Part shown: positions 1 through 64,000 of the stretch, piece after piece | How the letters are laid out: each line of letters opens with the position of its first letter | How positions within the stretch are numbered: the stretch's first letter is position 1 | Assembly (NCBI RefSeq): GCF_036971445.1 | Contig: NC_091482.1 | Coordinates: 10,230,001-10,294,000 of the forward strand | From: Narcine bancroftii | Taxonomy: Eukaryota | Length of the DNA stretch: 64,000 bases | Direction of reading: 5' to 3' | The notes under the pieces: model-generated | Database searches by the model: none | Told to the model about the DNA's origin: nothing | What the model saw: only the letters and a program-made list of their open reading frames with translations | Made by a program: the position numbers and the translations under genes

Positions 1-693
1 TAGTCATGGAGAGAGGTTTCCATAGAAATGCATGATCTTAAATTTCAGCTGCTAATTCTAAACTTTAAAGGTTTAATTATATATTTTCCTTTTATAAACT
101 CACGTTTCAAGGTTTTTTTTACAACCTATGTAATACTGCATATATTCATGTAATAGTTGAGTTTTGGGGACCAATTTTTCGGGTCAAATTTGGGGACACA
201 AATATTACTTTTGACCGTAGTAAGTACCTGCTTCGTGCCCGTCTTTCAGGGTTATGTCCAGGTCCGTGCAGTGTTGGAGTGGGAACATGTGGTGTCTGAG
301 GGGATGGTGGCTGAGTTCAGGCAACAGTGGGTCCCCCAGGGAATCAGTGATGACAAAAATCATGTTTTAATTTGATGGGTAATACTGTGTAATAGAGAGT
401 GGTCATAATTATTGCTTCTTGTGGTTTTGTTGCCACATGCTATGGTGGTTTTTGATTTTAGTTGTAGTTTGAATAAAGTTTGTAAGTTTATTTTTTTTAA
501 AAAGTACCTGATTCATTCAAGGCGTCGGGAGTTCGGATGGCCAGGACCACCTCTCATCCTCCTTTCACCCACCTACAACTGTAGGTTATTCAAGTGGCCA
601 GTTAACCTACCAGCAGGACATTGGGATTGAGGGGGAAAACAACAGATGGGCCACACTGAGAGTCAGGATTGAACCCAAGTCACTGGAGATGGA

Positions 694-1030
694 GCAATGT
701 TCCCTCTAATGTTTCGTAGTCGGTGTGCACAAAAATCTTTTGTTGTGTCCATTTTTTTTTTCCTGTGACAAAAGTATGTGCAGGCTAAATGCTTGTGCAG
801 ATGTAAACTTGAAATTTCAAGATCATTTTGGCCCAGCCTATCTTTCATGGCTAATAAAACTCTATTGGCATGTTTTAATATAATACAAGTAGGATTGCAT
901 TCTACGAAATAATGATTATAATTATTAAGTACTACGTTATTTTAGGTAACTAGCCTTTTGTGCACACATTAATTCCTTTTGTGCACTGGTTGCAAACTAT
1001 GTGCGCACGCACACAGCTTAGAGAGAGCAG
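694..1030. mobile_element. hAT-like non-autonomous DNA element (second copy ~31263-31605)
   Basis: Ends caatgttccctctaa ... cttagag(a/g)g, with colinear internal similarity between the two copies. Confidence 0.6.
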
Positions 1031-1255
1031 CAGGCAAGGGTGCTAACAGCCACACCAGTGTGCCAGAGAAGGAATCGAGAATAGAATAGTGCTAAGGCTT
1101 GGCACTGAATAGATAGCAAGACTACACAACTGAAATGTTACCTAATTACCAGGCAAGGGCAACAGAGAATGAGAAGAGATTGTATGAGATGTAAATGTCA
1201 CTTGAGGGAGAAGGGAATAGAAGAATATGTTGAGATTAATCGCAAAGAAAGTATA

Positions 1256-1962
1256 CGAAAATGTTGCCTGGATTGCAGTATCTTGAATACGGAGAAAGAT
1301 TGAGTAGACTGGGACTTTATTCATTGGAACGTAGAATGTTGAGAGGGGATTTGATAGAGGTATGAATAGGCTCTTTCCCGCTGATGAGAGTGGAACAAAG
1401 GGTCATGGGTTAGGGGGAAATCTTTAGGAGTAATATAAGAGGATGCTTCTTCACTCAGAGAGTGGTGGTTGAGTGGAATGATCTTCCGGAAGAGGTGTGG
1501 TGGTACACCACCGGCCTACTGCAGGGGGCAACCTCTGTACCTCCAGGAGTGTAAGGGGACAGGACAACACCTGGCTGGCTGTCAATCAGTCGGCCTGAAT
1601 GTATCAAGCCCCACCCGGTCGGGTGTCAATCACCCTCCGGGATATAAGCCTGCGCCGTCCTCCCAAGGCCTCACTTGGAGTTGCTGCAGCCACAGCCAGC
1701 CTGGCTCTGTGGAAGTCTTTGTGGATTAAAGCCTGTTGTACAGTCTTTACCTTGTGTGTGTCTGATTCTGGCTAACAGCGCACCACAAGTGGTAGTTGTG
1801 GCAGGGTCAATTCTGTCATTTAAGAGGAGGTTAGATGAATACATGGATGTGAGGGGATTGAGTGTTAGGGCAAGGTGGAACTAGTGGAGTTTCACGTAAA
1901 TTGGTCGGACTAGAAAGGTCGATATGCCTGTTTCCGTACTGTAAATTGTTATATGGTTATAT
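1256..1962 (+). mobile_element. CR1 LINE 3' fragment interrupted by a solo LTR
   Basis: RT C-terminal remnant and GTTATATG-type tail. Sister fragments at ~4025-4175 and ~12750-13065. Confidence 0.8.
1496..1787 (+). mobile_element. Solo LTR (292 bp)
   Basis: tgtggtg...caccaca inverted termini (TG..CA), TATA-like gatataag, ATTAAA, and a 5-bp TSD agagg/agtgg. The empty site is seen in the CR1 copy at ~12875-12890. Confidence 0.85.
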
Positions 1963-2232
1963 AATTGGGGCTTGAGCAAAATATTAACATTAACGTCAAC
2001 CAGGAATGAGCTGTTTCTGGGCTCAATGTGCTTTGTAACAGTTCACATGAGTTGATTTTTTAAAAATTTACAACACGGAAGAAGCTAATTCCAGCCACTC
2101 AATTACACTCAAATGAACCTGCAACACCGTATATTTTTAGAGGGTGGGAGGAACCCAGAGGAAACTCACACGGACAGGGGGAGAATGTACAAATTGTCTT
2201 TTATTCTTAAATACCATATTTTTGCTTTTCAG

Positions 2233-2333
2233 ACGACAGAAGCAGAACTGTTCGGGAACAATGAGGAAAGCCCAGAATTTAAAGAGTTCCTTAACTTGCT
2301 CGGAGACACAGTTGTCCTCCAAGATTTCAAAGG
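2233..2333 (+). CDS. RAP1GAP2: RAP1GAP2 exon ([34 protein letters not shown])
   Basis: ttttcag acceptor, gtgagt donor, 101 nt, phase 0 to 2. Confidence 0.93.
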
Positions 2334-3143
2334 GTGAGTGAAACAGAATGCAGGGAATTGGCGAGGAAGAGGCTTCACCCCCGCCACCCCCTTTCAAGTT
2401 CGTCTTTTCAGGCATTTCCATCTATTCCTTGCCCCTCGACTGCCAAGGTCTACCAATTTGAATACACATTTGGACTGAGCTCCACATCCCTGGGGTAGAG
2501 ACTGATGAAGATTCACATGCCTTTGCGTGGGGAAATATCCCCCTTATCTTGTTGTCTGTGCCACTCTACTGCCCATCTGCACCCTATTTGAACCTGAGAA
2601 TGAATTTAATGGAACAATACTGAAAAAAAAACTTTTGAATCATTGCCAGATTGTTGGTTGATGGAAGATTTCACATTTGATGATAAGCTGATGAAGTTGG
2701 GCTAGAATCCTGAGTCAAGGAATATCTACCCCCTCAAGCTCCTGCAGTTCTGGGTGAATTTGCACTCAGTTCACCCACAGTCTAATCCTTTTTTAATTTC
2801 AGAAAATCAGCACAGAAACAAGGCCTTCCAGCCCATGTTGCCCAAATGCACCCAATTAACTGACCAACCTCAGATATTTTTGAGGGTGGGAGGAAACCAG
2901 AGCACCCAGGGAAAACCCACGCAGTCACAGGGACAAGATACAAACTCCTTACACACAGTGATGGATTTGAACCCAGGTTGCTGGCATTGTAATAGCATTG
3001 TGCTAACTGCTTCATTAACCATGGCTGAATTTTGAAGGCAATTTCTATTCACCATGTTTAACGTCACTCCACAAACACAAGATTCATGCTAACCTTGAAA
3101 GCCTCCATGCATAGAAAAGTTGTAGCATACTTTATCATTGCAG

Positions 3144-3273
3144 TTTCCGAGGAGGCCTTGATGTAGCTCATGGTCAGACCGGGTTTGAGTCTGTCTACAC
3201 TGTCTTCAAGCACCGAGAGATCATGTTCCACGTCTCCACAAAGCTCCCCTTTACAGAGGGAGACACTCAACAG
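3144..3273 (+). CDS. RAP1GAP2: RAP1GAP2 exon ([13 protein letters not shown]...[15 protein letters not shown])
   Basis: cattgcag acceptor, gtaagt donor, 130 nt; completes the GG+T Gly codon. Absent from the ORF track. Confidence 0.95.
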
Positions 3274-3297
3274 GTAAGTTCAAAGAGGCACACATAC

Positions 3298-3931
3298 TTT
3301 TTTTTTTAAACCAAAAATAGATTTTATTCACAATAAATTATATACAAAGGGATAACTGTTCAAAAATCTCTTCCCACCCTTAATTTTGTTTCCATCACTG
3401 TACATTATTTCAGTCATTTCTATTTACACCATTACACCTGTGACACCTTGCCGTTACTCCCCCTGTTGGTTGAGGGACTTCCCCTCGATCTCAGCCCCCC
3501 CCCCCCCCCCCCCATGCCCGGTAACGGGAGGACTCTCCACTGTGGACCTTCCACACAGCACCAAGCCTCAGTGTGAGCATGAGCACGTACGCCTGCAGCC
3601 TGGAATGTGCCAGTCGGCAGCATTCCTGAACAGACATCTCCAGATGCTAAAAGATCAACAGATTCGGGCAGACCAAAGTGCATCTTACACTAAGTTGATG
3701 GTCTTCCAGCAGTTCTGGACATCTGACACTGTGTATGTCCCTGGGAACAGCCTGTAGATCAGAGAGTTCTCTGACACACTGATCCTGGGGATGAACCGTG
3801 ACAAAGACCCTTGCATCCTTCTCCACACACAGTCTGAGCCAATCTGCTTTCAGCAAAGAGGCAGGCAAATGTCTTCTCTCCACCACAGTCATCTTGGGGA
3901 CAATGTGCATTGTGGGTGAAGGTCAGTTGTA
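3298..3931 (-). mobile_element. Tx1/L1-clade LINE 3' fragment
   Basis: Minus strand reads CPQDDCGGE..LFAE (degenerate CCHC), SRFIP, LFPGT, DALWSAR, CCRLAHS, then AATAAA and polyA (T-run at 3298-3307 on +). Confidence 0.75.
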
Positions 3932-5317
3932 GAGGAAGGATCTGACTGGGCAGACTCCTCTCACCAAATCTGAAATCAATATTTAAAGAAATAACAGTCA
4001 TTTAACAGAAGGATAAGAGATGAAGTTAGATGAGTACATGGATGTGAGGGGGTTGGGAGGGTTATGGGCAAGGGAGTGGGTAGGTGGAACTAGTAGAGTT
4101 TCATGTAAATTGGTGCGGACTAGAAGGGCCGATATGGCCTGTTTCTGTACTGTAAATTGTTATATGGTTATATGAAATGAACATCACAGAGGGTGATGGG
4201 TTCCGGAATTCATAGCCTGGGATGTTAACTGACCTACTGAGTTTCTGCTGGTAGCATTAAGTCTCTTGTCACAATTCTTCTGTGAGCATTCTAATAGGTC
4301 AGCTCTAACATTCATACAGCCGTACGAAATAGAGGAAAGAAGCAGAATTTCAAAGTGGAGTTACACTGATGTTCCAAGCGTTGGAGTGCAGGGAAGGCAG
4401 AGTAGAAGGGTTATGTTTTATGAGAAGAGCTGGTGCCATCAGGTGATTCTGGTAGAAGCTTCCTGTGCATACTAACCATAGATGAGGCACTCACCAGTCT
4501 TGAACGGTCTGCCATTGTCCAGGATCTGAGCTCAAGCTTGGTGCTTGATGGGTTAACCGGAGCATGAGCGCAGCTGATGGCGCGAGTCAGGTCCTTCACA
4601 AGAATCAGGGAGGAAGCATATGGTTCTCAAGTGGACACAGAACAGGGCAACACAGTACAGGCCTTTCGGCCCACAGTGTTGTGCCAACTGATAGAAACCT
4701 ATTCCTTCATTAATCTTCCCATCTGCCATCAGATTTCTGAATGAACAACGGACACTACCTCACTTTCTCCTATTCTCTTGCACTATTTATTATTGATTTT
4801 AAAATGTAATTTATTTCACTATTTGCACTGCTGCAAAAGGCAAATTTCGTGACATGTTCATGACAATAAAATTCCCTCCTTCACACACCATAAACACCCC
4901 CTTTTTCTTTCATTCATCTGCCTCAGAGTCTCTTAACCCTTTGGACCCTGGCCACTTTTAACCTTTCATAATATATACTCCGAGCTGGGTCCATGGGTAA
5001 ACTACAGTATGAACCAGCTGGTGGTTTGGTATAAAATCAATCCCAGAAAACTGGGACACAGAGATATGCACTTGTTAGTAGACACAGAGTCCAAAGATTT
5101 AAATGTCCCAAGTGTAGCGGCCTCAACTATCAACCCCAGCAATGTATTTCAGGCACCCACCATCTCCCTCGCTCAACTTAAACAGATGTCCTCTGGTGTT
5201 GGCCATTGGGAAAAATACCGCCCTGGTTAAAATAGCGACTTGAAGTCATTCTTATCAGCATCCAGGAACCCCGCTGCTTCCTTGTTTTGGCTAATTGTTC
5301 AGTGTCTTCCACTACAG

Positions 5318-5473
5318 CTGCAGAGGAAACGGCACATAGGGAATGACATCGTGGCACTCGTGTTCCAAGAGGAAAACACCCCTTTTGTTCCTGATATGAT
5401 CGCCTCAAACTTCCTTCATGCCTACGTTGTGGTACAGCTCGAGACCTCTGGCGCAAGTGAAACAACCTACAAG
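5318..5473 (+). CDS. RAP1GAP2: RAP1GAP2 exon with catalytic Asn ([40 protein letters not shown]...TYK)
   Basis: ctacag / gtaacc, 156 nt. KRHIGND is the Rap-GAP asparagine-thumb motif. Confidence 0.96.
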
Positions 5474-5599
5474 GTAACCTGCATTGAAGCTATTTAAAGT
5501 GCATAAGGGATTGGAGCAGGATCAGGTCATTTAGCCCCTTGAGCCTGGTCTACCATTTGTTAGATCATGGCTGATCCTTCCCTCAGGCACCACGATTGA

Positions 5600-6375
5600 A
5601 GTAGAAACACAATGCTGGAGAAACTCAGCCAATCAAATGGTGTACGTTATGTGGCAAAGATAAAGGCACATAACCAACGTTTTGGGCTTGAGTTTTTCAT
5701 CAAGGTATGAAAAATGTCGACAGATGTCCAAATAAAATGGTGTGGTGGGGGGGTGCAAGGGGAGGAATATGGTCCCAAAGGCAAGCAGCAAGGTTGGCAT
5801 AGCAGTGCCTTTACAGCACCAGTGATTGGAACTTGGGTTCGAAACCCACACTGTCTGGAAGGAGTTTTTATGTTCTCCCCACGTCTGTGTGGGTTTTCCC
5901 CAGGGGCTCTGGCTTCCTCCCATGGTTCAAAATGTACAAGGGGTGTAGGTTCATTGGGTGTAAATTGGGCGGCACAGACTCATGGGCTGAAATGGCCTGT
6001 TACTGTGCTGAATGTCTAAATTTAAGAATTTTTTTAAATGCAATAGGTGGATAAGTGGGGAGAGCACATCAGCAAGCTTTGTGAATGGAGAGAGAAGTGG
6101 GTGGAGAGCTGAAGGGACAAAGGGAAAGGGAGGGAGAACAGAGAGTAGGCTGGCAGAAACTGGGGAAGTCAATGTTAATGCCATCTATTTGGAGAGTGCC
6201 CAGATGGAAAATCAAATGATCCTCCAATTTAATGGGTGGTCTTGGTGGGATAGTGCATGAGGCCACAGCCAGATGTGTGATCACTGTAATGGGGTGCAGA
6301 ATTAATATGGTTGGCCACTGGGAGATCCCTGTCACTAATGCAGACAGAGCAAAGGTACTCAGCGAAATGATCACC
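5600..6375 (-). mobile_element. Penelope-like element 3' fragment with nested SINE (~5790-6035)
   Basis: GIY-YIG C-terminal remnant (KLEDHLIFHLGTLQ.DGINIDF) plus the gctgagtttctccagcattgtg terminus. Similar copies at ~7020-7490 and ~16400-16810. Confidence 0.7.
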
Positions 6376-6755
6376 AGTATGCGCCTAGAAAAGGCTTTGC
6401 CTCAGTGAGTTCCACAGCCCATTTTGATTGGGAGTGGAGTAAAGGTATTCCTCTTCCTTTCTATCTGTGTATCCTGAGATTATGCCCCCTAGCTCTGTGG
6501 GGGTGGGGCTGAGTTTTCACCCTGCCAGTAGTGAACCAGTGAACTCGTCCATCTACTGGGAGTGCAGGGAGCGGGAAGGTTTTCTGCAGGTCAGTTCCTT
6601 CTGCAGTTGATCAGCACTTTTCAACATTTTCCTGATGTTCTTCCCCACTGGAATCAAATGTGATCTCGAGTTACCTGGTGTTTGGATAAACACCATCTAA
6701 TTGATGCAGGCTTCATTCAAAAAACACTCACGTTTATCTTTGAAACCTTTGCCAG

Positions 6756-6827
6756 GTGTTAGTCACTGCTCGAGAGGGCGTTCGCCATTTTGGCCCACCA
6801 TTGCCAAGCCCATCTGTGTTTAAGAAG
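6756..6827 (+). CDS. RAP1GAP2: RAP1GAP2 exon (VLVTAREGVRHFGPPLPSPSVFKK)
   Basis: tttgccag / gtaaga, 72 nt, phase 0. Confidence 0.93.
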
Positions 6828-8224
6828 GTAAGATGCCCTAATTGATTTGTAGCTTGTTGTTCTGTCAGTGGAGGATAAACTTTATTATACAGACATATCA
6901 TTCGAGTGGTTCAACAATGAACTTTATGCTGGTTTCTCTTTTCACTCCTGAGGGAAGAGCTCTTGATTCCTCAGTGAGGCAACAAGCAGCGATTGGGTAT
7001 ATTTTAAAGACAAAGATGTAAACAAATAAGTGTTGGAGAAGCTCAGGAGGCAAAGATAATATAATGTTTTGGCCCTGAGCCCTAATCTAAGTATGAGCAA
7101 AAAACAGGCAGGTGTCTGAATTAAAAAGATAGGGGGAGGAGGGAAGAAGGGGCACAGGCCAGAGGCCAGAGGTGGACATGGAAAGGACAGGGGAGAAAAG
7201 CTTAGAACTGATCTTGGAGGTGAGGTAGCTCTGTGAAAGCAGAGCTGGAAGAAAGGAGACAGAGGGATGGGGTAAATAAGTACAAGGGGAAAGGAGCTAG
7301 AGGAAAGGAGACCTGGAGAGAGGGGACAAAGGGGAAAGAGGGAGAGAGAAACAGAGACAGGAAAGGGGGGGTGGTTAATGGAAAATGGAGGTCAATGTTA
7401 ATGCGAACTGGTTAGAGGGTGCATGGAAGGAATATGAGTTGTTGTTCCTGCAATTTGTGGGTGGTCTCAATTTGGCAGTGCATGATGGACAGACACCCTG
7501 AAATATGGAACAAAAATAGAAAATGTGGGAAACTCTTTGCAGGTCGGGCAGCATCTAGGGAGAGAGAGGCACACAATGTATCAGCTCAGTGACCTTTTAT
7601 GAGAACTGAGATAAGTTAGAAGTCGAACATATTTTACATTGAAGAGATGTGAAGGGACGGGCAGGGAGAACAAGGCAAACATCTGTGATAGGGTGGAGAC
7701 CAGGCTGAGAGAGGGAGGTTAAAGATGATCCTGTCTGGAGGAGTAGAAAATAAGAGGTGATAGAGGATGAAGGAAAAAGGGAGAATGCAGCACTGGCTCT
7801 GTGAGACGCGCAACACTGTGACTGTTACAAATCGGACCACAGAAAATGCTGGTTTTCCCCGAAGGCCAGGCAGCATCTATATAGAGAGGAACAATGAATT
7901 CACGTAATGTGTTGATATCGCCAGTTCCGGCTGGTTACTCATGTAAATGTTGATTCCATGTAAAAGTCGACCCCACCGCCCAGCCTATTTTTGACCCCGC
8001 CCGCCTCCCGACACCCTGACCACCGACTTTCGCCTAGGCCCTGGCCACCCACCTGACCATCTGAGTTCCCTATCCTTCAACCACCGTCTCTCACCTAGGT
8101 CCCACTCGCCCACCCATCTGAGCTCCCGACTCCTCAAACAACATAGGCACTTACCACGGTCAGAAATAATATGCATGTAATAGTCAACCCCCTAAATTTT
8201 ACCCTAAAAATTGGTCCACAAAAT

Positions 8225-9800
8225 TCGACTGTTGGAAGAAGTAGAAGTGAACTGTGGCTTTCCATAGATAGAATGTGCAATTCCCCAGAGACTGGGAAGG
8301 GAAGTGGTGGAAGAGTAAGGGTTGTTTCTCGCATAATACCATGAGAAGTTGATGGAGATGGGAGAGTGAACAAGGAAGCCTCAGAGGAAACAATCCCTTT
8401 GGAAGGGGGGAGGGAGGAAGTCAGTAGAAATGACAGAAAAGGGTCTATTGGAGGGTGGAAGGTGATGATGGCTGGGCAGAGAGAAGGTGAGAGGAGAAGA
8501 TGCAATTGAGAGCTCTGTCAGCCATGGTGTATTGGAAGCCACGGTCAGGTAAACAGAAGAAACTCAGAGCACTGATGTGGAAAGTTTTGCCATCCAAACA
8601 GATATAATGGGGCTTGGGAATGGAATGCTTTCAGGAAGCAGAGGAGGAGGAGGACAAAGTAAAGGGGGAGAGTCTGAGGGTTTGATTGAGGAAGTTGTTA
8701 TTGCTGGTGTTCAACCTCTATGAGGTCGAGGTTAGCCTTCCCTAATACAACAGCGATTGAGGTGACAGTGTTGGAGTTGGACCTCAGCATGTGGAGTACT
8801 TGCAAGGTCAGAGTTGAGAGGGGAAGTAGGAGTAGATGGAGCTGGTCAGCATGAAGAGTGGAATATTGAGAGTCAGTTACAGACTGAGAGTTAGCGTTGA
8901 ACAGATCTCAAGGTGATGAGAGGCCAGAGGGATGGCATCATTGGAAATACTAGGAACAGGAAATAGAGTCATATTCCAGGGTAAAGTCACTTGGCCAAAG
9001 AGGTGTGTGCAGAGGGAGCAGAAGAAGAGTTGAACATAGTGGGCACCATTGAACAGCAGCAATCATCAATGACCCACACCACTCAGCACTCGCTGCTGCC
9101 GTCAGGAAAGAGGTATTGGTGCCACAAGACTAACACCACCAGGTTCAGGAACATCTGCTCCCCCTCCACCATCAGACTCAACGACAAACTCAATCAGGGA
9201 CTCATTTAAGAACTCTGACGTGTACTTTATTGTTGTTTATTGCACAGTCAGTTTGTTTACAGGGGCCATGAGTTCATTCCTCGCTGGGGCCTAATTTCAG
9301 TGAGGGGGTGGTTGACAAAGTGGCGACTCTCTGTCTTCCTTACAGTAGGCACAGTTAAAGACTTCCATGTACATTACAATAATGGAACCTTTAGCTTTAT
9401 TCGTTTACATGTGTAACTTGAATCAGTTCTTTTTGCTCTGCCAATGTGGTAATTCTGCCTGGCCTGCAGGGAGAAAAAAAATCTCAGGGTTGTATGTGAT
9501 GTCATGCATGTTCTCTGACAATAAATTTGAGATGGGGATGTGGGGGAGAGGGTCGCCACTTTGTCAACCACCCCCTCACCGAAATTAGGCCCCAGCGAAG
9601 AATGATGAGGCCTCTGCAGGGGCAGAAGGGAAGGGACAGATCAATCAGAACTGGAGAGAAGATCATGAGAGCAGGAGAGATGAGATCAGGGTTCCCGGAG
9701 GAGTAGTGGTATTCAAAAGTTGTTGATGTTTGCCATCTTTGATGCCCATAAGGAAGACGAGGGTTGGGTGTGGGGTGGTGGGAGGGGGATGGGATATTGG
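8225..9800 (-). mobile_element. Old Penelope-like RT/GIY-YIG remnant interrupted by a Rex/Babar-type fragment (~9050-9530)
   Basis: Heavily degenerate; resembles the PLE segment upstream of the GIY-YIG domain. Confidence 0.45.
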
Positions 9801-9937
9801 CTTCGTGCTCTGAAAGGTGATTCTGTCCAAAGGGTACACCTTGGACCCTGGGCACACCTTGCCCAGCTGGTCCACAGCGTCTCAAAACATGATTTACTCA
9901 GACACTAAATTCCTGACCATTTGCTTTATCTGAACAG

Positions 9938-10024
9938 GGCCCCGAATTCAGAGAGCTTCTGCTCACAAAGCTGATCAACGCTGAATCGGCCTGCTACAAG
10001 TCTGAGAAGTTTGCAAAGCTGGAG
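9938..10024 (+). CDS. RAP1GAP2: RAP1GAP2 exon ([29 protein letters not shown])
   Basis: gaacag / gtaagg, 87 nt, phase 0. Confidence 0.95.
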
Positions 10025-11131
10025 GTAAGGAAGCGAGCTCTCGGCAGGGTGTGAAGTGCTTGAAGTTCCTTTCACAGCCTTGCTGCCTAAGATCAAGGGC
10101 CATGTGTCCAGCAACTCCAGTTCAATCTCTAGAGCATCAGAGGCTGATAGAACTGTGAGAGGCATTGTAGGGAGACCAACAGAATCTCTTTTTCTCTCCA
10201 GGATAAAGATGCCATACACGAGAGAACATGTTTAAAGTGGGGGAAATTTAAGGGAGATATCCTGGGCAATTTTTTTTTTCTTTCCTGGAACGGCTGCCAG
10301 AATTGAGGGAAGCAGATCCCATAGTAGCAATTTAGAGGCTTCTTGATATACCCACAAAAATGCAGGAAAGATCAGGATATGCATCACGTGCAAGGTGCAG
10401 AGTTTTAGATTTATTTTGGGCATCGTGTTTGGTACAGACACGTGGCTAAAGGACCTGTTCCTGTACTATACTACATGTTCTACATTGTTCTGTTATCCTG
10501 GCTCTCTGTGTGAAGTTTGCACAATATCCCTAGTGGGTTTCCCCTGAGGGTTACCATTTTGCTCCCACATCCCTATCAAGTTGGATAGGTGCATTGGCCA
10601 CTGTAAATTGTCCCTAATGTGTAGATGGATAGAAGGAGAATTCAGGATGGAGTTGATGTACAGCTGAGAGACCATAGGACATGGGTAGATAGATAAGTAA
10701 GGTCTGGAGTTGATGGGATGGACTCAGTGGTGTCTGTCTAACTTCTAAGGAAACACGATTAGAATAACAGTTAGGGCAACGCTATTACAGCGCCAAAGGC
10801 CTGGGTTCGAATCTGGAGCCATCTGTAAGGAGTTCGTATGATCTCCCTGTGTCTGCTTGAGTCTCCTCCAGGTGCCCTGTTTTCCTCTGACCCTTCAAAA
10901 AGATACAGGGTTGTAAGTTAATCGGTGATTTTGGCGGCATGGGTTCATGGGCCAGGACCTGTTACCGTATTGTAGGTCTTAAGTTTAAAATAAATATGAG
11001 AAGCAGCAAACTTGTTTCCATCTTGATAACGTGCACCTTGCTGCATACAAAGCAAAGATGCTGACTGTGGAGTGAAAGCTCAAATAAAATAATGATTACA
11101 AAGTGCATGTGCTTTTGATCTTGCTGCTCAG

Positions 11132-11266
11132 AATCGCACAAGAGCCGCATTACTGGACAACCTGTACGAAGATCTCCACAACCAGTCGCAGGCTATGCTG
11201 GGCCTGGGCTCGGATGAAGAGAAGATAGAAAATGACACCCATGGAGGATTCCTGGAGTCTTTCAAG
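11132..11266 (+). CDS. RAP1GAP2: RAP1GAP2 exon ([26 protein letters not shown]...GGFLESFK)
   Basis: gctcag / gtaaag, 135 nt, phase 0. Confidence 0.94.
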
Positions 11267-12139
11267 GTAAAGGCAACTTGTCACCAATGAGATGCACCTT
11301 CACCAGAGTTGAGTGTCTCTCAACCCTTCTCCCTCAATGTGAACCAGTTTTTGCCTGCATTCCAGTTTGTCTCCTCTTCATTTTCCTTGACACCCTGACC
11401 CAACAGAACACTAAAAATTTCAGTCTTTCACACTGACAAATCTCTGGAGCCTTTTGGAGGAAGAGGATTCTCGATTTACCCTCCCTGTGAGATAAAGCTT
11501 TCTCTGTAAATGGGCAATGCCTAATTTTAAGATCCTGCTCCTCCATGGAAGCAAATAGTTTTGTTCAATCTTCTTGATTGAAATCTTGAGTTTGGGGTGG
11601 CACGGTAGGCGTAGCGGTTAGTGTAAAACCATTGGAGCATCAGCGATATGGTTTCGAATCCGGCACTGTCTGCACATGCTCCCCGTGTCTGTGGGAGTTT
11701 CCGGGGTGCTCCGGTTTTCTCCCACATTCCAGAAACTTATGTGCCTGTAGGCTAATTTGGGTGTAATTGGGCGGCACAAATTTCAACAGTCGGAATTGGC
11801 CTCTACCATGCTGTAAATAAAACTTTAACATTTTAATTTCTCCTCAGAAGGATTACATTGAATTTTCCTCATTCCTGACAGTCAACAAATCCAGCCAGGT
11901 TTATCCTTCAATATTCCACCAATCTTTGAAACCTTTTATAATTTTATTTTGCTTGTGAAAAAAAAATGCAAGAAAGAGGTTTATCCCCGCTTTGCTTGTG
12001 CGAAATGTGTGTCTCAGCATGCTCATAGACTTTGGTGAGATAGAATGTGAAGTTTGACATTCCAATGATCAGGTAACATTAGCAAACTAAAGATAGATAT
12101 ATTCCCCAGTATGTTGGCAGATGAAAGGATAGAGGGAAG

Positions 12140-12378
12140 GCACGGTTGGTGTAGTGGTTAGTACAACACCTTTACTGCACCATCGATAGGGATCAGGGTT
12201 CGAATCCCGCACTGTCAGTAAGGAGTTGATACATTCTCCCTGTGTCTGCGTGGGCTTTCCCCAGGGGCTCTGGTTTCCTCCTACCGTTCTAAACATACTG
12301 GGGGTGTAGCTTAATTGGGAGTAAATTGAGCGGCACAGACTCATGGGCCTGTTACCGTGCTGTATGTCTAAATTTAAA
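12140..12378 (+). mobile_element. tRNA-derived SINE (representative of more than 12 copies)
   Basis: A box tggtgtagtgg, B box ggttcgaatcc, central ctctggtttcctcc core. Other copies near 2060, 2805, 5790, 10768, 11597, 15571, 17868, 24915, 30225, 43060, 46160 and 50100. Confidence 0.85.
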
Positions 12379-13864
12379 TATAACTATCTAAACCAGACCT
12401 CCCCTTGTATAGCTCCCCTCTGCAATGACACCGTGGAATGCAGTTAGACATCTCCAGCCTCACTTGGAGCCTTTTTACCTCAAAAGAGAAGCAATGTCAA
12501 AACTAAACCTTCAGCTCAGCTGCTGCTTCACTGAAAGAATGATATGGGAGAGTAGAGTTGGCCAAGCTTCTTGTAATGAATTCCTTTGAATTTTCTTTCA
12601 CCCTTGACAGCTTTTCTTTGCAAAATGAGAGAAGAAAGAACTCAACAGGTGGTAAATGAGGGATAAAATCGGAACTACGTTAACGAAAGCCTTTGTAGTT
12701 TCTAACCTTTTGAAAGCTGAGGCCCAGTCATCCTCAAATAATTAATCCCCCACTTCTTTCCCTTGAGGGTAGGGGAGATTGGAACAAGTTAAGGGTTAGG
12801 GGGCAAAACTTTAGAAGTAATATAAGAGGATGCTTCTTCACTCAAGAGAGTGGTGGCTGAGTGTGATGACCTTCCGGAAGAGGTAGTTGCGGCAGGGTCA
12901 ATTCTGTAATTTAAGAAGAGGTTAGTTGAGTACAGGGACGTGAGGGGGTTAGAGGGTTATGGGCAGGGAGTAGGTCAGTGGAACTAGTGGAGTTTCACTT
13001 AAATTGGTGCGGACTAGAAGGGCCTATATGGCCTGTTTCTATACTGTAATTGTTATATGGTTATAAACAGGAAGAGAAATTAATCAAGAATGTTTTTGTG
13101 AGGTTATTACAGACTTGAAGGATATTGGCCACCACGGTATGTGTGTCTCAAATAGGGGTACAGCTGTGGGGAGCAGTGGCTCTTTAACTCTGAATCTAAT
13201 TCTGCAAGTGAGATTAATTTTGATTGTGAGTGTTCACAGCTCATTAAACACAAGGAAATGAGAATGGATTGGTATTTGTAAAAATGCACGTGTTCCGTCA
13301 GATTTATTGTCAGAGTACATACATGATATCACATACAACTCTTAAGATTCCTTTTTCCTGCAGGTGCGGCAGAATTACCACTAATTGGTAGTGCAAAAAA
13401 TAAACCGTACACAACGTACCCATGTAAACAAACAAAGAACTGTAAACAGATAATGAATGCAAACAAACTGACCGTGCAATACAGGGAGAGCAAAGAAACT
13501 CAATAAATCAGAGTCCTTAAAAGAATCTCAGGTTGAGTTTGCTGTTGAGGAGTCTGATGGTGGAGGGGTAGCAGCTATTCATGAACCTGGTTGGGGCAAG
13601 TCCTGTGGCACCTCGACCTCCTTCCTGATGGCAGCAGTGAGATCAGAGCGTGTGGTGATCAGATGGTATTTATAGGTTTGATACCAATAGGGGTGTGGTA
13701 TTGAGATAAGAGTGAAATAAAGAGAACGGAGTCTGAAAAGTTTCTTTACACAATGGATTGTAAATCTTGGGAATTCTTAACCTCAGCAAGTTGTGGATGC
13801 CCAGTGGGTTGTTCATTCTGATCCAAGATCAATAGTATGTGAATCTGGGCTGGGAAATCATCTT

Positions 13865-14560
13865 AGAACCATACACCCACAGACCAGTATGGTACAGAAA
13901 GCAGGCCTTCAGCTCTTCTAGTCTATACTGAAGTATTATTCTGCCTAGTACCACTGATCAGCATCCAGTCCATAACACGACCATCCATGGACCTGTCCAA
14001 ATTCTTCTTAAATGTTAAAATTGAGCCTGCATTCACCACTTCAGCTGGCAGCTCATTGCGCGCTCCCATCACTCCCTGCGTGAAGAAGTTCCTCCTAATG
14101 TTCCCCCTAAACTTTTCCCATTTCATCCTTAACTCATGTCCTCTGGTTTGCAGCTCATGTACCCTTGGTGGGAAAAGCTTAGTTGCATTTACTCCTCCTA
14201 ATCTTGTCAACCTCTATCAAATCCTCCTCATTCTTCAACACTGCAAGGAATAAAGTCCTAACCTGTTTAATCTTTCCTGTAACACAGTTCCTGAAGTCTG
14301 GGCAACATCCTTTTAAATCTTCTCTGAACTCTTTCAATCTTATTGATATCTTTCCTGTTGTTAGGTGACCAAAACTGCACACAATCCTGTACTCTAAATT
14401 TGGCCCCACTAATGTCTTATATACCTTTCTATACACAATACTTTGCTTTATGAAGTGCCTGCGATGCCACTTTCGGAGAAATATGTATCTGTATTCCAAG
14501 ATCCCTCTGTTCTACTGCGCTCCTTGGTGCCCTATTTTACCACGTTTGACCTACCTTGAG
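13865..14560 (-). mobile_element. CR1 LINE 3' fragment
   Basis: YKTLVGPNLEY and TRGHELR..FFTQ RT C-terminal motifs. Confidence 0.85.
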
Positions 14561-15178
14561 ACAAAAGATCAACTGGGATTTTATTGAACGGCAGAGCAGG
14601 TGTGGGAATCTCTTGGACAAGTCTTGCAAGGCAGTTACAGGATGGGAGGGGTGAGCAAAGCAGTGGCTTTTCAGTAGGTTTGCTGGGGAAAAGGGGATAT
14701 TCCTGGGCCAGCGGGGCTGGACTGATGAAAGAAGGAAAGGTGGCAGAGATCAGAGTTGGGAGAAGACCGTGGTAGGACTGGTTGAGGTAAGAAGATCATA
14801 GCGGAATCAAAAACAATAAAGAGAACTTAAAAGTGGAAGCATTTCCAACATAGGCCATTGAACACAGGAATCTTGTGGGTTAAGACAGAAACAACAGAAA
14901 TTACGAAGACCAACAGAATCCCAAGTTATTGAACACAAACTTGCAATAGCACATTATCTCCTGGTAATAATCAAGGTATGGAGAAATTCTGAATTCTGCT
15001 GTGAAGATAAATTTAATAACAAATAAATATATAAATTGAATCTGCCTAAACTGCAGATTCTCAGCAGGTTTGGGAGCACCTATGGAGAGAGGAACAGGGG
15101 TTACAGCCTTTCTCTGTAGTTGTTGGATTGGAATTGTCTGTGTGTGGACCAGACCTGATTTTTCTCTTTGCATTGCAG

Positions 15179-15316
15179 AGGGCTATCCGTGTTCGAAGCC
15201 ACTCGATGGAGACTATGGTGTCAAGCCACAAGAAACACCACAGCGGAGGGTTGCCAGGCAGCCAGAGTGGTGGGATCCCACCTAGCGTGATGGATATTAT
15301 CAAGCACCCTCCTAAT
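15179..15316 (+). CDS. RAP1GAP2: RAP1GAP2 exon (RAIRVRSHSMETMV...IIKHPPN)
   Basis: ttgcag / gtaagt, 138 nt, phase 0. Confidence 0.92.
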
Positions 15317-16992
15317 GTAAGTACATGTCATCAAGTCTTCAAGCTTTACAGCACAGAAACAGGCCCTTTGGCCCAACTTGTCCAAGTTAGTAAACCAAGT
15401 TGACTACCCAAGCTAACCCCATTTGCCCGTGTTCGGCCCACATCCCTAAACCTTTCCTATGCACATGCCTGTCTAAATGTCTTTTAACATTACAATTGTA
15501 TCCACCTCTACCAGTTCTTCTGGCTATCACCCCCATATACCTACCGTCCTCTGTGAGGACAGACTTGTCCATGGTTAGCACAATGCTGTAACAGTGTCAG
15601 CGATTGGGACTGGGTTTTGAGTCCCGCACTGTCTGTACGTTTTCTCAGTGACTGTATGGGTTTCCTCCGGCTGCTCTGGTTTCCTCCCACCATTCAAAAC
15701 ATAGGTTAATTGGGTGTAATTGGACGCCACAGGCTCATGGGCTAGAAGAACCTGTTACCATGCTGTATGTCTATTATTAAAAAAAGTGTTGTTGTCTCTT
15801 ATCACCAAGTTCAACACAGGAAATATATTTGAGAAGGAAATTAGTAGATTTTGAGACAGAAAAGGCACCAAAGAGAATGGAGAGAGAGCAGGAATATTGA
15901 GATAAAGGATCAGTGTTGATTAGTTATTCATAATGCAGTTAAAATAATGTGGCTCGAATGGCTTACGGGAACGATTTTTGGGAATAGGATTACTCTGTGA
16001 TGGGCTGATCCTCCTTCTATGTCATAAGGAAATACTACAAATTCTATTTGAGCTGGGATTGGCCCATTCCCTCCAACTCAGCATTGGATCGAGGGTGGAG
16101 TGCACAATGTTATTGTGTGTCTCTTCAGTTCTTGATCAGTCCTCGGCGTTTCATCCTGAAAGAGATTATTGACTTGTTGGCAATTGTTATATTCAGAGTG
16201 GGTCAGATCAGGAATGGAAATGACTAGGGTGGGGACAGCAACGTCAGTGGTTTTTGACTTTACAACCAAGCAATACCCACTCCAGTTCAGAAGCTCTTGC
16301 AGTAATTATAGTCCTGGCTCAAGGCTTTAATGTACTCCATGCATCTCCAATGCCAGACGCTGCTCCAACCAGCAGGTGGTTTAACCCTTTGAGGTAAAAG
16401 AAACTAAGCAGGTCAGAGAGTACTTTATGTAGCAAAGATAAAGATATATACCATCATTTTGGGCTTGAGCCCTTCATCAAGGTATGAAAAAAAATGTGGG
16501 CAGGCGCCTGAACAAAATGGTAGGTGGAGGAGCACAGTCCCTCAGGCAGAAAGTAATAGATGGATAGGGTATACCAGAAAGCAGGGGGAGGGGATGGCTC
16601 TGTGAATGGAGAGGGAAGGGGGTGGAGAGCTAGAGGAAAGAAAAACAAAGGGAAAGGAGAAGAGAGGGAAAATGGAGAGTAAGCTAGCAGAAACCGGAGA
16701 AGTCGATGTTAATGCCATCCAGTTGGAGGGTGCCCAGGTGGAAAATCAAGTGTTGATCCTCCAATTTACAGGTGGTCTTGGTGGGATAGTACACAAGGAC
16801 ATGGACAGACACTGGTTGATCTGCATTCAGTGCTTCTGTGTTCGGGGCTGCAGGAATGTTGACCTCTTGGAACTTTGCACTGACCCAATACGACCCTTTC
16901 AAAAGCTAATGGAATCTGGAATGAATCTGAATTGCCCCTTTGTGATAAAATGCTAGAAATCTGGTTTGACTATTGTCACAATTAATCCTGTA

Positions 16993-17479
16993 ATACTAAA
17001 ACCCCCTGTTATCCAGATTTCAAGCAACTGGCAACCTCAAGCAACCGGCAAAAAAAATTGAGTAAAATAAATACATTTTTAATATTAAAATAAATAATAA
17101 AATCATAGGTCAAAATATGCAAGTTTAAAATAGTAAAATTAAATGTTCTCTGAAGTAACGTATAAACCTTTGGCGAAGATGGGAGCAAATATTCAGCCTT
17201 GGTTGGGCTTTGCGCGTAGCAGCTGTTTGAATAAAGTTGTGTGAAACAGCAATGGCCTCGCCCAGGATGTGACTGAAAATAAAGTGAAATTCTTTCATGT
17301 TTATAGATTCATGCAAATAAAGTTTGTTCAGTGTAAGTACAGTACAGTAATTTTGTCTTTTAAACTGTTTATTCTTAATGAAGGTGCATTGGTAAGAGTG
17401 AGTCTCAAGCAACTGGAAAAGTCGCTTTTCCAGCATTTACCAATCCTCGTAGGTGTCAGATACCGGGGATTTTACTGTA
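16993..17479. mobile_element. Tigger/pogo-like MITE (related copy ~48909-49113 nested in a CR1)
   Basis: TIR-like ta(cagt)aaaacccc ... ggggattttactgta with TA flanks. Confidence 0.65.
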
Positions 17480-17648
17480 CTTTGCTTTTTACTAGGAGGT
17501 TTTCAGTGAATTTTAAATCCAAAATGGCGAATCAGCTTTTTGCAATGCCTGGATGCACGCACAACCAAGATTTTCACTCAGCAGGGAGAGCAATAAACAA
17601 AACTCTCCCTGCTCTTTGTGTAATAAGCTTCACTTTTTTCCTTGGCAG

Positions 17649-17746
17649 CATGCAAAACATCTGAAGAGTCCAGTGAAGAGGAAATCAGGTCTCTTCCTCC
17701 GAACCCATGCCAGCTCAGAAGGCCAGTTGGATGGCAGGCCACGCTG
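17649..17746 (+). CDS. RAP1GAP2: RAP1GAP2 exon (HAKHLKSPVKRKSGLFLRTHASSEGQLDGRPR/C)
   Basis: ttttttccttggcag / gtgagt, 98 nt; SPxKRxSGLF motif. Confidence 0.88.
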
Positions 17747-18224
17747 GTGAGTGCAGCCTCTGGGACACCTCGCTTGTTCTATCTTCCTTCCATTGGCTTT
17801 TTGCTCATACCTTGACAAAAGGCTTTGGCTCAAAACATTGGTGTCTTCCCTTTGCTTCCTGTAGAAGTGGTGACACGGTAAGTGCGACGTCGTTACAATG
17901 CCAGCGACCTGGGTTTGAATCCAGTGCTGTCTGTAAGGAGTTTGTATGTCCTGGTTACCTCCAGGTGCTCCCGGTTTCATCCCACCATCCAAAACAGTGT
18001 GTTCCCACTGCCTCTTCAACCTTTTGACCTCTCAAAGCACTCACGGACTTCTGAGGTACTGACAAAGTGTGGCCGTGCAGGGAGCTCAATTATCAGTCTG
18101 GTCTCCAAAGCAACAATGATATTGAATAGTATTGGCCAGGACACCAAGGATCATTTGTAGTATCTGCAGACTTGTAGTGCAATACACAAAAGTGCTGGAA
18201 AAACTCAGCAGGTCACTCAGCATC

Positions 18225-21200
18225 TTTTTTTTTTACTTGGTTCGGGCTGTGAGTCGGAGGAAGCGGCGAATGGAGGTTGGGCGACGATCTGGGGGAGAAG
18301 GAGCTTGGAGAGAGTGAGGGGGTTAATTAGCCAAGGGGGTCAATAAAAGGAGGATAAGTATAAGGGAGCGGCCAGCGAGGAGCGACCCAGTGAGTGAGTG
18401 AAGGAGTGGGTCTTTGAGGCTTCGGCAAGCAGAGGCCGAGCGTGCTGGACAAAAGGTAAGACGTTCACAGTTAATTTAATATACATCTGTTTATTTTTTA
18501 CTTTGTAAGGTGTGAGGAGAAGGAGGAAGGATGAGTATGAGGGCAGTTTTTCTGCTCACAGTGTCACATGTGGGAAGTCATGGAGTCTTCTCATCTCCCG
18601 GACATCCACGTGTGCACAAAGTGGGCTGAGCTGAAGCGTCTAAGGGACCCAGTCAGGGAACTTGAGCTGCAGCTTGATGACCTCTTTCTGGTTAGGGAGA
18701 GTGAGCCATCACAGATAAGGAGTGTGGCCTGAAGGACCGGGTCAAGGAACTTGAGCTGCAGCTCGATGACCTCTCTCTGGTTAGGAAGAATGAGGCTATC
18801 GTAGACAAGAGCTACAGGCGGGTGGTCGCACAGAGACCACGGGAGGAGGGGCAGTGGGTTACCGTTAGGAGAAGGAAAGGGAGGGGTCAGGTTCATGTGC
18901 AAGCACCGAGTCTGCAATCTTCAGAAATTGGTACTCTACCTTGAGTACTGAGGAGAGGGATAGTCAGACTGTGGTGGGCAGAGGTGTGGTGTCAACCTCT
19001 GTGATCCAGAAAGGTAGGGGGATAAAAGGAAAAGGGCGATAGTTATAGGGGATTCAATGGTTAGGACAGATGGAGGTTTTTGTGGACACGATAAGGAAAA
19101 CCAGATGGTGGTTTGCCTCCCTGGGGCCAGGGTCCGGGATGTGACGATACATGTTCAGAACATCCTAAAAGGGGAGGGTGAGGAGCCTGAGGTTGTGGTA
19201 CATGTTGATACCAAGGATGTTGGAAGGAAGAAGGAAGTGGTCCTGCAGAATGAGTATAGGGAGTTGGGTAGGGGGCTTAAAAGGACCACTAAGGGGATAA
19301 TCTCTGGATTGCTTCCTGTGCCACGTGACAGTGAAGGCAGAAATAGAATTAGGTGGAGGTTAAACCCGTGGCTACAGGGATGGAGTAAGAGACAGGATTT
19401 CAAGTTCTTGGACCACTGGGACCTTTTTGGAAAAGATGGGACCTACACCGTAATGATGGGTTACATCTTAATCCCAGAGGGATCAGTCTCCTGGTGGGGG
19501 CATTTGCTAGGGCTGTTGGGGGTGGGGGGGGGGGTTTAAACTAGTATGGTTGGGGACAAGGTTTCAAGTTAGGCAGGACAGCAGGGTGAGGGTTAGTAGG
19601 CTAAGGAAAGAGACAAGTTTGAATAATTTGAGGGAGGAAAAGCAGGAAGTAGTAAAAAGATATTGTAGTGAAAATTGTGAGAATGGAAGAGAGGAGGATA
19701 TGCAGAAGGTAGGATGTAGCAGATCCCTGAGATGTATTTATTTTAATGCGAGGAGTGTAGTAAGGAAGCTGGAGGAGCTAAAGGTGTGGATTGACATGTG
19801 GCATTATGATGTTGTAGCCATTAGCGAGATGTGGTTCAAGGAAGGTTGTGACTGGCAGTTGAATGTTGCTGCTTTAAATGTGACAAATTGGTGGATTAAG
19901 AGGGAGAGGTGTGGCATTACTTGTCAGGGAGGATATTACAGCAGTGCTGAGGCAAGGTAGACTGGAGGGCTCATCGAGGGAGGCAGTGTGGGTAGACCTG
20001 AAAAATAAGGGTGAGGTTACTATTATGGGGGTATATTATAGGCCTCCAAATGGGGAAAGGGAACTAGAAGAGCAAATGTGCAAGGAAATAAGGTGAGATG
20101 TGCAGGAGAAATAGGGTGGTGTTGGTTGGGAATTTCAATTTTCCAAACATAGATTGGGAAACGCAGTCAGTAAAAGGGCAGGATGGCTTAGTATTTACGC
20201 ATTGTGTTCAGGATTGCTTTTTGCAGCAATATGTTGAGACGCCAACTAGAGGGGGAGCGGTTTTAGATCTGCTGTTTGGGAATACAATGGGGCAGGTGAT
20301 GGAGGTAAGTGTTGGAGATAACAGTGATCATGGGTCCATTAGCTTTAGCTTAATGATAGAAAGGGATAGGTCAGGTCAGAGGTTGAAGGTTTTCGAGTGT
20401 GGGAAGGCCAGATTTGGAGAAATGAGAAGGGATTTGCAGAGAGTTGTGTGGGCTGATCTTTTTGCTGGAAAGGATGTAGAGGAAATTTGGGGGGAACTTA
20501 GGGGTGAGATTTTGAGAGTACAGGATCTTTATGGCAGAAGGGGAAGACTAAAGGTTTGAGGGAGCCATGGTTTTCTGGTTTTAAGAAGTTGGTTTGGGAC
20601 AAGAGGGAGGCCTATACCAAATGTAAAAAAACAAGGGATTGAGGAGATGTATGGTTGTTACTTAGATTGCAGGAAGAACCTTAAGAGGGAAATTAGAAAG
20701 GCACAAAGAAGGTATGAGGAGTCCATAGCTAATAAGGCGAAGGTGAATCCTAAGGGTTTTTACAGATATGTGAACAGTAAAAGGAGGGTTAAGGATAGAA
20801 TAGGTCGACTGGATGATGGGACTGGTGAACTATGTCAGGAACCGATTGAGATGGGAGAAATATTGAACAACTTTTTCTCATCTGTATTCACGAGGGAAAG
20901 GGACATTGGGCTGTACGAGATAAGAGAGACAAAAGGCTTAGTTATGGAAAGGATAGGGATTAGTAAAGCGAGAGTTTTGGAGCTTCTAGGACTTTAAGGG
21001 AGATCAGGGAACAAATAGCAGGGGCACTGACAGTGATTTTTCAAAGATCACTGGAGGAGGGGGTGGTACCACAGGATTGGAGGATTGTAAATGTTGTTCC
21101 ATTGTTCAAAAAAGGCAGTAGGTGGAGGCCAAGTAATTATCAACCAGTAAGTTTGACTTTGGTGGTGGGAAAGGTTATAGAGGGTATTCTTCGAGATAGT

Positions 21201-22505
21201 ATATATGCATATCTGGATAGGCATAGATTGATTAGGGGCACCCAGCATGGATTTGTAAAAGTCATGTTTGATGAACCTTGTTGAGTTTTTTGAGGAAGTG
21301 ACAAAAAAGGTAGATGAAGGTAGAGCGGTGGACGTGATCTATTTGGATTTTAGTAAGGTTCCGCATGGAAGGTTAATAAGGAAGGTTCAGTCACTTGGAA
21401 TTAGTAGAGAGATTGTGACATGGGTTCAGAGGTGGCTGGGAGATAGACCGCAGAGAGTCATGGTGGACAACTGTATGTCAGGTTGGAAGCCTGTGATAGG
21501 CGGGGTGCCTCAGGGATTGGTGCTGAGTCCCTTGTTGTTTATCATTTATATTAATGATTTAGAGGAGGGTGTGGTTAACTGGGTAAGCAAATATGCGAAT
21601 GATATGAAAATAGGGGGAGTGGTGGATAGTGAGGTAGATTTTCTTGGATTACAGAAGAATTTGGTTTGTTTGGAAGAGTGGGCTGATAGATAGCAGATGG
21701 AATTCAATATAGACAAGTGCTAGGTGTTGCATTTTGGTAAAAATAACCAGAATAGGACATATACAGTTAAGGGGAGGGCATTGAGGCCTGCAGAGGAGCA
21801 AAGGGACCTGGGGGGGGGGTTATGGTACAGAGTTCACTGAAGTTGGATTCCCATGTAGACAGGGTGGTTAAGAAGGCATATATATGGTATACTGGCCTTC
21901 ATAAATCATAGTGTAGAGAATAGGAGCAGGGAGGTGATGCTACAGCTGTTTAAGGCATTGGTGAGGCCAGGTTTGGAGTACTGTGCTCAGTTCTGGTTTC
22001 CAAATTATAGAAAGAATATAGATAAGATGGAGAGGGTGCAAAGAATGTTGCCTGGCTTACAGCATCTGGATTACATGGAGAGATTAAGGAGACTGGGATT
22101 TTATTCATTGGAACGTAGATGACTGAGAGGGTTCTTGATAGAGGTATTTAAAATTATGAAAGGAATAGATAGACTAGTCATAAACAGACTCTTTCCCCTG
22201 AGGGCAGGGGAGGTTGGAACAAGAGGCCATGAGTTAAAGGTAAGGGGGCAACACTTTAGGAGAGGTGGCTTTTTCACTCAGCGAGTGGTGGCAGAAAGGA
22301 ATGAACTTCCGAATGAGATAGTTGCATCATGGTCCCTTCTGTCATTTAAGAGAAGGTTGGATGTGTACATGGAGGTGAGGGGGTTGGAGTGTTATTGGCA
22401 GTGAGCGGGAGGTTTGAGCTAGTGGAGTTGTTCTAATGAACCGGTGCGGACTCGAAAGTCCGACATGGCCTGTTTCCGCTCCGTAAATAGTTATATGGTT
22501 GTATT
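18225..22505 (+). mobile_element. Near full-length decayed CR1 LINE (ORF1 zinc finger/leucine zipper/SGNH esterase; ORF2 APE-RT)
   Basis: ORF pieces VCLPGARV..VVHV (esterase), CIYFNARS, GVYYRPP, GNFNFP (APE), YLDFSK, GVPQG, SKYAND (RT), and a gttatatggttg tail. Several stops and frameshifts; deletion near 20996. Confidence 0.93.
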
Positions 22506-25278
22506 TACAACTCAGTAGAAGCCAATTCCCGCCTTTTAAACACGTGCCTCCTAATTAAGCTACAACCCTGTATATTTTGGATAGTGGGATGAAACTGGAA
22601 CACGAGAGGCGTCTGAATAAAAAGGAGAGGGGGAGGAAGGAGCAGAGAGAGGAGCACAGGCCAACAGACAATGAAAAACACTGAGAAGTGATAGGAGAGG
22701 GGGTACAGGTGCCTGCCTGCTTTTTACTCAACAAAGGGCTCAGGCCTGAAACCTTCCTATAGTCTCTGTGTGACCTGCTGAGTTTCTCCAGCACTTTTGT
22801 GTATTGCACTACAATCTCAGGGTCTCCAAACTTTCCTGTTTAACCCCGATCAGTGAGCTGCCGACATGTGAGTAGGTGCCGCAGGAGGATTTTTGATAAC
22901 AGCATCCATCATATTGCAAAGTTCTAGAAAGTTTCTCGGTGATTCCTGGAGAATCCGACACAATCTGGGGAATTTGCAACAGTTAATGTTTCAGACAATG
23001 TGTGAATTAAGGTTTTTTGTTCTATGGTTATTTTTACATGCGTGACCTGCCATTTAGTTTCAGCAGGGGGTCATTGCCACCAACTGGGGTTTTTAACAAG
23101 TATGCCTTAATCAGGCTGGTTGTCTGAGCATTCTGAATATAAATAACTGATTAGGGCAGCAGACTGTTTCATTGAGATGAGGAGTTGGATCTGGTTGGCA
23201 GATCCACCTCTTGTTGCATTTGCTGGTTTTTACATTCGCTCCCTGATTGACAAATCCCTCTACAGCCTCCTCTGACCCTCGTGCCCCTTCCTGGGCTCTT
23301 CAGCATTTTCATGTTTCACTGGCTTAATTGCTGTCCTTTCACCAGCATCTGGAATTACCTCCCTAAAACTCTTCCCATTTCGGATTTCTTGTCAGAGTAC
23401 ATACATGACATCACATACAACCCCTGCGGGCCAGACTGAATTACCACTTAGCGGCAGTGGGAAAAAAAACTGTACACATTGTACACGTGCAAACAAATAA
23501 ACAACTACTGTATAATACAGAGAGGAGAAAAAAAAAACAACATATAATAAAGTGCAAAAGAAAGAGTTCTTAAACAAGTCCCTGATTGAGTTTGTTGTTG
23601 AGGAGTCTGATGGTGGAGGGGGAGCAGCTGTTCCTGAGAGTCTTGTGGCACCTGTGCCTCTTTCCTGATGGCAGCAGTGAGAACAGAGTGTGTCTTCCAT
23701 GATTGCTGTCCCCATTCAATGTTTGTTCCTTAAATCTACCCTCTGGTCAGACTTTTGGTGGCTGTTCCCAATATTTCCATGGCCCCGTGTGAACCAACCA
23801 GCCATGGTTTTCTATGCCTAAGTCGGAAATTGCTATTGAAGCATAGGTTTATTGCAAAGAGTAATGTGTTCACCTCTGTAATAGGGCTGGCTAACGATTG
23901 CAGGGAATCACATTAATGAGTGCCAGGCAGGAAATGTTGTCCAAGAGAAACTAGAGATGCAGAGAAGCTGGGACATGCTCCGTTCTCGCTCCTGCTGAAA
24001 GGAAAGGGGTATAGGTCAGATCTGAGATTTGAGCTTTCAGATTTATTGTCAGCGTATGTACATGACATCACATACAACCCTGAGATCCTATTTCCTGCGG
24101 ATGAGGCAGAATGACCAAAAGACATGACTCAATGTTCACATGTAAACAAGCTGACTATGCAATAGTGAGAGAAAAAAATCAATAAAGTGCAAAAGTAAGA
24201 CTCCTTAAACTGCCACAAGATTCACATCACCAGGTTCAGAAACAGTTGCTACCCCTTAACCACCAGACTCCAAAACAACAAACTCAATGAGAGTCTCATT
24301 TAAAGTCTCTTAATTTGCACATTATTTATTACTAAGTATTTCTTTTTTCTCTGTATTGCAGTCAATTTCTCTCTTTGTACATGTTTTTCTTACTGAATAC
24401 AGTTTACAGTTACTGGTAAGTTACTACCAGGCCCACAGCAAAAAGAATCTCAGGGTTGTATATGAATGTGAACTCAATAAATCTGAATTTTGAAACTTTG
24501 GAAGGACTCAGCACGTCAGGCAGTGCCCATGAGTAGAAATGGACATCATCGTTTCAGTCAGGACCCCTTTTTTGAGCCTTGAGAAAGTCCCAACTTGAAA
24601 CATTGACTGTCCATTTCTCTCTCTGACCTGTTGGGTCCCTCCTGTTTCTCACAGTAATACGTACTCCAAAATCCCTGCCCACAATCAAGCCTTCCTCCCT
24701 TGTGGTGGAGGCCTTTGTACTTGAAGGGATCTTTAGAATCTCTCAAACTCCATCTGCAGAGTTCAGAATTGACAGATAGAGGGCAGGTGTTGAAAATGCA
24801 TGAAAAGATGGCTGCCTTATCTGTGGATACAGAACACAATACTGGACTGGATCGTGCTTCTTCACACTGCCCTATAAATCTGGGGGAAGTGAAATGTTTT
24901 CACTCCCGAGTATAATTTAGACTTATAGCATAGTAAAAGGCCCTTCCGGCTCATACCCCAGTTAACCTACGACCCCTGTACCTTTTGAAGGGTGGGAGGA
25001 AACCGCAGCACCTGGAGCAAACCCACGCAGATACGGGGAGAACGTACAAACTCCTTACAGATAGCGTGAGATTGGAACCCAGGTCACCGGTGCTGGAACA
25101 GCATTGCGCTAATGGCTACACCAACCATGCTGCCCTAAGTGGGGCCAATTCCCCATCTCCAGGAGTCAAGTCTATTGCAGGAAACTTCACTACTTTAGGC
25201 CATGACTTTAAAGAGAGGAGGCTTTTGTCCCACCCCCTTACCACATTACTGACATCAGTTTTAATTCTTCTGTGGCAG

Positions 25279-25392
25279 TGAGAGCCTGTCGAGTTTGACG
25301 AAGAATATGGAGAGTGGCCAGATCTCGCCAGATATCAAATGGGAAACATCCTCCAACCCTAGCTCACCTGAAATGGGCCCCAATAAGGACAG
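25279..25392 (+). CDS. RAP1GAP2: RAP1GAP2 exon (ESLSSLTK...ETSSNPSSPEMGPNKD/R)
   Basis: tggcag / gtatgt, 114 nt, phase 2 to 2; ETSSNPSSPE motif. Confidence 0.9.
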
Positions 25393-26574
25393 GTATGTTC
25401 ATCAGCATTATCCACTCGCTGTGGCTTTTTCGTTACACATACACATGCCTCTCTCTTCATTTTAAGTAAGGCGTTCTACTCTATCATTAACAAAATCTGT
25501 TGAACCAGGGTATGCAGCCAAGATTTTATTTGCAAAATGTTCTAACTGTTTTGCTTTCAATCACTCCCCGGTTACCAGAGTCTTCTGACTTGCCCCTTAC
25601 TTGGGTAATGTTCCAGGATTTAGTCCCAGTGGCAGTGAAGTTCTATTGGGAGAGGAGAGCATGGGTGGTAGTGTCCCCAAGCACCAGCTCCTCTTGCTCT
25701 GGCAAAGTTAACAAGTTGGGAAGTGTCACGGCAGTAGCCTGGGCAAGTGACCACTGTGCATCTTATAGGTGGTCCACGCTGCTGACAGTCTCCATGGGGT
25801 GGTGGTGGTGTCTCCAGTGGTTCATAGTTGTGGGGGTGGGGGGGGAGGGAGGGGGCAGTCAAGCAAGTTGTTTCATGATGTTGAGTTGTGGGAGCTACAT
25901 TCATCCAGGCAAAGAGGCAGTAGTCTTGATGCGCCTTGTAGATGGTGAAAGAAATTGGGGAGTCTGGAGGGAATTCTCATTTCAGGATATCTCATCAGCA
26001 ACTGTTCAAATTACCACATTTCAGTAGCTTAGTCCCTCTCTTTCCTTCTCCAGATTTCCTTTCTCTCTCATTCTCTCCATTCACCTTCTTCCTCTCTCTG
26101 TGCCACATTCTCTTTCTCCATCCTCTTTTCATCTCCTCCCTAACCTCATCTCTCTCAGCCCCCTCTAATTCCAACCCTTTCCCTCCTCCTCTTTGCCTCT
26201 TCCCTGTTCTCTCCAAATTCTCTTCCTCACTATCTTTCTTTCTTCTGTCATCTCTCTCCTGCCACACTGTCTCTAACTAAACCCCTTTCCCTCTCCAACT
26301 TCTCTTTTCACCTCTATCATTCTCTTCCTCTCCTCCCCCCTTTTTGTTCTGATGCCTGGCGACATTTTCCTATACCTTGATGAAGAGCTCAAGCACGAAA
26401 TATTGGTTATATTTCTTTATCTTTGCTCTATAAAGTACATTGTTCTGAGTTTCTCCAGCATTGTGTTTTTACTTTTACCCCTTCTCTCTCTCTAGCTTGG
26501 CCCTTGAACCGCCCTTGCAGTGTTCAGTCCCCACTGCCACAAGTTTTCTTATATTCCTTGTCGTTCTTCAACAG

Positions 26575-26695
26575 AGCTTTCATCAAACTCAAGGAGAATG
26601 GCAAAGGAAACATCTCCCGTTCCTCCTCAAGCACGAGCAGCTTCAGCAGCACGGCGGGCGAGAGTGAAACGATGGAGGAATATGAGACCAACACG
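26575..26695 (+). CDS. RAP1GAP2: RAP1GAP2 exon (AFIKLKENGKGNISRSSSSTSSFSSTAGESETMEEYETNT)
   Basis: caacag / gtgaga, 121 nt, phase 2 to 0. Confidence 0.93.
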
Positions 26696-28367
26696 GTGAG
26701 AATTCCAAGCCTTTCCCATGAGCACATTGAGCACACACACACAAACACTGATGAATCAACTTTCCAGCCCCAAAGCCAAAGAACTCAGTCAACATTATCT
26801 ACTGCTTATTGCAACATAAGAAATTATCTCACATGTCCCACCATTTTCAGTCAGTTTATGTGGAGGATTGTTGTCATGGCATAAGATCACGTTCAGGTTT
26901 ATTGTCATATGATGCCCAAGTACAATCCAACGAAACAGCGTTCCTTAGTCCTCATTGCCAGACACACAATCAGACTTAACACACAGACAATAATACATAT
27001 CCAGGAAATATATATATAAGTATTATTTTATAAACATGAGAGTCAAGGATGGTTAGTGTGAGCAGTTTCTTTGGTTATTCAGCTTTCTCACTGCCCATAG
27101 GAATAAGGTGAGAAAGTCTGATAATCCTGTATTTCTTTCCTGATGGGAGCAGCTGAATGACGTTGCATACTGGGTGGAAGGGGTCCTCAACGATCCTAGT
27201 AGATCACATCGATGGTGAGGGGGGACAGGGAGACTCCAGTGAACCTTTCTGCTGCTCTTATGGTCCTGTGGACTACACCACACATGTCAGTAATCTCATT
27301 GTTCCATCTCAGCAGAGATGCAACCTCGAAATGGACAGCTCTTTAGCCACCGCAGATGTAAGAGTAAAACCCAGTAATCCATCATCCAATTGTTTGGAAA
27401 TCCTGATGGTTGGGCATCTGGCTACTCATTAAGCATCTGGAGGAGCTCAGCAGGTTAAGCGGCATCAGTGGGAGAAAAAGAATGGTTGACGTTTCGGGTC
27501 AGAGCCCCTCATCAAGGTGTCTTATTGAAGGGTTCGTGGAAGAGAGGGTCTGCCTGGAGTAGATTTATCAATGTTAATTAATGCCTACATGTGCCTTGCT
27601 GCTTTGTAAAATAATGCAGAGGGTAGTAAATATTCAGAGGAGCTCCATGATGGGCAACCCCCATGCAAGCCTGTAAATTTCCACCACCTTGGAGTTTCCT
27701 AGATAAGTGGGAGAATGATGTCTGAGGAAAGGGGGAACTTGTTTCTGCGATTGGTCACAAAATGAAGCAATTTGTAGCTGAATAGTGTGTAGCTTTATGC
27801 TGGTGGCGTACTGCTTGTCAGATGGGAAAAGGCTGTTTTGTAATCGGTTAACATCAGATTGTGGTGGGGTGTACAACACCAGGCATGTTCGGGAAGTTCC
27901 TCCATAATCTCCGGCAGCAGGTTCATTACCACAGGTCTGTGTAACGAATAAAGGGAATAGGCTAAAGTCGGAGTCCTTCATTCCTCAGGAGAGTAAACTG
28001 CTGATTGGGACCTCGCTCCGGAACCTGGATTGAGACCAGTCCTGCCCAGGTTCCCACCTGAATTGTCGACCATTCTTTCCCTCCCGCTGATGTTGTTCAG
28101 CCTGCTGAATTCCCCCAGCAGATCGCGTGGTGCTCCAGATTCCAGCCCCTGCGTTCTCTTGTCTGCCTCCTGGTTCACTCTTTTGTCCAGGATTTGAGCG
28201 GGGGTCCAAAGTGTGAGACAGGGTTGCGAGCAGGGGATTCGGAATCCTTGGATAGTTTCTGACCTATTTAAACTGGAGAGGCTGTTTATTACATTAATTA
28301 TTAAAAGTAATATGCAATAGTTCAGAAAATTTGAGGCCTGCACCAAAATTCTGAGGTTGCCAGATAA

Positions 28368-28719
28368 CACTGGACAACAAATTTCTTCACAAGGTTTGCT
28401 TCCTGATTCCAGTTGCCCTGATACCGCTTTTCCATGGTTGCAATGTCCTGGTGAAACCTTTCACCGTGTTCGTCACTGACTGCACCAGGATCAGCCGGGG
28501 AAGAAGTCCAAATGTGAATATGAATTTTTAATAAATATTGCACTTTATGGTTTTGTATACTTGAGGCATGTTAAAAAATACGACCGGAAATCACAAAAAT
28601 AGATTATATCTAAAAAAAACAGTACGTGATAAGGAATTTTTTTTAAAGGTGATCTTCATGACCAGCAGCACAAAATCCACCCAAAAGTGTTCAGAAAGAA
28701 AAATGTTCATTGTCCAACA
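28368..28719 (-). mobile_element. Chapaev3-like (CMC) DNA transposon deletion derivative
   Basis: Encodes GAVSDEHGERFHQDIATMEKRYQGNWN. Left end taa|cactggacaa, degenerate right end tgtccaaca|taa. Confidence 0.65.
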
Positions 28720-28833
28720 TAATCAGAGTTTGCACACCGTGGTAACACTAAACATTATGATCACACCATTACTGAGTCAAACCAGATTAAACAAAGTCAA
28801 AGGTTGTACCTTATCATTGCCTAATCCTTCCAG

Positions 28834-28939
28834 GGTAGCCAACCGTCCATGTCATCTCCTTTCCGACAAGACGTCTTCGTCTACAGCAGTGAATCCCAGA
28901 GTAGCTCAAGCCACATCATCTCCTGCAAGAGCCCCACAG
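28834..28939 (+). CDS. RAP1GAP2: RAP1GAP2 exon (GSQPSMSSPFRQDVFVYS...CKSPT/D)
   Basis: ccttccag / gtctgt, 106 nt, phase 0 to 1. Confidence 0.88.
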
Positions 28940-29559
28940 GTCTGTACCCCGGTCTTTGTATATTCTCACGGACCACTCAGTGGCCGGCTCACTATCCTGC
29001 CCGTTATTACACAGGGTAAACTGAAAGCCGAGTGAATGGATCCTTGTTTTAACACAGCCAGTGGAGGAGATCTGGTATGCAGTCAAAGAAGAAAGTCTGC
29101 TGATGCTGGGGTCGAGTACAATACACAAAGGTGATGGGAAAACTCAGCTCACACAGCATTTATCTGGAAAACCAGTGTTTCGGCCTGGACCTTTGTCATA
29201 TGTGGATTTTGTGTGACCTTCTGAGCCTCTCCAGCATTTTGAGTTATATACCTGACAAAGGGTTTGGGCTCGAAACATTGGTTACCCCTTTATTTCATAG
29301 ATGCTGCATGACCTGCTGAGTTTTTCCAGCACTTTTCTGTATTTAAATAAGGTATGTGTTGCCTTAAAAGGGTTGCAGGCGTGGGTTCACTAGCAACTTT
29401 CAAAAGGGATTTGAAACATTAAGGAAAGGACATTTCCTGGATATGGCCAAAGGGACTAATTGCACAGCTCTTCCAGTGAGCTTTGCTTCAGTGAAATAGC
29501 TAATGCCTCACTGGCTGCTTGTTGGCAGTAGTTGAAGAGATCAATGCCAGCCCTAGGGT

Positions 29560-30215
29560 CAATCATTTCCCTTCCATTATGAAGGGGGATGTTTGCTGAT
29601 ATATACCAATGTTCAATTCCACTTACAATTGTTTGGCAGCCATGACTGACATAACAAGTCCTGGACACCATTCAAGTGGCTATCTCCAGCAGGAGAGACT
29701 CTACCCAGCTCTCTGTGAAATCAATGGCATTTTCCACCATCATCCCAAGGATCCCCATTGTCCAGAAACTCAACCATGCTGTGCCTGAGGAGCCGGTCAG
29801 AGGCTGGTTATCTTGTGGCATTACACCCTGACATCTTTGGCTCGAAAGCCTTTCCACTCCCTGCACGACCTGCCAGAAGGGAGATGGAATGCATCCCACT
29901 TATCCGGATGATGGCAGTTCCAGCAGCTGCCGAGAGGCTCAACACTATCCAGGCAAAGCAGCTCGCTTGATTGGTGCCCCATTAACCGTCCCAAGCATAT
30001 GACCTCTCCAACACTGGTGCACACTGGCTACATGTATCAAATGCCTTTCTGTTACCAGCATCTTCCAAACCCACAGCTTCCATCAAGAGCTGAACCTCAT
30101 GAAAACATCACCGCTTGCAGGTTCCTCACTAATTATACACATTCCTGACAGAAATATAACTCTGGAATTCCATTCAACATAAGGACAGCAGTGTTTGAAG
30201 AAGGTGGGGCACCAC
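29560..30215 (+). mobile_element. Old CR1/L2-group LINE RT 3' remnant (opposite-strand relative ~25630-25990)
   Basis: MECIPL..MMAV...RLNTIQAK resembles the MEYSPLAW...LDTIQDKA RT C-terminus. Confidence 0.5.
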
Positions 30216-31097
30216 CAACTTAATTTTTAATTTAGCGATATGGCACAGGCTCATGCCACCCAAGTACACCCATGTGACCAATTAATCTACTAACCTTGTA
30301 CATTTTGGGGTTGTGGGAAGAAACTGGAGCACCTGGAGGAAACCCACGTAGAAACAGGGAGAACATCCAAACTCCTTACCAACAGCGCCAGATTCAAACC
30401 AGGGTCATTGGCACTGAAATAGTGTTGTGCTAACCATGCCACGCCTTCTCAAGGGTAAACAGGTATGGGCAATAAATGCTGACCTTACCAGATCCTGAAA
30501 AATTAAAAAACAAGAAAAAAAATTTGTATCCTGGTGGTGTCCACAAGATTATAGAAGCTGGCTCAATTTTTTTTAATGTGTCATTTGAAACCATGCAAAC
30601 AAATCAGCTGCTGGATAGTTGCAACTTAAAAGGCTTTATGTCAGATCTCAACCCACGTCTTTCCATATAAGTTGTGGAGAATACTAATGTTGGGAGCTTT
30701 CCTAAATTTCCATTGAAGGTTTCCTTTTAACTTATGTTCCAGAGGCCTAACTAATAACCCAGAGATCAGGAGTTGAAATCAGAGTATTGAAAGTGAAAGT
30801 GAGTTGGAAGACTTTGGAAAAGGAGCAAATCCATCTATGGTGTTATCTGATTGTGGACACCCATTGTAGATGCTTTACCCTGTAAAGTGGGTAGAGAGGG
30901 TGTTGGTCACGTAGGCGCCTGGGTCCTAGGCGTTGCCGAGAGTTGTTTCCACTGACTCATCCAGGGAAATGGAGATATTCCTGAGGTGTGGGAAGGTCCA
31001 TACATCACCAGATACCCTCTCTCTGACTTGCTCTTGTAGCCGCTAAGTGATTGTCACACTGGCCCGTGCATTTATTCTGAGTTCCTTTCCTTCGCAG

Positions 31098-31174
31098 ACA
31101 CAGCAAAGTGTAAAAACTCCCCGAGAACTACGCTGAAATTCCGATTTGAAAAACTTCATCAGAGCTCGAACCCT
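31098..31174 (+). CDS. RAP1GAP2: RAP1GAP2 exon (TAKCKNSPRTTLKFRFEKLHQSSNP)
   Basis: ccttcgcag / gtgagt, 77 nt, phase 1 to 0; NSPR..LKFRF motif. Confidence 0.9.
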
Positions 31175-31849
31175 GTGAGTATCGTATGCTTCTCTCCAGT
31201 TCTTGCTGCATGCCCACTAACTGGACTTGAGGAGCGTGAAGTTCTGTGAAAGGTGTCGCAATCAATGATCCCTCTAATGTTTAGTAGTTAATGTGTGCAA
31301 AAATCGGATGTTGTGCAAATCTTTTTCCTGTGACTAACTGAATGGTTGTGTAAATGTAAACTTGAAATAGTTTGAAGATAATTTTAGCAAAGCCTAACTC
31401 TCATGGCTAACTGCACTGGCATGTTTTAATATAATCCAAGTATGATTAACTACTTGTTTAACCGACTAACTAGTTAACAGAAACAGTTAGCTAAGAGATT
31501 ATTTTCAATAAGTAGAATTATTAATTACTACATTATTGTAGGTAACCAACCTTCATGCTCACATTAATTTCCTGTGTGCGTGCACAGCTTAGAGGGGTGC
31601 AATAGCACAGCATCAATGACCTCTTCCTCTTGTTAATCTTCATGTCATCATCAGGTGGAGCACACTTTTCCAACATATCCCTAATGAGCCACAGAGCCTT
31701 GACCTATCATGTTATTGTGTTCACTATTCATGCCAGTGGGAAGCTCTTCCAGTTTGCATTCAGGTTTAAAGAAAAATTGGTAAAATGTAAAAAGCCTTTA
31801 CATGATTAGCTGGGTGCTTACTTGAAGCACTTCAAAGGTCAGTGTGATG

Positions 31850-32420
31850 ACCTCATAATTTTAAATACCCCTTATAAAATCTCCCCTCATTCTTCTCCAA
31901 GGATAAAAGTCCTAACCTTTCTCTTTTATTCAGTTCTTGAAGTCCAGACAACATCCAAGGAAATTTTCTCTGTACTCTTTCTATCTTATTGATACCTTTC
32001 CTGTAGTTAGGTGACCAAAACTGCACACAATACTCCAAATTTGGCCTCACCAATGTCTTATACAACTTTACCATAGCATCACATCTCCTATTCTCAATAC
32101 TTTGATATATGAAAGCCAAAAGCTCTATTTACAACACTATCTACCTGTGACACCACTTTCAGGGAATTATGTATCTGTATTCACAGGTCCCTTTGTTCTA
32201 CCACACTCCTCAGTGCTCGACCATTCACCGTGTACATCCTTTCTTGGTTTGTCCTTCCAAAGTGCAATACCTCGCATTCGTCTGCAATAAATTCCATCTG
32301 CCTTTTTTCCAGCTGGCTCAGACAAGCTTTGAAAACCTTCTTTGTTCTCCACAATGCTCCAATCTCATCTGCAAACTTGTTGATCTACCACATTTTCATC
32401 CAGATCATTAATATAGATGA
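31850..32420 (-). mobile_element. CR1 LINE fragment
   Basis: LYKTLVRPNLEYCVQFWSPNYRK. Confidence 0.88.
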
Positions 32421-33162
32421 TGGTGATGCGGTAGATGACGAGTAGAAGTGGCTAGTCTGTACAAGAAACCCTGGATAAGGGACTAAGGGGTGGATATGCA
32501 GTTAGATAACTGTTCGATACTGCAAGATGCCTGGAGTTGCCATTGTATGAAACTAGCTTTAGATAAAGTACATGTGGAAAAGTGTTTGAACCCATCTGGC
32601 AGCTGATATGCCGAATTTCCACCATAAGCTGAATGAGGAAATCATTGAAAGGTAACCTGATATTTTTTTACCTGCAGTAATAGTCTTGGATGCAAAATGA
32701 TGTAGGTATTTTTTAGAAGCCACCAGCATCCAGAACACACTCAGGGTTTAAACCAGTCGCAGTCAGATTGATTATCACCTAGATCACTAGTTTTCAAACT
32801 TTTTCCTTCCACTCTCATATCACTTTAAGTATTCCCTGTGCCATAGGTGTTCTGTGACTAGTAAGAGATTACTTAAGATGGTGTGTGAGTGGGGAAAAAA
32901 GGCTGAGAACCACTCCTCTAGACCCAATTGTTACTGAAATATTTTGCCTGAGAAAAATCGTCACAGGACCATTTCCTTTGGAGTTCTGAAATCGTCCACA
33001 TAACGAGTCAATGAGGTACGATTAAAACAGTGGTTTTCAAACTTTTCTTTCCACTCTCGTTCCACCTGAAGCAGTCCCTTACTAATCACAGACACCGATG
33101 TGAGTGGAAAGAAAAAAAACAGTTAATTTCTAGAGTTCTGAAAAAGTATGGTTAAACAAGAA

Positions 33163-33512
33163 AATCTGTATGCAAAAGTGTTGGAGAAATTCAGCAGGCC
33201 ACACAGCATCCCTAGGAAGTAAAAAGGCAATCAATGTTTCGGGCCTGGGGCCTGTCCCTCTGCCTCCTTTCCTCCAGCTCTCTACTCGTTTCCTTCCCCT
33301 CTGCTCTCGGGAGTTACCCTTCTCAGCCCTCTCCTCTATCTCTTCTCGGCTTCTTTCTTTTCTACCCTCCTTCCCCTATCTACCTCTTGTTAGCCTGTGC
33401 TCCTCCCCCTTCCTCCCTTCTCTCCTCTCTCCCTCATCCCAAACACTGGCCACCCTTTACTGCCTATGGATGCTGCATGACCTGCTGAGTTTCTCCAGCA
33501 CTTCGGTGTACT
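33163..33512. mobile_element. Penelope-derived element with inverted termini
   Basis: aaagtgttggagaaattcagcagg... and ...cctgctgagtttctccagcactt form an inverted repeat of about 60 bp. The same architecture occurs at ~29085-29345, 34720-34870 and 39545-39720. Confidence 0.65.
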
Positions 33513-33655
33513 GACCTGAAAAGGTTCATATTTTGATCAAATTAATTTTTCCTTAAATCTACCTTCTATTCTCTGTAGGGAAATGTGTCAAAAATGTGTT
33601 ATGTATTTCAGTAAGAGGCATTTTAGATCTAATTTATTCTTTGTCCCCGCAACAG

Positions 33656-33688
33656 CTGTTGGGAGCGTGCCCTTCACCACAAATGTAG
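33656..33688 (+). CDS. RAP1GAP2: Candidate stop-containing RAP1GAP2 exon (LLGACPSPQM*)
   Basis: Good acceptor tttattctttgtccccgcaacag in phase 0, but no homology support. Competing acceptors at 33579, 35992 and 36590. Confidence 0.3.
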   Translation: MLGACPSPQM

Positions 33689-35995
33689 CCGCAGCTGTCT
33701 TGGACACCGCCTCTGCTCTCGTGTTGCTCTACTCCTTCCTGAACCTGAAGCGCCCCACTCTCCATCCTGGGAGGAAGGAGACGGTCAGGAATTTGGGTCC
33801 CATAGATGTCATGACAGGGATTCAGGTTGCCTGTTTCACCTTCAGAGCTAAACTATTTCAATGTCTCCGTGGAGGCATGTTACAGAAACCATTTAAGCAC
33901 TTTGCAAGTCCTGGAAGTAAAAGATAACACTGAATGTGGTTTGGGTCATCTTCAAAGGTTCCCGTGCTCCTAGGCATTTTAGTCTGGAATTCACACGTCT
34001 TTGTAATGTGCAGATTTTCATTGGGAGGTCGAAAGGTGCTGGCATCTGAGATCCCACAATGGGAAATGACCCAGGAGAGATCTTGAAACTTCTAAGTGTC
34101 TTGAAGCCATTGATCTCTAAGGAGAACTGGAGGTAAGCCGACGGCCTCTCACCCAAGAGCACAGGGAGAATCCCAGGGTTGTATCAGAAGGTTGACAATT
34201 TCCCTCTACTTCCCTACCCCTCCTGAGGTGGAAGCGCAGCAATCCCTGAATCCCTGCTGATGCACACAGTACCTGTAGCAGAGTCTAAACTTTGTGCTGT
34301 AACCTGTTACCTGCCATGTCGACACTTCTGATTAACAAAGGCCTTCATTGTGCCCTGCTTGGTGTATCGTCCTTGTGCCTGTTAATACATTTAAATGTGT
34401 TCGTTGTCTGCCCTTTTAGTCTTGGGAGAATTATTCCTCTCCAGGTCATCACGAAAATGATCAACCAGATTCATCTTGGACATTTTGAGGGAGATTTTCC
34501 TATCATCAGATCAATTCTTTTCCTGGTCATTTGGGGCCTTGGGATCTGGAGCTTTGGCTCAGTACCACCTGAGAGCAAGGGACCTCTATCAATGGCCACA
34601 CCCACTCCTCTTTAGCACCTCCAGTGAAAGTATCCTGAGCCTGAGTTGCAGTCCAACTCCTACTCTCCCCCCCACCTCCTCTTAAGAACGGTGTAAACAG
34701 AAAATAGAGACACACAGTGCACTACAGGTGCTAGAATCTGGACCACACACAATCTGACGGGGAGTTCAGTGGGTCGAGCAGCACCAGTGGGAGGAAACAG
34801 TTTGTCAGAGTTTTGGGCCTGAAATGTCGACCATTCTTTTCTCCCACTGATGCTGCTCGACCTTCTGTGAGTTTGGATCTGTCCCAGTGAAGACCCAGGG
34901 CTGGTGGGTAGGTTTGTGTGATTCTCCCTTGACCAACTTCAAGAGGCTTCACTGCTCAGATCAAAGTGATCGGGAGATGTTCAATATTCAAAGCAGCAAA
35001 GAAGGTGCCTTGATATTTGACCTCTCAGAACAGAATTAAAATTTCTTCAACTCATTTTCTCTATTTTTCTCTCTCTCTTGCTGATTCTCAGCCATTTTGC
35101 CATCGTCGACATTGTTTACAACCTCCTCCTAATCATTATGCAGTCCTTTCCCTTGGTTTCTGCAGCTCCTTCTTCTCCTGGTTGTTCTAACTTCCTTTCT
35201 GCATTCAATTCTCATTCACACTGATTCTTCTGCCTTCCATCTCCCTCTTTTGAACCGTAACATTCTCTCTCCAAGGCTTTCTGAGCTATCTCACTCGCAC
35301 AAATCTGAGTCACTATTCCTGGCCAGGTTTTTTTCCCAATTTGTCACAAAAATAAACCTATATTACATTTAGGAAAATGAGCAGGGAAAACAATCTGTTA
35401 AGCAGAGTTTTGTGAACAATTCGAGACTTAGCCTTTTCCCAATCGAATGTTGACATCACATCAAATAAAATGATTGCAAATAGATTAAGGGGCCTTCATG
35501 ATCCCAAATGCCAAAATTTCGGCCGAAATAAAATCCAAATCCTCTGCATTCTTCTGTTCTCCCTGTGAGGTCACCAGCATCTGTGTTGTCTATGAGATCA
35601 CCAGTGTTTGTATTCCCTGTGAGGTATCAGTCCCTGGGTTTCCTCCAAAGGCACCATTAGTCTATCTCTTTTAACCATTTCCAAACCTTTTCTTTGTGAG
35701 CTGGAATTCACTGCAAGAAGAATGGTGAAAGCAGACAAATTCTTGAAGATAAAAAGTTTAGTTGTAAGAACTGGAGAATAGGGCTGACTAGATTGCTTTA
35801 GCAGAGAACTGATACAGGCAATCTGGGCTCAGTGACCTTGTTCCTTGCTGTAATAATTCTGAATTCTCTACTTCTGTTTGAAAAAAGATCACCCTTTCCT
35901 TGTGAGATGCTGTTAGCATAGACAGGAGGTGGCAGGTCAGAGCCAAAACTCACCCTGCCACTCTGTCAACATTTTCTGCCGGCTTATTCAGGGGA

Positions 35996-36208
35996 ACACT
36001 CAACCAGTAACCTCCTGGGACCAATCACTGAGACCAGGTCCAGCTGAGCCACTGACCAGTGAAACCTAAGCAAACAGCACTTACAAATCTATGGAGTTTT
36101 ACACTCAACCAGTAACCTCCTGGGACCAATCACTGAGACCAGGTCCAGCTGAGCCACTGACCAGTGAAACCTAAGCAAACAGCACTTACAAATCTATGGA
36201 GTTTTACA
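35996..36208 (+). repeat. Perfect 105-bp tandem duplication
   Basis: 35996-36100 is identical to 36101-36205, with 3-bp aca microhomology. Confidence 0.95.
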
Positions 36209-36589
36209 GCACAGAAACAGGTCCTTTGACCCAAGCTGACGACCCCAGCTGGTCCCATTTTCCTATGTTTGGACCTTATTTCTCTAAACCTTTTCAGTCT
36301 GTTAGACTTTGTGTGCTTTCACCATTCTTTCTTGTGTGGACTGAATAACTTCTATCAACTGTCCAAAATTTCCCTACTGCATTTCAACTCTGGTATAAAG
36401 AGCCAACCACACGATTAATGGCTCTCTTCATAATGCACACCTCTATCGCGTCACCCCCTCATCTTTCATTGCTCCGAGGAGAAAAGACCAAGTTTGCTCA
36501 ATCTATCTTCATAAGGCATGCTCTCCAATCCAGGCAGCCTCCTGGTAACATTAACTTTAATTGTATTAATACCACTTAGGTGTTTACAG

Positions 36590-37750
36590 GTGTCCCTTGC
36601 TGATCCTGCCTCTTCCATTTTTTCTGACTCTGTTAACAATTAAACAGCTTGAAGAGAGTATTTACTTAAACCCTCCCCTTCCCTGCGCCTCAACACTGAG
36701 GCCCAAAGTTTAGCATTTATACAGTTTTATTATTTAGCATCACAATTCAATAGTAATAAAATCATTTCTTGAGATTGAAGACGGAGGGTTTGGGGGGGGG
36801 GGGGGGGGGGAGAGTGCTCTGTGGTTCCTTTCTCTTTTGGGAGCTTTATCTGTGAGCAGTGGTTTGACGCCGTATTGGCCAAACTGCGCTAGCTTCCTCC
36901 TTGATCAGGTGACCTTTGTATCTAGGTGCAGTGAAGACCTCAGGTTTTCAGCTTTGGGAGACTAAAATGGGCCAGTCTGTCTCACAAACTACCATAGGTT
37001 TTGAGACAAACTATACTGGAGATGCTGGGAGAGTGCTGACTTCAAACTGAAGCCATTGAGCTATTGTGTACATACCCATCTCTCTCCCATCCCTTTCACC
37101 TGTCACCCACTAAATCTGTCCACTTTATACCTCAGGCCTCATGCAGTTATACGGCTATATGTTCTGCTTTATGTTTTGCAAAGCAGCTCGAGTTGTTTGC
37201 CATGTTAAAGCTGTGATGTAAAAAAAAATGTGGTTGTTGTTTCTCCTACTGTGGTCAGTGGGACTTTTCTAACCATTGAGTAATTCCAGATTGTCCATTG
37301 CAACATGTTACTTTCAACCTCACGCTCGTGAGTGTGCATGCACACACATACAGACACAAACGTGAGTACACACACACAAAACAGGCGCGAGTGCAAAAAC
37401 ATTTTGGGGAGGGAGAGTTGTTTATGATCCTGGTAATATATAATTAAAAAAACATAGGACCCTCCGGCCCAGGGCCTTTGTGAAGTGCACGTGGCCAATG
37501 AGTTACTGTGCAGATGTGTTACATGCGTGGAAAAGCTATTGAGAAGTGGCAGAGCTTTACAAAGCTGCCTGATTGATCCACAGATGTAAATATTGTACAA
37601 TTAATTTATTGCTATTTTGGCAAATTAATTTCATTGTGATGTAAAAAATGGAGGATCTGAAATTCCTTGTTTGTATATTCTGTTCACTGTTGATGCCTTC
37701 TTGTGTAGGTGCTGCACAGTAATAAATGTATTTTGTGTCAAAACAGTTCA
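36590..37750 (+). other. RAP1GAP2: Probable RAP1GAP2 3'UTR / last exon
   Basis: Repeat-poor stretch after a tttacag acceptor, with Pumilio-type TGTACATA and TGTAAATA motifs, ending at AATAAA 37721-37726. Confidence 0.5.
37721..37726 (+). terminator. Candidate polyadenylation signal
   Basis: AATAAA at the end of the UTR-like block. Confidence 0.5.
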
Positions 37751-39799
37751 AGTCCCCTGTTGTCTGCCTTGAGTAGGATTAGCTATGCAGGTGAGAAGGA
37801 CTAAGCCCTGGCTGACACAACTTCAGTCTATCCCTTCACTACAATCTCCCATCCCCACTCACGCATCTGACCTCCTGTGGTGAAGCGCAACAGAAGCTCA
37901 AGAAGAGCTTGGACAAATGCAGGCAAACGAGCTCAAACAGGGAACTCAGCATGGACATGTTGGGCTGAATGGACTGTATAAATTCTACGACACTAAAATC
38001 TTTGTATTGCATACCTCCTAGGCAGTCCACAACACTCCAATACCACTTATGTCCCAACAACAGAAAAGTTCACAGGAAACGGTAACAACATTAATCATAA
38101 TGGTAATAGGTTTAACTTTAAAGTAACAGACAAATCCACTTTAAAATTTCAATCAAAAAATAACAGCGGTCTCCTTGTGGGAATCCAATGCTCCAGTCAC
38201 ATTCCAAGAACTGTCCCGGCTCTAAGCCGGAACAGTGTCTCCCTGATCGCACTGGCCTCCACCATCAAACTATTCTTCTCGCTGTACATAATCCCCACCC
38301 CACTTCTCTCGCATGTTGCGGCCCTGGTAACTCAATATTGCATTCAACAATTACAGAGATCGCACCTTTCCTGATGACTAGTCCACGTGCGTTTTCTCTG
38401 AGAGTTCGTTTCCTCCCACCTTTCAAAAATATACAGGGATTGTAGGTTAATGGGCTTATAGGCTGGAAGGGCCTATTACCGTGGGATCTGCTTTTGTTTC
38501 TTACCTTTATCGCCCACCTCTGAAACCACTCCCTGCACGAGCAAGTCACCGAGGTCACGGGAGACGGTAGAGGCCAGAACCTGATGCCAGTTCATCCTTA
38601 TTACCGTATGGAAAGTGGTTTTGGGAGTAAAAATAACAACCACGAACTGATGGAGGAAGTCAGTGGGTCTGTTGATGGATCATTTTGGATCAAGACCCGT
38701 CACTGAGACTGAATGTGGAAGGGGGGGGGGGGGGATGAGGCTGGGGTCAGGAGATGATGGATAGAAGTAGACGGGTGGGAGGGCGGGGTTGGCAGAGACA
38801 GGACGGTGCCTTGCAGCAGAAGTGCAGAAAGGAAAAAAGATAAGGCCAGATGGAGTCACATTGGGGTAGGGGAGGATGAAGATGGAGGCAGTGTACCCCA
38901 ATACCACCTTCCAAATGGTAACTAGGATGGACCGGCTCTGGGTCGGAAAAAGATGCTGGAAATGTGAAATAATCATAGCTAAGAGGTCTCCAGTTCTTGA
39001 CATTAACTCTTTCTCTCCCCATTGATGCGAACTGACCGACTGAGCATTCTCACTAACTTGTTTTCTTTCTTTCTCTGTTCAGATGAGGGATGTTACTTTT
39101 TTTTTAAAAAGTCCTGCCAAGATTTTTCTGCTTTCAGATTTCTACCATCTCCATTTTTATTTTCATTTGCTGAACATTCCTTGCATTTAACTCTGGCTTA
39201 AAAAGTATGTGAACTTTGAAAACCAAAGTGTAACACAGATTCCATGAAGCAGCTCCACCTGGTCATGGGCAAACGATCACAAAGAATCTGCAGATAGATT
39301 TCTGACTTCTTTTAAGTAGCGAATTTCAGTCCACCAGCAATGCTTCAGCAAGTTTTTAAACCAGTGGCACCCAATTACAGTGGGAGGAAACCGGAAACCC
39401 ACGCAGACACGAGGCGAACGTACAGATTCAAATCCAGATCCTGGTGCTGTAACAGCGTTACACTAACTGCAGTTACGATTATCCTTATAAGAATTTATTG
39501 TCATACACACAAGTACAATGTACGAATGTATTAAAATTCTTGAAGTAAAAAGCAATCTGCTCGAGGAACTTAGTCGGTCGAGTAGCATCAGCGGGAGATA
39601 AGAATTAAGCAACGTTTTGGCTCAAAAAAACCCTTCACCGAGACTCAATTTCCCCCACTGATGCTGCCTGACCCACCGAATTTCCTCAGCAGGTTGTTTT
39701 TGCTTCAGATCCCACAACGTCTCACATCTTCTGGAATTCTCCTTTATACTAATAAGCAAAAAGAAAACCAGAGGTGCATGATCATTGGGGGATAAGAGG

Positions 39800-40190
39800 T
39801 GGAGAGGGTGAGCAAATTCTTGGAAGATCTTGCCTGAATTCAACACACAAACCTCATCATGAAGAAAGCACGTCAGCACCTCTATTTCCTCAGGAGTTTA
39901 CAGATGTGTGGTGGAAAGTGCACTGACCTGGTATGGGGACATCAATACCCAGGACGCGCTCTGTTCTCGGTGCCACAAGACTCACACCACCAGGTTCAGG
40001 AACAAGCTGTTCCCCCTCCACCATCAGACTCCTCAACAACACACTCAATCAGAGTGAAACACAAGGGCTCAGGCCCGCAAATGTCAGTTATATATCTTTA
40101 CCTCATTATTTACTACTGAATATTTATTTTCTGGATTAGTTTGCTTGCACTTCTTTCTTGTTTACATTTCTCTCTTTTCTATGCATATCT
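39800..40190 (+). mobile_element. Rex1/Babar-type LINE 3' fragment (relatives near 9050, 13300, 23380, 24020, 26890, 42400)
   Basis: KKARQHLYFLRSL motif and a shared caccaccaggttcaggaaca 3' segment. Confidence 0.6.
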
Positions 40191-40799
40191 GAACTCTGAG
40201 CTAAATTATTCCAATGCCAGATTAAACTCAGAATCATATAGCACAAGAGGGTGTCCGTTACAATCCACCTTGACTACCCCAGATGTCACGTCGATCTCCA
40301 CGCATCCCACTTGCCTGCATTAGTCATGTATCGCTCTTTAGCTTTCTGCACACTCCTCTCCAAATGCCTTTATATTCAGTAAATGCTCCTGCAGAAACAA
40401 AAAAGGCATCACTATTTCAAAGGGTGAAGCGGTTTGAGTTGTAGATAGAGCCCTTTCTGTGGTAACACACAAACCACAAAAGGTGGAACGAAGTCCCAAA
40501 AGAACCAGACATGATGAGGTGGAAACTATTCCACGTGTTGAGTGGGTAGAGAGTGAGGTAACATGTTGGCAGGGGCCCATTTAATCATGGGATCTCAAGA
40601 ACTAGAAGGGCTATGGGGAGAAAGCAGAGGAAGGTGGGGGGGGGGATAATTACTCATGGTGAATGCTGTACAGACTTAATATGCCAAATAATGTGTGATC
40701 TCTCACAGTGAACAATTTGCTCTGAATGGTCATCGAGTCACAGTGCAAACAAACAAAACCTTCAGCCCATTTCATTCATGCCAGCCAGCAATGATCCAT

Positions 40800-41440
40800 C
40801 TACGCACCTCCTCCCTCACCACCAATCGGAGCTCCAAACAGTCCCTTCCAAGTGAACCAACATTTCACTTGTGTGTCCGCGGGAGTCATCTACTGCTCCT
40901 GTCGCGGACTTCTCTACATCGTAGACTGGACGCAGACTGGGAGATGGCTTTGCTGAGCACCTTCACTCTGTCTGCAACAGTGACAGGGATTTCCCGGTGG
41001 CCAACCATTTCAATTCTGTGCCCCGCTCCTGCCTGTCTACGCTCTTGTGTACTGTCAAACCCAGACCACCTGTAAATTGGAGAGGCAGCCCCTAATACTC
41101 CATCTGGGCACTCTGTAGACAGATTTTAAAAATATCAACTTCTCTGGTTTCTAATCCCTGCTCTCACCCTCTGCCACCTTTCCTCCATCTCTCCACCCCC
41201 TTCCCTCTGCATTCACAGAGCTATCTTTCCTCCCCATTTACTGGGGAGGCCCTCCCGCCCTTATCCACCTATTACTTCCTGCCTGTGGGATTGTGCTCCT
41301 ACCATTTTGTTTGGGCGCCGTCCTACATTTTCTTCATACCTTGATGAAGGTCTCAAGCTTGAAGCATTAGTTATGTATCTTTTATCTTTGCTCTATAAAG
41401 TGCAGTTTGACCTGCTGAGTTTCTCCAGTGTTGTGTTTGA
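40800..41440 (+). mobile_element. Penelope-like element GIY-YIG and terminal repeat
   Basis: Degenerate HFTCVSAGVIYC...LLYI...RRLGDGFAEHL...PVANHFN followed by the pLTR-type terminus. Confidence 0.8.
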
Positions 41441-43836
41441 AATTTTTACATCTACACTCCTACTGGCTCCAAGCACCCAGGCCCTAGCTTCCCTTTCCAG
41501 AGTCCCTCCTAAATATTTATGTCATGCAGCATGCACCCACATTACAAGTGCCAATCACCCTTGAGGTAGGAGAGGAGGAGTGGTTCAGGGTTGGAGGACT
41601 TGGATAGATGGCTGGGCAGGGGAAGAGAGGGTTGTACCCTTTCCAACGGTCATCAGAAATGCAGTAGCATTATGGTAATCACCAGAATCATACCTGGTAA
41701 GGAACCACAGGTGTTCACTCACATCCCAGTCCAGTAACCAAGGAACGTGAACGGAGCAAACTGAAATAAACAGAAAGTAATGGTGGTGATGAATTCAGCA
41801 TGCTGTTATTAGTCTAAGTCTTGCTCACTCACTTTGAGAGGAAGGCCATCCTTCGAAGAGTTCCCAGTTACCAACCATTTCAATTCCTCTCGCCATTCCC
41901 ATAAAGTCATATCTGTCCTTGTTCTGAAACGCAACGCAAACTTGAACACCACATCATATGCCTCCTGGATAGCCTTAAACCCAACAGCATGAACATCAAT
42001 TTTTATTAGTTACCACCACTTCTTTTGTGTTCCAGTTTCCATCTCTTCTTTACCCACTCCTTTTCTTTCTCTCCAACCTTCCCCCTACCAGTAGTATCTT
42101 CCTGTCTTGCCACTTCTCCCACCCTGTCACCTCTTCACTTCCCCCTCCCCCTAGATGTGTTATCAACCCTTCTTACTTTAGAGGGTTCTGACCTGAAACG
42201 CTGACTGGCCGTTTCTCTCCACGGACGCTGCCTGACCTGCTGAGTCCCTCCGTGATTACTCCCAGCATCTGCAGTTCTTCGGGGATTCTCTAACCTTCGA
42301 TCCTTGCCGACATCTGACCAAAGATACTTGCCTGCTCTTCTGAAAGGTTCCAGCACACCGCTAACTTTACGGGACAGTTTCGGGATGAATAATGAAGGTT
42401 GGGCTTTGCCAATCTGCATCCAATGAACTTCAGGGAATGCTGCCGTCGGAGAGAAACAGCAATCATCAGGGATCCACACCACCCAGAACACATTCTGTTC
42501 TCACTTCTACCATCAGGAAAGAGGTCTAGGAGCCATAAAACTCATCACCAGGTTCAGGAACAGCTGCTATCACTCCATGACAAACTCAACCAAAGACTAA
42601 TTTAAGGAATCTTACTTAGCACATTATTACTGAATTTTTTTTTTACACTTGCCCAGTTTGCTTATATTTCTCTCTTTTGTATACGTATTTTTTTTGAGTC
42701 GTTTTCTGCGCTACTGATAAGCAGAAATTCATCCTCGCCTGCAGGGAGAAAATACATTCAGGATTGTATACTTATTTATTTTTTATATATATATATATAC
42801 ACACACACACATACTTATATATATTTATTTGACAATAAATTTGAACTTTGATCTAAAACAAATTTCAGGTGTATTCTTATAAATATGTTATTCCTTTAAT
42901 CTACAACCCCTCTATCCGCCCCACCCCAAACCCCTACAAAAAATAAAGCTCTGTTTGTTACAGTCTGTCACCCTCCCCAGCACCACTAGGGAGACATTTT
43001 ACTTCTCATATCCCCAAAGATTCAGGAATAAGGAACTTGCTCACATATATCAGCACAGTTGGCATCAGTTAGTGCCGCACCATTAAACCTCCAGTCTGGG
43101 TTTAAATCTGACCTTGTCTGTAAAGAGTTTGTGTCTATGTGGGTTTCCTTCAGGTCGTCCCACCCTTCAAAACATACTGGGGTGGGTCGTAAGCGAATTG
43201 GGTGCAATGGTCTTGTGAGCCGGAAGGACCTGTAACCGTGCTGTAGGTCCAGGACGTTAGAGGCACAACTGCTCCTATTTTCCAGTGGAGTCACTATTAT
43301 AACGTGGCAGCCAACTTACGCACAAATGCTGCCAAGACAGAAAACAATTATTAATTTTATTTTGATGTTGCTGGTTGGGGGAGAAGTGGGAAAACTGCAA
43401 TCTGACATTGGTGTTTCTTAGTGTGGCTCCAGGGTCCCAGATGGATAGCCAATCATCTCACTTTTTTCAAAGCAAATATTGATGGTTCGTTAAGAATTAA
43501 ACGAGTAAAGGCTCCATCATTTCATTATGTTTTGGTTTTATTTCAATTCCAAGGTAAACTTGAGTCTCTGTTCCAGCACAATTACTCCAGGGAAAAGATT
43601 ACAGAACAATGGGATTGCATGCAACTCACTGCATTTACAAGCCGTTCAGCTCAATCCATCCATGCATGTATCCAGCTCTCTTTATTCCCAATGAAAAGTG
43701 TCACGTCTGTGTCATTGGGTTGTTTGCACATGTAAACAAGTGACGGTCATGAAAAGCCTACCGTTTGAGTTAAAATCTATTGGACATATTTCCTAAATGC
43801 TGCCTCAAAGCTTGTGGCATTAACAAGTGTGGTCAA

Positions 43837-43855
43837 GCCCACCCCCTGGTGGTGC
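43837..43855 (-). promoter_or_regulatory. Candidate CTCF site
   Basis: Minus strand GCACCACCAGGGGGTGGGC matches the CCACCAGGGGGCG core closely. Confidence 0.45.
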
Positions 43856-44059
43856 CTTGTCATACTGCAGATGGATTCCTGTCATAAAAGATTTGAGTAC
43901 AAGAGCCAACACTGGACCACAATTTTTTTCCCCAAAAGGTTTGTTTCCTGAAAAGACGGACAATATGATAGACAACTTCAAACAACACCAAGATCATTTC
44001 AGATTTGCTGTATCACGTAGGAATTTGGAGAAACATCAACTATTAATGAAATTAGCATT

Positions 44060-44310
44060 TTTATTCGCAGAATGACGCTGACACACTGCATTAGTTCAAC
44101 CGGCCTAAAAATATTTTGCTGCTGATTTTCGTTTGTACTCAGCATCTGATGCCTCTCATGTCAGTGTCCAACAATAGTCGGCCACCATCGATGGGTTCTA
44201 GTTGCCCTGATAGCACTTTTCCACGGTTGTAATGTCCTGGTGAAACCTTTTACTGTGTTCATCACTGACTGCACAAAGATCTACCAGGAAGACGTCCAAG
44301 CGCGAAGACC
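44060..44310 (-). mobile_element. Chapaev3-like transposase C-terminal remnant
   Basis: AVSDEHSKRFHQDI...NPSMVADYCWTL...YKRKS. Confidence 0.65.
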
Positions 44311-44936
44311 CTGCAGAAATCGAAGAAGCTGTAGTTTTTTTTTTCTTCAAGTTAAACAGGAAAGCCTGCTGTCGCTGTGATTGTAGTGCTAGAGAAATTC
44401 AGCAGGTCTCGTCCTTTTAAAAGTAAATTGACTCTGGATTTTCTCTGTGTGCTCTGGTTTCCTCCCATATCTCAAGCACATTCACTTTAGAGGGGCCACT
44501 GTAAAAAAAATGCCCGAGTGGATGGTCGAACCTGTGGCGAGTTAGTAGGAGACGGGAGAATAAAAATACAGGATTAATGTCGAATTTGTGCAAACTGTTG
44601 ATGGTTGGTTGGTTGAGACTTAGTGGGTCGAAGAGCCTGCTTCTATGCTGTACCTCTAGGTGACTCGATGGTAAAAGATTCACTCATTCCAGGTCTCGCA
44701 GGCAATTATTGGAGGAACTTTCAGTTGAGGCTCTACTTTCCATTTCCTGAGGCTCAAGTGGATGTGACACCCACTGTGGTTCCTGCTGTGTACATTCACT
44801 GCTGCATTAGTTTATAGCACTTCACTGGTCATGATGCAGTCTAGGATTTTCTAAGGACACAAAGGATTTCTGCATGAACGTGGATACTGTCCTTCCTTAT
44901 TGGCTGCATCCTTCCCTGAAGTCCAGTTCCCTGTGC

Positions 44937-44951
44937 TCAGTATGGCTTCTT
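44937..44951 (-). CDS. TAPBPL: Terminal coding exon KKPY* (dilysine ER-retrieval motif)
   Basis: tctctcctacag then AAG AAG CCA TAC TGA; lysines at -4 and -3. Confidence 0.75.
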   Translation of the reverse strand, partial: KKPY

Positions 44952-47385
44952 CTGTAGGAGAGATTTTTTTTTAAATCAGTGGACAATTCTACAGGACAAA
45001 AACCATCAGAAGCTTAAAAGCCTGAAAGATTGTTTATATATCTCTATCTCTGCAATATAAAGTACATTGTTTGACGCGCTGAGTTTCTCCAGCATTGGGT
45101 TGTGTTTTTTTTAAACACACAGTATCTTTGACCCACTATCGTCAAGGAAGGAGGCATCAAAATCAGGAAGTACCAGGCTGGGAAATAACTTCTTCCCACA
45201 GGATGCGAGACTGACGAACAGTGTCCTGTAACTGTGCAAATCATCCAGAAAGATCTATATATAGATATTTTAATTATATCTTTATGTGTATATATGTAAT
45301 TATTACATTCTGTGTACTGTGTGCACCATGGTCCGGAGAAACTCTGCTTCATCTAGTTGTACATGTACCGTCAGATGGTAATGAACTTGCCTGCACTAAA
45401 CTGCCACCATCAGGCTGCTGAGAATCATGTATTTCCTCGGGGAGGGGAGGGTGTTCGAGATTATATAAAACCCTGATCCGAGGCATCACTGGGGTTGGTG
45501 TCAACCACCCCCATGATTTTTCTCCTTTTCCATTAAGCAATAACTTAATGCTCAAAAAAGTTATTGATATCGGTTCACAAATACTAATGATCACAATATT
45601 GTAGCTAAAACACCAGAAAATTTGACAAAAGCAGCGACTATCACAACACCAGCAGCAACGAAAACAGCAGCGTGTGCTGACGAACCACGTGATTCAAAGC
45701 GTCGTTGTAATTGGGTCATAACGACAGGTCTGACCGGAGAGCATTAGAAGGTTCAAAAAGTAAATCAGCATCGAGTTTTAGCCATGTAGGTCTATTGATA
45801 CATGTTAACTGGGCTTACAAAAAAATGTTTTTCTTGTCATAACTAACAACAGGGATATTTTTATTTAAAAAATTATTAAATTTCTGCTGATAGACCGTCC
45901 TTTTGGTGTCACCCCCCCCCCCCCTCTGATGGTGTCACCCATTGGGTCTGCTCCCCCCAGTAACACCAACGACCCTGAACAGGTCACACACAGACAGTCT
46001 CATTTACAGGTTGTAGCACCACACCTTAGGGATAGAGTGGACCAGGGTTGAGCGCAAGCAGATTCACAGGCATGTCGCTTAGGGTTAAAATATAAGGAAA
46101 GGTCACAAAAAGTAGGCTTGCAAGAAGTTGGGAGAAATCGGTTCGCCTAACAGTCTGCATAATGCCATGACAGCGCAAATGACACAGGCTTGCATCTGGC
46201 GCTGTTTGTAAGGAGTCTGTACATATATTCCCCCCCCCCTGTGTACTGTGTTTTCTCTTCGGGGGCTCCGGTTTCCTCCCACATTCCAAAGACATACAAA
46301 GTGAGTAGATTGATTGGTCACACGGTTGTATTGGGAGGTGGCGGGGGGGGGGGCCATGGGCAGGTTCATGAGGCCAGAAGGGCCTGTTACTATGGAGGGC
46401 ACAAGAAGTCTCACAGACAAAAACGGTTCATGCTTGCTTGATTATTATCAAATCTAAGTCTGCTGTTTGACAGCCAATACAACATAGCAATAAAGACAAA
46501 ATAGATAGAATTAGGATGCACCTCAGTCCAGAACAATTCAAGGGGCTGAATAGGTTATTCGCTGTGCAATAGACTTTCCTACCTCCACAGCTCTGGGAAC
46601 GACTGTATTAAAGTGCAGATCTCCCAGCCAGGGCTGAATGAGCAATGTTCCTGTAACCATGGAACATCAGGAATCCGATGGAAAGAATGCAGCTGGACTG
46701 CCCAGTGTGCTTAGCGATATCCAGATCTGGCTAGATTGCCTTTATCGCTTATAGAACATAACAGCACAGTACAGGCCCTTCAGCCCTTGATTTTATCCCA
46801 ACCTATATATTCCTACCATGTAACCCTCTATTTTTCTTTCATCCATTTGCCTGTCTAAGAGTCTCTTTAATGCCCCTCTTGTTTCAACCTCCACCACTAC
46901 CCTGGCAAGGCATTCCGGGCACCCTCAAATGCGTAAAAAAACCTTACTCCTGCTGTCTCCCCTAAACTTCCCTCCCTTCACTTTGTACTGTACAGTGGTG
47001 TTTGCTATTCCAACCCTGAGATGAAGATGCTGGCTGTCCTCCATGTCTCTCAGAATCTTGTAGACCTCTACTGTCTCCTCTCATCCTGCTTCATAGAAAG
47101 CTTGTGTAGTTTCCCTTCATGAAATTTTGTCGTATTTAAATCATAGCACTCCTCAGTGCAATACACAAAAGTGCTGGATCGGAGAGACTCATGTAGCATC
47201 CATATGAAGGGTAACCAACGTTTCGGGCCTGAGCCCTTTGTCAAGGTATGAGCTAAACGCAGGCAGGCACCTGAATAAAAAGATGGGGGGGGGTGAGAGT
47301 AGAGGAAGGAAAAGGGCAGGCGGATGAGCACAGACTAACGGGTAAAGATATGGATATGGGTGGGAGTGACTCACATTCCTCTTAC

Positions 47386-47402
47386 CTTGGTTTTGTCCGT
47401 AA
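47386..47402 (-). CDS. TAPBPL: 17-nt cytoplasmic microexon (V-TDKTK)
   Basis: cctttgctttgcag acceptor and AAG/gtaaga donor. Phase 1 to 0 is exactly what is needed to join the TM exon to KKPY*. Confidence 0.72.
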
Positions 47403-48649
47403 CTGCAAAGCAAAGGATAGGGAATCATTACAATTCACATGGACATAAACCACATCAGTGAGCAGGATATATATTCATCACTGACATCACCCAAGAGACC
47501 TTTAGAATTCCTTTTTTAAATTTGTAAACTACAGAATTTCACAAAAGATTGAGCACAAATTTTTGTTTTCTCTCCCCAAAAGCTTTAGAAGTGGAAAAGG
47601 CGTTGGTTATTAATTATTAATGGGCATCAGATGTAGTCATCGCCCACACGCAAACCCCAAACCATGTGCATCACAAGGCCGCCCCTTCCCAGTTTGGTAG
47701 TATTGCCTTGCTGTGTTCTACCTCAACCATGAAACTGATAAAGCTTCAATGGATCTTTCTCTCGCTATTATGGAACCCCACTCACCAAGACCTCAGCTTC
47801 TGGTGGAGTGTGCAGGCTCAGGTTGGATCGGGCCAGCCTGTCTCGTTATAAACACAAGGTTTTCTAAATAAAGTGTCATGTCAACAGCAGTTCTGTATGT
47901 AAGGACAAGCGAGTGTATGCCGTGTGCCAAGCCAATGTTCTGGTTGGTTCTGGCCAGACCTCTTCCTCAATTGACCAGAGTTATGTCTGGTTTTAGTTTT
48001 ATAATCTCTACCTGCAGGTGATGAGTGGCCACCCATGCTGTCATGGTGCTGCTTGCTGTTACTTTTCAGTACACTTCTCTACTCTATTACTGTGCTCTTT
48101 ACACAGTTGCATGAATGTTATAGATAACCTGTTAGTTGGCTCACAGAAGAACCCATCTTACTGGACAGGGTATCTTCTGACAAATAAATGTAAACTTAAC
48201 CAAGAATCATTATTCGTCTTGGCGCCACTTCCAACTTTCATGGGCACTGAACTCAAAACTAGTTAATTCACTAAATGATGATCCAGGCCAGCATTTACGA
48301 ACTCATCCCTCATTGCCCCTGAGCTGAATGGTCCTTCATCTTAAGCAGGTAAGCATCAATCATTTAGCTGTGGATCTGGAGTCGTGTGTAACCAGATTAA
48401 GTAACAGCAGTATGCCCAACAACTCCAGAATTCATTCAGTTAACCAGGCAATCCACGGGCTGCAACAATGGGTTTGGAAATCAGACCACTTTTACCCTCC
48501 CAGTATCTTAGCACTGTAGCAAAGCACCTCTTTACCAATTGCTTTTGGGTTCAATAAATGCCAACCAGCGGGGCCACTTCTGGGCTCAGTAAATGCCAAC
48601 CATCCTTGCAAAACCTGACGGTGAAACCTCAGAAATATATTTCAATATT

Positions 48650-49670
48650 CTAGATTTGCGACATCTACATCGATTGGGTGGAAATGTGAACAGTTAACTG
48701 GCAAAAGGAATTTTATTTGGACACGTGTGTAGGGTTGCATCTTGGGAAGACAAATGTAAGAGAAAAGTCTGCAGTAAATGGGAGGACCCTCAGCAGTATC
48801 GATGTACAGAAGGATCTTGGGTTGCAAAAACAGAATTCCCTGATGGTGGCAACGTAAGAAGATAGGATGGTGAAGGTGTACAGTATACTTACCTTTATTG
48901 ATTAGTGAATACAGTAAAATCCCTATTATCTGGAATTCAAGCAACCGGAAACCTCAAACAACCAGTAAAAACAAAAGATTTGCAGAAAATAAATAGGTTA
49001 AAAAAAAATACAGATTTTAAATTGGCACGCCTCGCCGCCAGTTCTTCATTCACGTAACATGTAACCGGAAAACTTGCTTATCCGACATCCTGGATACCAG
49101 GGGTTCTATTGTATAAAAGTTGTGAGGTCACATTGCAGCTGTAGAAAACTTCAGCCAGGCCATGTTTGGAGTATAGTGAGCAGTTCTAGTCACTGAATTA
49201 CAGGAAGGAAGCTTTGAAGAGGTACAGAAGTTCACCAGGACGTTGACTGGATTGCCGAGCGTAAGCTATAAGGAGAGGTCAAACAAACTTACACTGTTTC
49301 CTCTGGGGTAATGGAGGACCTGACAGAAGTAGATAAAACCGTGAAAGAAATCGAAAGGATAGATAGAATCTTTTTCTCTGGTCAGAATTGTCAAATACAA
49401 GATGGCATCGTTTGAAGGTGAGAGGGAGAAATTTTAAAAGGGGCCAGTTATTTTGACAGAAATTGGTAGACGCATGCAATACTCTACCAGTGGGTGCTAG
49501 AAGGAGATATCATGGCAATGTTTAAAAGACATGTAGGCATACACATGAACAGTTAGGGAACAAAGGGATTAAACAGAGGGGACAGGTGCAGGCAGATGCA
49601 ATTTGATTTGGCATCCTGACTGCACTGAGATCTTGGGCCAAGGACCTGCCTCTGTGCTGCATAGTTCTAA
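48650..49670 (+). mobile_element. Decayed CR1 3' fragment with nested MITE
   Basis: RPCLEYS.QF and ttcaccagga..ttg RT C-terminal remnants. Confidence 0.65.
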
Positions 49671-50133
49671 TATTGTAGGTACTCAAACGTGCCAAATCCC
49701 TCAATGTGTCTGCAATTCTGATGCTCCATCGCTTCAATGTTAAACATGATCAACTGTGTCACTTCCACCACATCCCAGTCAAGCTGCCGGGAAGAAAGAA
49801 CAAATCTCTCTGAATGCCAATATAGACCGGCTGCCTGAAAATAAAACACTAGATCTAAACGTCAATGTCATAAACAGCTTGTAAATGCACCATGCAGTGA
49901 ATTATTTATCATTCATTCATCGCCATTTGCTCTCTCCTAAAGGGCATGTAGTGATGTCTGTGTCTGTGTAACAAAATAGCTTGGATGCTTTAAAAATGAA
50001 ATGAGGCAAATTCAGGATCAAAAAAATTACATTGATGGAACTCCTGAAAGGCTGAGAGAAGAGTTGTGTGGACAATATACATTGGTTTTAAATTAAATGT
50101 AAATTTTAACTAATTTACAACATGGGAGAAGCC

Positions 50134-50612
50134 AGTTAATTTTCTATCCCAATAATTCACCGTACTGCTCCAATGTATCATTCAGATTCCCCAAAGACCT
50201 CAAAGGTTGTGTTAAATATATCAAAACATCATCTGCAAACAAATCTATTTTATACTTGTCAGCTTTCACCCCAATACCCTTAATATTACTTTCTTGTCTA
50301 ATCATCTGAGCCAAGGGTTCAATAACCAATGCAAATAGAGATGGTGACAAAGGATAGCCTTGCCTAGTTGATCTAGATAACATAAAAGGTGAAGATACGC
50401 ATCCATTTGTCACCACCCTAGCAGTAGGATTTTTATATAAGGCCTTAGAGGCCCAAAATTAAACTTTTCCAAAACTTTAAACAAAAAAACTCCATTCCAC
50501 TCTATCAAAGGCCTTTTCCGCATCAAGAGAGATTACCATTGGTTGATCAGACTGCTCCCGAGAAATATTAACTAAATAAATCAACTTTACAACATTATCT
50601 GCTGGGGAAAAA
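50134..50612 (-). mobile_element. Internal L1 RT-core fragment inserted in a SINE with a 15-bp TSD
   Basis: SLDAEKAFD, TRQGYPLSP, LFADD on the minus strand. Flanked by aacatgggagaagcc at 50119-50133 and 50613-50627. Confidence 0.88.
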
Positions 50613-50889
50613 AACATGGGAGAAGCCTATTCTGGCCATTGAAACCCGTGTCTCTCAATTATCCACTAACCCTGTATGTTTTTGGAGGGTGGAGGAAATC
50701 GGATCACCCAGGGAACACTGACACAGGGAGAATGTACAAACTCGTTACAGACAGCGGCAGATTTTGCTCAATCCAATGACCACTTTATCCTGTCTGATCA
50801 TTTAAACTGAACAAAAGACGTTGGCGTTGGAGTCAGCCTTCTGACATACTGAGCCTGCTCCAACATTCAGTATGATCTGATCAGTGGCC

Positions 50890-51630
50890 TTAGCCCCAGG
50901 ATTGGGCAAAGAAGCGGCAAATGAAATATGTCAGAAAGTGTAGTGTCATACACTTTGGGGGGGAGAAAAAAAAATGGGAAGACATTTTTTTTTTAAATGG
51001 GGAGAAAATTGAAAATACCCAGATGCCATGGGACCTGGGAGTCCTTGTGCAGGATAGCCTGGAAGTAAACTTACAGGTTGAAACAGTGGTGAAGGCAGCA
51101 ATTGCAATGCTGGCATTCTTTTCAAGAGGAATAGAAATACAAGAGCAGGGACATGGTGCCAAGTCTTTATAAGGCCCTGGTGAGGCCTCACTTGGAGCAT
51201 CGCGAGCTGTTTTGGATTCCTCATTCAAGAAAAGATGAGCTGACGTTGGAAAGGGTTCAAAAGGACTTCCCTGGGATGATTCGGGGAATGAAATGGTTAT
51301 CATACGAGGGGGGTTTGACAGCTCGTGGCCTGTATACTTTAAAATTTAGGAGGGGGGGGGGAATCTCATTGAAACATTTTAAATATTGAAAGGCATGGAC
51401 AGAGTAGATTTAAAAAGGTGGGAGAGTCCAGGACAAGAGGGCACAACTTCAGGATTGAAGAGTGTCCACCAAGAACAGAAATACACAGGAATTTCTTCAG
51501 CAAGAGGATGGAAAATCTGTGGAATTTGTGGCCACAGGTGGTTGTGGAGGCCAGGTCATTGGGTATATTTAAGACAGAGATTGATAGGTTCTTGATTAGC
51601 CAGGGCATCAAAGGTAATGGGAACAAGGCC
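50890..51630 (+). mobile_element. CR1 LINE 3' fragment
   Basis: KCSVIHFG, LYKALVRPHLE, SRTRGH..RNFFS. Confidence 0.85.
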
Positions 51631-51973
51631 TCCCTGGGATAGAAAATGGCAGATTCACCTCCATCTTAAGAGGAGAAATTCCTCCTGATCTCAAGCTTAT
51701 ATTGCTGACCTTCCATCTGAGATTGTGTGCTCTCCAACTTGAGACTGCCCCACCAAAGGAAGCATCATCACATTTCCAACCCATCCATTCCCCTCATAAC
51801 TACAGACGTTCCCTTGAGATCACCACATCCACCAGCAGTTTCTACGGCCATTACGCTATTAAAGTAGTATACTATCTAGGTTCTGTAGCAACATTGTGGA
51901 GACCGAAAGAGGAATCCTCAAGAGATGGGTTCTTCTTATGAACAGTAGAGAACACAAACCAGCAAGCACTCAC

Positions 51974-52066
51974 CTTTATTCAAGTGAATGAGCAGGATGA
52001 TCAGAATGACACAGGAGAACAGGAACAATGTTGAAATTAAGATGTACAATAGTATCTGAGATTGTG
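51974..52066 (-). CDS. TAPBPL: Tapasin-family transmembrane exon (AQSQILLYILISTLFLFSCVILIILLIHLNK)
   Basis: tttccacag / gtgagt, 93 nt, phase 1 to 1; about 25 hydrophobic residues in frame with the IgC1 exon. Confidence 0.85.
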
Positions 52067-52735
52067 CTGTGGAAATAAAAGAAAACATTGAAAATATGGA
52101 GCATGACTGCTTTGAGACGTTGAACACGCATCATGGCATCGACTGGAAACCAACTCCAAACCAACACCTCTATCCTTCACATTCACATCATTAGAAACAA
52201 GTCATTTATTGATCACTCTCAACGTCTTGTTGTTAAACAGGTTTTGATTAAACAGGTGTGTTGTCACTTCCTGACTGCCTCATTGAAGCATACATTGTTT
52301 CTGCTTCTAAGGTCGATGAAGACGAACCATTAACCACTGGACAGGGTGAAAGGAACAAAAGTTTTCGCTGTACTCAGTACCATTGATTGAACCCTTTAGT
52401 ACTGATTGCATTGGCTACTCTCTTTCTTGTATGCTGCTCTGGCTTATTCTTACCTCCACCTATCAGGACTCGAACACTGTTGGCAGACCTTGGATTACCT
52501 CTGCTTACGTAGGCAGGAAAACTGGGATTCTCCAGTGTACATTGGGTCCCAATTAAAGATGTTGTTTAATCAGATTCTAATGTAGGTCAGCAAACCAAGA
52601 GGTGAATGGGAATTATTGCTGATTCGGATGCAAGCAAGAGGGTTTAATGACAAGGGAGGATACAGAGTTCGTCAAGCCTAATGAGATGAGAATCTTGGTT
52701 GAGGATAGAATTGAGAAAAGGACCGTGCAATAGAG

Positions 52736-53380
52736 CAGGGGTGGCCAAATTGTGGCTCGCGAGCCACATAGAATGTGTGGCTCATGGATATATGTTGGCA
52801 AAGATGAAGACTCCCAATAATCAGTCAGGATTTTGAAAATACAGTAGAATACAGTAGTCCCCCCTAATCCAAGCCCCCCCCCTGCGATGCCTGAAACGCG
52901 GATAATTCCGAACCCTATATATACTATGTTTTTTTTCCTGTACATACATATCTATGATAAAGTTTAATTTACAAATTAGGCAAGAGATTTAAAACAGCAA
53001 TATTTTTAAAAAAGGGTTACTTGAACACAAGCACTGCAATACCAAGACAGTCGATCTGAACACTATCTCTACTGTAATTTTGGACCGCAGATAACTGAAA
53101 CAGCAGATTGGGGGGGGGGGGGGGGGGGAGAGCCACTGCATTTGGTATGTATCCTATCAACTTTTTTGATTTTTTAAACTAAGACCAATTAGCAGTTTAA
53201 AAACTACATACATGAATAATTAGTATGATGTACATGTATTTAATATTTAAGTAAAGTTTTGTGACAAAAATACATGTAAGAGTAAAAATGAGTACATGAT
53301 ATTTTTCATGCCTTGCAGCCCTCAAGCATCTCAAGTTTTCGTACAGTATGTGGTTCTTTAAGCCGGTTTGGCCACCCCTG
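52736..53380. mobile_element. hAT-like MITE with nested Tigger-like MITE (52852-53138)
   Basis: Perfect 14-bp TIR caggggtggccaaa / tttggccacccctg. Inner element ta|cagtagtcccccc...ccactg. Confidence 0.75.
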
Positions 53381-53657
53381 AAAATTAAGGGGACATGAGC
53401 ACTCTGACTGAGAGATGTGCATCAATTTTGCACCAGAATTTGTTTTTTTTCCCCATTCTTTTCTCCTGACTGAAGGAGCTCCTACATGCAACTGCAGAAA
53501 TTGGTTTGATGCAGAACTGTTCCAACATCCCTTGCACTGCTATTGCTTCAATGCCACTTCGACACATGCACACTCCCATTGCAATCCATTTTGAACTCTG
53601 CTGTGCCTTGGAACAACACTAAGAGAACAGTGTCAGCGAAGTCCACTCATTACTTAC

Positions 53658-53984
53658 CCTTCACATTTATGTGGACATAACGTTTAATTGTCTTCTCCAG
53701 GCTGACGTGGTCAACTTGGCAAACGAACGTGGCCCCATTGTCCTCCAACGAGGCTGAGAACCTGAAGTAACTCGTCAGATTGAAAGTGCCATCACGGTTG
53801 GGCTTGTGGGAGGAAAGGATAGTGTTGGTCATGTAGACAGGGAGTAGGTGTTCCCCATCCTTCTGACGCTGCCACTTCACTGTCACATCAAGTGGGTAGA
53901 ACATCTCCATGTCACATGCCAGTTTCTGCTCATCCCCTTCCGTCAGGGAGAGAGAATTATGGCTCAAATAAACCCTGGGAGGCT
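53658..53984 (-). CDS. TAPBPL: Tapasin-family (tapasin-related/TAPBPL-like) IgC1 domain exon
   Basis: ccccttgcag / gtaagt, 327 nt, phase 1 to 1. EPPRV...LACDMEMFYPLDVTVKWQR...SSHKPNRDGTFNLTSY...FVCQVDHVSL is a C1-set domain with tapasin-family FYPLDVxVxW and SSH..N.DGT motifs. Exact paralog not established. Confidence 0.85.
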
Positions 53985-54141
53985 CTGCAAGGGGAAGAGG
54001 AAAATATTCCATCACAACACTGGGAGGGGTGGGGGGAGGGGGGAGATGCTCACAAATAAAAATGGTGGAAATACTTAGTGAGTCACCCAGAGAGTCTGTG
54101 AAGAGAATCAAAATGAACCTTTCGGGTTGATAATCTAGGAA

Positions 54142-54601
54142 TACAGTAAAAATCCAAAAATATGGATACTAAAACCCAGACCACCTGAGAATCCAGACTC
54201 TCAAACTTTTTAAGTTTAGCGGGCTTTTGAGTGCATGTGCAAGCGCCACATATGCAAAGCGACCAAGCTTAATACAGGTAATCTTATCACAAAGAAATTC
54301 ACATAATTTTCTTTTAGTGTTCATTTATTTTTAAAAACATAATTTCAAACATTACACTTTTTTATAGTGAAAGAATTGTTTACATTTTTGTCAAGTGTTG
54401 ACTATATTTTTCTTTAAAACTGCTCATTTTTAAAAATGAACCATGCTGTATTTACTAATGAATGAATTATCAAATTTTACCTATTCTTCTTTATTCCTCC
54501 TTAAATATGATTTTTTAAAGTACTGCCTAAGGATCCGTAAAATCCATAAATCCGGACTGACCCAGTCCCCGAGCAGTCCAGATTTTAGGACTTTTAATGT
54601 A
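54142..54601. mobile_element. Tigger-like MITE
   Basis: tacagtaaaaatccaaaaa ... ttttaggacttttaatgta termini. Confidence 0.6.
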
Positions 54602-54882
54602 GTTAGAGATAAGCAGGTTCTACGCTGCAGAGGATGGAAGGGGGCAGTGGGGAAAGGCTGTGACAGGATGCAGACGGAGGTGATTTACAAACAAAAAGCT
54701 GATTATTGGATACGTATGGAAACAAAGGACCCTTCTCATGAAGGTTGTTCCACCTACAACGTTCATTCTGTTTCTCTTTCCACAGATGCTACCTGACCAG
54801 CTGAGTTTTTTTTATTTTCATTTTTTAAAATTTAACTTGCATGCCATCTATGTTGGCAATTCTCTTCGTTATTTAAACTGAT

Positions 54883-57351
54883 GGGGGTGTGGCAAGATGG
54901 CGTAGAGTCTAGACGTGTAATCTCGACCTCTCTGGCCAGACTTTTAAGTACCTGTTTTTTAACTCTTTGTTTTTTTTGTTATTATGATATTTTGATGTTA
55001 TTGATTGTTTGGCTGGGGAGGGAGAGATTTGCACTAAGTTCTTTACTCGTCATCAGCCACTGGTGGGTGACCCACACCCAATTTTTGTTTAGGGGATTAC
55101 TACCTTTTGGTAGTTCTTTTGTGGGGGGGGGGGGGGGGGATTTTCTTTTTTTTTTCTTTATTTTTTTATTTTTATTTTAGTTAATTTTTAATTTGTGATT
55201 TTTTTTCTATTGGAGGGCCTATATACGTTGATTTGAGTTTTTATATAAAGATATTATTGGTATTTAGTAATAATAGCAGGTATGTCAAAGTTGAGGTTTG
55301 CTACTTTTAATGTTCGAGGATTAAACAGTCAAATTAAATGTAAGCGAGTCTTGGCTTATATTAAGAAAATGAAAATTGATATTGCTTTTTTACAAGAAAC
55401 ACATTTGAATGTGAAGGAAAGCATGAAATTAAAGAGGGACTGGGTTGGGCATGTATATTCTTCTTCATTTAATTCTAAAGCTAAAGGTGTAGCAATTTTG
55501 ATACATAAAAATTTATCTTTTGAATTACAATCAATGGAAGAAAAGGCAGGATGTGTTCTTAAATTGAATTGTAAGATTTTTAGTGAATTTTGGACTTTAC
55601 TTAATATTTATGCTCCAAATGTAGATGATGAAATATTTATTTCAGATGCATTTTTATGTTTGGGTCAGGCTAATGATAATATTTTAGTTGGTGGTGATTT
55701 TAATTGTGTTTTGGAACCTTTATTAGATAAATCTCCGAAGAAAGTTTAAAAAATCTAAGACGGCAATCCAGGTCCAAGCGTTGATGAAAGATCTTAATTT
55801 AGTAGATATTTGGAGGCGTCTTAATCCAACAGAGAAAGATTTTTCCTTTTATTCATCTAGACATGAATTGTTTTCAAGGATTGACTTCTTTTTAGTATCA
55901 GCACATTTACAAGGGAAAATACAACAAGCGGAATATAAAAGTAGGGTGATTTCAGATCATATTTTACATATGCAACTTCTGAGAAAATTCAAATGGCTTA
56001 TCGTTGGAGATTTAATACAATGTTGTTAAAAAATAGGGAATTTATTGATTTTTTGAAAAAACAAAATTTTTTGAAAGAAAATTCTAATTCTGTTCAAAGT
56101 AAGTTTGTATTATGGGATGCTATGAAAGCCTATTTGAGAGGACAAATAATTAGTTATACTTCTAAAATAAAAAAGAATCGATTAAATCAGAGTCTTGAAT
56201 TAGAGAAACAGATTGATGAATTAGAAAAGGAATTTTAGAAAGATGCTACAGAAGATCAGAAAATAGAATTATCTAGGTTGAAATTGGAATAATACTTTGC
56301 AATCTTATCAGTTTGAATGTGTGATTAATAGGACTAAACAACAGTATTACAAATGGGGAGAGAAAGCACATAAGTTTTTGGCGTGGCAATTAAAGAAAGA
56401 ACAGATTTCGAGGACTATTAATGGAGACAGAATTCTCTTATTACTTATAAACCTCGTGAGATTAATGATGAATTTTATTCATTTTATAAAAAGTTATATA
56501 CATCTGAAGGAAAACAAGACACTGGATCAATTGATTTTTTTTTAAATCACAGTTGAATTTACCGATATTAGAGGATGGAGATATACAGGAGTTAGAAGAA
56601 CCATTTACTGATTCGGAAATTAAAATGGCTATGCTGGAAATGCTGAACGGTAAATCGCCTGGTGATGATGGATTTTCGGTTGAATTTTATAAAATTTGTT
56701 ATGATTTATCTACAGTGTTTGGGGATGTATTACGTCAAGTTGGAGAACATTATGAATTACCTGAGTCTTGCTCTAGTGCTTTAATTACAGTAATTCCTAA
56801 AAAAGATAGAGATCCTTTGAAAGTATCTTCATATAGGTCAATTTCGTTGTTAAATGTAGATTAAAAAATAATAGCTAAAATATTAGCGAATAGATTGGCT
56901 AAATTTTTACCCAAGTTGATTCGTATTGATCAAACAGGTTTTATAAAGAATAGATATGCTTCAGATAACATTTTGCATGTGATTAGTTTGATTAATAGAT
57001 TTCGACAATTCTTTGATCATCCGATGGTGATACCTTTAGATGCAGAAAAAGCATTTGATAGTTTTTAAAACTGATAATCTGATAATGAAACATCCTTTGC
57101 GAATATGGGCATAATTTAGAAAGTTTTGTGGATTTCAGTTTTTCTCTTGCCAGATCTATTAAATCTAAACATTCTTTTCAACCTTCTTTACTGATACTGA
57201 TTTTAAGGACTGGCATAAATTAGTTATTAAATGTTTTAAAGACCTTTCTATTTGAAACTATTTTGCTTCCTTTGAACAACTGGCAGTAAAATTTAACTTA
57301 CCAAATTTTTTTTTAAAGTAAATTACAAGTTAGACATTTTGTTCAATCAAA
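54883..57351 (+). mobile_element. L1 LINE (5' end, no ORF1, ORF2 endonuclease and partial RT), continuing after the nested CR1 at 59797-60186
   Basis: 5' gggggtgtggCAAGATGGCG; ORF2 TFNVRGL, FLQETH, NIYAPN, GGDFN, SRIDFF, SDH, KSPGDDG, YRSISLLN, DAEKAFD, then FASFEQL...QVRHFVQS. Confidence 0.9.
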
Positions 57352-59796
57352 TAGGAGGATGTAGAGGATGAATGCGTGGCTAAAGAGATGGTGCAGGGGC
57401 AAGGGATAAGGTTTCTGGATCATTGGGATCTCTTCTGGGGAAGGTCGGACCTGTACAAAAGGGACGGACTCCACTTGAAATGGAGGGGGACCAATGTGCT
57501 GACAAGCAGATTTGCTAGAGCTGTGAGGGAAGGTTTAAACTAGTTTGGCAGGGGGATGGGGAACAGAGTGTGAGAGCAGTGTCAAGGAAGCATGGCCACC
57601 TAGATAGGAATAATAACGATAACAAAGGTAGGATAGAGATTAGGGTAAAAGGTAGAAAAGAGAATATAGGTGAGGGTCATTCTCTGAAATGTATATATTT
57701 TAATGCAAGAAGCATAGTGAACAAGAAAGATGAGCTTAGAGCATGGACAGATACTTGGGGTCATGATATTGTGCCAATTAGTGAGACCTGGCTACAGGAG
57801 GGGCAGAACTGGCAACTTAATATTCCAGGATTCATTTGTTTTAGATGTGATAGATCAGGGGGTAAAAAAGGGGGAGGAGTTGCTCTGCTTGTTAAGGAGG
57901 ACATTACTGCTGTGAGGTGGCAGGATGGTCTGGAGGGATCGTCCAGTGAGGCTGTTTGGGTGGAATTGAGGGGTGCTAATAGGGGTGTATTACAGACCAC
58001 CAAATTGGCCAAGAAAATTAGAGGAACAAATTTGTAGGGAGATAACATATATGTGTGAGAATTATAAGGCAGTGATCATGGGAGATTTTAACTTCCCTCA
58101 CATTGATTGGGATACGCATACAGTTAGAGGGCTGGATGGGCTAGAGTTCGTTAAATGTGTTCAAGATTGTTTTCTAAATCAATTAGTAGAAGAACCGACT
58201 CGGGACGATGTAATACTAGATCTCCTGTTAGGGAACGAGCTAGGTCAGGTATTGGACATTAATGTTGGAGAACAAATTGGTTCTAGTGATCATAACTGTT
58301 AGTTTTAGGGTAGTTTTAGGGAAGAGCAAGGAGGGGCCTAAAGTTGAGGTTCTGGTTTGGAGAAGAGCAAATTTCGAAGGAATGAGAAGGGATTTGGGGA
58401 GTATTGAGTGGGACAAGATATTTTCAGGTAAGGATGTAAATGAAAAATGGAGGATATTCAAAAAAGAAATATTGAGGGTACAGAGTAGATATGTCCGAGT
58501 GAGGATCAAAGGAAAGGCTGGAAGTCATAGGGAGGCTTGGTTTTCAAGGAATATTGGAAATTTGGTTAGGAGAAAAAGGGGTATAAAGAGCAGGGAGCTG
58601 AGAATTTGAAGGAGGACTACAAGGAGTATAGAAGGAATCTTAAGAAAGAAATTAAAAAGGCCAAAAAAAGGCACAAAGAGGCTTTGGCAGACAGAGTAAA
58701 AATATATCCAAAGGGTTTCTATAGGTACATTAAAAGTAAAAGATTAGTGAGGGATAAAATTGGACCCCTTGTAGATAGCGAGGGTAGGCTGAGTGAGAAG
58801 TTGGAAGAAATGGGGGAAATTTTGAATGATTTCTTTGCCTCGGTATTCACTAGGGAAAAAAATATTGAACCAGTTGAAGTAAAGAAAAATAGTGGGGAGG
58901 TCATGAAGCATATAAGGATAACCGAGGAGGTAGTGATGGCTGTGTTGAAAAAGATAAAGGTGGATAAATCTCCTGGACCGGACAAAATATTCCCAAGGAC
59001 ACTCAGGGAGGCTTGTGGACAGATAGTGGGGCCATTAACAGAAATATTTAGGATGTCACTGGCCACGGGGGTAGTGCCAAAGGATTGGAAGGTGGCGCAT
59101 GTGGCTCCACTGTTAAGGAAAGGGTCCAAATGTAAACCTGGGAATTATAGGCCTGTGAGTCTGACGTCTGTGGTGGGCAAGTTGATAGAAAGTGTTCTGA
59201 GAGATGGTATTTACAAATATTTGGAGGTACAGGGATTGATAGGGAGTAATCAACATGGTTTTGTCAGGGGTAGATCATGCTTGACAAACCTGACTAAGTT
59301 TTTCGAGGGGGTTACAAAAAAGGTTGATGAATGGAAAGCTGTGGATGTTGTCTATTTAGACTTTAGTAAAGCTTTTGACAAAGTTCCCCACAGGAGGTTA
59401 GGAAAAAAGGTGGAGACATTAGGTTTAAATAAGGAGGTAGTGAAATGGATTCAGCAATGGTTGGATGGGAGGTGTCAGAGAGTAGTGGTAGAAAATTGTT
59501 TGTCCAATTGGAGGCCAGTGACCAGTGGAGTTCCTCAGGGATCGTTCCTGGGTCCACTATTGTTTGTTCTATATATTATCGATCTTGAAGTAGAGGTGGA
59601 GAATTGGATGAGCAAGTTTGCGGATGACACAAAGATCAGTGGTGTTGTGGACAGTGAGGAAGATTACCGTAGATTAAAAGGTGATTTAGGAAGGCTTGGA
59701 GGTATGGGCTGAGAAATGGCTGATGGAATCAGCCATTAAGGCATGGACTAGTAGGGCCAAACTGGCCTGTTCTGTGCTGTAAGTGGTTATATGGTT
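57352..59796 (+). mobile_element. 5'-truncated CR1 nested in L1 ORF2
   Basis: ORF1 esterase end (DHWDLFW..DGLHL), APE, and a 368-aa RT ORF (58606-59712, KFADD). aaa on both sides restores L1 GTT CAA TCA AAG ATC CCT. Confidence 0.93.
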
Positions 59797-62700
59797 AAAG
59801 ATCCCTGAATTCTCAAGAACTCCTGAGGCAAATATTCTTGATTTACTTTGATTTACAGTTTTGTCATAAAGGTTCAATATCAATTATTTATAACAATTTG
59901 CTTGATTTAAGGATAGCTTCAAAAGTTAAGATCAAGAACGATTGGGAACAGGATATGAATGCATAATTTTTGGATGAGGTTTGAGATTCGATTTGTAATC
60001 TGATTAATGCGACCTCCTTTTGCGCACGACCTTGTTTGTTGCAATTTAAAGTGGCCCATCGAGTTCACATGTGAAAAGTTAAATGATCTCATTTTTATTC
60101 AGATACAAATACTCTTTTATGTGATAAACGCAACAAAAAAAAAAATTGATGCTTCGTTGGACTTGCCCTAGTCTAGAAAAATTTTGATAATGTAATAGAT
60201 AATGTAATGTAATAGATAAGGTTTACATTATTTGCAGTTGAACAAAACAGTTAAGTGTGAGGTGTTACATTTTGGAAAGGCAAATCTAAATAGGTCATAT
60301 GCATTAAATGGTAGGCTATTGAGATTTGCAGAGCAACAAAGGGATTTTGGAGTGATGGTAAATAGTACCCTCAAGGTCGATACTCAGGTCGATGGTGTGG
60401 TGAAGAAGGCATTTGGAATGCTGGCCTTCATAAATCGCAGTATTGAATTCAAGAGTAGGGAGGTTATGATGAAATTGTACAAGGCATTGGTGAGGCCAAA
60501 TTTGGAGTACTGTGTACAGTTTTGGTCACCAAATTATAGGAAAGATATAAAAATAGAGAGAGTGCAGAGAAGGTTCACAAGAATGTTGACAGGATTTCAA
60601 GGTTTGAGTTACAGGGAAAGGTTGTGCAGACTAGGGCTTTTTTTCTCTGGAGCGTAGAAGATTGAGGGGGGACTTGATAGAGGTGTTAAAGATTTTAAAA
60701 GAGACAGACAGAGTAAATGTGGATAGACTTTTTCCATTAAGAGTGGGGAAATTCAAACGAGAGAGCATGGTTTAAGATTGAAGGGGGAAAATTATAAGGG
60801 GAACATGAGGGGAAATTTCTTTACGCAAAGGGTGGTAGAGATGTGGAATGAGCTTCTGGCAGACATAGTTGAGACGGGATCATTGGTTACATTTAAGGAT
60901 GGACTGGATAGTTACATGGAGAGGAGAGGACTAGAGGGGTATGGACAGTGCTGCTCAGTGGGACTAGGAGGGTGGGGATTTGTTTCAGCATGGACTAGTA
61001 GGGCCAAACTGGCCTGTTCTGTGCTCTAAGTGGTTATATGGTTAAAGATCCCCGACTTCTCAAGAACTCCTGAGGCAAATATTCTTGATTTACCTTGATT
61101 TACAGTTTTGTCATAAAGGTTCAATATCAATTATTTATAACAATTTGCTTGATTTAGGGATAACCTCATAAGTTAAGATCCAGAATGATTGGGAACAGGA
61201 TTTGAATGTATAATTTTTGGATGAGGTTTGAAATTCGATTTGTAATCTGATTAATGCGACCTCCTTTGCGCACGACCTTGTTTGTTGCAATTTAAAGTGG
61301 CCCATCGAGTGCACATGTGTAAAGTTATATGATCTCATTTTTATTCAAATACAAATACTCTTTTATGTGACAAACGCAACAAAAAAAAAAATTGAGGCTT
61401 CATTGGACTTGCCCTAGTCTAGAAAATTCTTGATAATGTAATAGATAATGTAATGTAATAGATAAGGTTTACATTATTTGCAGTTGAACAAAACAGTTAA
61501 GTGTGAGGTGTTACATTTTGGAAAGGCAAATCTAAATAGGTCATATGCATTAAATGGTAGGCTATTGAGATTTGCAGAGCAACAAAGGGATTTTGGAGTG
61601 ATGGTAAATAGTACCCTCAAGGTCGATACTCAGGTCGATGGTGTGGTGAAGAAGGCATTTGGAATGCTGGCCTTCATAAATCGGAGTATTGAATTCAAGA
61701 GTAGGGAGGTTATGATGAAATTGTACAAGGCATTGGTGAGGCCAAATTTGGAGTACTGTGTACAGTTTTGGTCACCAAATTATAGGAAAGATATTAAAAT
61801 AGAGAGAGTGCAGAGAAGGTTCACGAGAATGTTGACAGGATTTCAAGGTTTGAGTTACAGGGAAAGGTTGTGCAGACTAGGGCTTTTTTCTCTGGATCGT
61901 AGAAGATTGAGGGGGAACTTGATAGAGGTGTTTAAGATTTTAAAAGAGACACACAGGGTAAATGTGGATAGACTTTCTCAATTAAGAGTGGGGAGATTCA
62001 AACTAGAGGGCATGGTTTAAGATTGAAGGGGGAAAATTATAAGGGGAACATAAGGGGAAATTTCTTTACGCAAAGGGTGGTAGGGATGTGGAATGAGCTT
62101 TTGGCAGACATAGTTGACACGGGATCATTGGTTACATTTAAGGATGGACTGGATAGTTACATGGAGAGGAGAGGACTGGAGGGGTATGGACCGGGTGCTG
62201 GTCAGTGGGACGAGGTGGGTGTGGATTTGTTACAGCATGGACTAGTAGGGCCAAACTGGCCTGTTCTGTGCTCTAAGTGGTTATATGGTTAAAGGTCCCC
62301 AACTTCTCAAGAACTCCTGAGGCAAATATTCTTGATTTACCTTGATTTACGATTTTCTCATAAAGGTTCAATATCAATTATTTATAAAAATTTGCTTGAT
62401 TTAAGGATAACCTCATAAGTTAAGATCAAGAATGATTGGGAACAGGATTTGAATGTATAATTTTTGGATGAGGTTTCAGATTCGATTTGTAATCTGATTA
62501 ATGCGACCTCCTTTGCGCTCGACCTTGTTTGTTGCAATTTAAAGTGGCCCATCGAGTTCACATGTGTAAAGTTAAATGATCTCATTTTTATTCAGATACA
62601 AATACTCTTTTATGTGATAAACGCAACAAAAAAAAATTGATGCTTCATTGGACTTGCCCTAGTCTAGAAAAATTTTGATAATGTAATAGATAATGTAATG

Positions 62701-64000
62701 TAATAGATAAGGTTTACATTATTTGCAGTTGAACAAAACAGTTAAGTGTGAGGTGTTACATTTTGGAAAGGGAAATCTAAATAGGTCATATGCATTAAAT
62801 GGTAGGCTATTGAGATTTGCAGAGCAACAAAGGGATTTAGGAGTGATGGTAAATAGTACCCTCAAGGTCGATACTCAGGTCGATGGTGTGGTGAAGAAGG
62901 CATTTGGAATGCTGGCCTTCATAAATCGGAGTATTGAATTCAAGAGTAGGGAGGTTATGATGAAATTGTACAAGGCATTGGTGAGGCCAAATTTGGAGTA
63001 CTGTGTACAGTTTTGGTCACCAAATTATAGGAAAGATATAAAAATAGAGAGAGTTCAGAGAAGGTTCACGAGAATGTTGACAGGATTTCAAGGTTTGAGT
63101 TACAGGGAAAGGTTGTGCAGACTACGGCTTTTTTTCTCTAGAGCGTAGAAGATTGAAGGGGGACTTGATAGAGGTTTTTAAGATTTTAAACGAGACAGAC
63201 AGAGTAAATGTGGATAGACTTTTTCCATTAAGAGTGGGGAAATTCAAACGAGAGGGCATGGTTTAAGATTGAAAGGGGAATATTATAAGGGGAACATGAG
63301 GGGAAATTTCTTTACGCAAATGGTGGTAGGGATGTGGAATGAGCTTCTGGCAGACATAGTTGAGACGGGATCATTGGTTACATTTAAGGATGGACTGGAT
63401 AGTTACATGCAGAGGAGAGGACTGGAGGGGTATGGACCAGGTGCTGGTCAGTGGGACTAGGAGGGTGGGGATTTGTTACAGCATGGACTAGTAGGGCCAA
63501 ACTGGCCTGCTCTGTGCTGTAAGTGGTTGTATGGTTAAAGATCCCCGACTTCTCAAGAACTCCTGAGGCAAATATTCTTGATTTACCTTGATTTACAGTT
63601 TTGTCATAAAGGTTCAATATCAATTATTTATAACAATTTGCTTGATTTAATGATAGCCTCATAAGTTAAGATCAAGAATGATTGGGAACAGGATTTGAAT
63701 GTATAATTTTTGGATGAGGTTTGAAATTCGATTTGTAATCTGATTAATGCGACCTCCTTTTGCGCACGACCTTGTTTGTTGCAATTTAAAGTGGCCCATC
63801 GAGTGCACATGTGTAAAGTTATATGATCTCATTTTTATTCAAATACAAATACTCTTTTATGTGACAAACGCAACAAAAAAAAATTGAGGCTTCATTGGAC
63901 TTGCCCTCGTCTAGAAAATTCTTGATAATGTAATAGATAATGTAATGTAATAGATAAGGTTTACATTATTTGCAGTTGAACAGAACAGTTAAGTGTGAGG
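59741..64000 (+). repeat. Tandem array of a ~1247-bp CR1/L1 chimeric unit (3.4 copies, runs off the window)
   Basis: gcatggactagtagggcc at 59741, 60988, 62235 and 63481; near-identical RT ORFs at 60232, 61478 and 62723. Confidence 0.97.

Follow-up and report, generated by a model that had tools for sequence, protein, structure and literature searches.

A short tandem array derived from a CR1-in-L1 nest in Narcine bancroftii and its possible origin in the repair of a single DNA break

A CR1 element nested within L1 ORF2

The window (the whole 64-kb stretch of Narcine bancroftii DNA that was analysed) contains at its 3′ end an L1 ORF2 interrupted by a CR1 retrotransposon, parts of which are repeated in tandem up to the last nucleotide. 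The blocks of the nest and of the first repeat unit, referred to as A to D in the order expected for an uninterrupted CR1 followed by its L1 flank, are as follows:

55276–57059, + strand: L1 ORF2, endonuclease and first part of the reverse transcriptase (RT), amino acids 11–616 of reference P0045 (tblastn with full-length L1 ORF2 proteins)
57076–57352, + strand: the same L1 past an internal deletion, amino acids 937 to ~1027, ending in ...LQVRHFVQSN (tblastn with P0045 and P0041; translation)
57353–59729, + strand: A, the CR1 body, running from the last part of ORF1 through the endonuclease into the RT as far as ...WLME, 5′-truncated and frameshifted (Pfam, blastn and paralogue contigs)
59741–59800, + strand: C, the 3′ tail of the CR1 in its first copy, in register identical to the copies at 60988, 62235 and 63481
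59801–60185, + strand: D, first copy, L1 ORF2 from approximately amino acid 1031 to 1155 of P0045, IPEFSRTP to the CCHC motif ...WTCPSLEKF (tblastn and translations)
60239–60987, + strand: B1, the C-terminus of the CR1 RT (LNKTVKCEVLHFGK...), followed by what remains of ORF2 and the beginning of the 3′ UTR

The tblastn searches with P0045 and P0041 placed amino acids 11–616, 937–1017 and 1054–1155 of L1 ORF2 in order on the + strand, with 92% identity to P0001 over the piece at 56553–56861 and a C-terminal CCHC motif reading ...LLCDKR...H/RWTCPSLEKF. This L1 is not intact, amino acids 617–936 being missing in tblastn and the gap falling between the match end at 57059 and the match start at 57076. 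The CR1 carries an APE-type endonuclease and an RT in one ORF2, with Pfam matches to Exo_endo_phos, Exo_endo_phos_2 and RVT_1 (profile positions 5–159 of 205), and both A and B are collinear with another CR1 at 19.7–22.3 kb. The element starts at ~57353 rather than at the 57340 given originally, as 57340–57352 still encode the L1 residues ...HFVQSN. When the CR1 is left out, ...RHFVQSN and IPEFSRTP... align to the reference sequences ...RD(F/Y)VK.. and.P.FPN.PP with no codon missing. The CR1 sits codon-exactly inside L1 ORF2, as seen both by tblastn and by translation, which bears out the nest proposed in the first pass, and because of this exactness D already flanked the CR1 before any duplication took place. 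The remainder of L1 ORF2 after D was searched for across the 64-kb window and not found. The first pass placed the array in an intron of an antigen-presentation gene; this position is putative, the ORF listing of 44.5–53 kb having shown nothing recognisable.

Organisation of the array

Downstream of A, the CR1 tail, the L1 flank and the B block follow each other head to tail with a period of 1245–1247 bp, reaching the end of the window inside the fourth unit. The copies after the first are:

60988–61484, + strand: C, D and filler f2, second copy
61485–62234, + strand: B2
62235–62729, + strand: C, D and f2, third copy
62730–63480, + strand: B3
63481–63976, + strand: C, D and f2, fourth copy
63977–64000, + strand: start of B4, clipped by the end of the window

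The order A-f1-CD-f2-B-CD-f2-B, where f1 and f2 are fillers described below, can be read directly in the 64-kb sequence and agrees with the earlier description, which gave the spacing of the direct repeats as 1247 bp. The array has at least 3.4 units, of which four copies of the tail plus L1 flank (CD; C starting at 59741, 60988, 62235 and 63481) and three full copies of B plus the start of a fourth (at 60239, 61485, 62730 and 63977) are visible. Each 1.25-kb unit joins the tail end of one CR1 to the adjoining L1 fragment. CD without f2 measures 445 nt, matching the ~445 bp reported before, CD with f2 495–498 nt and B 749–751 nt; in the first copy the CR1 tail and 438 nt of L1 flank, f2 included, add up to 498 nt. 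With head-to-tail units of over 1 kb the term macrosatellite used in the first pass applies as far as unit size and orientation go, but it is overstated for 3.4 visible units. The array was invisible to TRF, because the longest period allowed was 500. It is inert repeat DNA, and no function is implied.

Pairwise identities were 95.6–98.4% between copies of CD with f2 and 96.3–97.2% between copies of B. The similarity is hierarchical, with the second and fourth CD copies 98.4% alike versus ~95.6–96.4% for the remaining CD pairs, and variants common to several units are distributed in a mosaic, partly alternating pattern. We also considered a gradient of divergence towards the array edge, since the first CD copy carries 10 differences seen in no other copy, 8 of these within its 5′ half; as the third copy likewise shows 8 private differences, this argument was dropped.

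For comparison with sequencing data, 6000 letters of the window were mapped against Logan contigs from four runs. The contig depth sums over the abundant CR1 family and L1 paralogues and is not a copy number; it falls ~500-fold past 59800. The CR1 family is very abundant and young, with thousands of paralogue contigs that are at least 99% alike. D-like L1 paralogues occur elsewhere in the genome (contigs at place 60073), and D-like contigs were present in organism B, with none in organism C. An assembly artefact, or a dispersed mobile chimera mistaken for a local array, would be in keeping with these D-like paralogues, with the single assembly available and with the fact that all runs consist of short Logan contigs, none of which spans a unit. 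We consider both very improbable. Units that differ at 1.6–4.4% of sites with structured sharing of variants are unlike assembler duplicates, and this divergence with mosaic sharing argues against assembler duplication and fits stepwise exchange. Unit 4 (63688–63821) was matched with 0 differences by one contig each in runs X1 and X2, which share one sample, possibly the source of the assembly. As to a dispersed chimera, neither D nor the f2-B junction turned up anywhere else in the 64-kb window.

The break point and the junction fillers

The last base of A (59729, ...ATGGAAT) and the first base of B (60239, TGAAC...) are adjacent in intact CR1 elements, with 0 nt lost. Paralogue contigs of the CR1 connect 59729 to 60247 with just TGAAT in between, the CR1 at 21.7 kb runs unbroken across the same point, and A joined to B reads in frame as W L M E L N K T V K C E V. 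The blastn match of A to the CR1 at 19.7–21.7 kb stops at 59729, as do the matches of paralogue contigs. These comparisons support the view that B was displaced and not deleted, as the first reading had it, although the distance between the end of A and the point where B resumes is 0 nt in the paralogue contigs and not the approximately 5 nt given there. Several features describe what lies at the two junctions:

59715–59737, no strand assigned: perfect hairpin AATGGCTGAT-GGA-ATCAGCCATT across the junction of A and f1
59730–59740, + strand: filler f1, CAGCCATTAAG, 11 nt, in which CAGCCATT is a snap-back copy
60186–60238, + strand: f2, first copy, with internal direct duplications of GATAATGTAAT (two copies, 12 nt apart) and TAATGTAATAGATAA (two copies, 17 nt apart), followed by GGTTTACATTATTTGCAGT

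In f1, eight of the 11 bases repeat the CR1 sequence directly before the break as its reverse complement. The resulting hairpin has 10-bp perfect arms and a 3-nt loop and is one of only three in the 64 kb with arms of at least 10 bp and a loop of at most 12 nt, so the chance of finding such a hairpin within 10 nt of the junction is approximately 1e-3. Native CR1 sequence makes up the whole left arm, as paralogue contigs read AAATGGCTGATGGAAT and then TTTAAT, and 2 nt at the beginning of the right arm; the other 8 nt are new. Together with the sequence adjacent to the break, the inserted bases thus make an inverted repeat, primed from the shared terminal AT (2 nt). The hairpin is a snap-back repair scar that marks the repaired break, and together with the exact contiguity of A and B this unusual structure on the left side argues for the single break point proposed in the first pass. 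The last 3 nt of f1 have no demonstrated template; its TTAAG is identical to positions 13–17 of B (60251–60255), a match that is not significant alone. The new bases created no microhomology for the final join, f1 ending in ...AAG as opposed to ...TCA or ...ACA in the template before C, and microhomology amounted to 0 nt at the f1-C junction and at most 1 nt (T) at the f2-B junction.

The first-pass treatment of f2 as filler alone is overstated. Its first ~34 nt are microduplications of 12 and 17 nt that repeat the end of D directly and overlap one another, and f2 is in part a local microduplication. A source for the last 19 nt (GGTTTACATTATTTGCAGT) was sought within the window and none was identified, and a search of the window for a template of f2 gave only an 11-nt antisense match at 59129 that is compatible with chance. 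When f2 was read as L1 coding sequence, the best reading window (CNVIDKVYIICS) had a position-score p = 0.0056 over 46 windows, which is ~0.26 after correction and not significant.

The base-exact contiguity of A and B bears on two explanations that invoke more than one event. An initial tandem duplication of B-C-D-f2 could have given A-B-CD-f2-B-CD, with a later, unrelated deletion removing exactly the first B and leaving f1; tandem duplications are common, as are deletions with filler, and the final structure is compatible with this order of events, but the left breakpoint of the deletion and the left edge of the earlier duplication would have to fall on one and the same base, a coincidence estimated at approximately 1 in 1000 over the ~2.4-kb CR1 body. 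Native CR1 has no mark of fragility at that base, the hairpin existing only through f1, and we regard this sequence of events as improbable. Alternatively, two CR1 copies may have inserted into the same L1, an internally deleted A-f1-C and a 5′-truncated B-C ~440 bp downstream, with exchange between the tails building the array, or one CR1 RNA broken between A and B may have been used in two reverse-transcription events. Double hits are conceivable given the abundance and youth of the CR1 family (thousands of contigs at least 99% alike), and LINE copies are often 5′-truncated or internally deleted. However, the truncation of one copy and the deletion in the other would need to share exactly the same base as their boundary, and the shared tail homology is just ~60 nt, which leaves a double insertion with hardly any probability. 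A hot spot of CR1 truncation at this point was considered and rejected, as a CR1 fragment at 32.2 kb continues upstream despite a blastn match that starts near it.

Proposed origin of the array

The exact contiguity of A and B and the snap-back hairpin make one break, followed by out-of-register templated synthesis and later unequal exchange, probably the most economical reading of the locus. A 5′-truncated CR1 would have inserted cleanly into an older L1 ORF2, giving L1-A-B-C-D-rest of L1. Later, one DNA break would have opened the CR1 between ...ATGGAAT and TGAAC..., and the left 3′ end would have folded back to use its own strand as the template for 8 nt. The 3′ end may then have primed out of register ~750 bp downstream, where the CR1 tail begins, either on the same molecule or on the sister chromatid, with ~445–498 nt of CR1 tail and L1 flank being copied and small slippage duplications arising at the end of the tract. 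Release of the copied strand and joining to the intact right end, B, would give A-f1-CD-f2-B-CD-..., in which two 0.5-kb direct repeats lie 1247 bp apart, and out-of-register exchange or conversion between these repeats could have generated the at least 3.4 units. Copying of CD into the break in one event is plausible, as is growth of the array by unequal exchange, which the mosaic and alternating variants fit but do not prove. The nest, the displacement of B and the single break of the original proposal are retained in this scheme, and its copying and exchange steps are plausible. Against it stand the length of the ~0.5-kb tract, the last 3 nt of f1 and last 19 nt of f2, to which no template could be matched, the near absence of microhomology at the f1-C and f2-B junctions, and the result that none of the Logan contigs listed bridged A-f1-C or f2-B. 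The enzymology may have been Pol-theta- or SD-MMEJ-like, although sequence alone does not identify the enzyme.

A one-step event at the same break would account equally well for the exact break between A and B, the filler at the left edge and the out-of-phase start at C. Such an event could be FoSTeS/MMBIR, or the formation of a 1.25-kb B-C-D circle with rolling-circle copying, which provides several units at once, and re-insertion of the concatemer at an arbitrary phase. The circle needs a second break between D and the rest of L1, after which the excised DNA must be circularised, amplified and put back into the gap it came from, whereas FoSTeS offers no reason for synthesis to resume at the exact base where A was left. 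The hierarchical similarity of the units (second and fourth CD copies 98.4% alike) demands later exchanges under these one-step models anyway, and we consider them unlikely.

Under templated synthesis from a single break followed by unequal exchange, it is possible, and tentatively suggested here, that at a double-strand break in a vertebrate germ line snap-back priming and a half-kb out-of-register copy in one step seeded a tandem array with kb-sized units. If true, a non-LTR retrotransposon could by this route become a satellite without double insertion or internal repeats, and both founder junctions would still be legible. The array alone, one small, probably old and inert locus, leaves knowledge of satellite evolution and of the host gene unchanged.

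Comparison with known systems

Human-type macrosatellites such as D4Z4 consist of kb-sized head-to-tail units, with some higher-order similarity between alternate units. The array described here shares their unit scale, orientation and alternate-unit similarity, whereas the copy number seen is far lower and there is no intact gene. Insertions made by Pol theta are typically tens of nt long. An inverted repeat across the junction is the signature of snap-back SD-MMEJ (Yu & McVey 2010, PMC2943611), and extension by Pol theta in cis leaves the same signature (Kent et al. 2016, PMC4912351); snap-back templated insertions in SD-MMEJ or polymerase-theta end joining were also described by Khodaverdian et al. 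(2017, PMC5728401). The locus resembles these systems in its junction inverted repeat, made of native sequence and its new, 2-nt-primed reverse complement, and in the overlapping direct re-copies at the other junction. It differs in that the main tract of ~0.5 kb, which far exceeds the templated insertions described by Yu & McVey (PMC2943611), derives from ~750 bp away, and in that neither break end lost sequence. By these comparisons the event looks more like an aborted out-of-register SDSA finished by end joining.

Arrays and satellites derived from transposable elements (TEs) are explained by a two-stage model, in which a small tandem seed is followed by unequal exchange (McGurk & Barbash 2018, PMC5932611; reviewed in PMC9659126 and PMC12628747). 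The present array likewise has a unit built from retrotransposons, a small founding duplication and probable growth by out-of-register exchange, and clearly illustrates a process already known, not a new one. Its seed, however, was apparently a break-repair copy, as opposed to a double insertion, an exchange between LTRs or a repeat internal to the TE. Double insertion in the sense of McGurk & Barbash, in which two elements with independent 5′ ends lie head to tail with nothing but a target-site duplication between them, does not describe the locus, as the CR1 parts lie 438 nt of L1 apart and B takes up the CR1 sequence exactly where A leaves off. The unit also is a chimera of the 3′ third of one CR1 and 438 nt of L1 flank, in a tiny array of which 3.4 units were seen. 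Since founder junctions get erased, the conversion of dispersed LINEs to arrays is mostly deduced from population statistics; at this locus the left founder junction survives with the exact break point and a repair scar, and the seed event is therefore readable at single-base resolution. If confirmed, break-repair duplication would be documented as a seeding route beside double insertion.

Structure of the tandem array

A repeat search detected direct repeats with a spacing of 1245-1247 bp over the final part of the window (59.7 kb onward), and exact anchors placed the starts of C, the 3′ tail of a CR1 element, and of B, the segment that begins in the C-terminus of its reverse transcriptase. 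Together with D, a piece of L1 ORF2 downstream of the CR1, these anchors and repeats bear out the order proposed in the first-pass annotation, A-f1-CD-f2-B-CD-f2-B..., where A is the CR1 body up to 59729, f1 a short filler and f2 the stretch between D and B. The window holds four C+D+f2 blocks of 495-498 nt (95.6-98.4% identical) and three full copies of B of 749-751 nt (96.3-97.2% identical), followed by 24 nt of a fourth B that is cut off by the window end. The array was absent from the TRF output because the longest TRF period is 500, and its earlier label of macrosatellite is too strong for 3.4 units.

Features of the array and its host L1 (window positions; P0045 is a reference full-length L1-like ORF2 protein)
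55276-57059, L1 ORF2, P0045 aa 11-616 (tblastn)
57076-57315, L1 ORF2, P0045 aa 937-1017 (tblastn)
59741, 60988, 62235 and 63481, starts of C, CR1 tail, GCATGGACTAG... (exact anchors)
D, P0045 aa 1054-1139 in the first copy and aa 1054-1155 in the fourth (tblastn)
60186-60238, first copy of f2
60239, 61485, 62730 and 63977, starts of B, displaced CR1 segment, TGAACAAAACAGTTAAGTGTGAGG (exact anchors)

A CR1 element nested in an L1

Pfam matches to Exo_endo_phos, Exo_endo_phos_2 and RVT_1 were found within 57570-59709 (for RVT_1, over positions 5-159 of the 205 in the profile), an interval collinear in alignment with a second CR1 at 19.7-21.7 kb of the window. The L1 RT piece at 56553-56861 was used as query in an exhaustive HMMER search, and the full-length L1-like ORF2 proteins obtained were used for tblastn, the placements of which indicate a host L1 with an internal deletion of its own (aa 617-936), yet collinear across the CR1. 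In translation, the upstream L1 piece ends with ...LQVRHFVQSN at 57352 and D begins with IPEFSRTPEA at 59801, with zero codons missing relative to the references (...RDFVKTHN PSFPNKPP and RDYVKKLF PHFPNRPP). This codon-level match places the CR1 start at ~57353, not at 57340 as first annotated, since the L1 reading frame persists to 57352, and it upholds the CR1-in-L1 nest as a clean one in which L1 codons resume without loss. D ends with a CCHC motif (...WTCPSLEKF, ~60185), beyond which the references have ~108-113 more residues; tblastn did not find this remainder anywhere in the 64-kb window.

The host L1 deletion (~960 bp, at window 57060-57075) is separated by only 280 bp from the CR1 insertion point downstream of it. 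An inverted L1 ORF2 fragment (P0045 aa 584-745) is located 5 kb upstream at 50132-50602 on the minus strand, and covers part of the host L1 gap, but its aa 584-616 are also still present in the host L1.

We compared 58001-64000 with four runs, all in the form of Logan contigs, two from organism A (X1 and X2) and one each from organisms B and C; the organism A runs represent one sample, possibly the source of the assembly, and contig depth over the array is no measure of copy number. Among the contigs listed, none spanned the junctions unique to the array. For 58001-59800 and the B copies, organism A contained ~5,600 CR1 family contigs at least 99% alike and ~8,600 at 95-99%, and organisms B and C also carry this family, which is extremely abundant and young. 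Paralogue depth drops ~500-fold at 59800 and recovers at ~60240, confirming the CR1 boundaries. Position 60073 in D is G in all four units and C in all X1 and X2 contigs and in one of two contigs of a further run (X5); D comes from an L1 family that has other copies. Some CR1 paralogues have their own 3′ tail tandemly duplicated, with 59791 joined to 63439 (...GTGGTTATA, one G, then AGGTGCTGGTCAGTGGG...), ~100 nt upstream in CR1 coordinates.

The A|B break point

The 3′ end of A reads ...TGG CTG ATG GAA T at 59729 and the 5′ end of B reads TG AAC AAA ACA GTT AAG TGT GAG GTG, which when joined encode WLME LNKTVKCEV in frame; the CR1 at ~21.7 kb continues unbroken over the same point (QMEFNIDKC). 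CR1 paralogue contigs match to 59729 and resume at 60247, 62738 and similar places, with only TGAAT, TTAT or TTAATAGA in between, showing that the first base of B directly follows the last base of A in intact family members. Hence the earlier description of A stopping at ...WLME with B displaced holds, with a gap of 0 nt in place of "within about 5 nt", and no CR1 base was lost or gained.

A duplication followed by later deletion of the first B would require two unrelated breakpoints to fall on exactly the same base. Insertion of an internally deleted CR1 and of a 5′-truncated CR1 would demand the same coincidence, and no truncation hot spot was found at the A|B point. Re-insertion of a rolling-circle concatemer would require a second break and several additional steps. 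The most economical reading, which we favour with moderate confidence, is a single break at A|B filled by a templated copy.

A hairpin at the left junction

The filler f1 between A and C is 11 nt long (CAGCCATTAAG). Positions 59715-59737 read AATGGCTGAT-GGA-ATCAGCCATT and form a perfect hairpin with 10-bp arms and a 3-nt loop, of which the left arm and the AT opening the right arm are native CR1 (AAATGGCTGATGGAATTTAAT in paralogue contigs), while the following 8 nt are new. The 64-kb window contains three hairpins with arms of at least 10 bp and loops of at most 12 nt, one of them on the A|f1 junction, with a chance of ~1e-3 of such a hairpin falling there. The second, at ~17590, has an 11-bp arm and a 12-nt loop, and the third, at ~50975, is A9/T9-rich. 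The junction hairpin is the product that would be expected from extension of a 3′ end after it snapped back, a reaction known from work on SD-MMEJ (PMC2943611) and on Pol theta in cis (PMC4912351). The last five bases of f1, TTAAG, equal positions 13-17 of B, a match that alone is not significant, and may reflect another short stretch copied from the B side of the break. No microhomology was present at the f1|C junction.

The exact A|B break and the snap-back scar add support to the single-break model. After snapping back, the left end would have primed at the start of C, some 750 bp farther downstream, copied C-D (and f2), and then been joined to the untouched right end, B. The product, A-f1-CD-f2-B-CD..., would contain a pair of 0.5-kb direct repeats with a spacing of 1247 bp, between which unequal exchange could add CD-f2-B units.

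The right junction

Within the f2 region, GATAATGTAAT is duplicated at a distance of 12 nt and TAATGTAATAGATAA at a distance of 17 nt, and these duplications show that the initial ~34 nt of f2, previously considered filler throughout, repeat the end of D in overlapping copies; for the last 19 nt (GGTTTACATTATTTGCAGT) no source was found. An 11-nt antisense match (AGGTTTACATT) between 60219-60229 and 59129-59139 (minus strand), the latter in A and 600 bp before the break, is within chance expectation and could be a further templated patch. One frame of f2 reads ...VIDKVYII, resembling the L1 references after the CCHC motif (FWSTVIDRIALV in the reference protein P0012), and in a position-score test of this reading the best of 46 windows gave p=0.0056 (~0.26 corrected). 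Judged by sequence, f2 may be either L1 sequence with a microduplication or repair filler. It is common to all four units and thus older than the expansion.

Relationships between units

Sites that divide the four CD+f2 copies two against two mostly alternate, with eight XYXY sites, all in columns 245-443 (3′ half), and three XYYX sites in the 5′ half; one indel is XXYY. CD2 and CD4 share 98.4% identity, the remaining pairs 95.6-96.4%. The pattern, a mosaic with a partly dimeric character, is consistent with stepwise exchange or conversion and, with the 1.6-4.4% divergence, argues against a duplication made by the assembler and for a probably old, slowly changing array. Position 61225, invariant in the four assembled units, is split in the X1 contigs (depth A 16, G 11) and is A in the sole X2 contig, which points to extra units past the window or to heterozygosity.

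Comparison with known systems

Formation of a small tandem seed, followed by unequal exchange, is the two-stage scheme summarised in PMC5932611. The two stages are alike here, but the seed would stem from break repair, whereas in that scheme it stems from double insertion. The array is a new, clean example of processes already known, in which error-prone break repair probably seeded a TE-derived tandem repeat, and so belongs to a known kind of system in which only the example is new.
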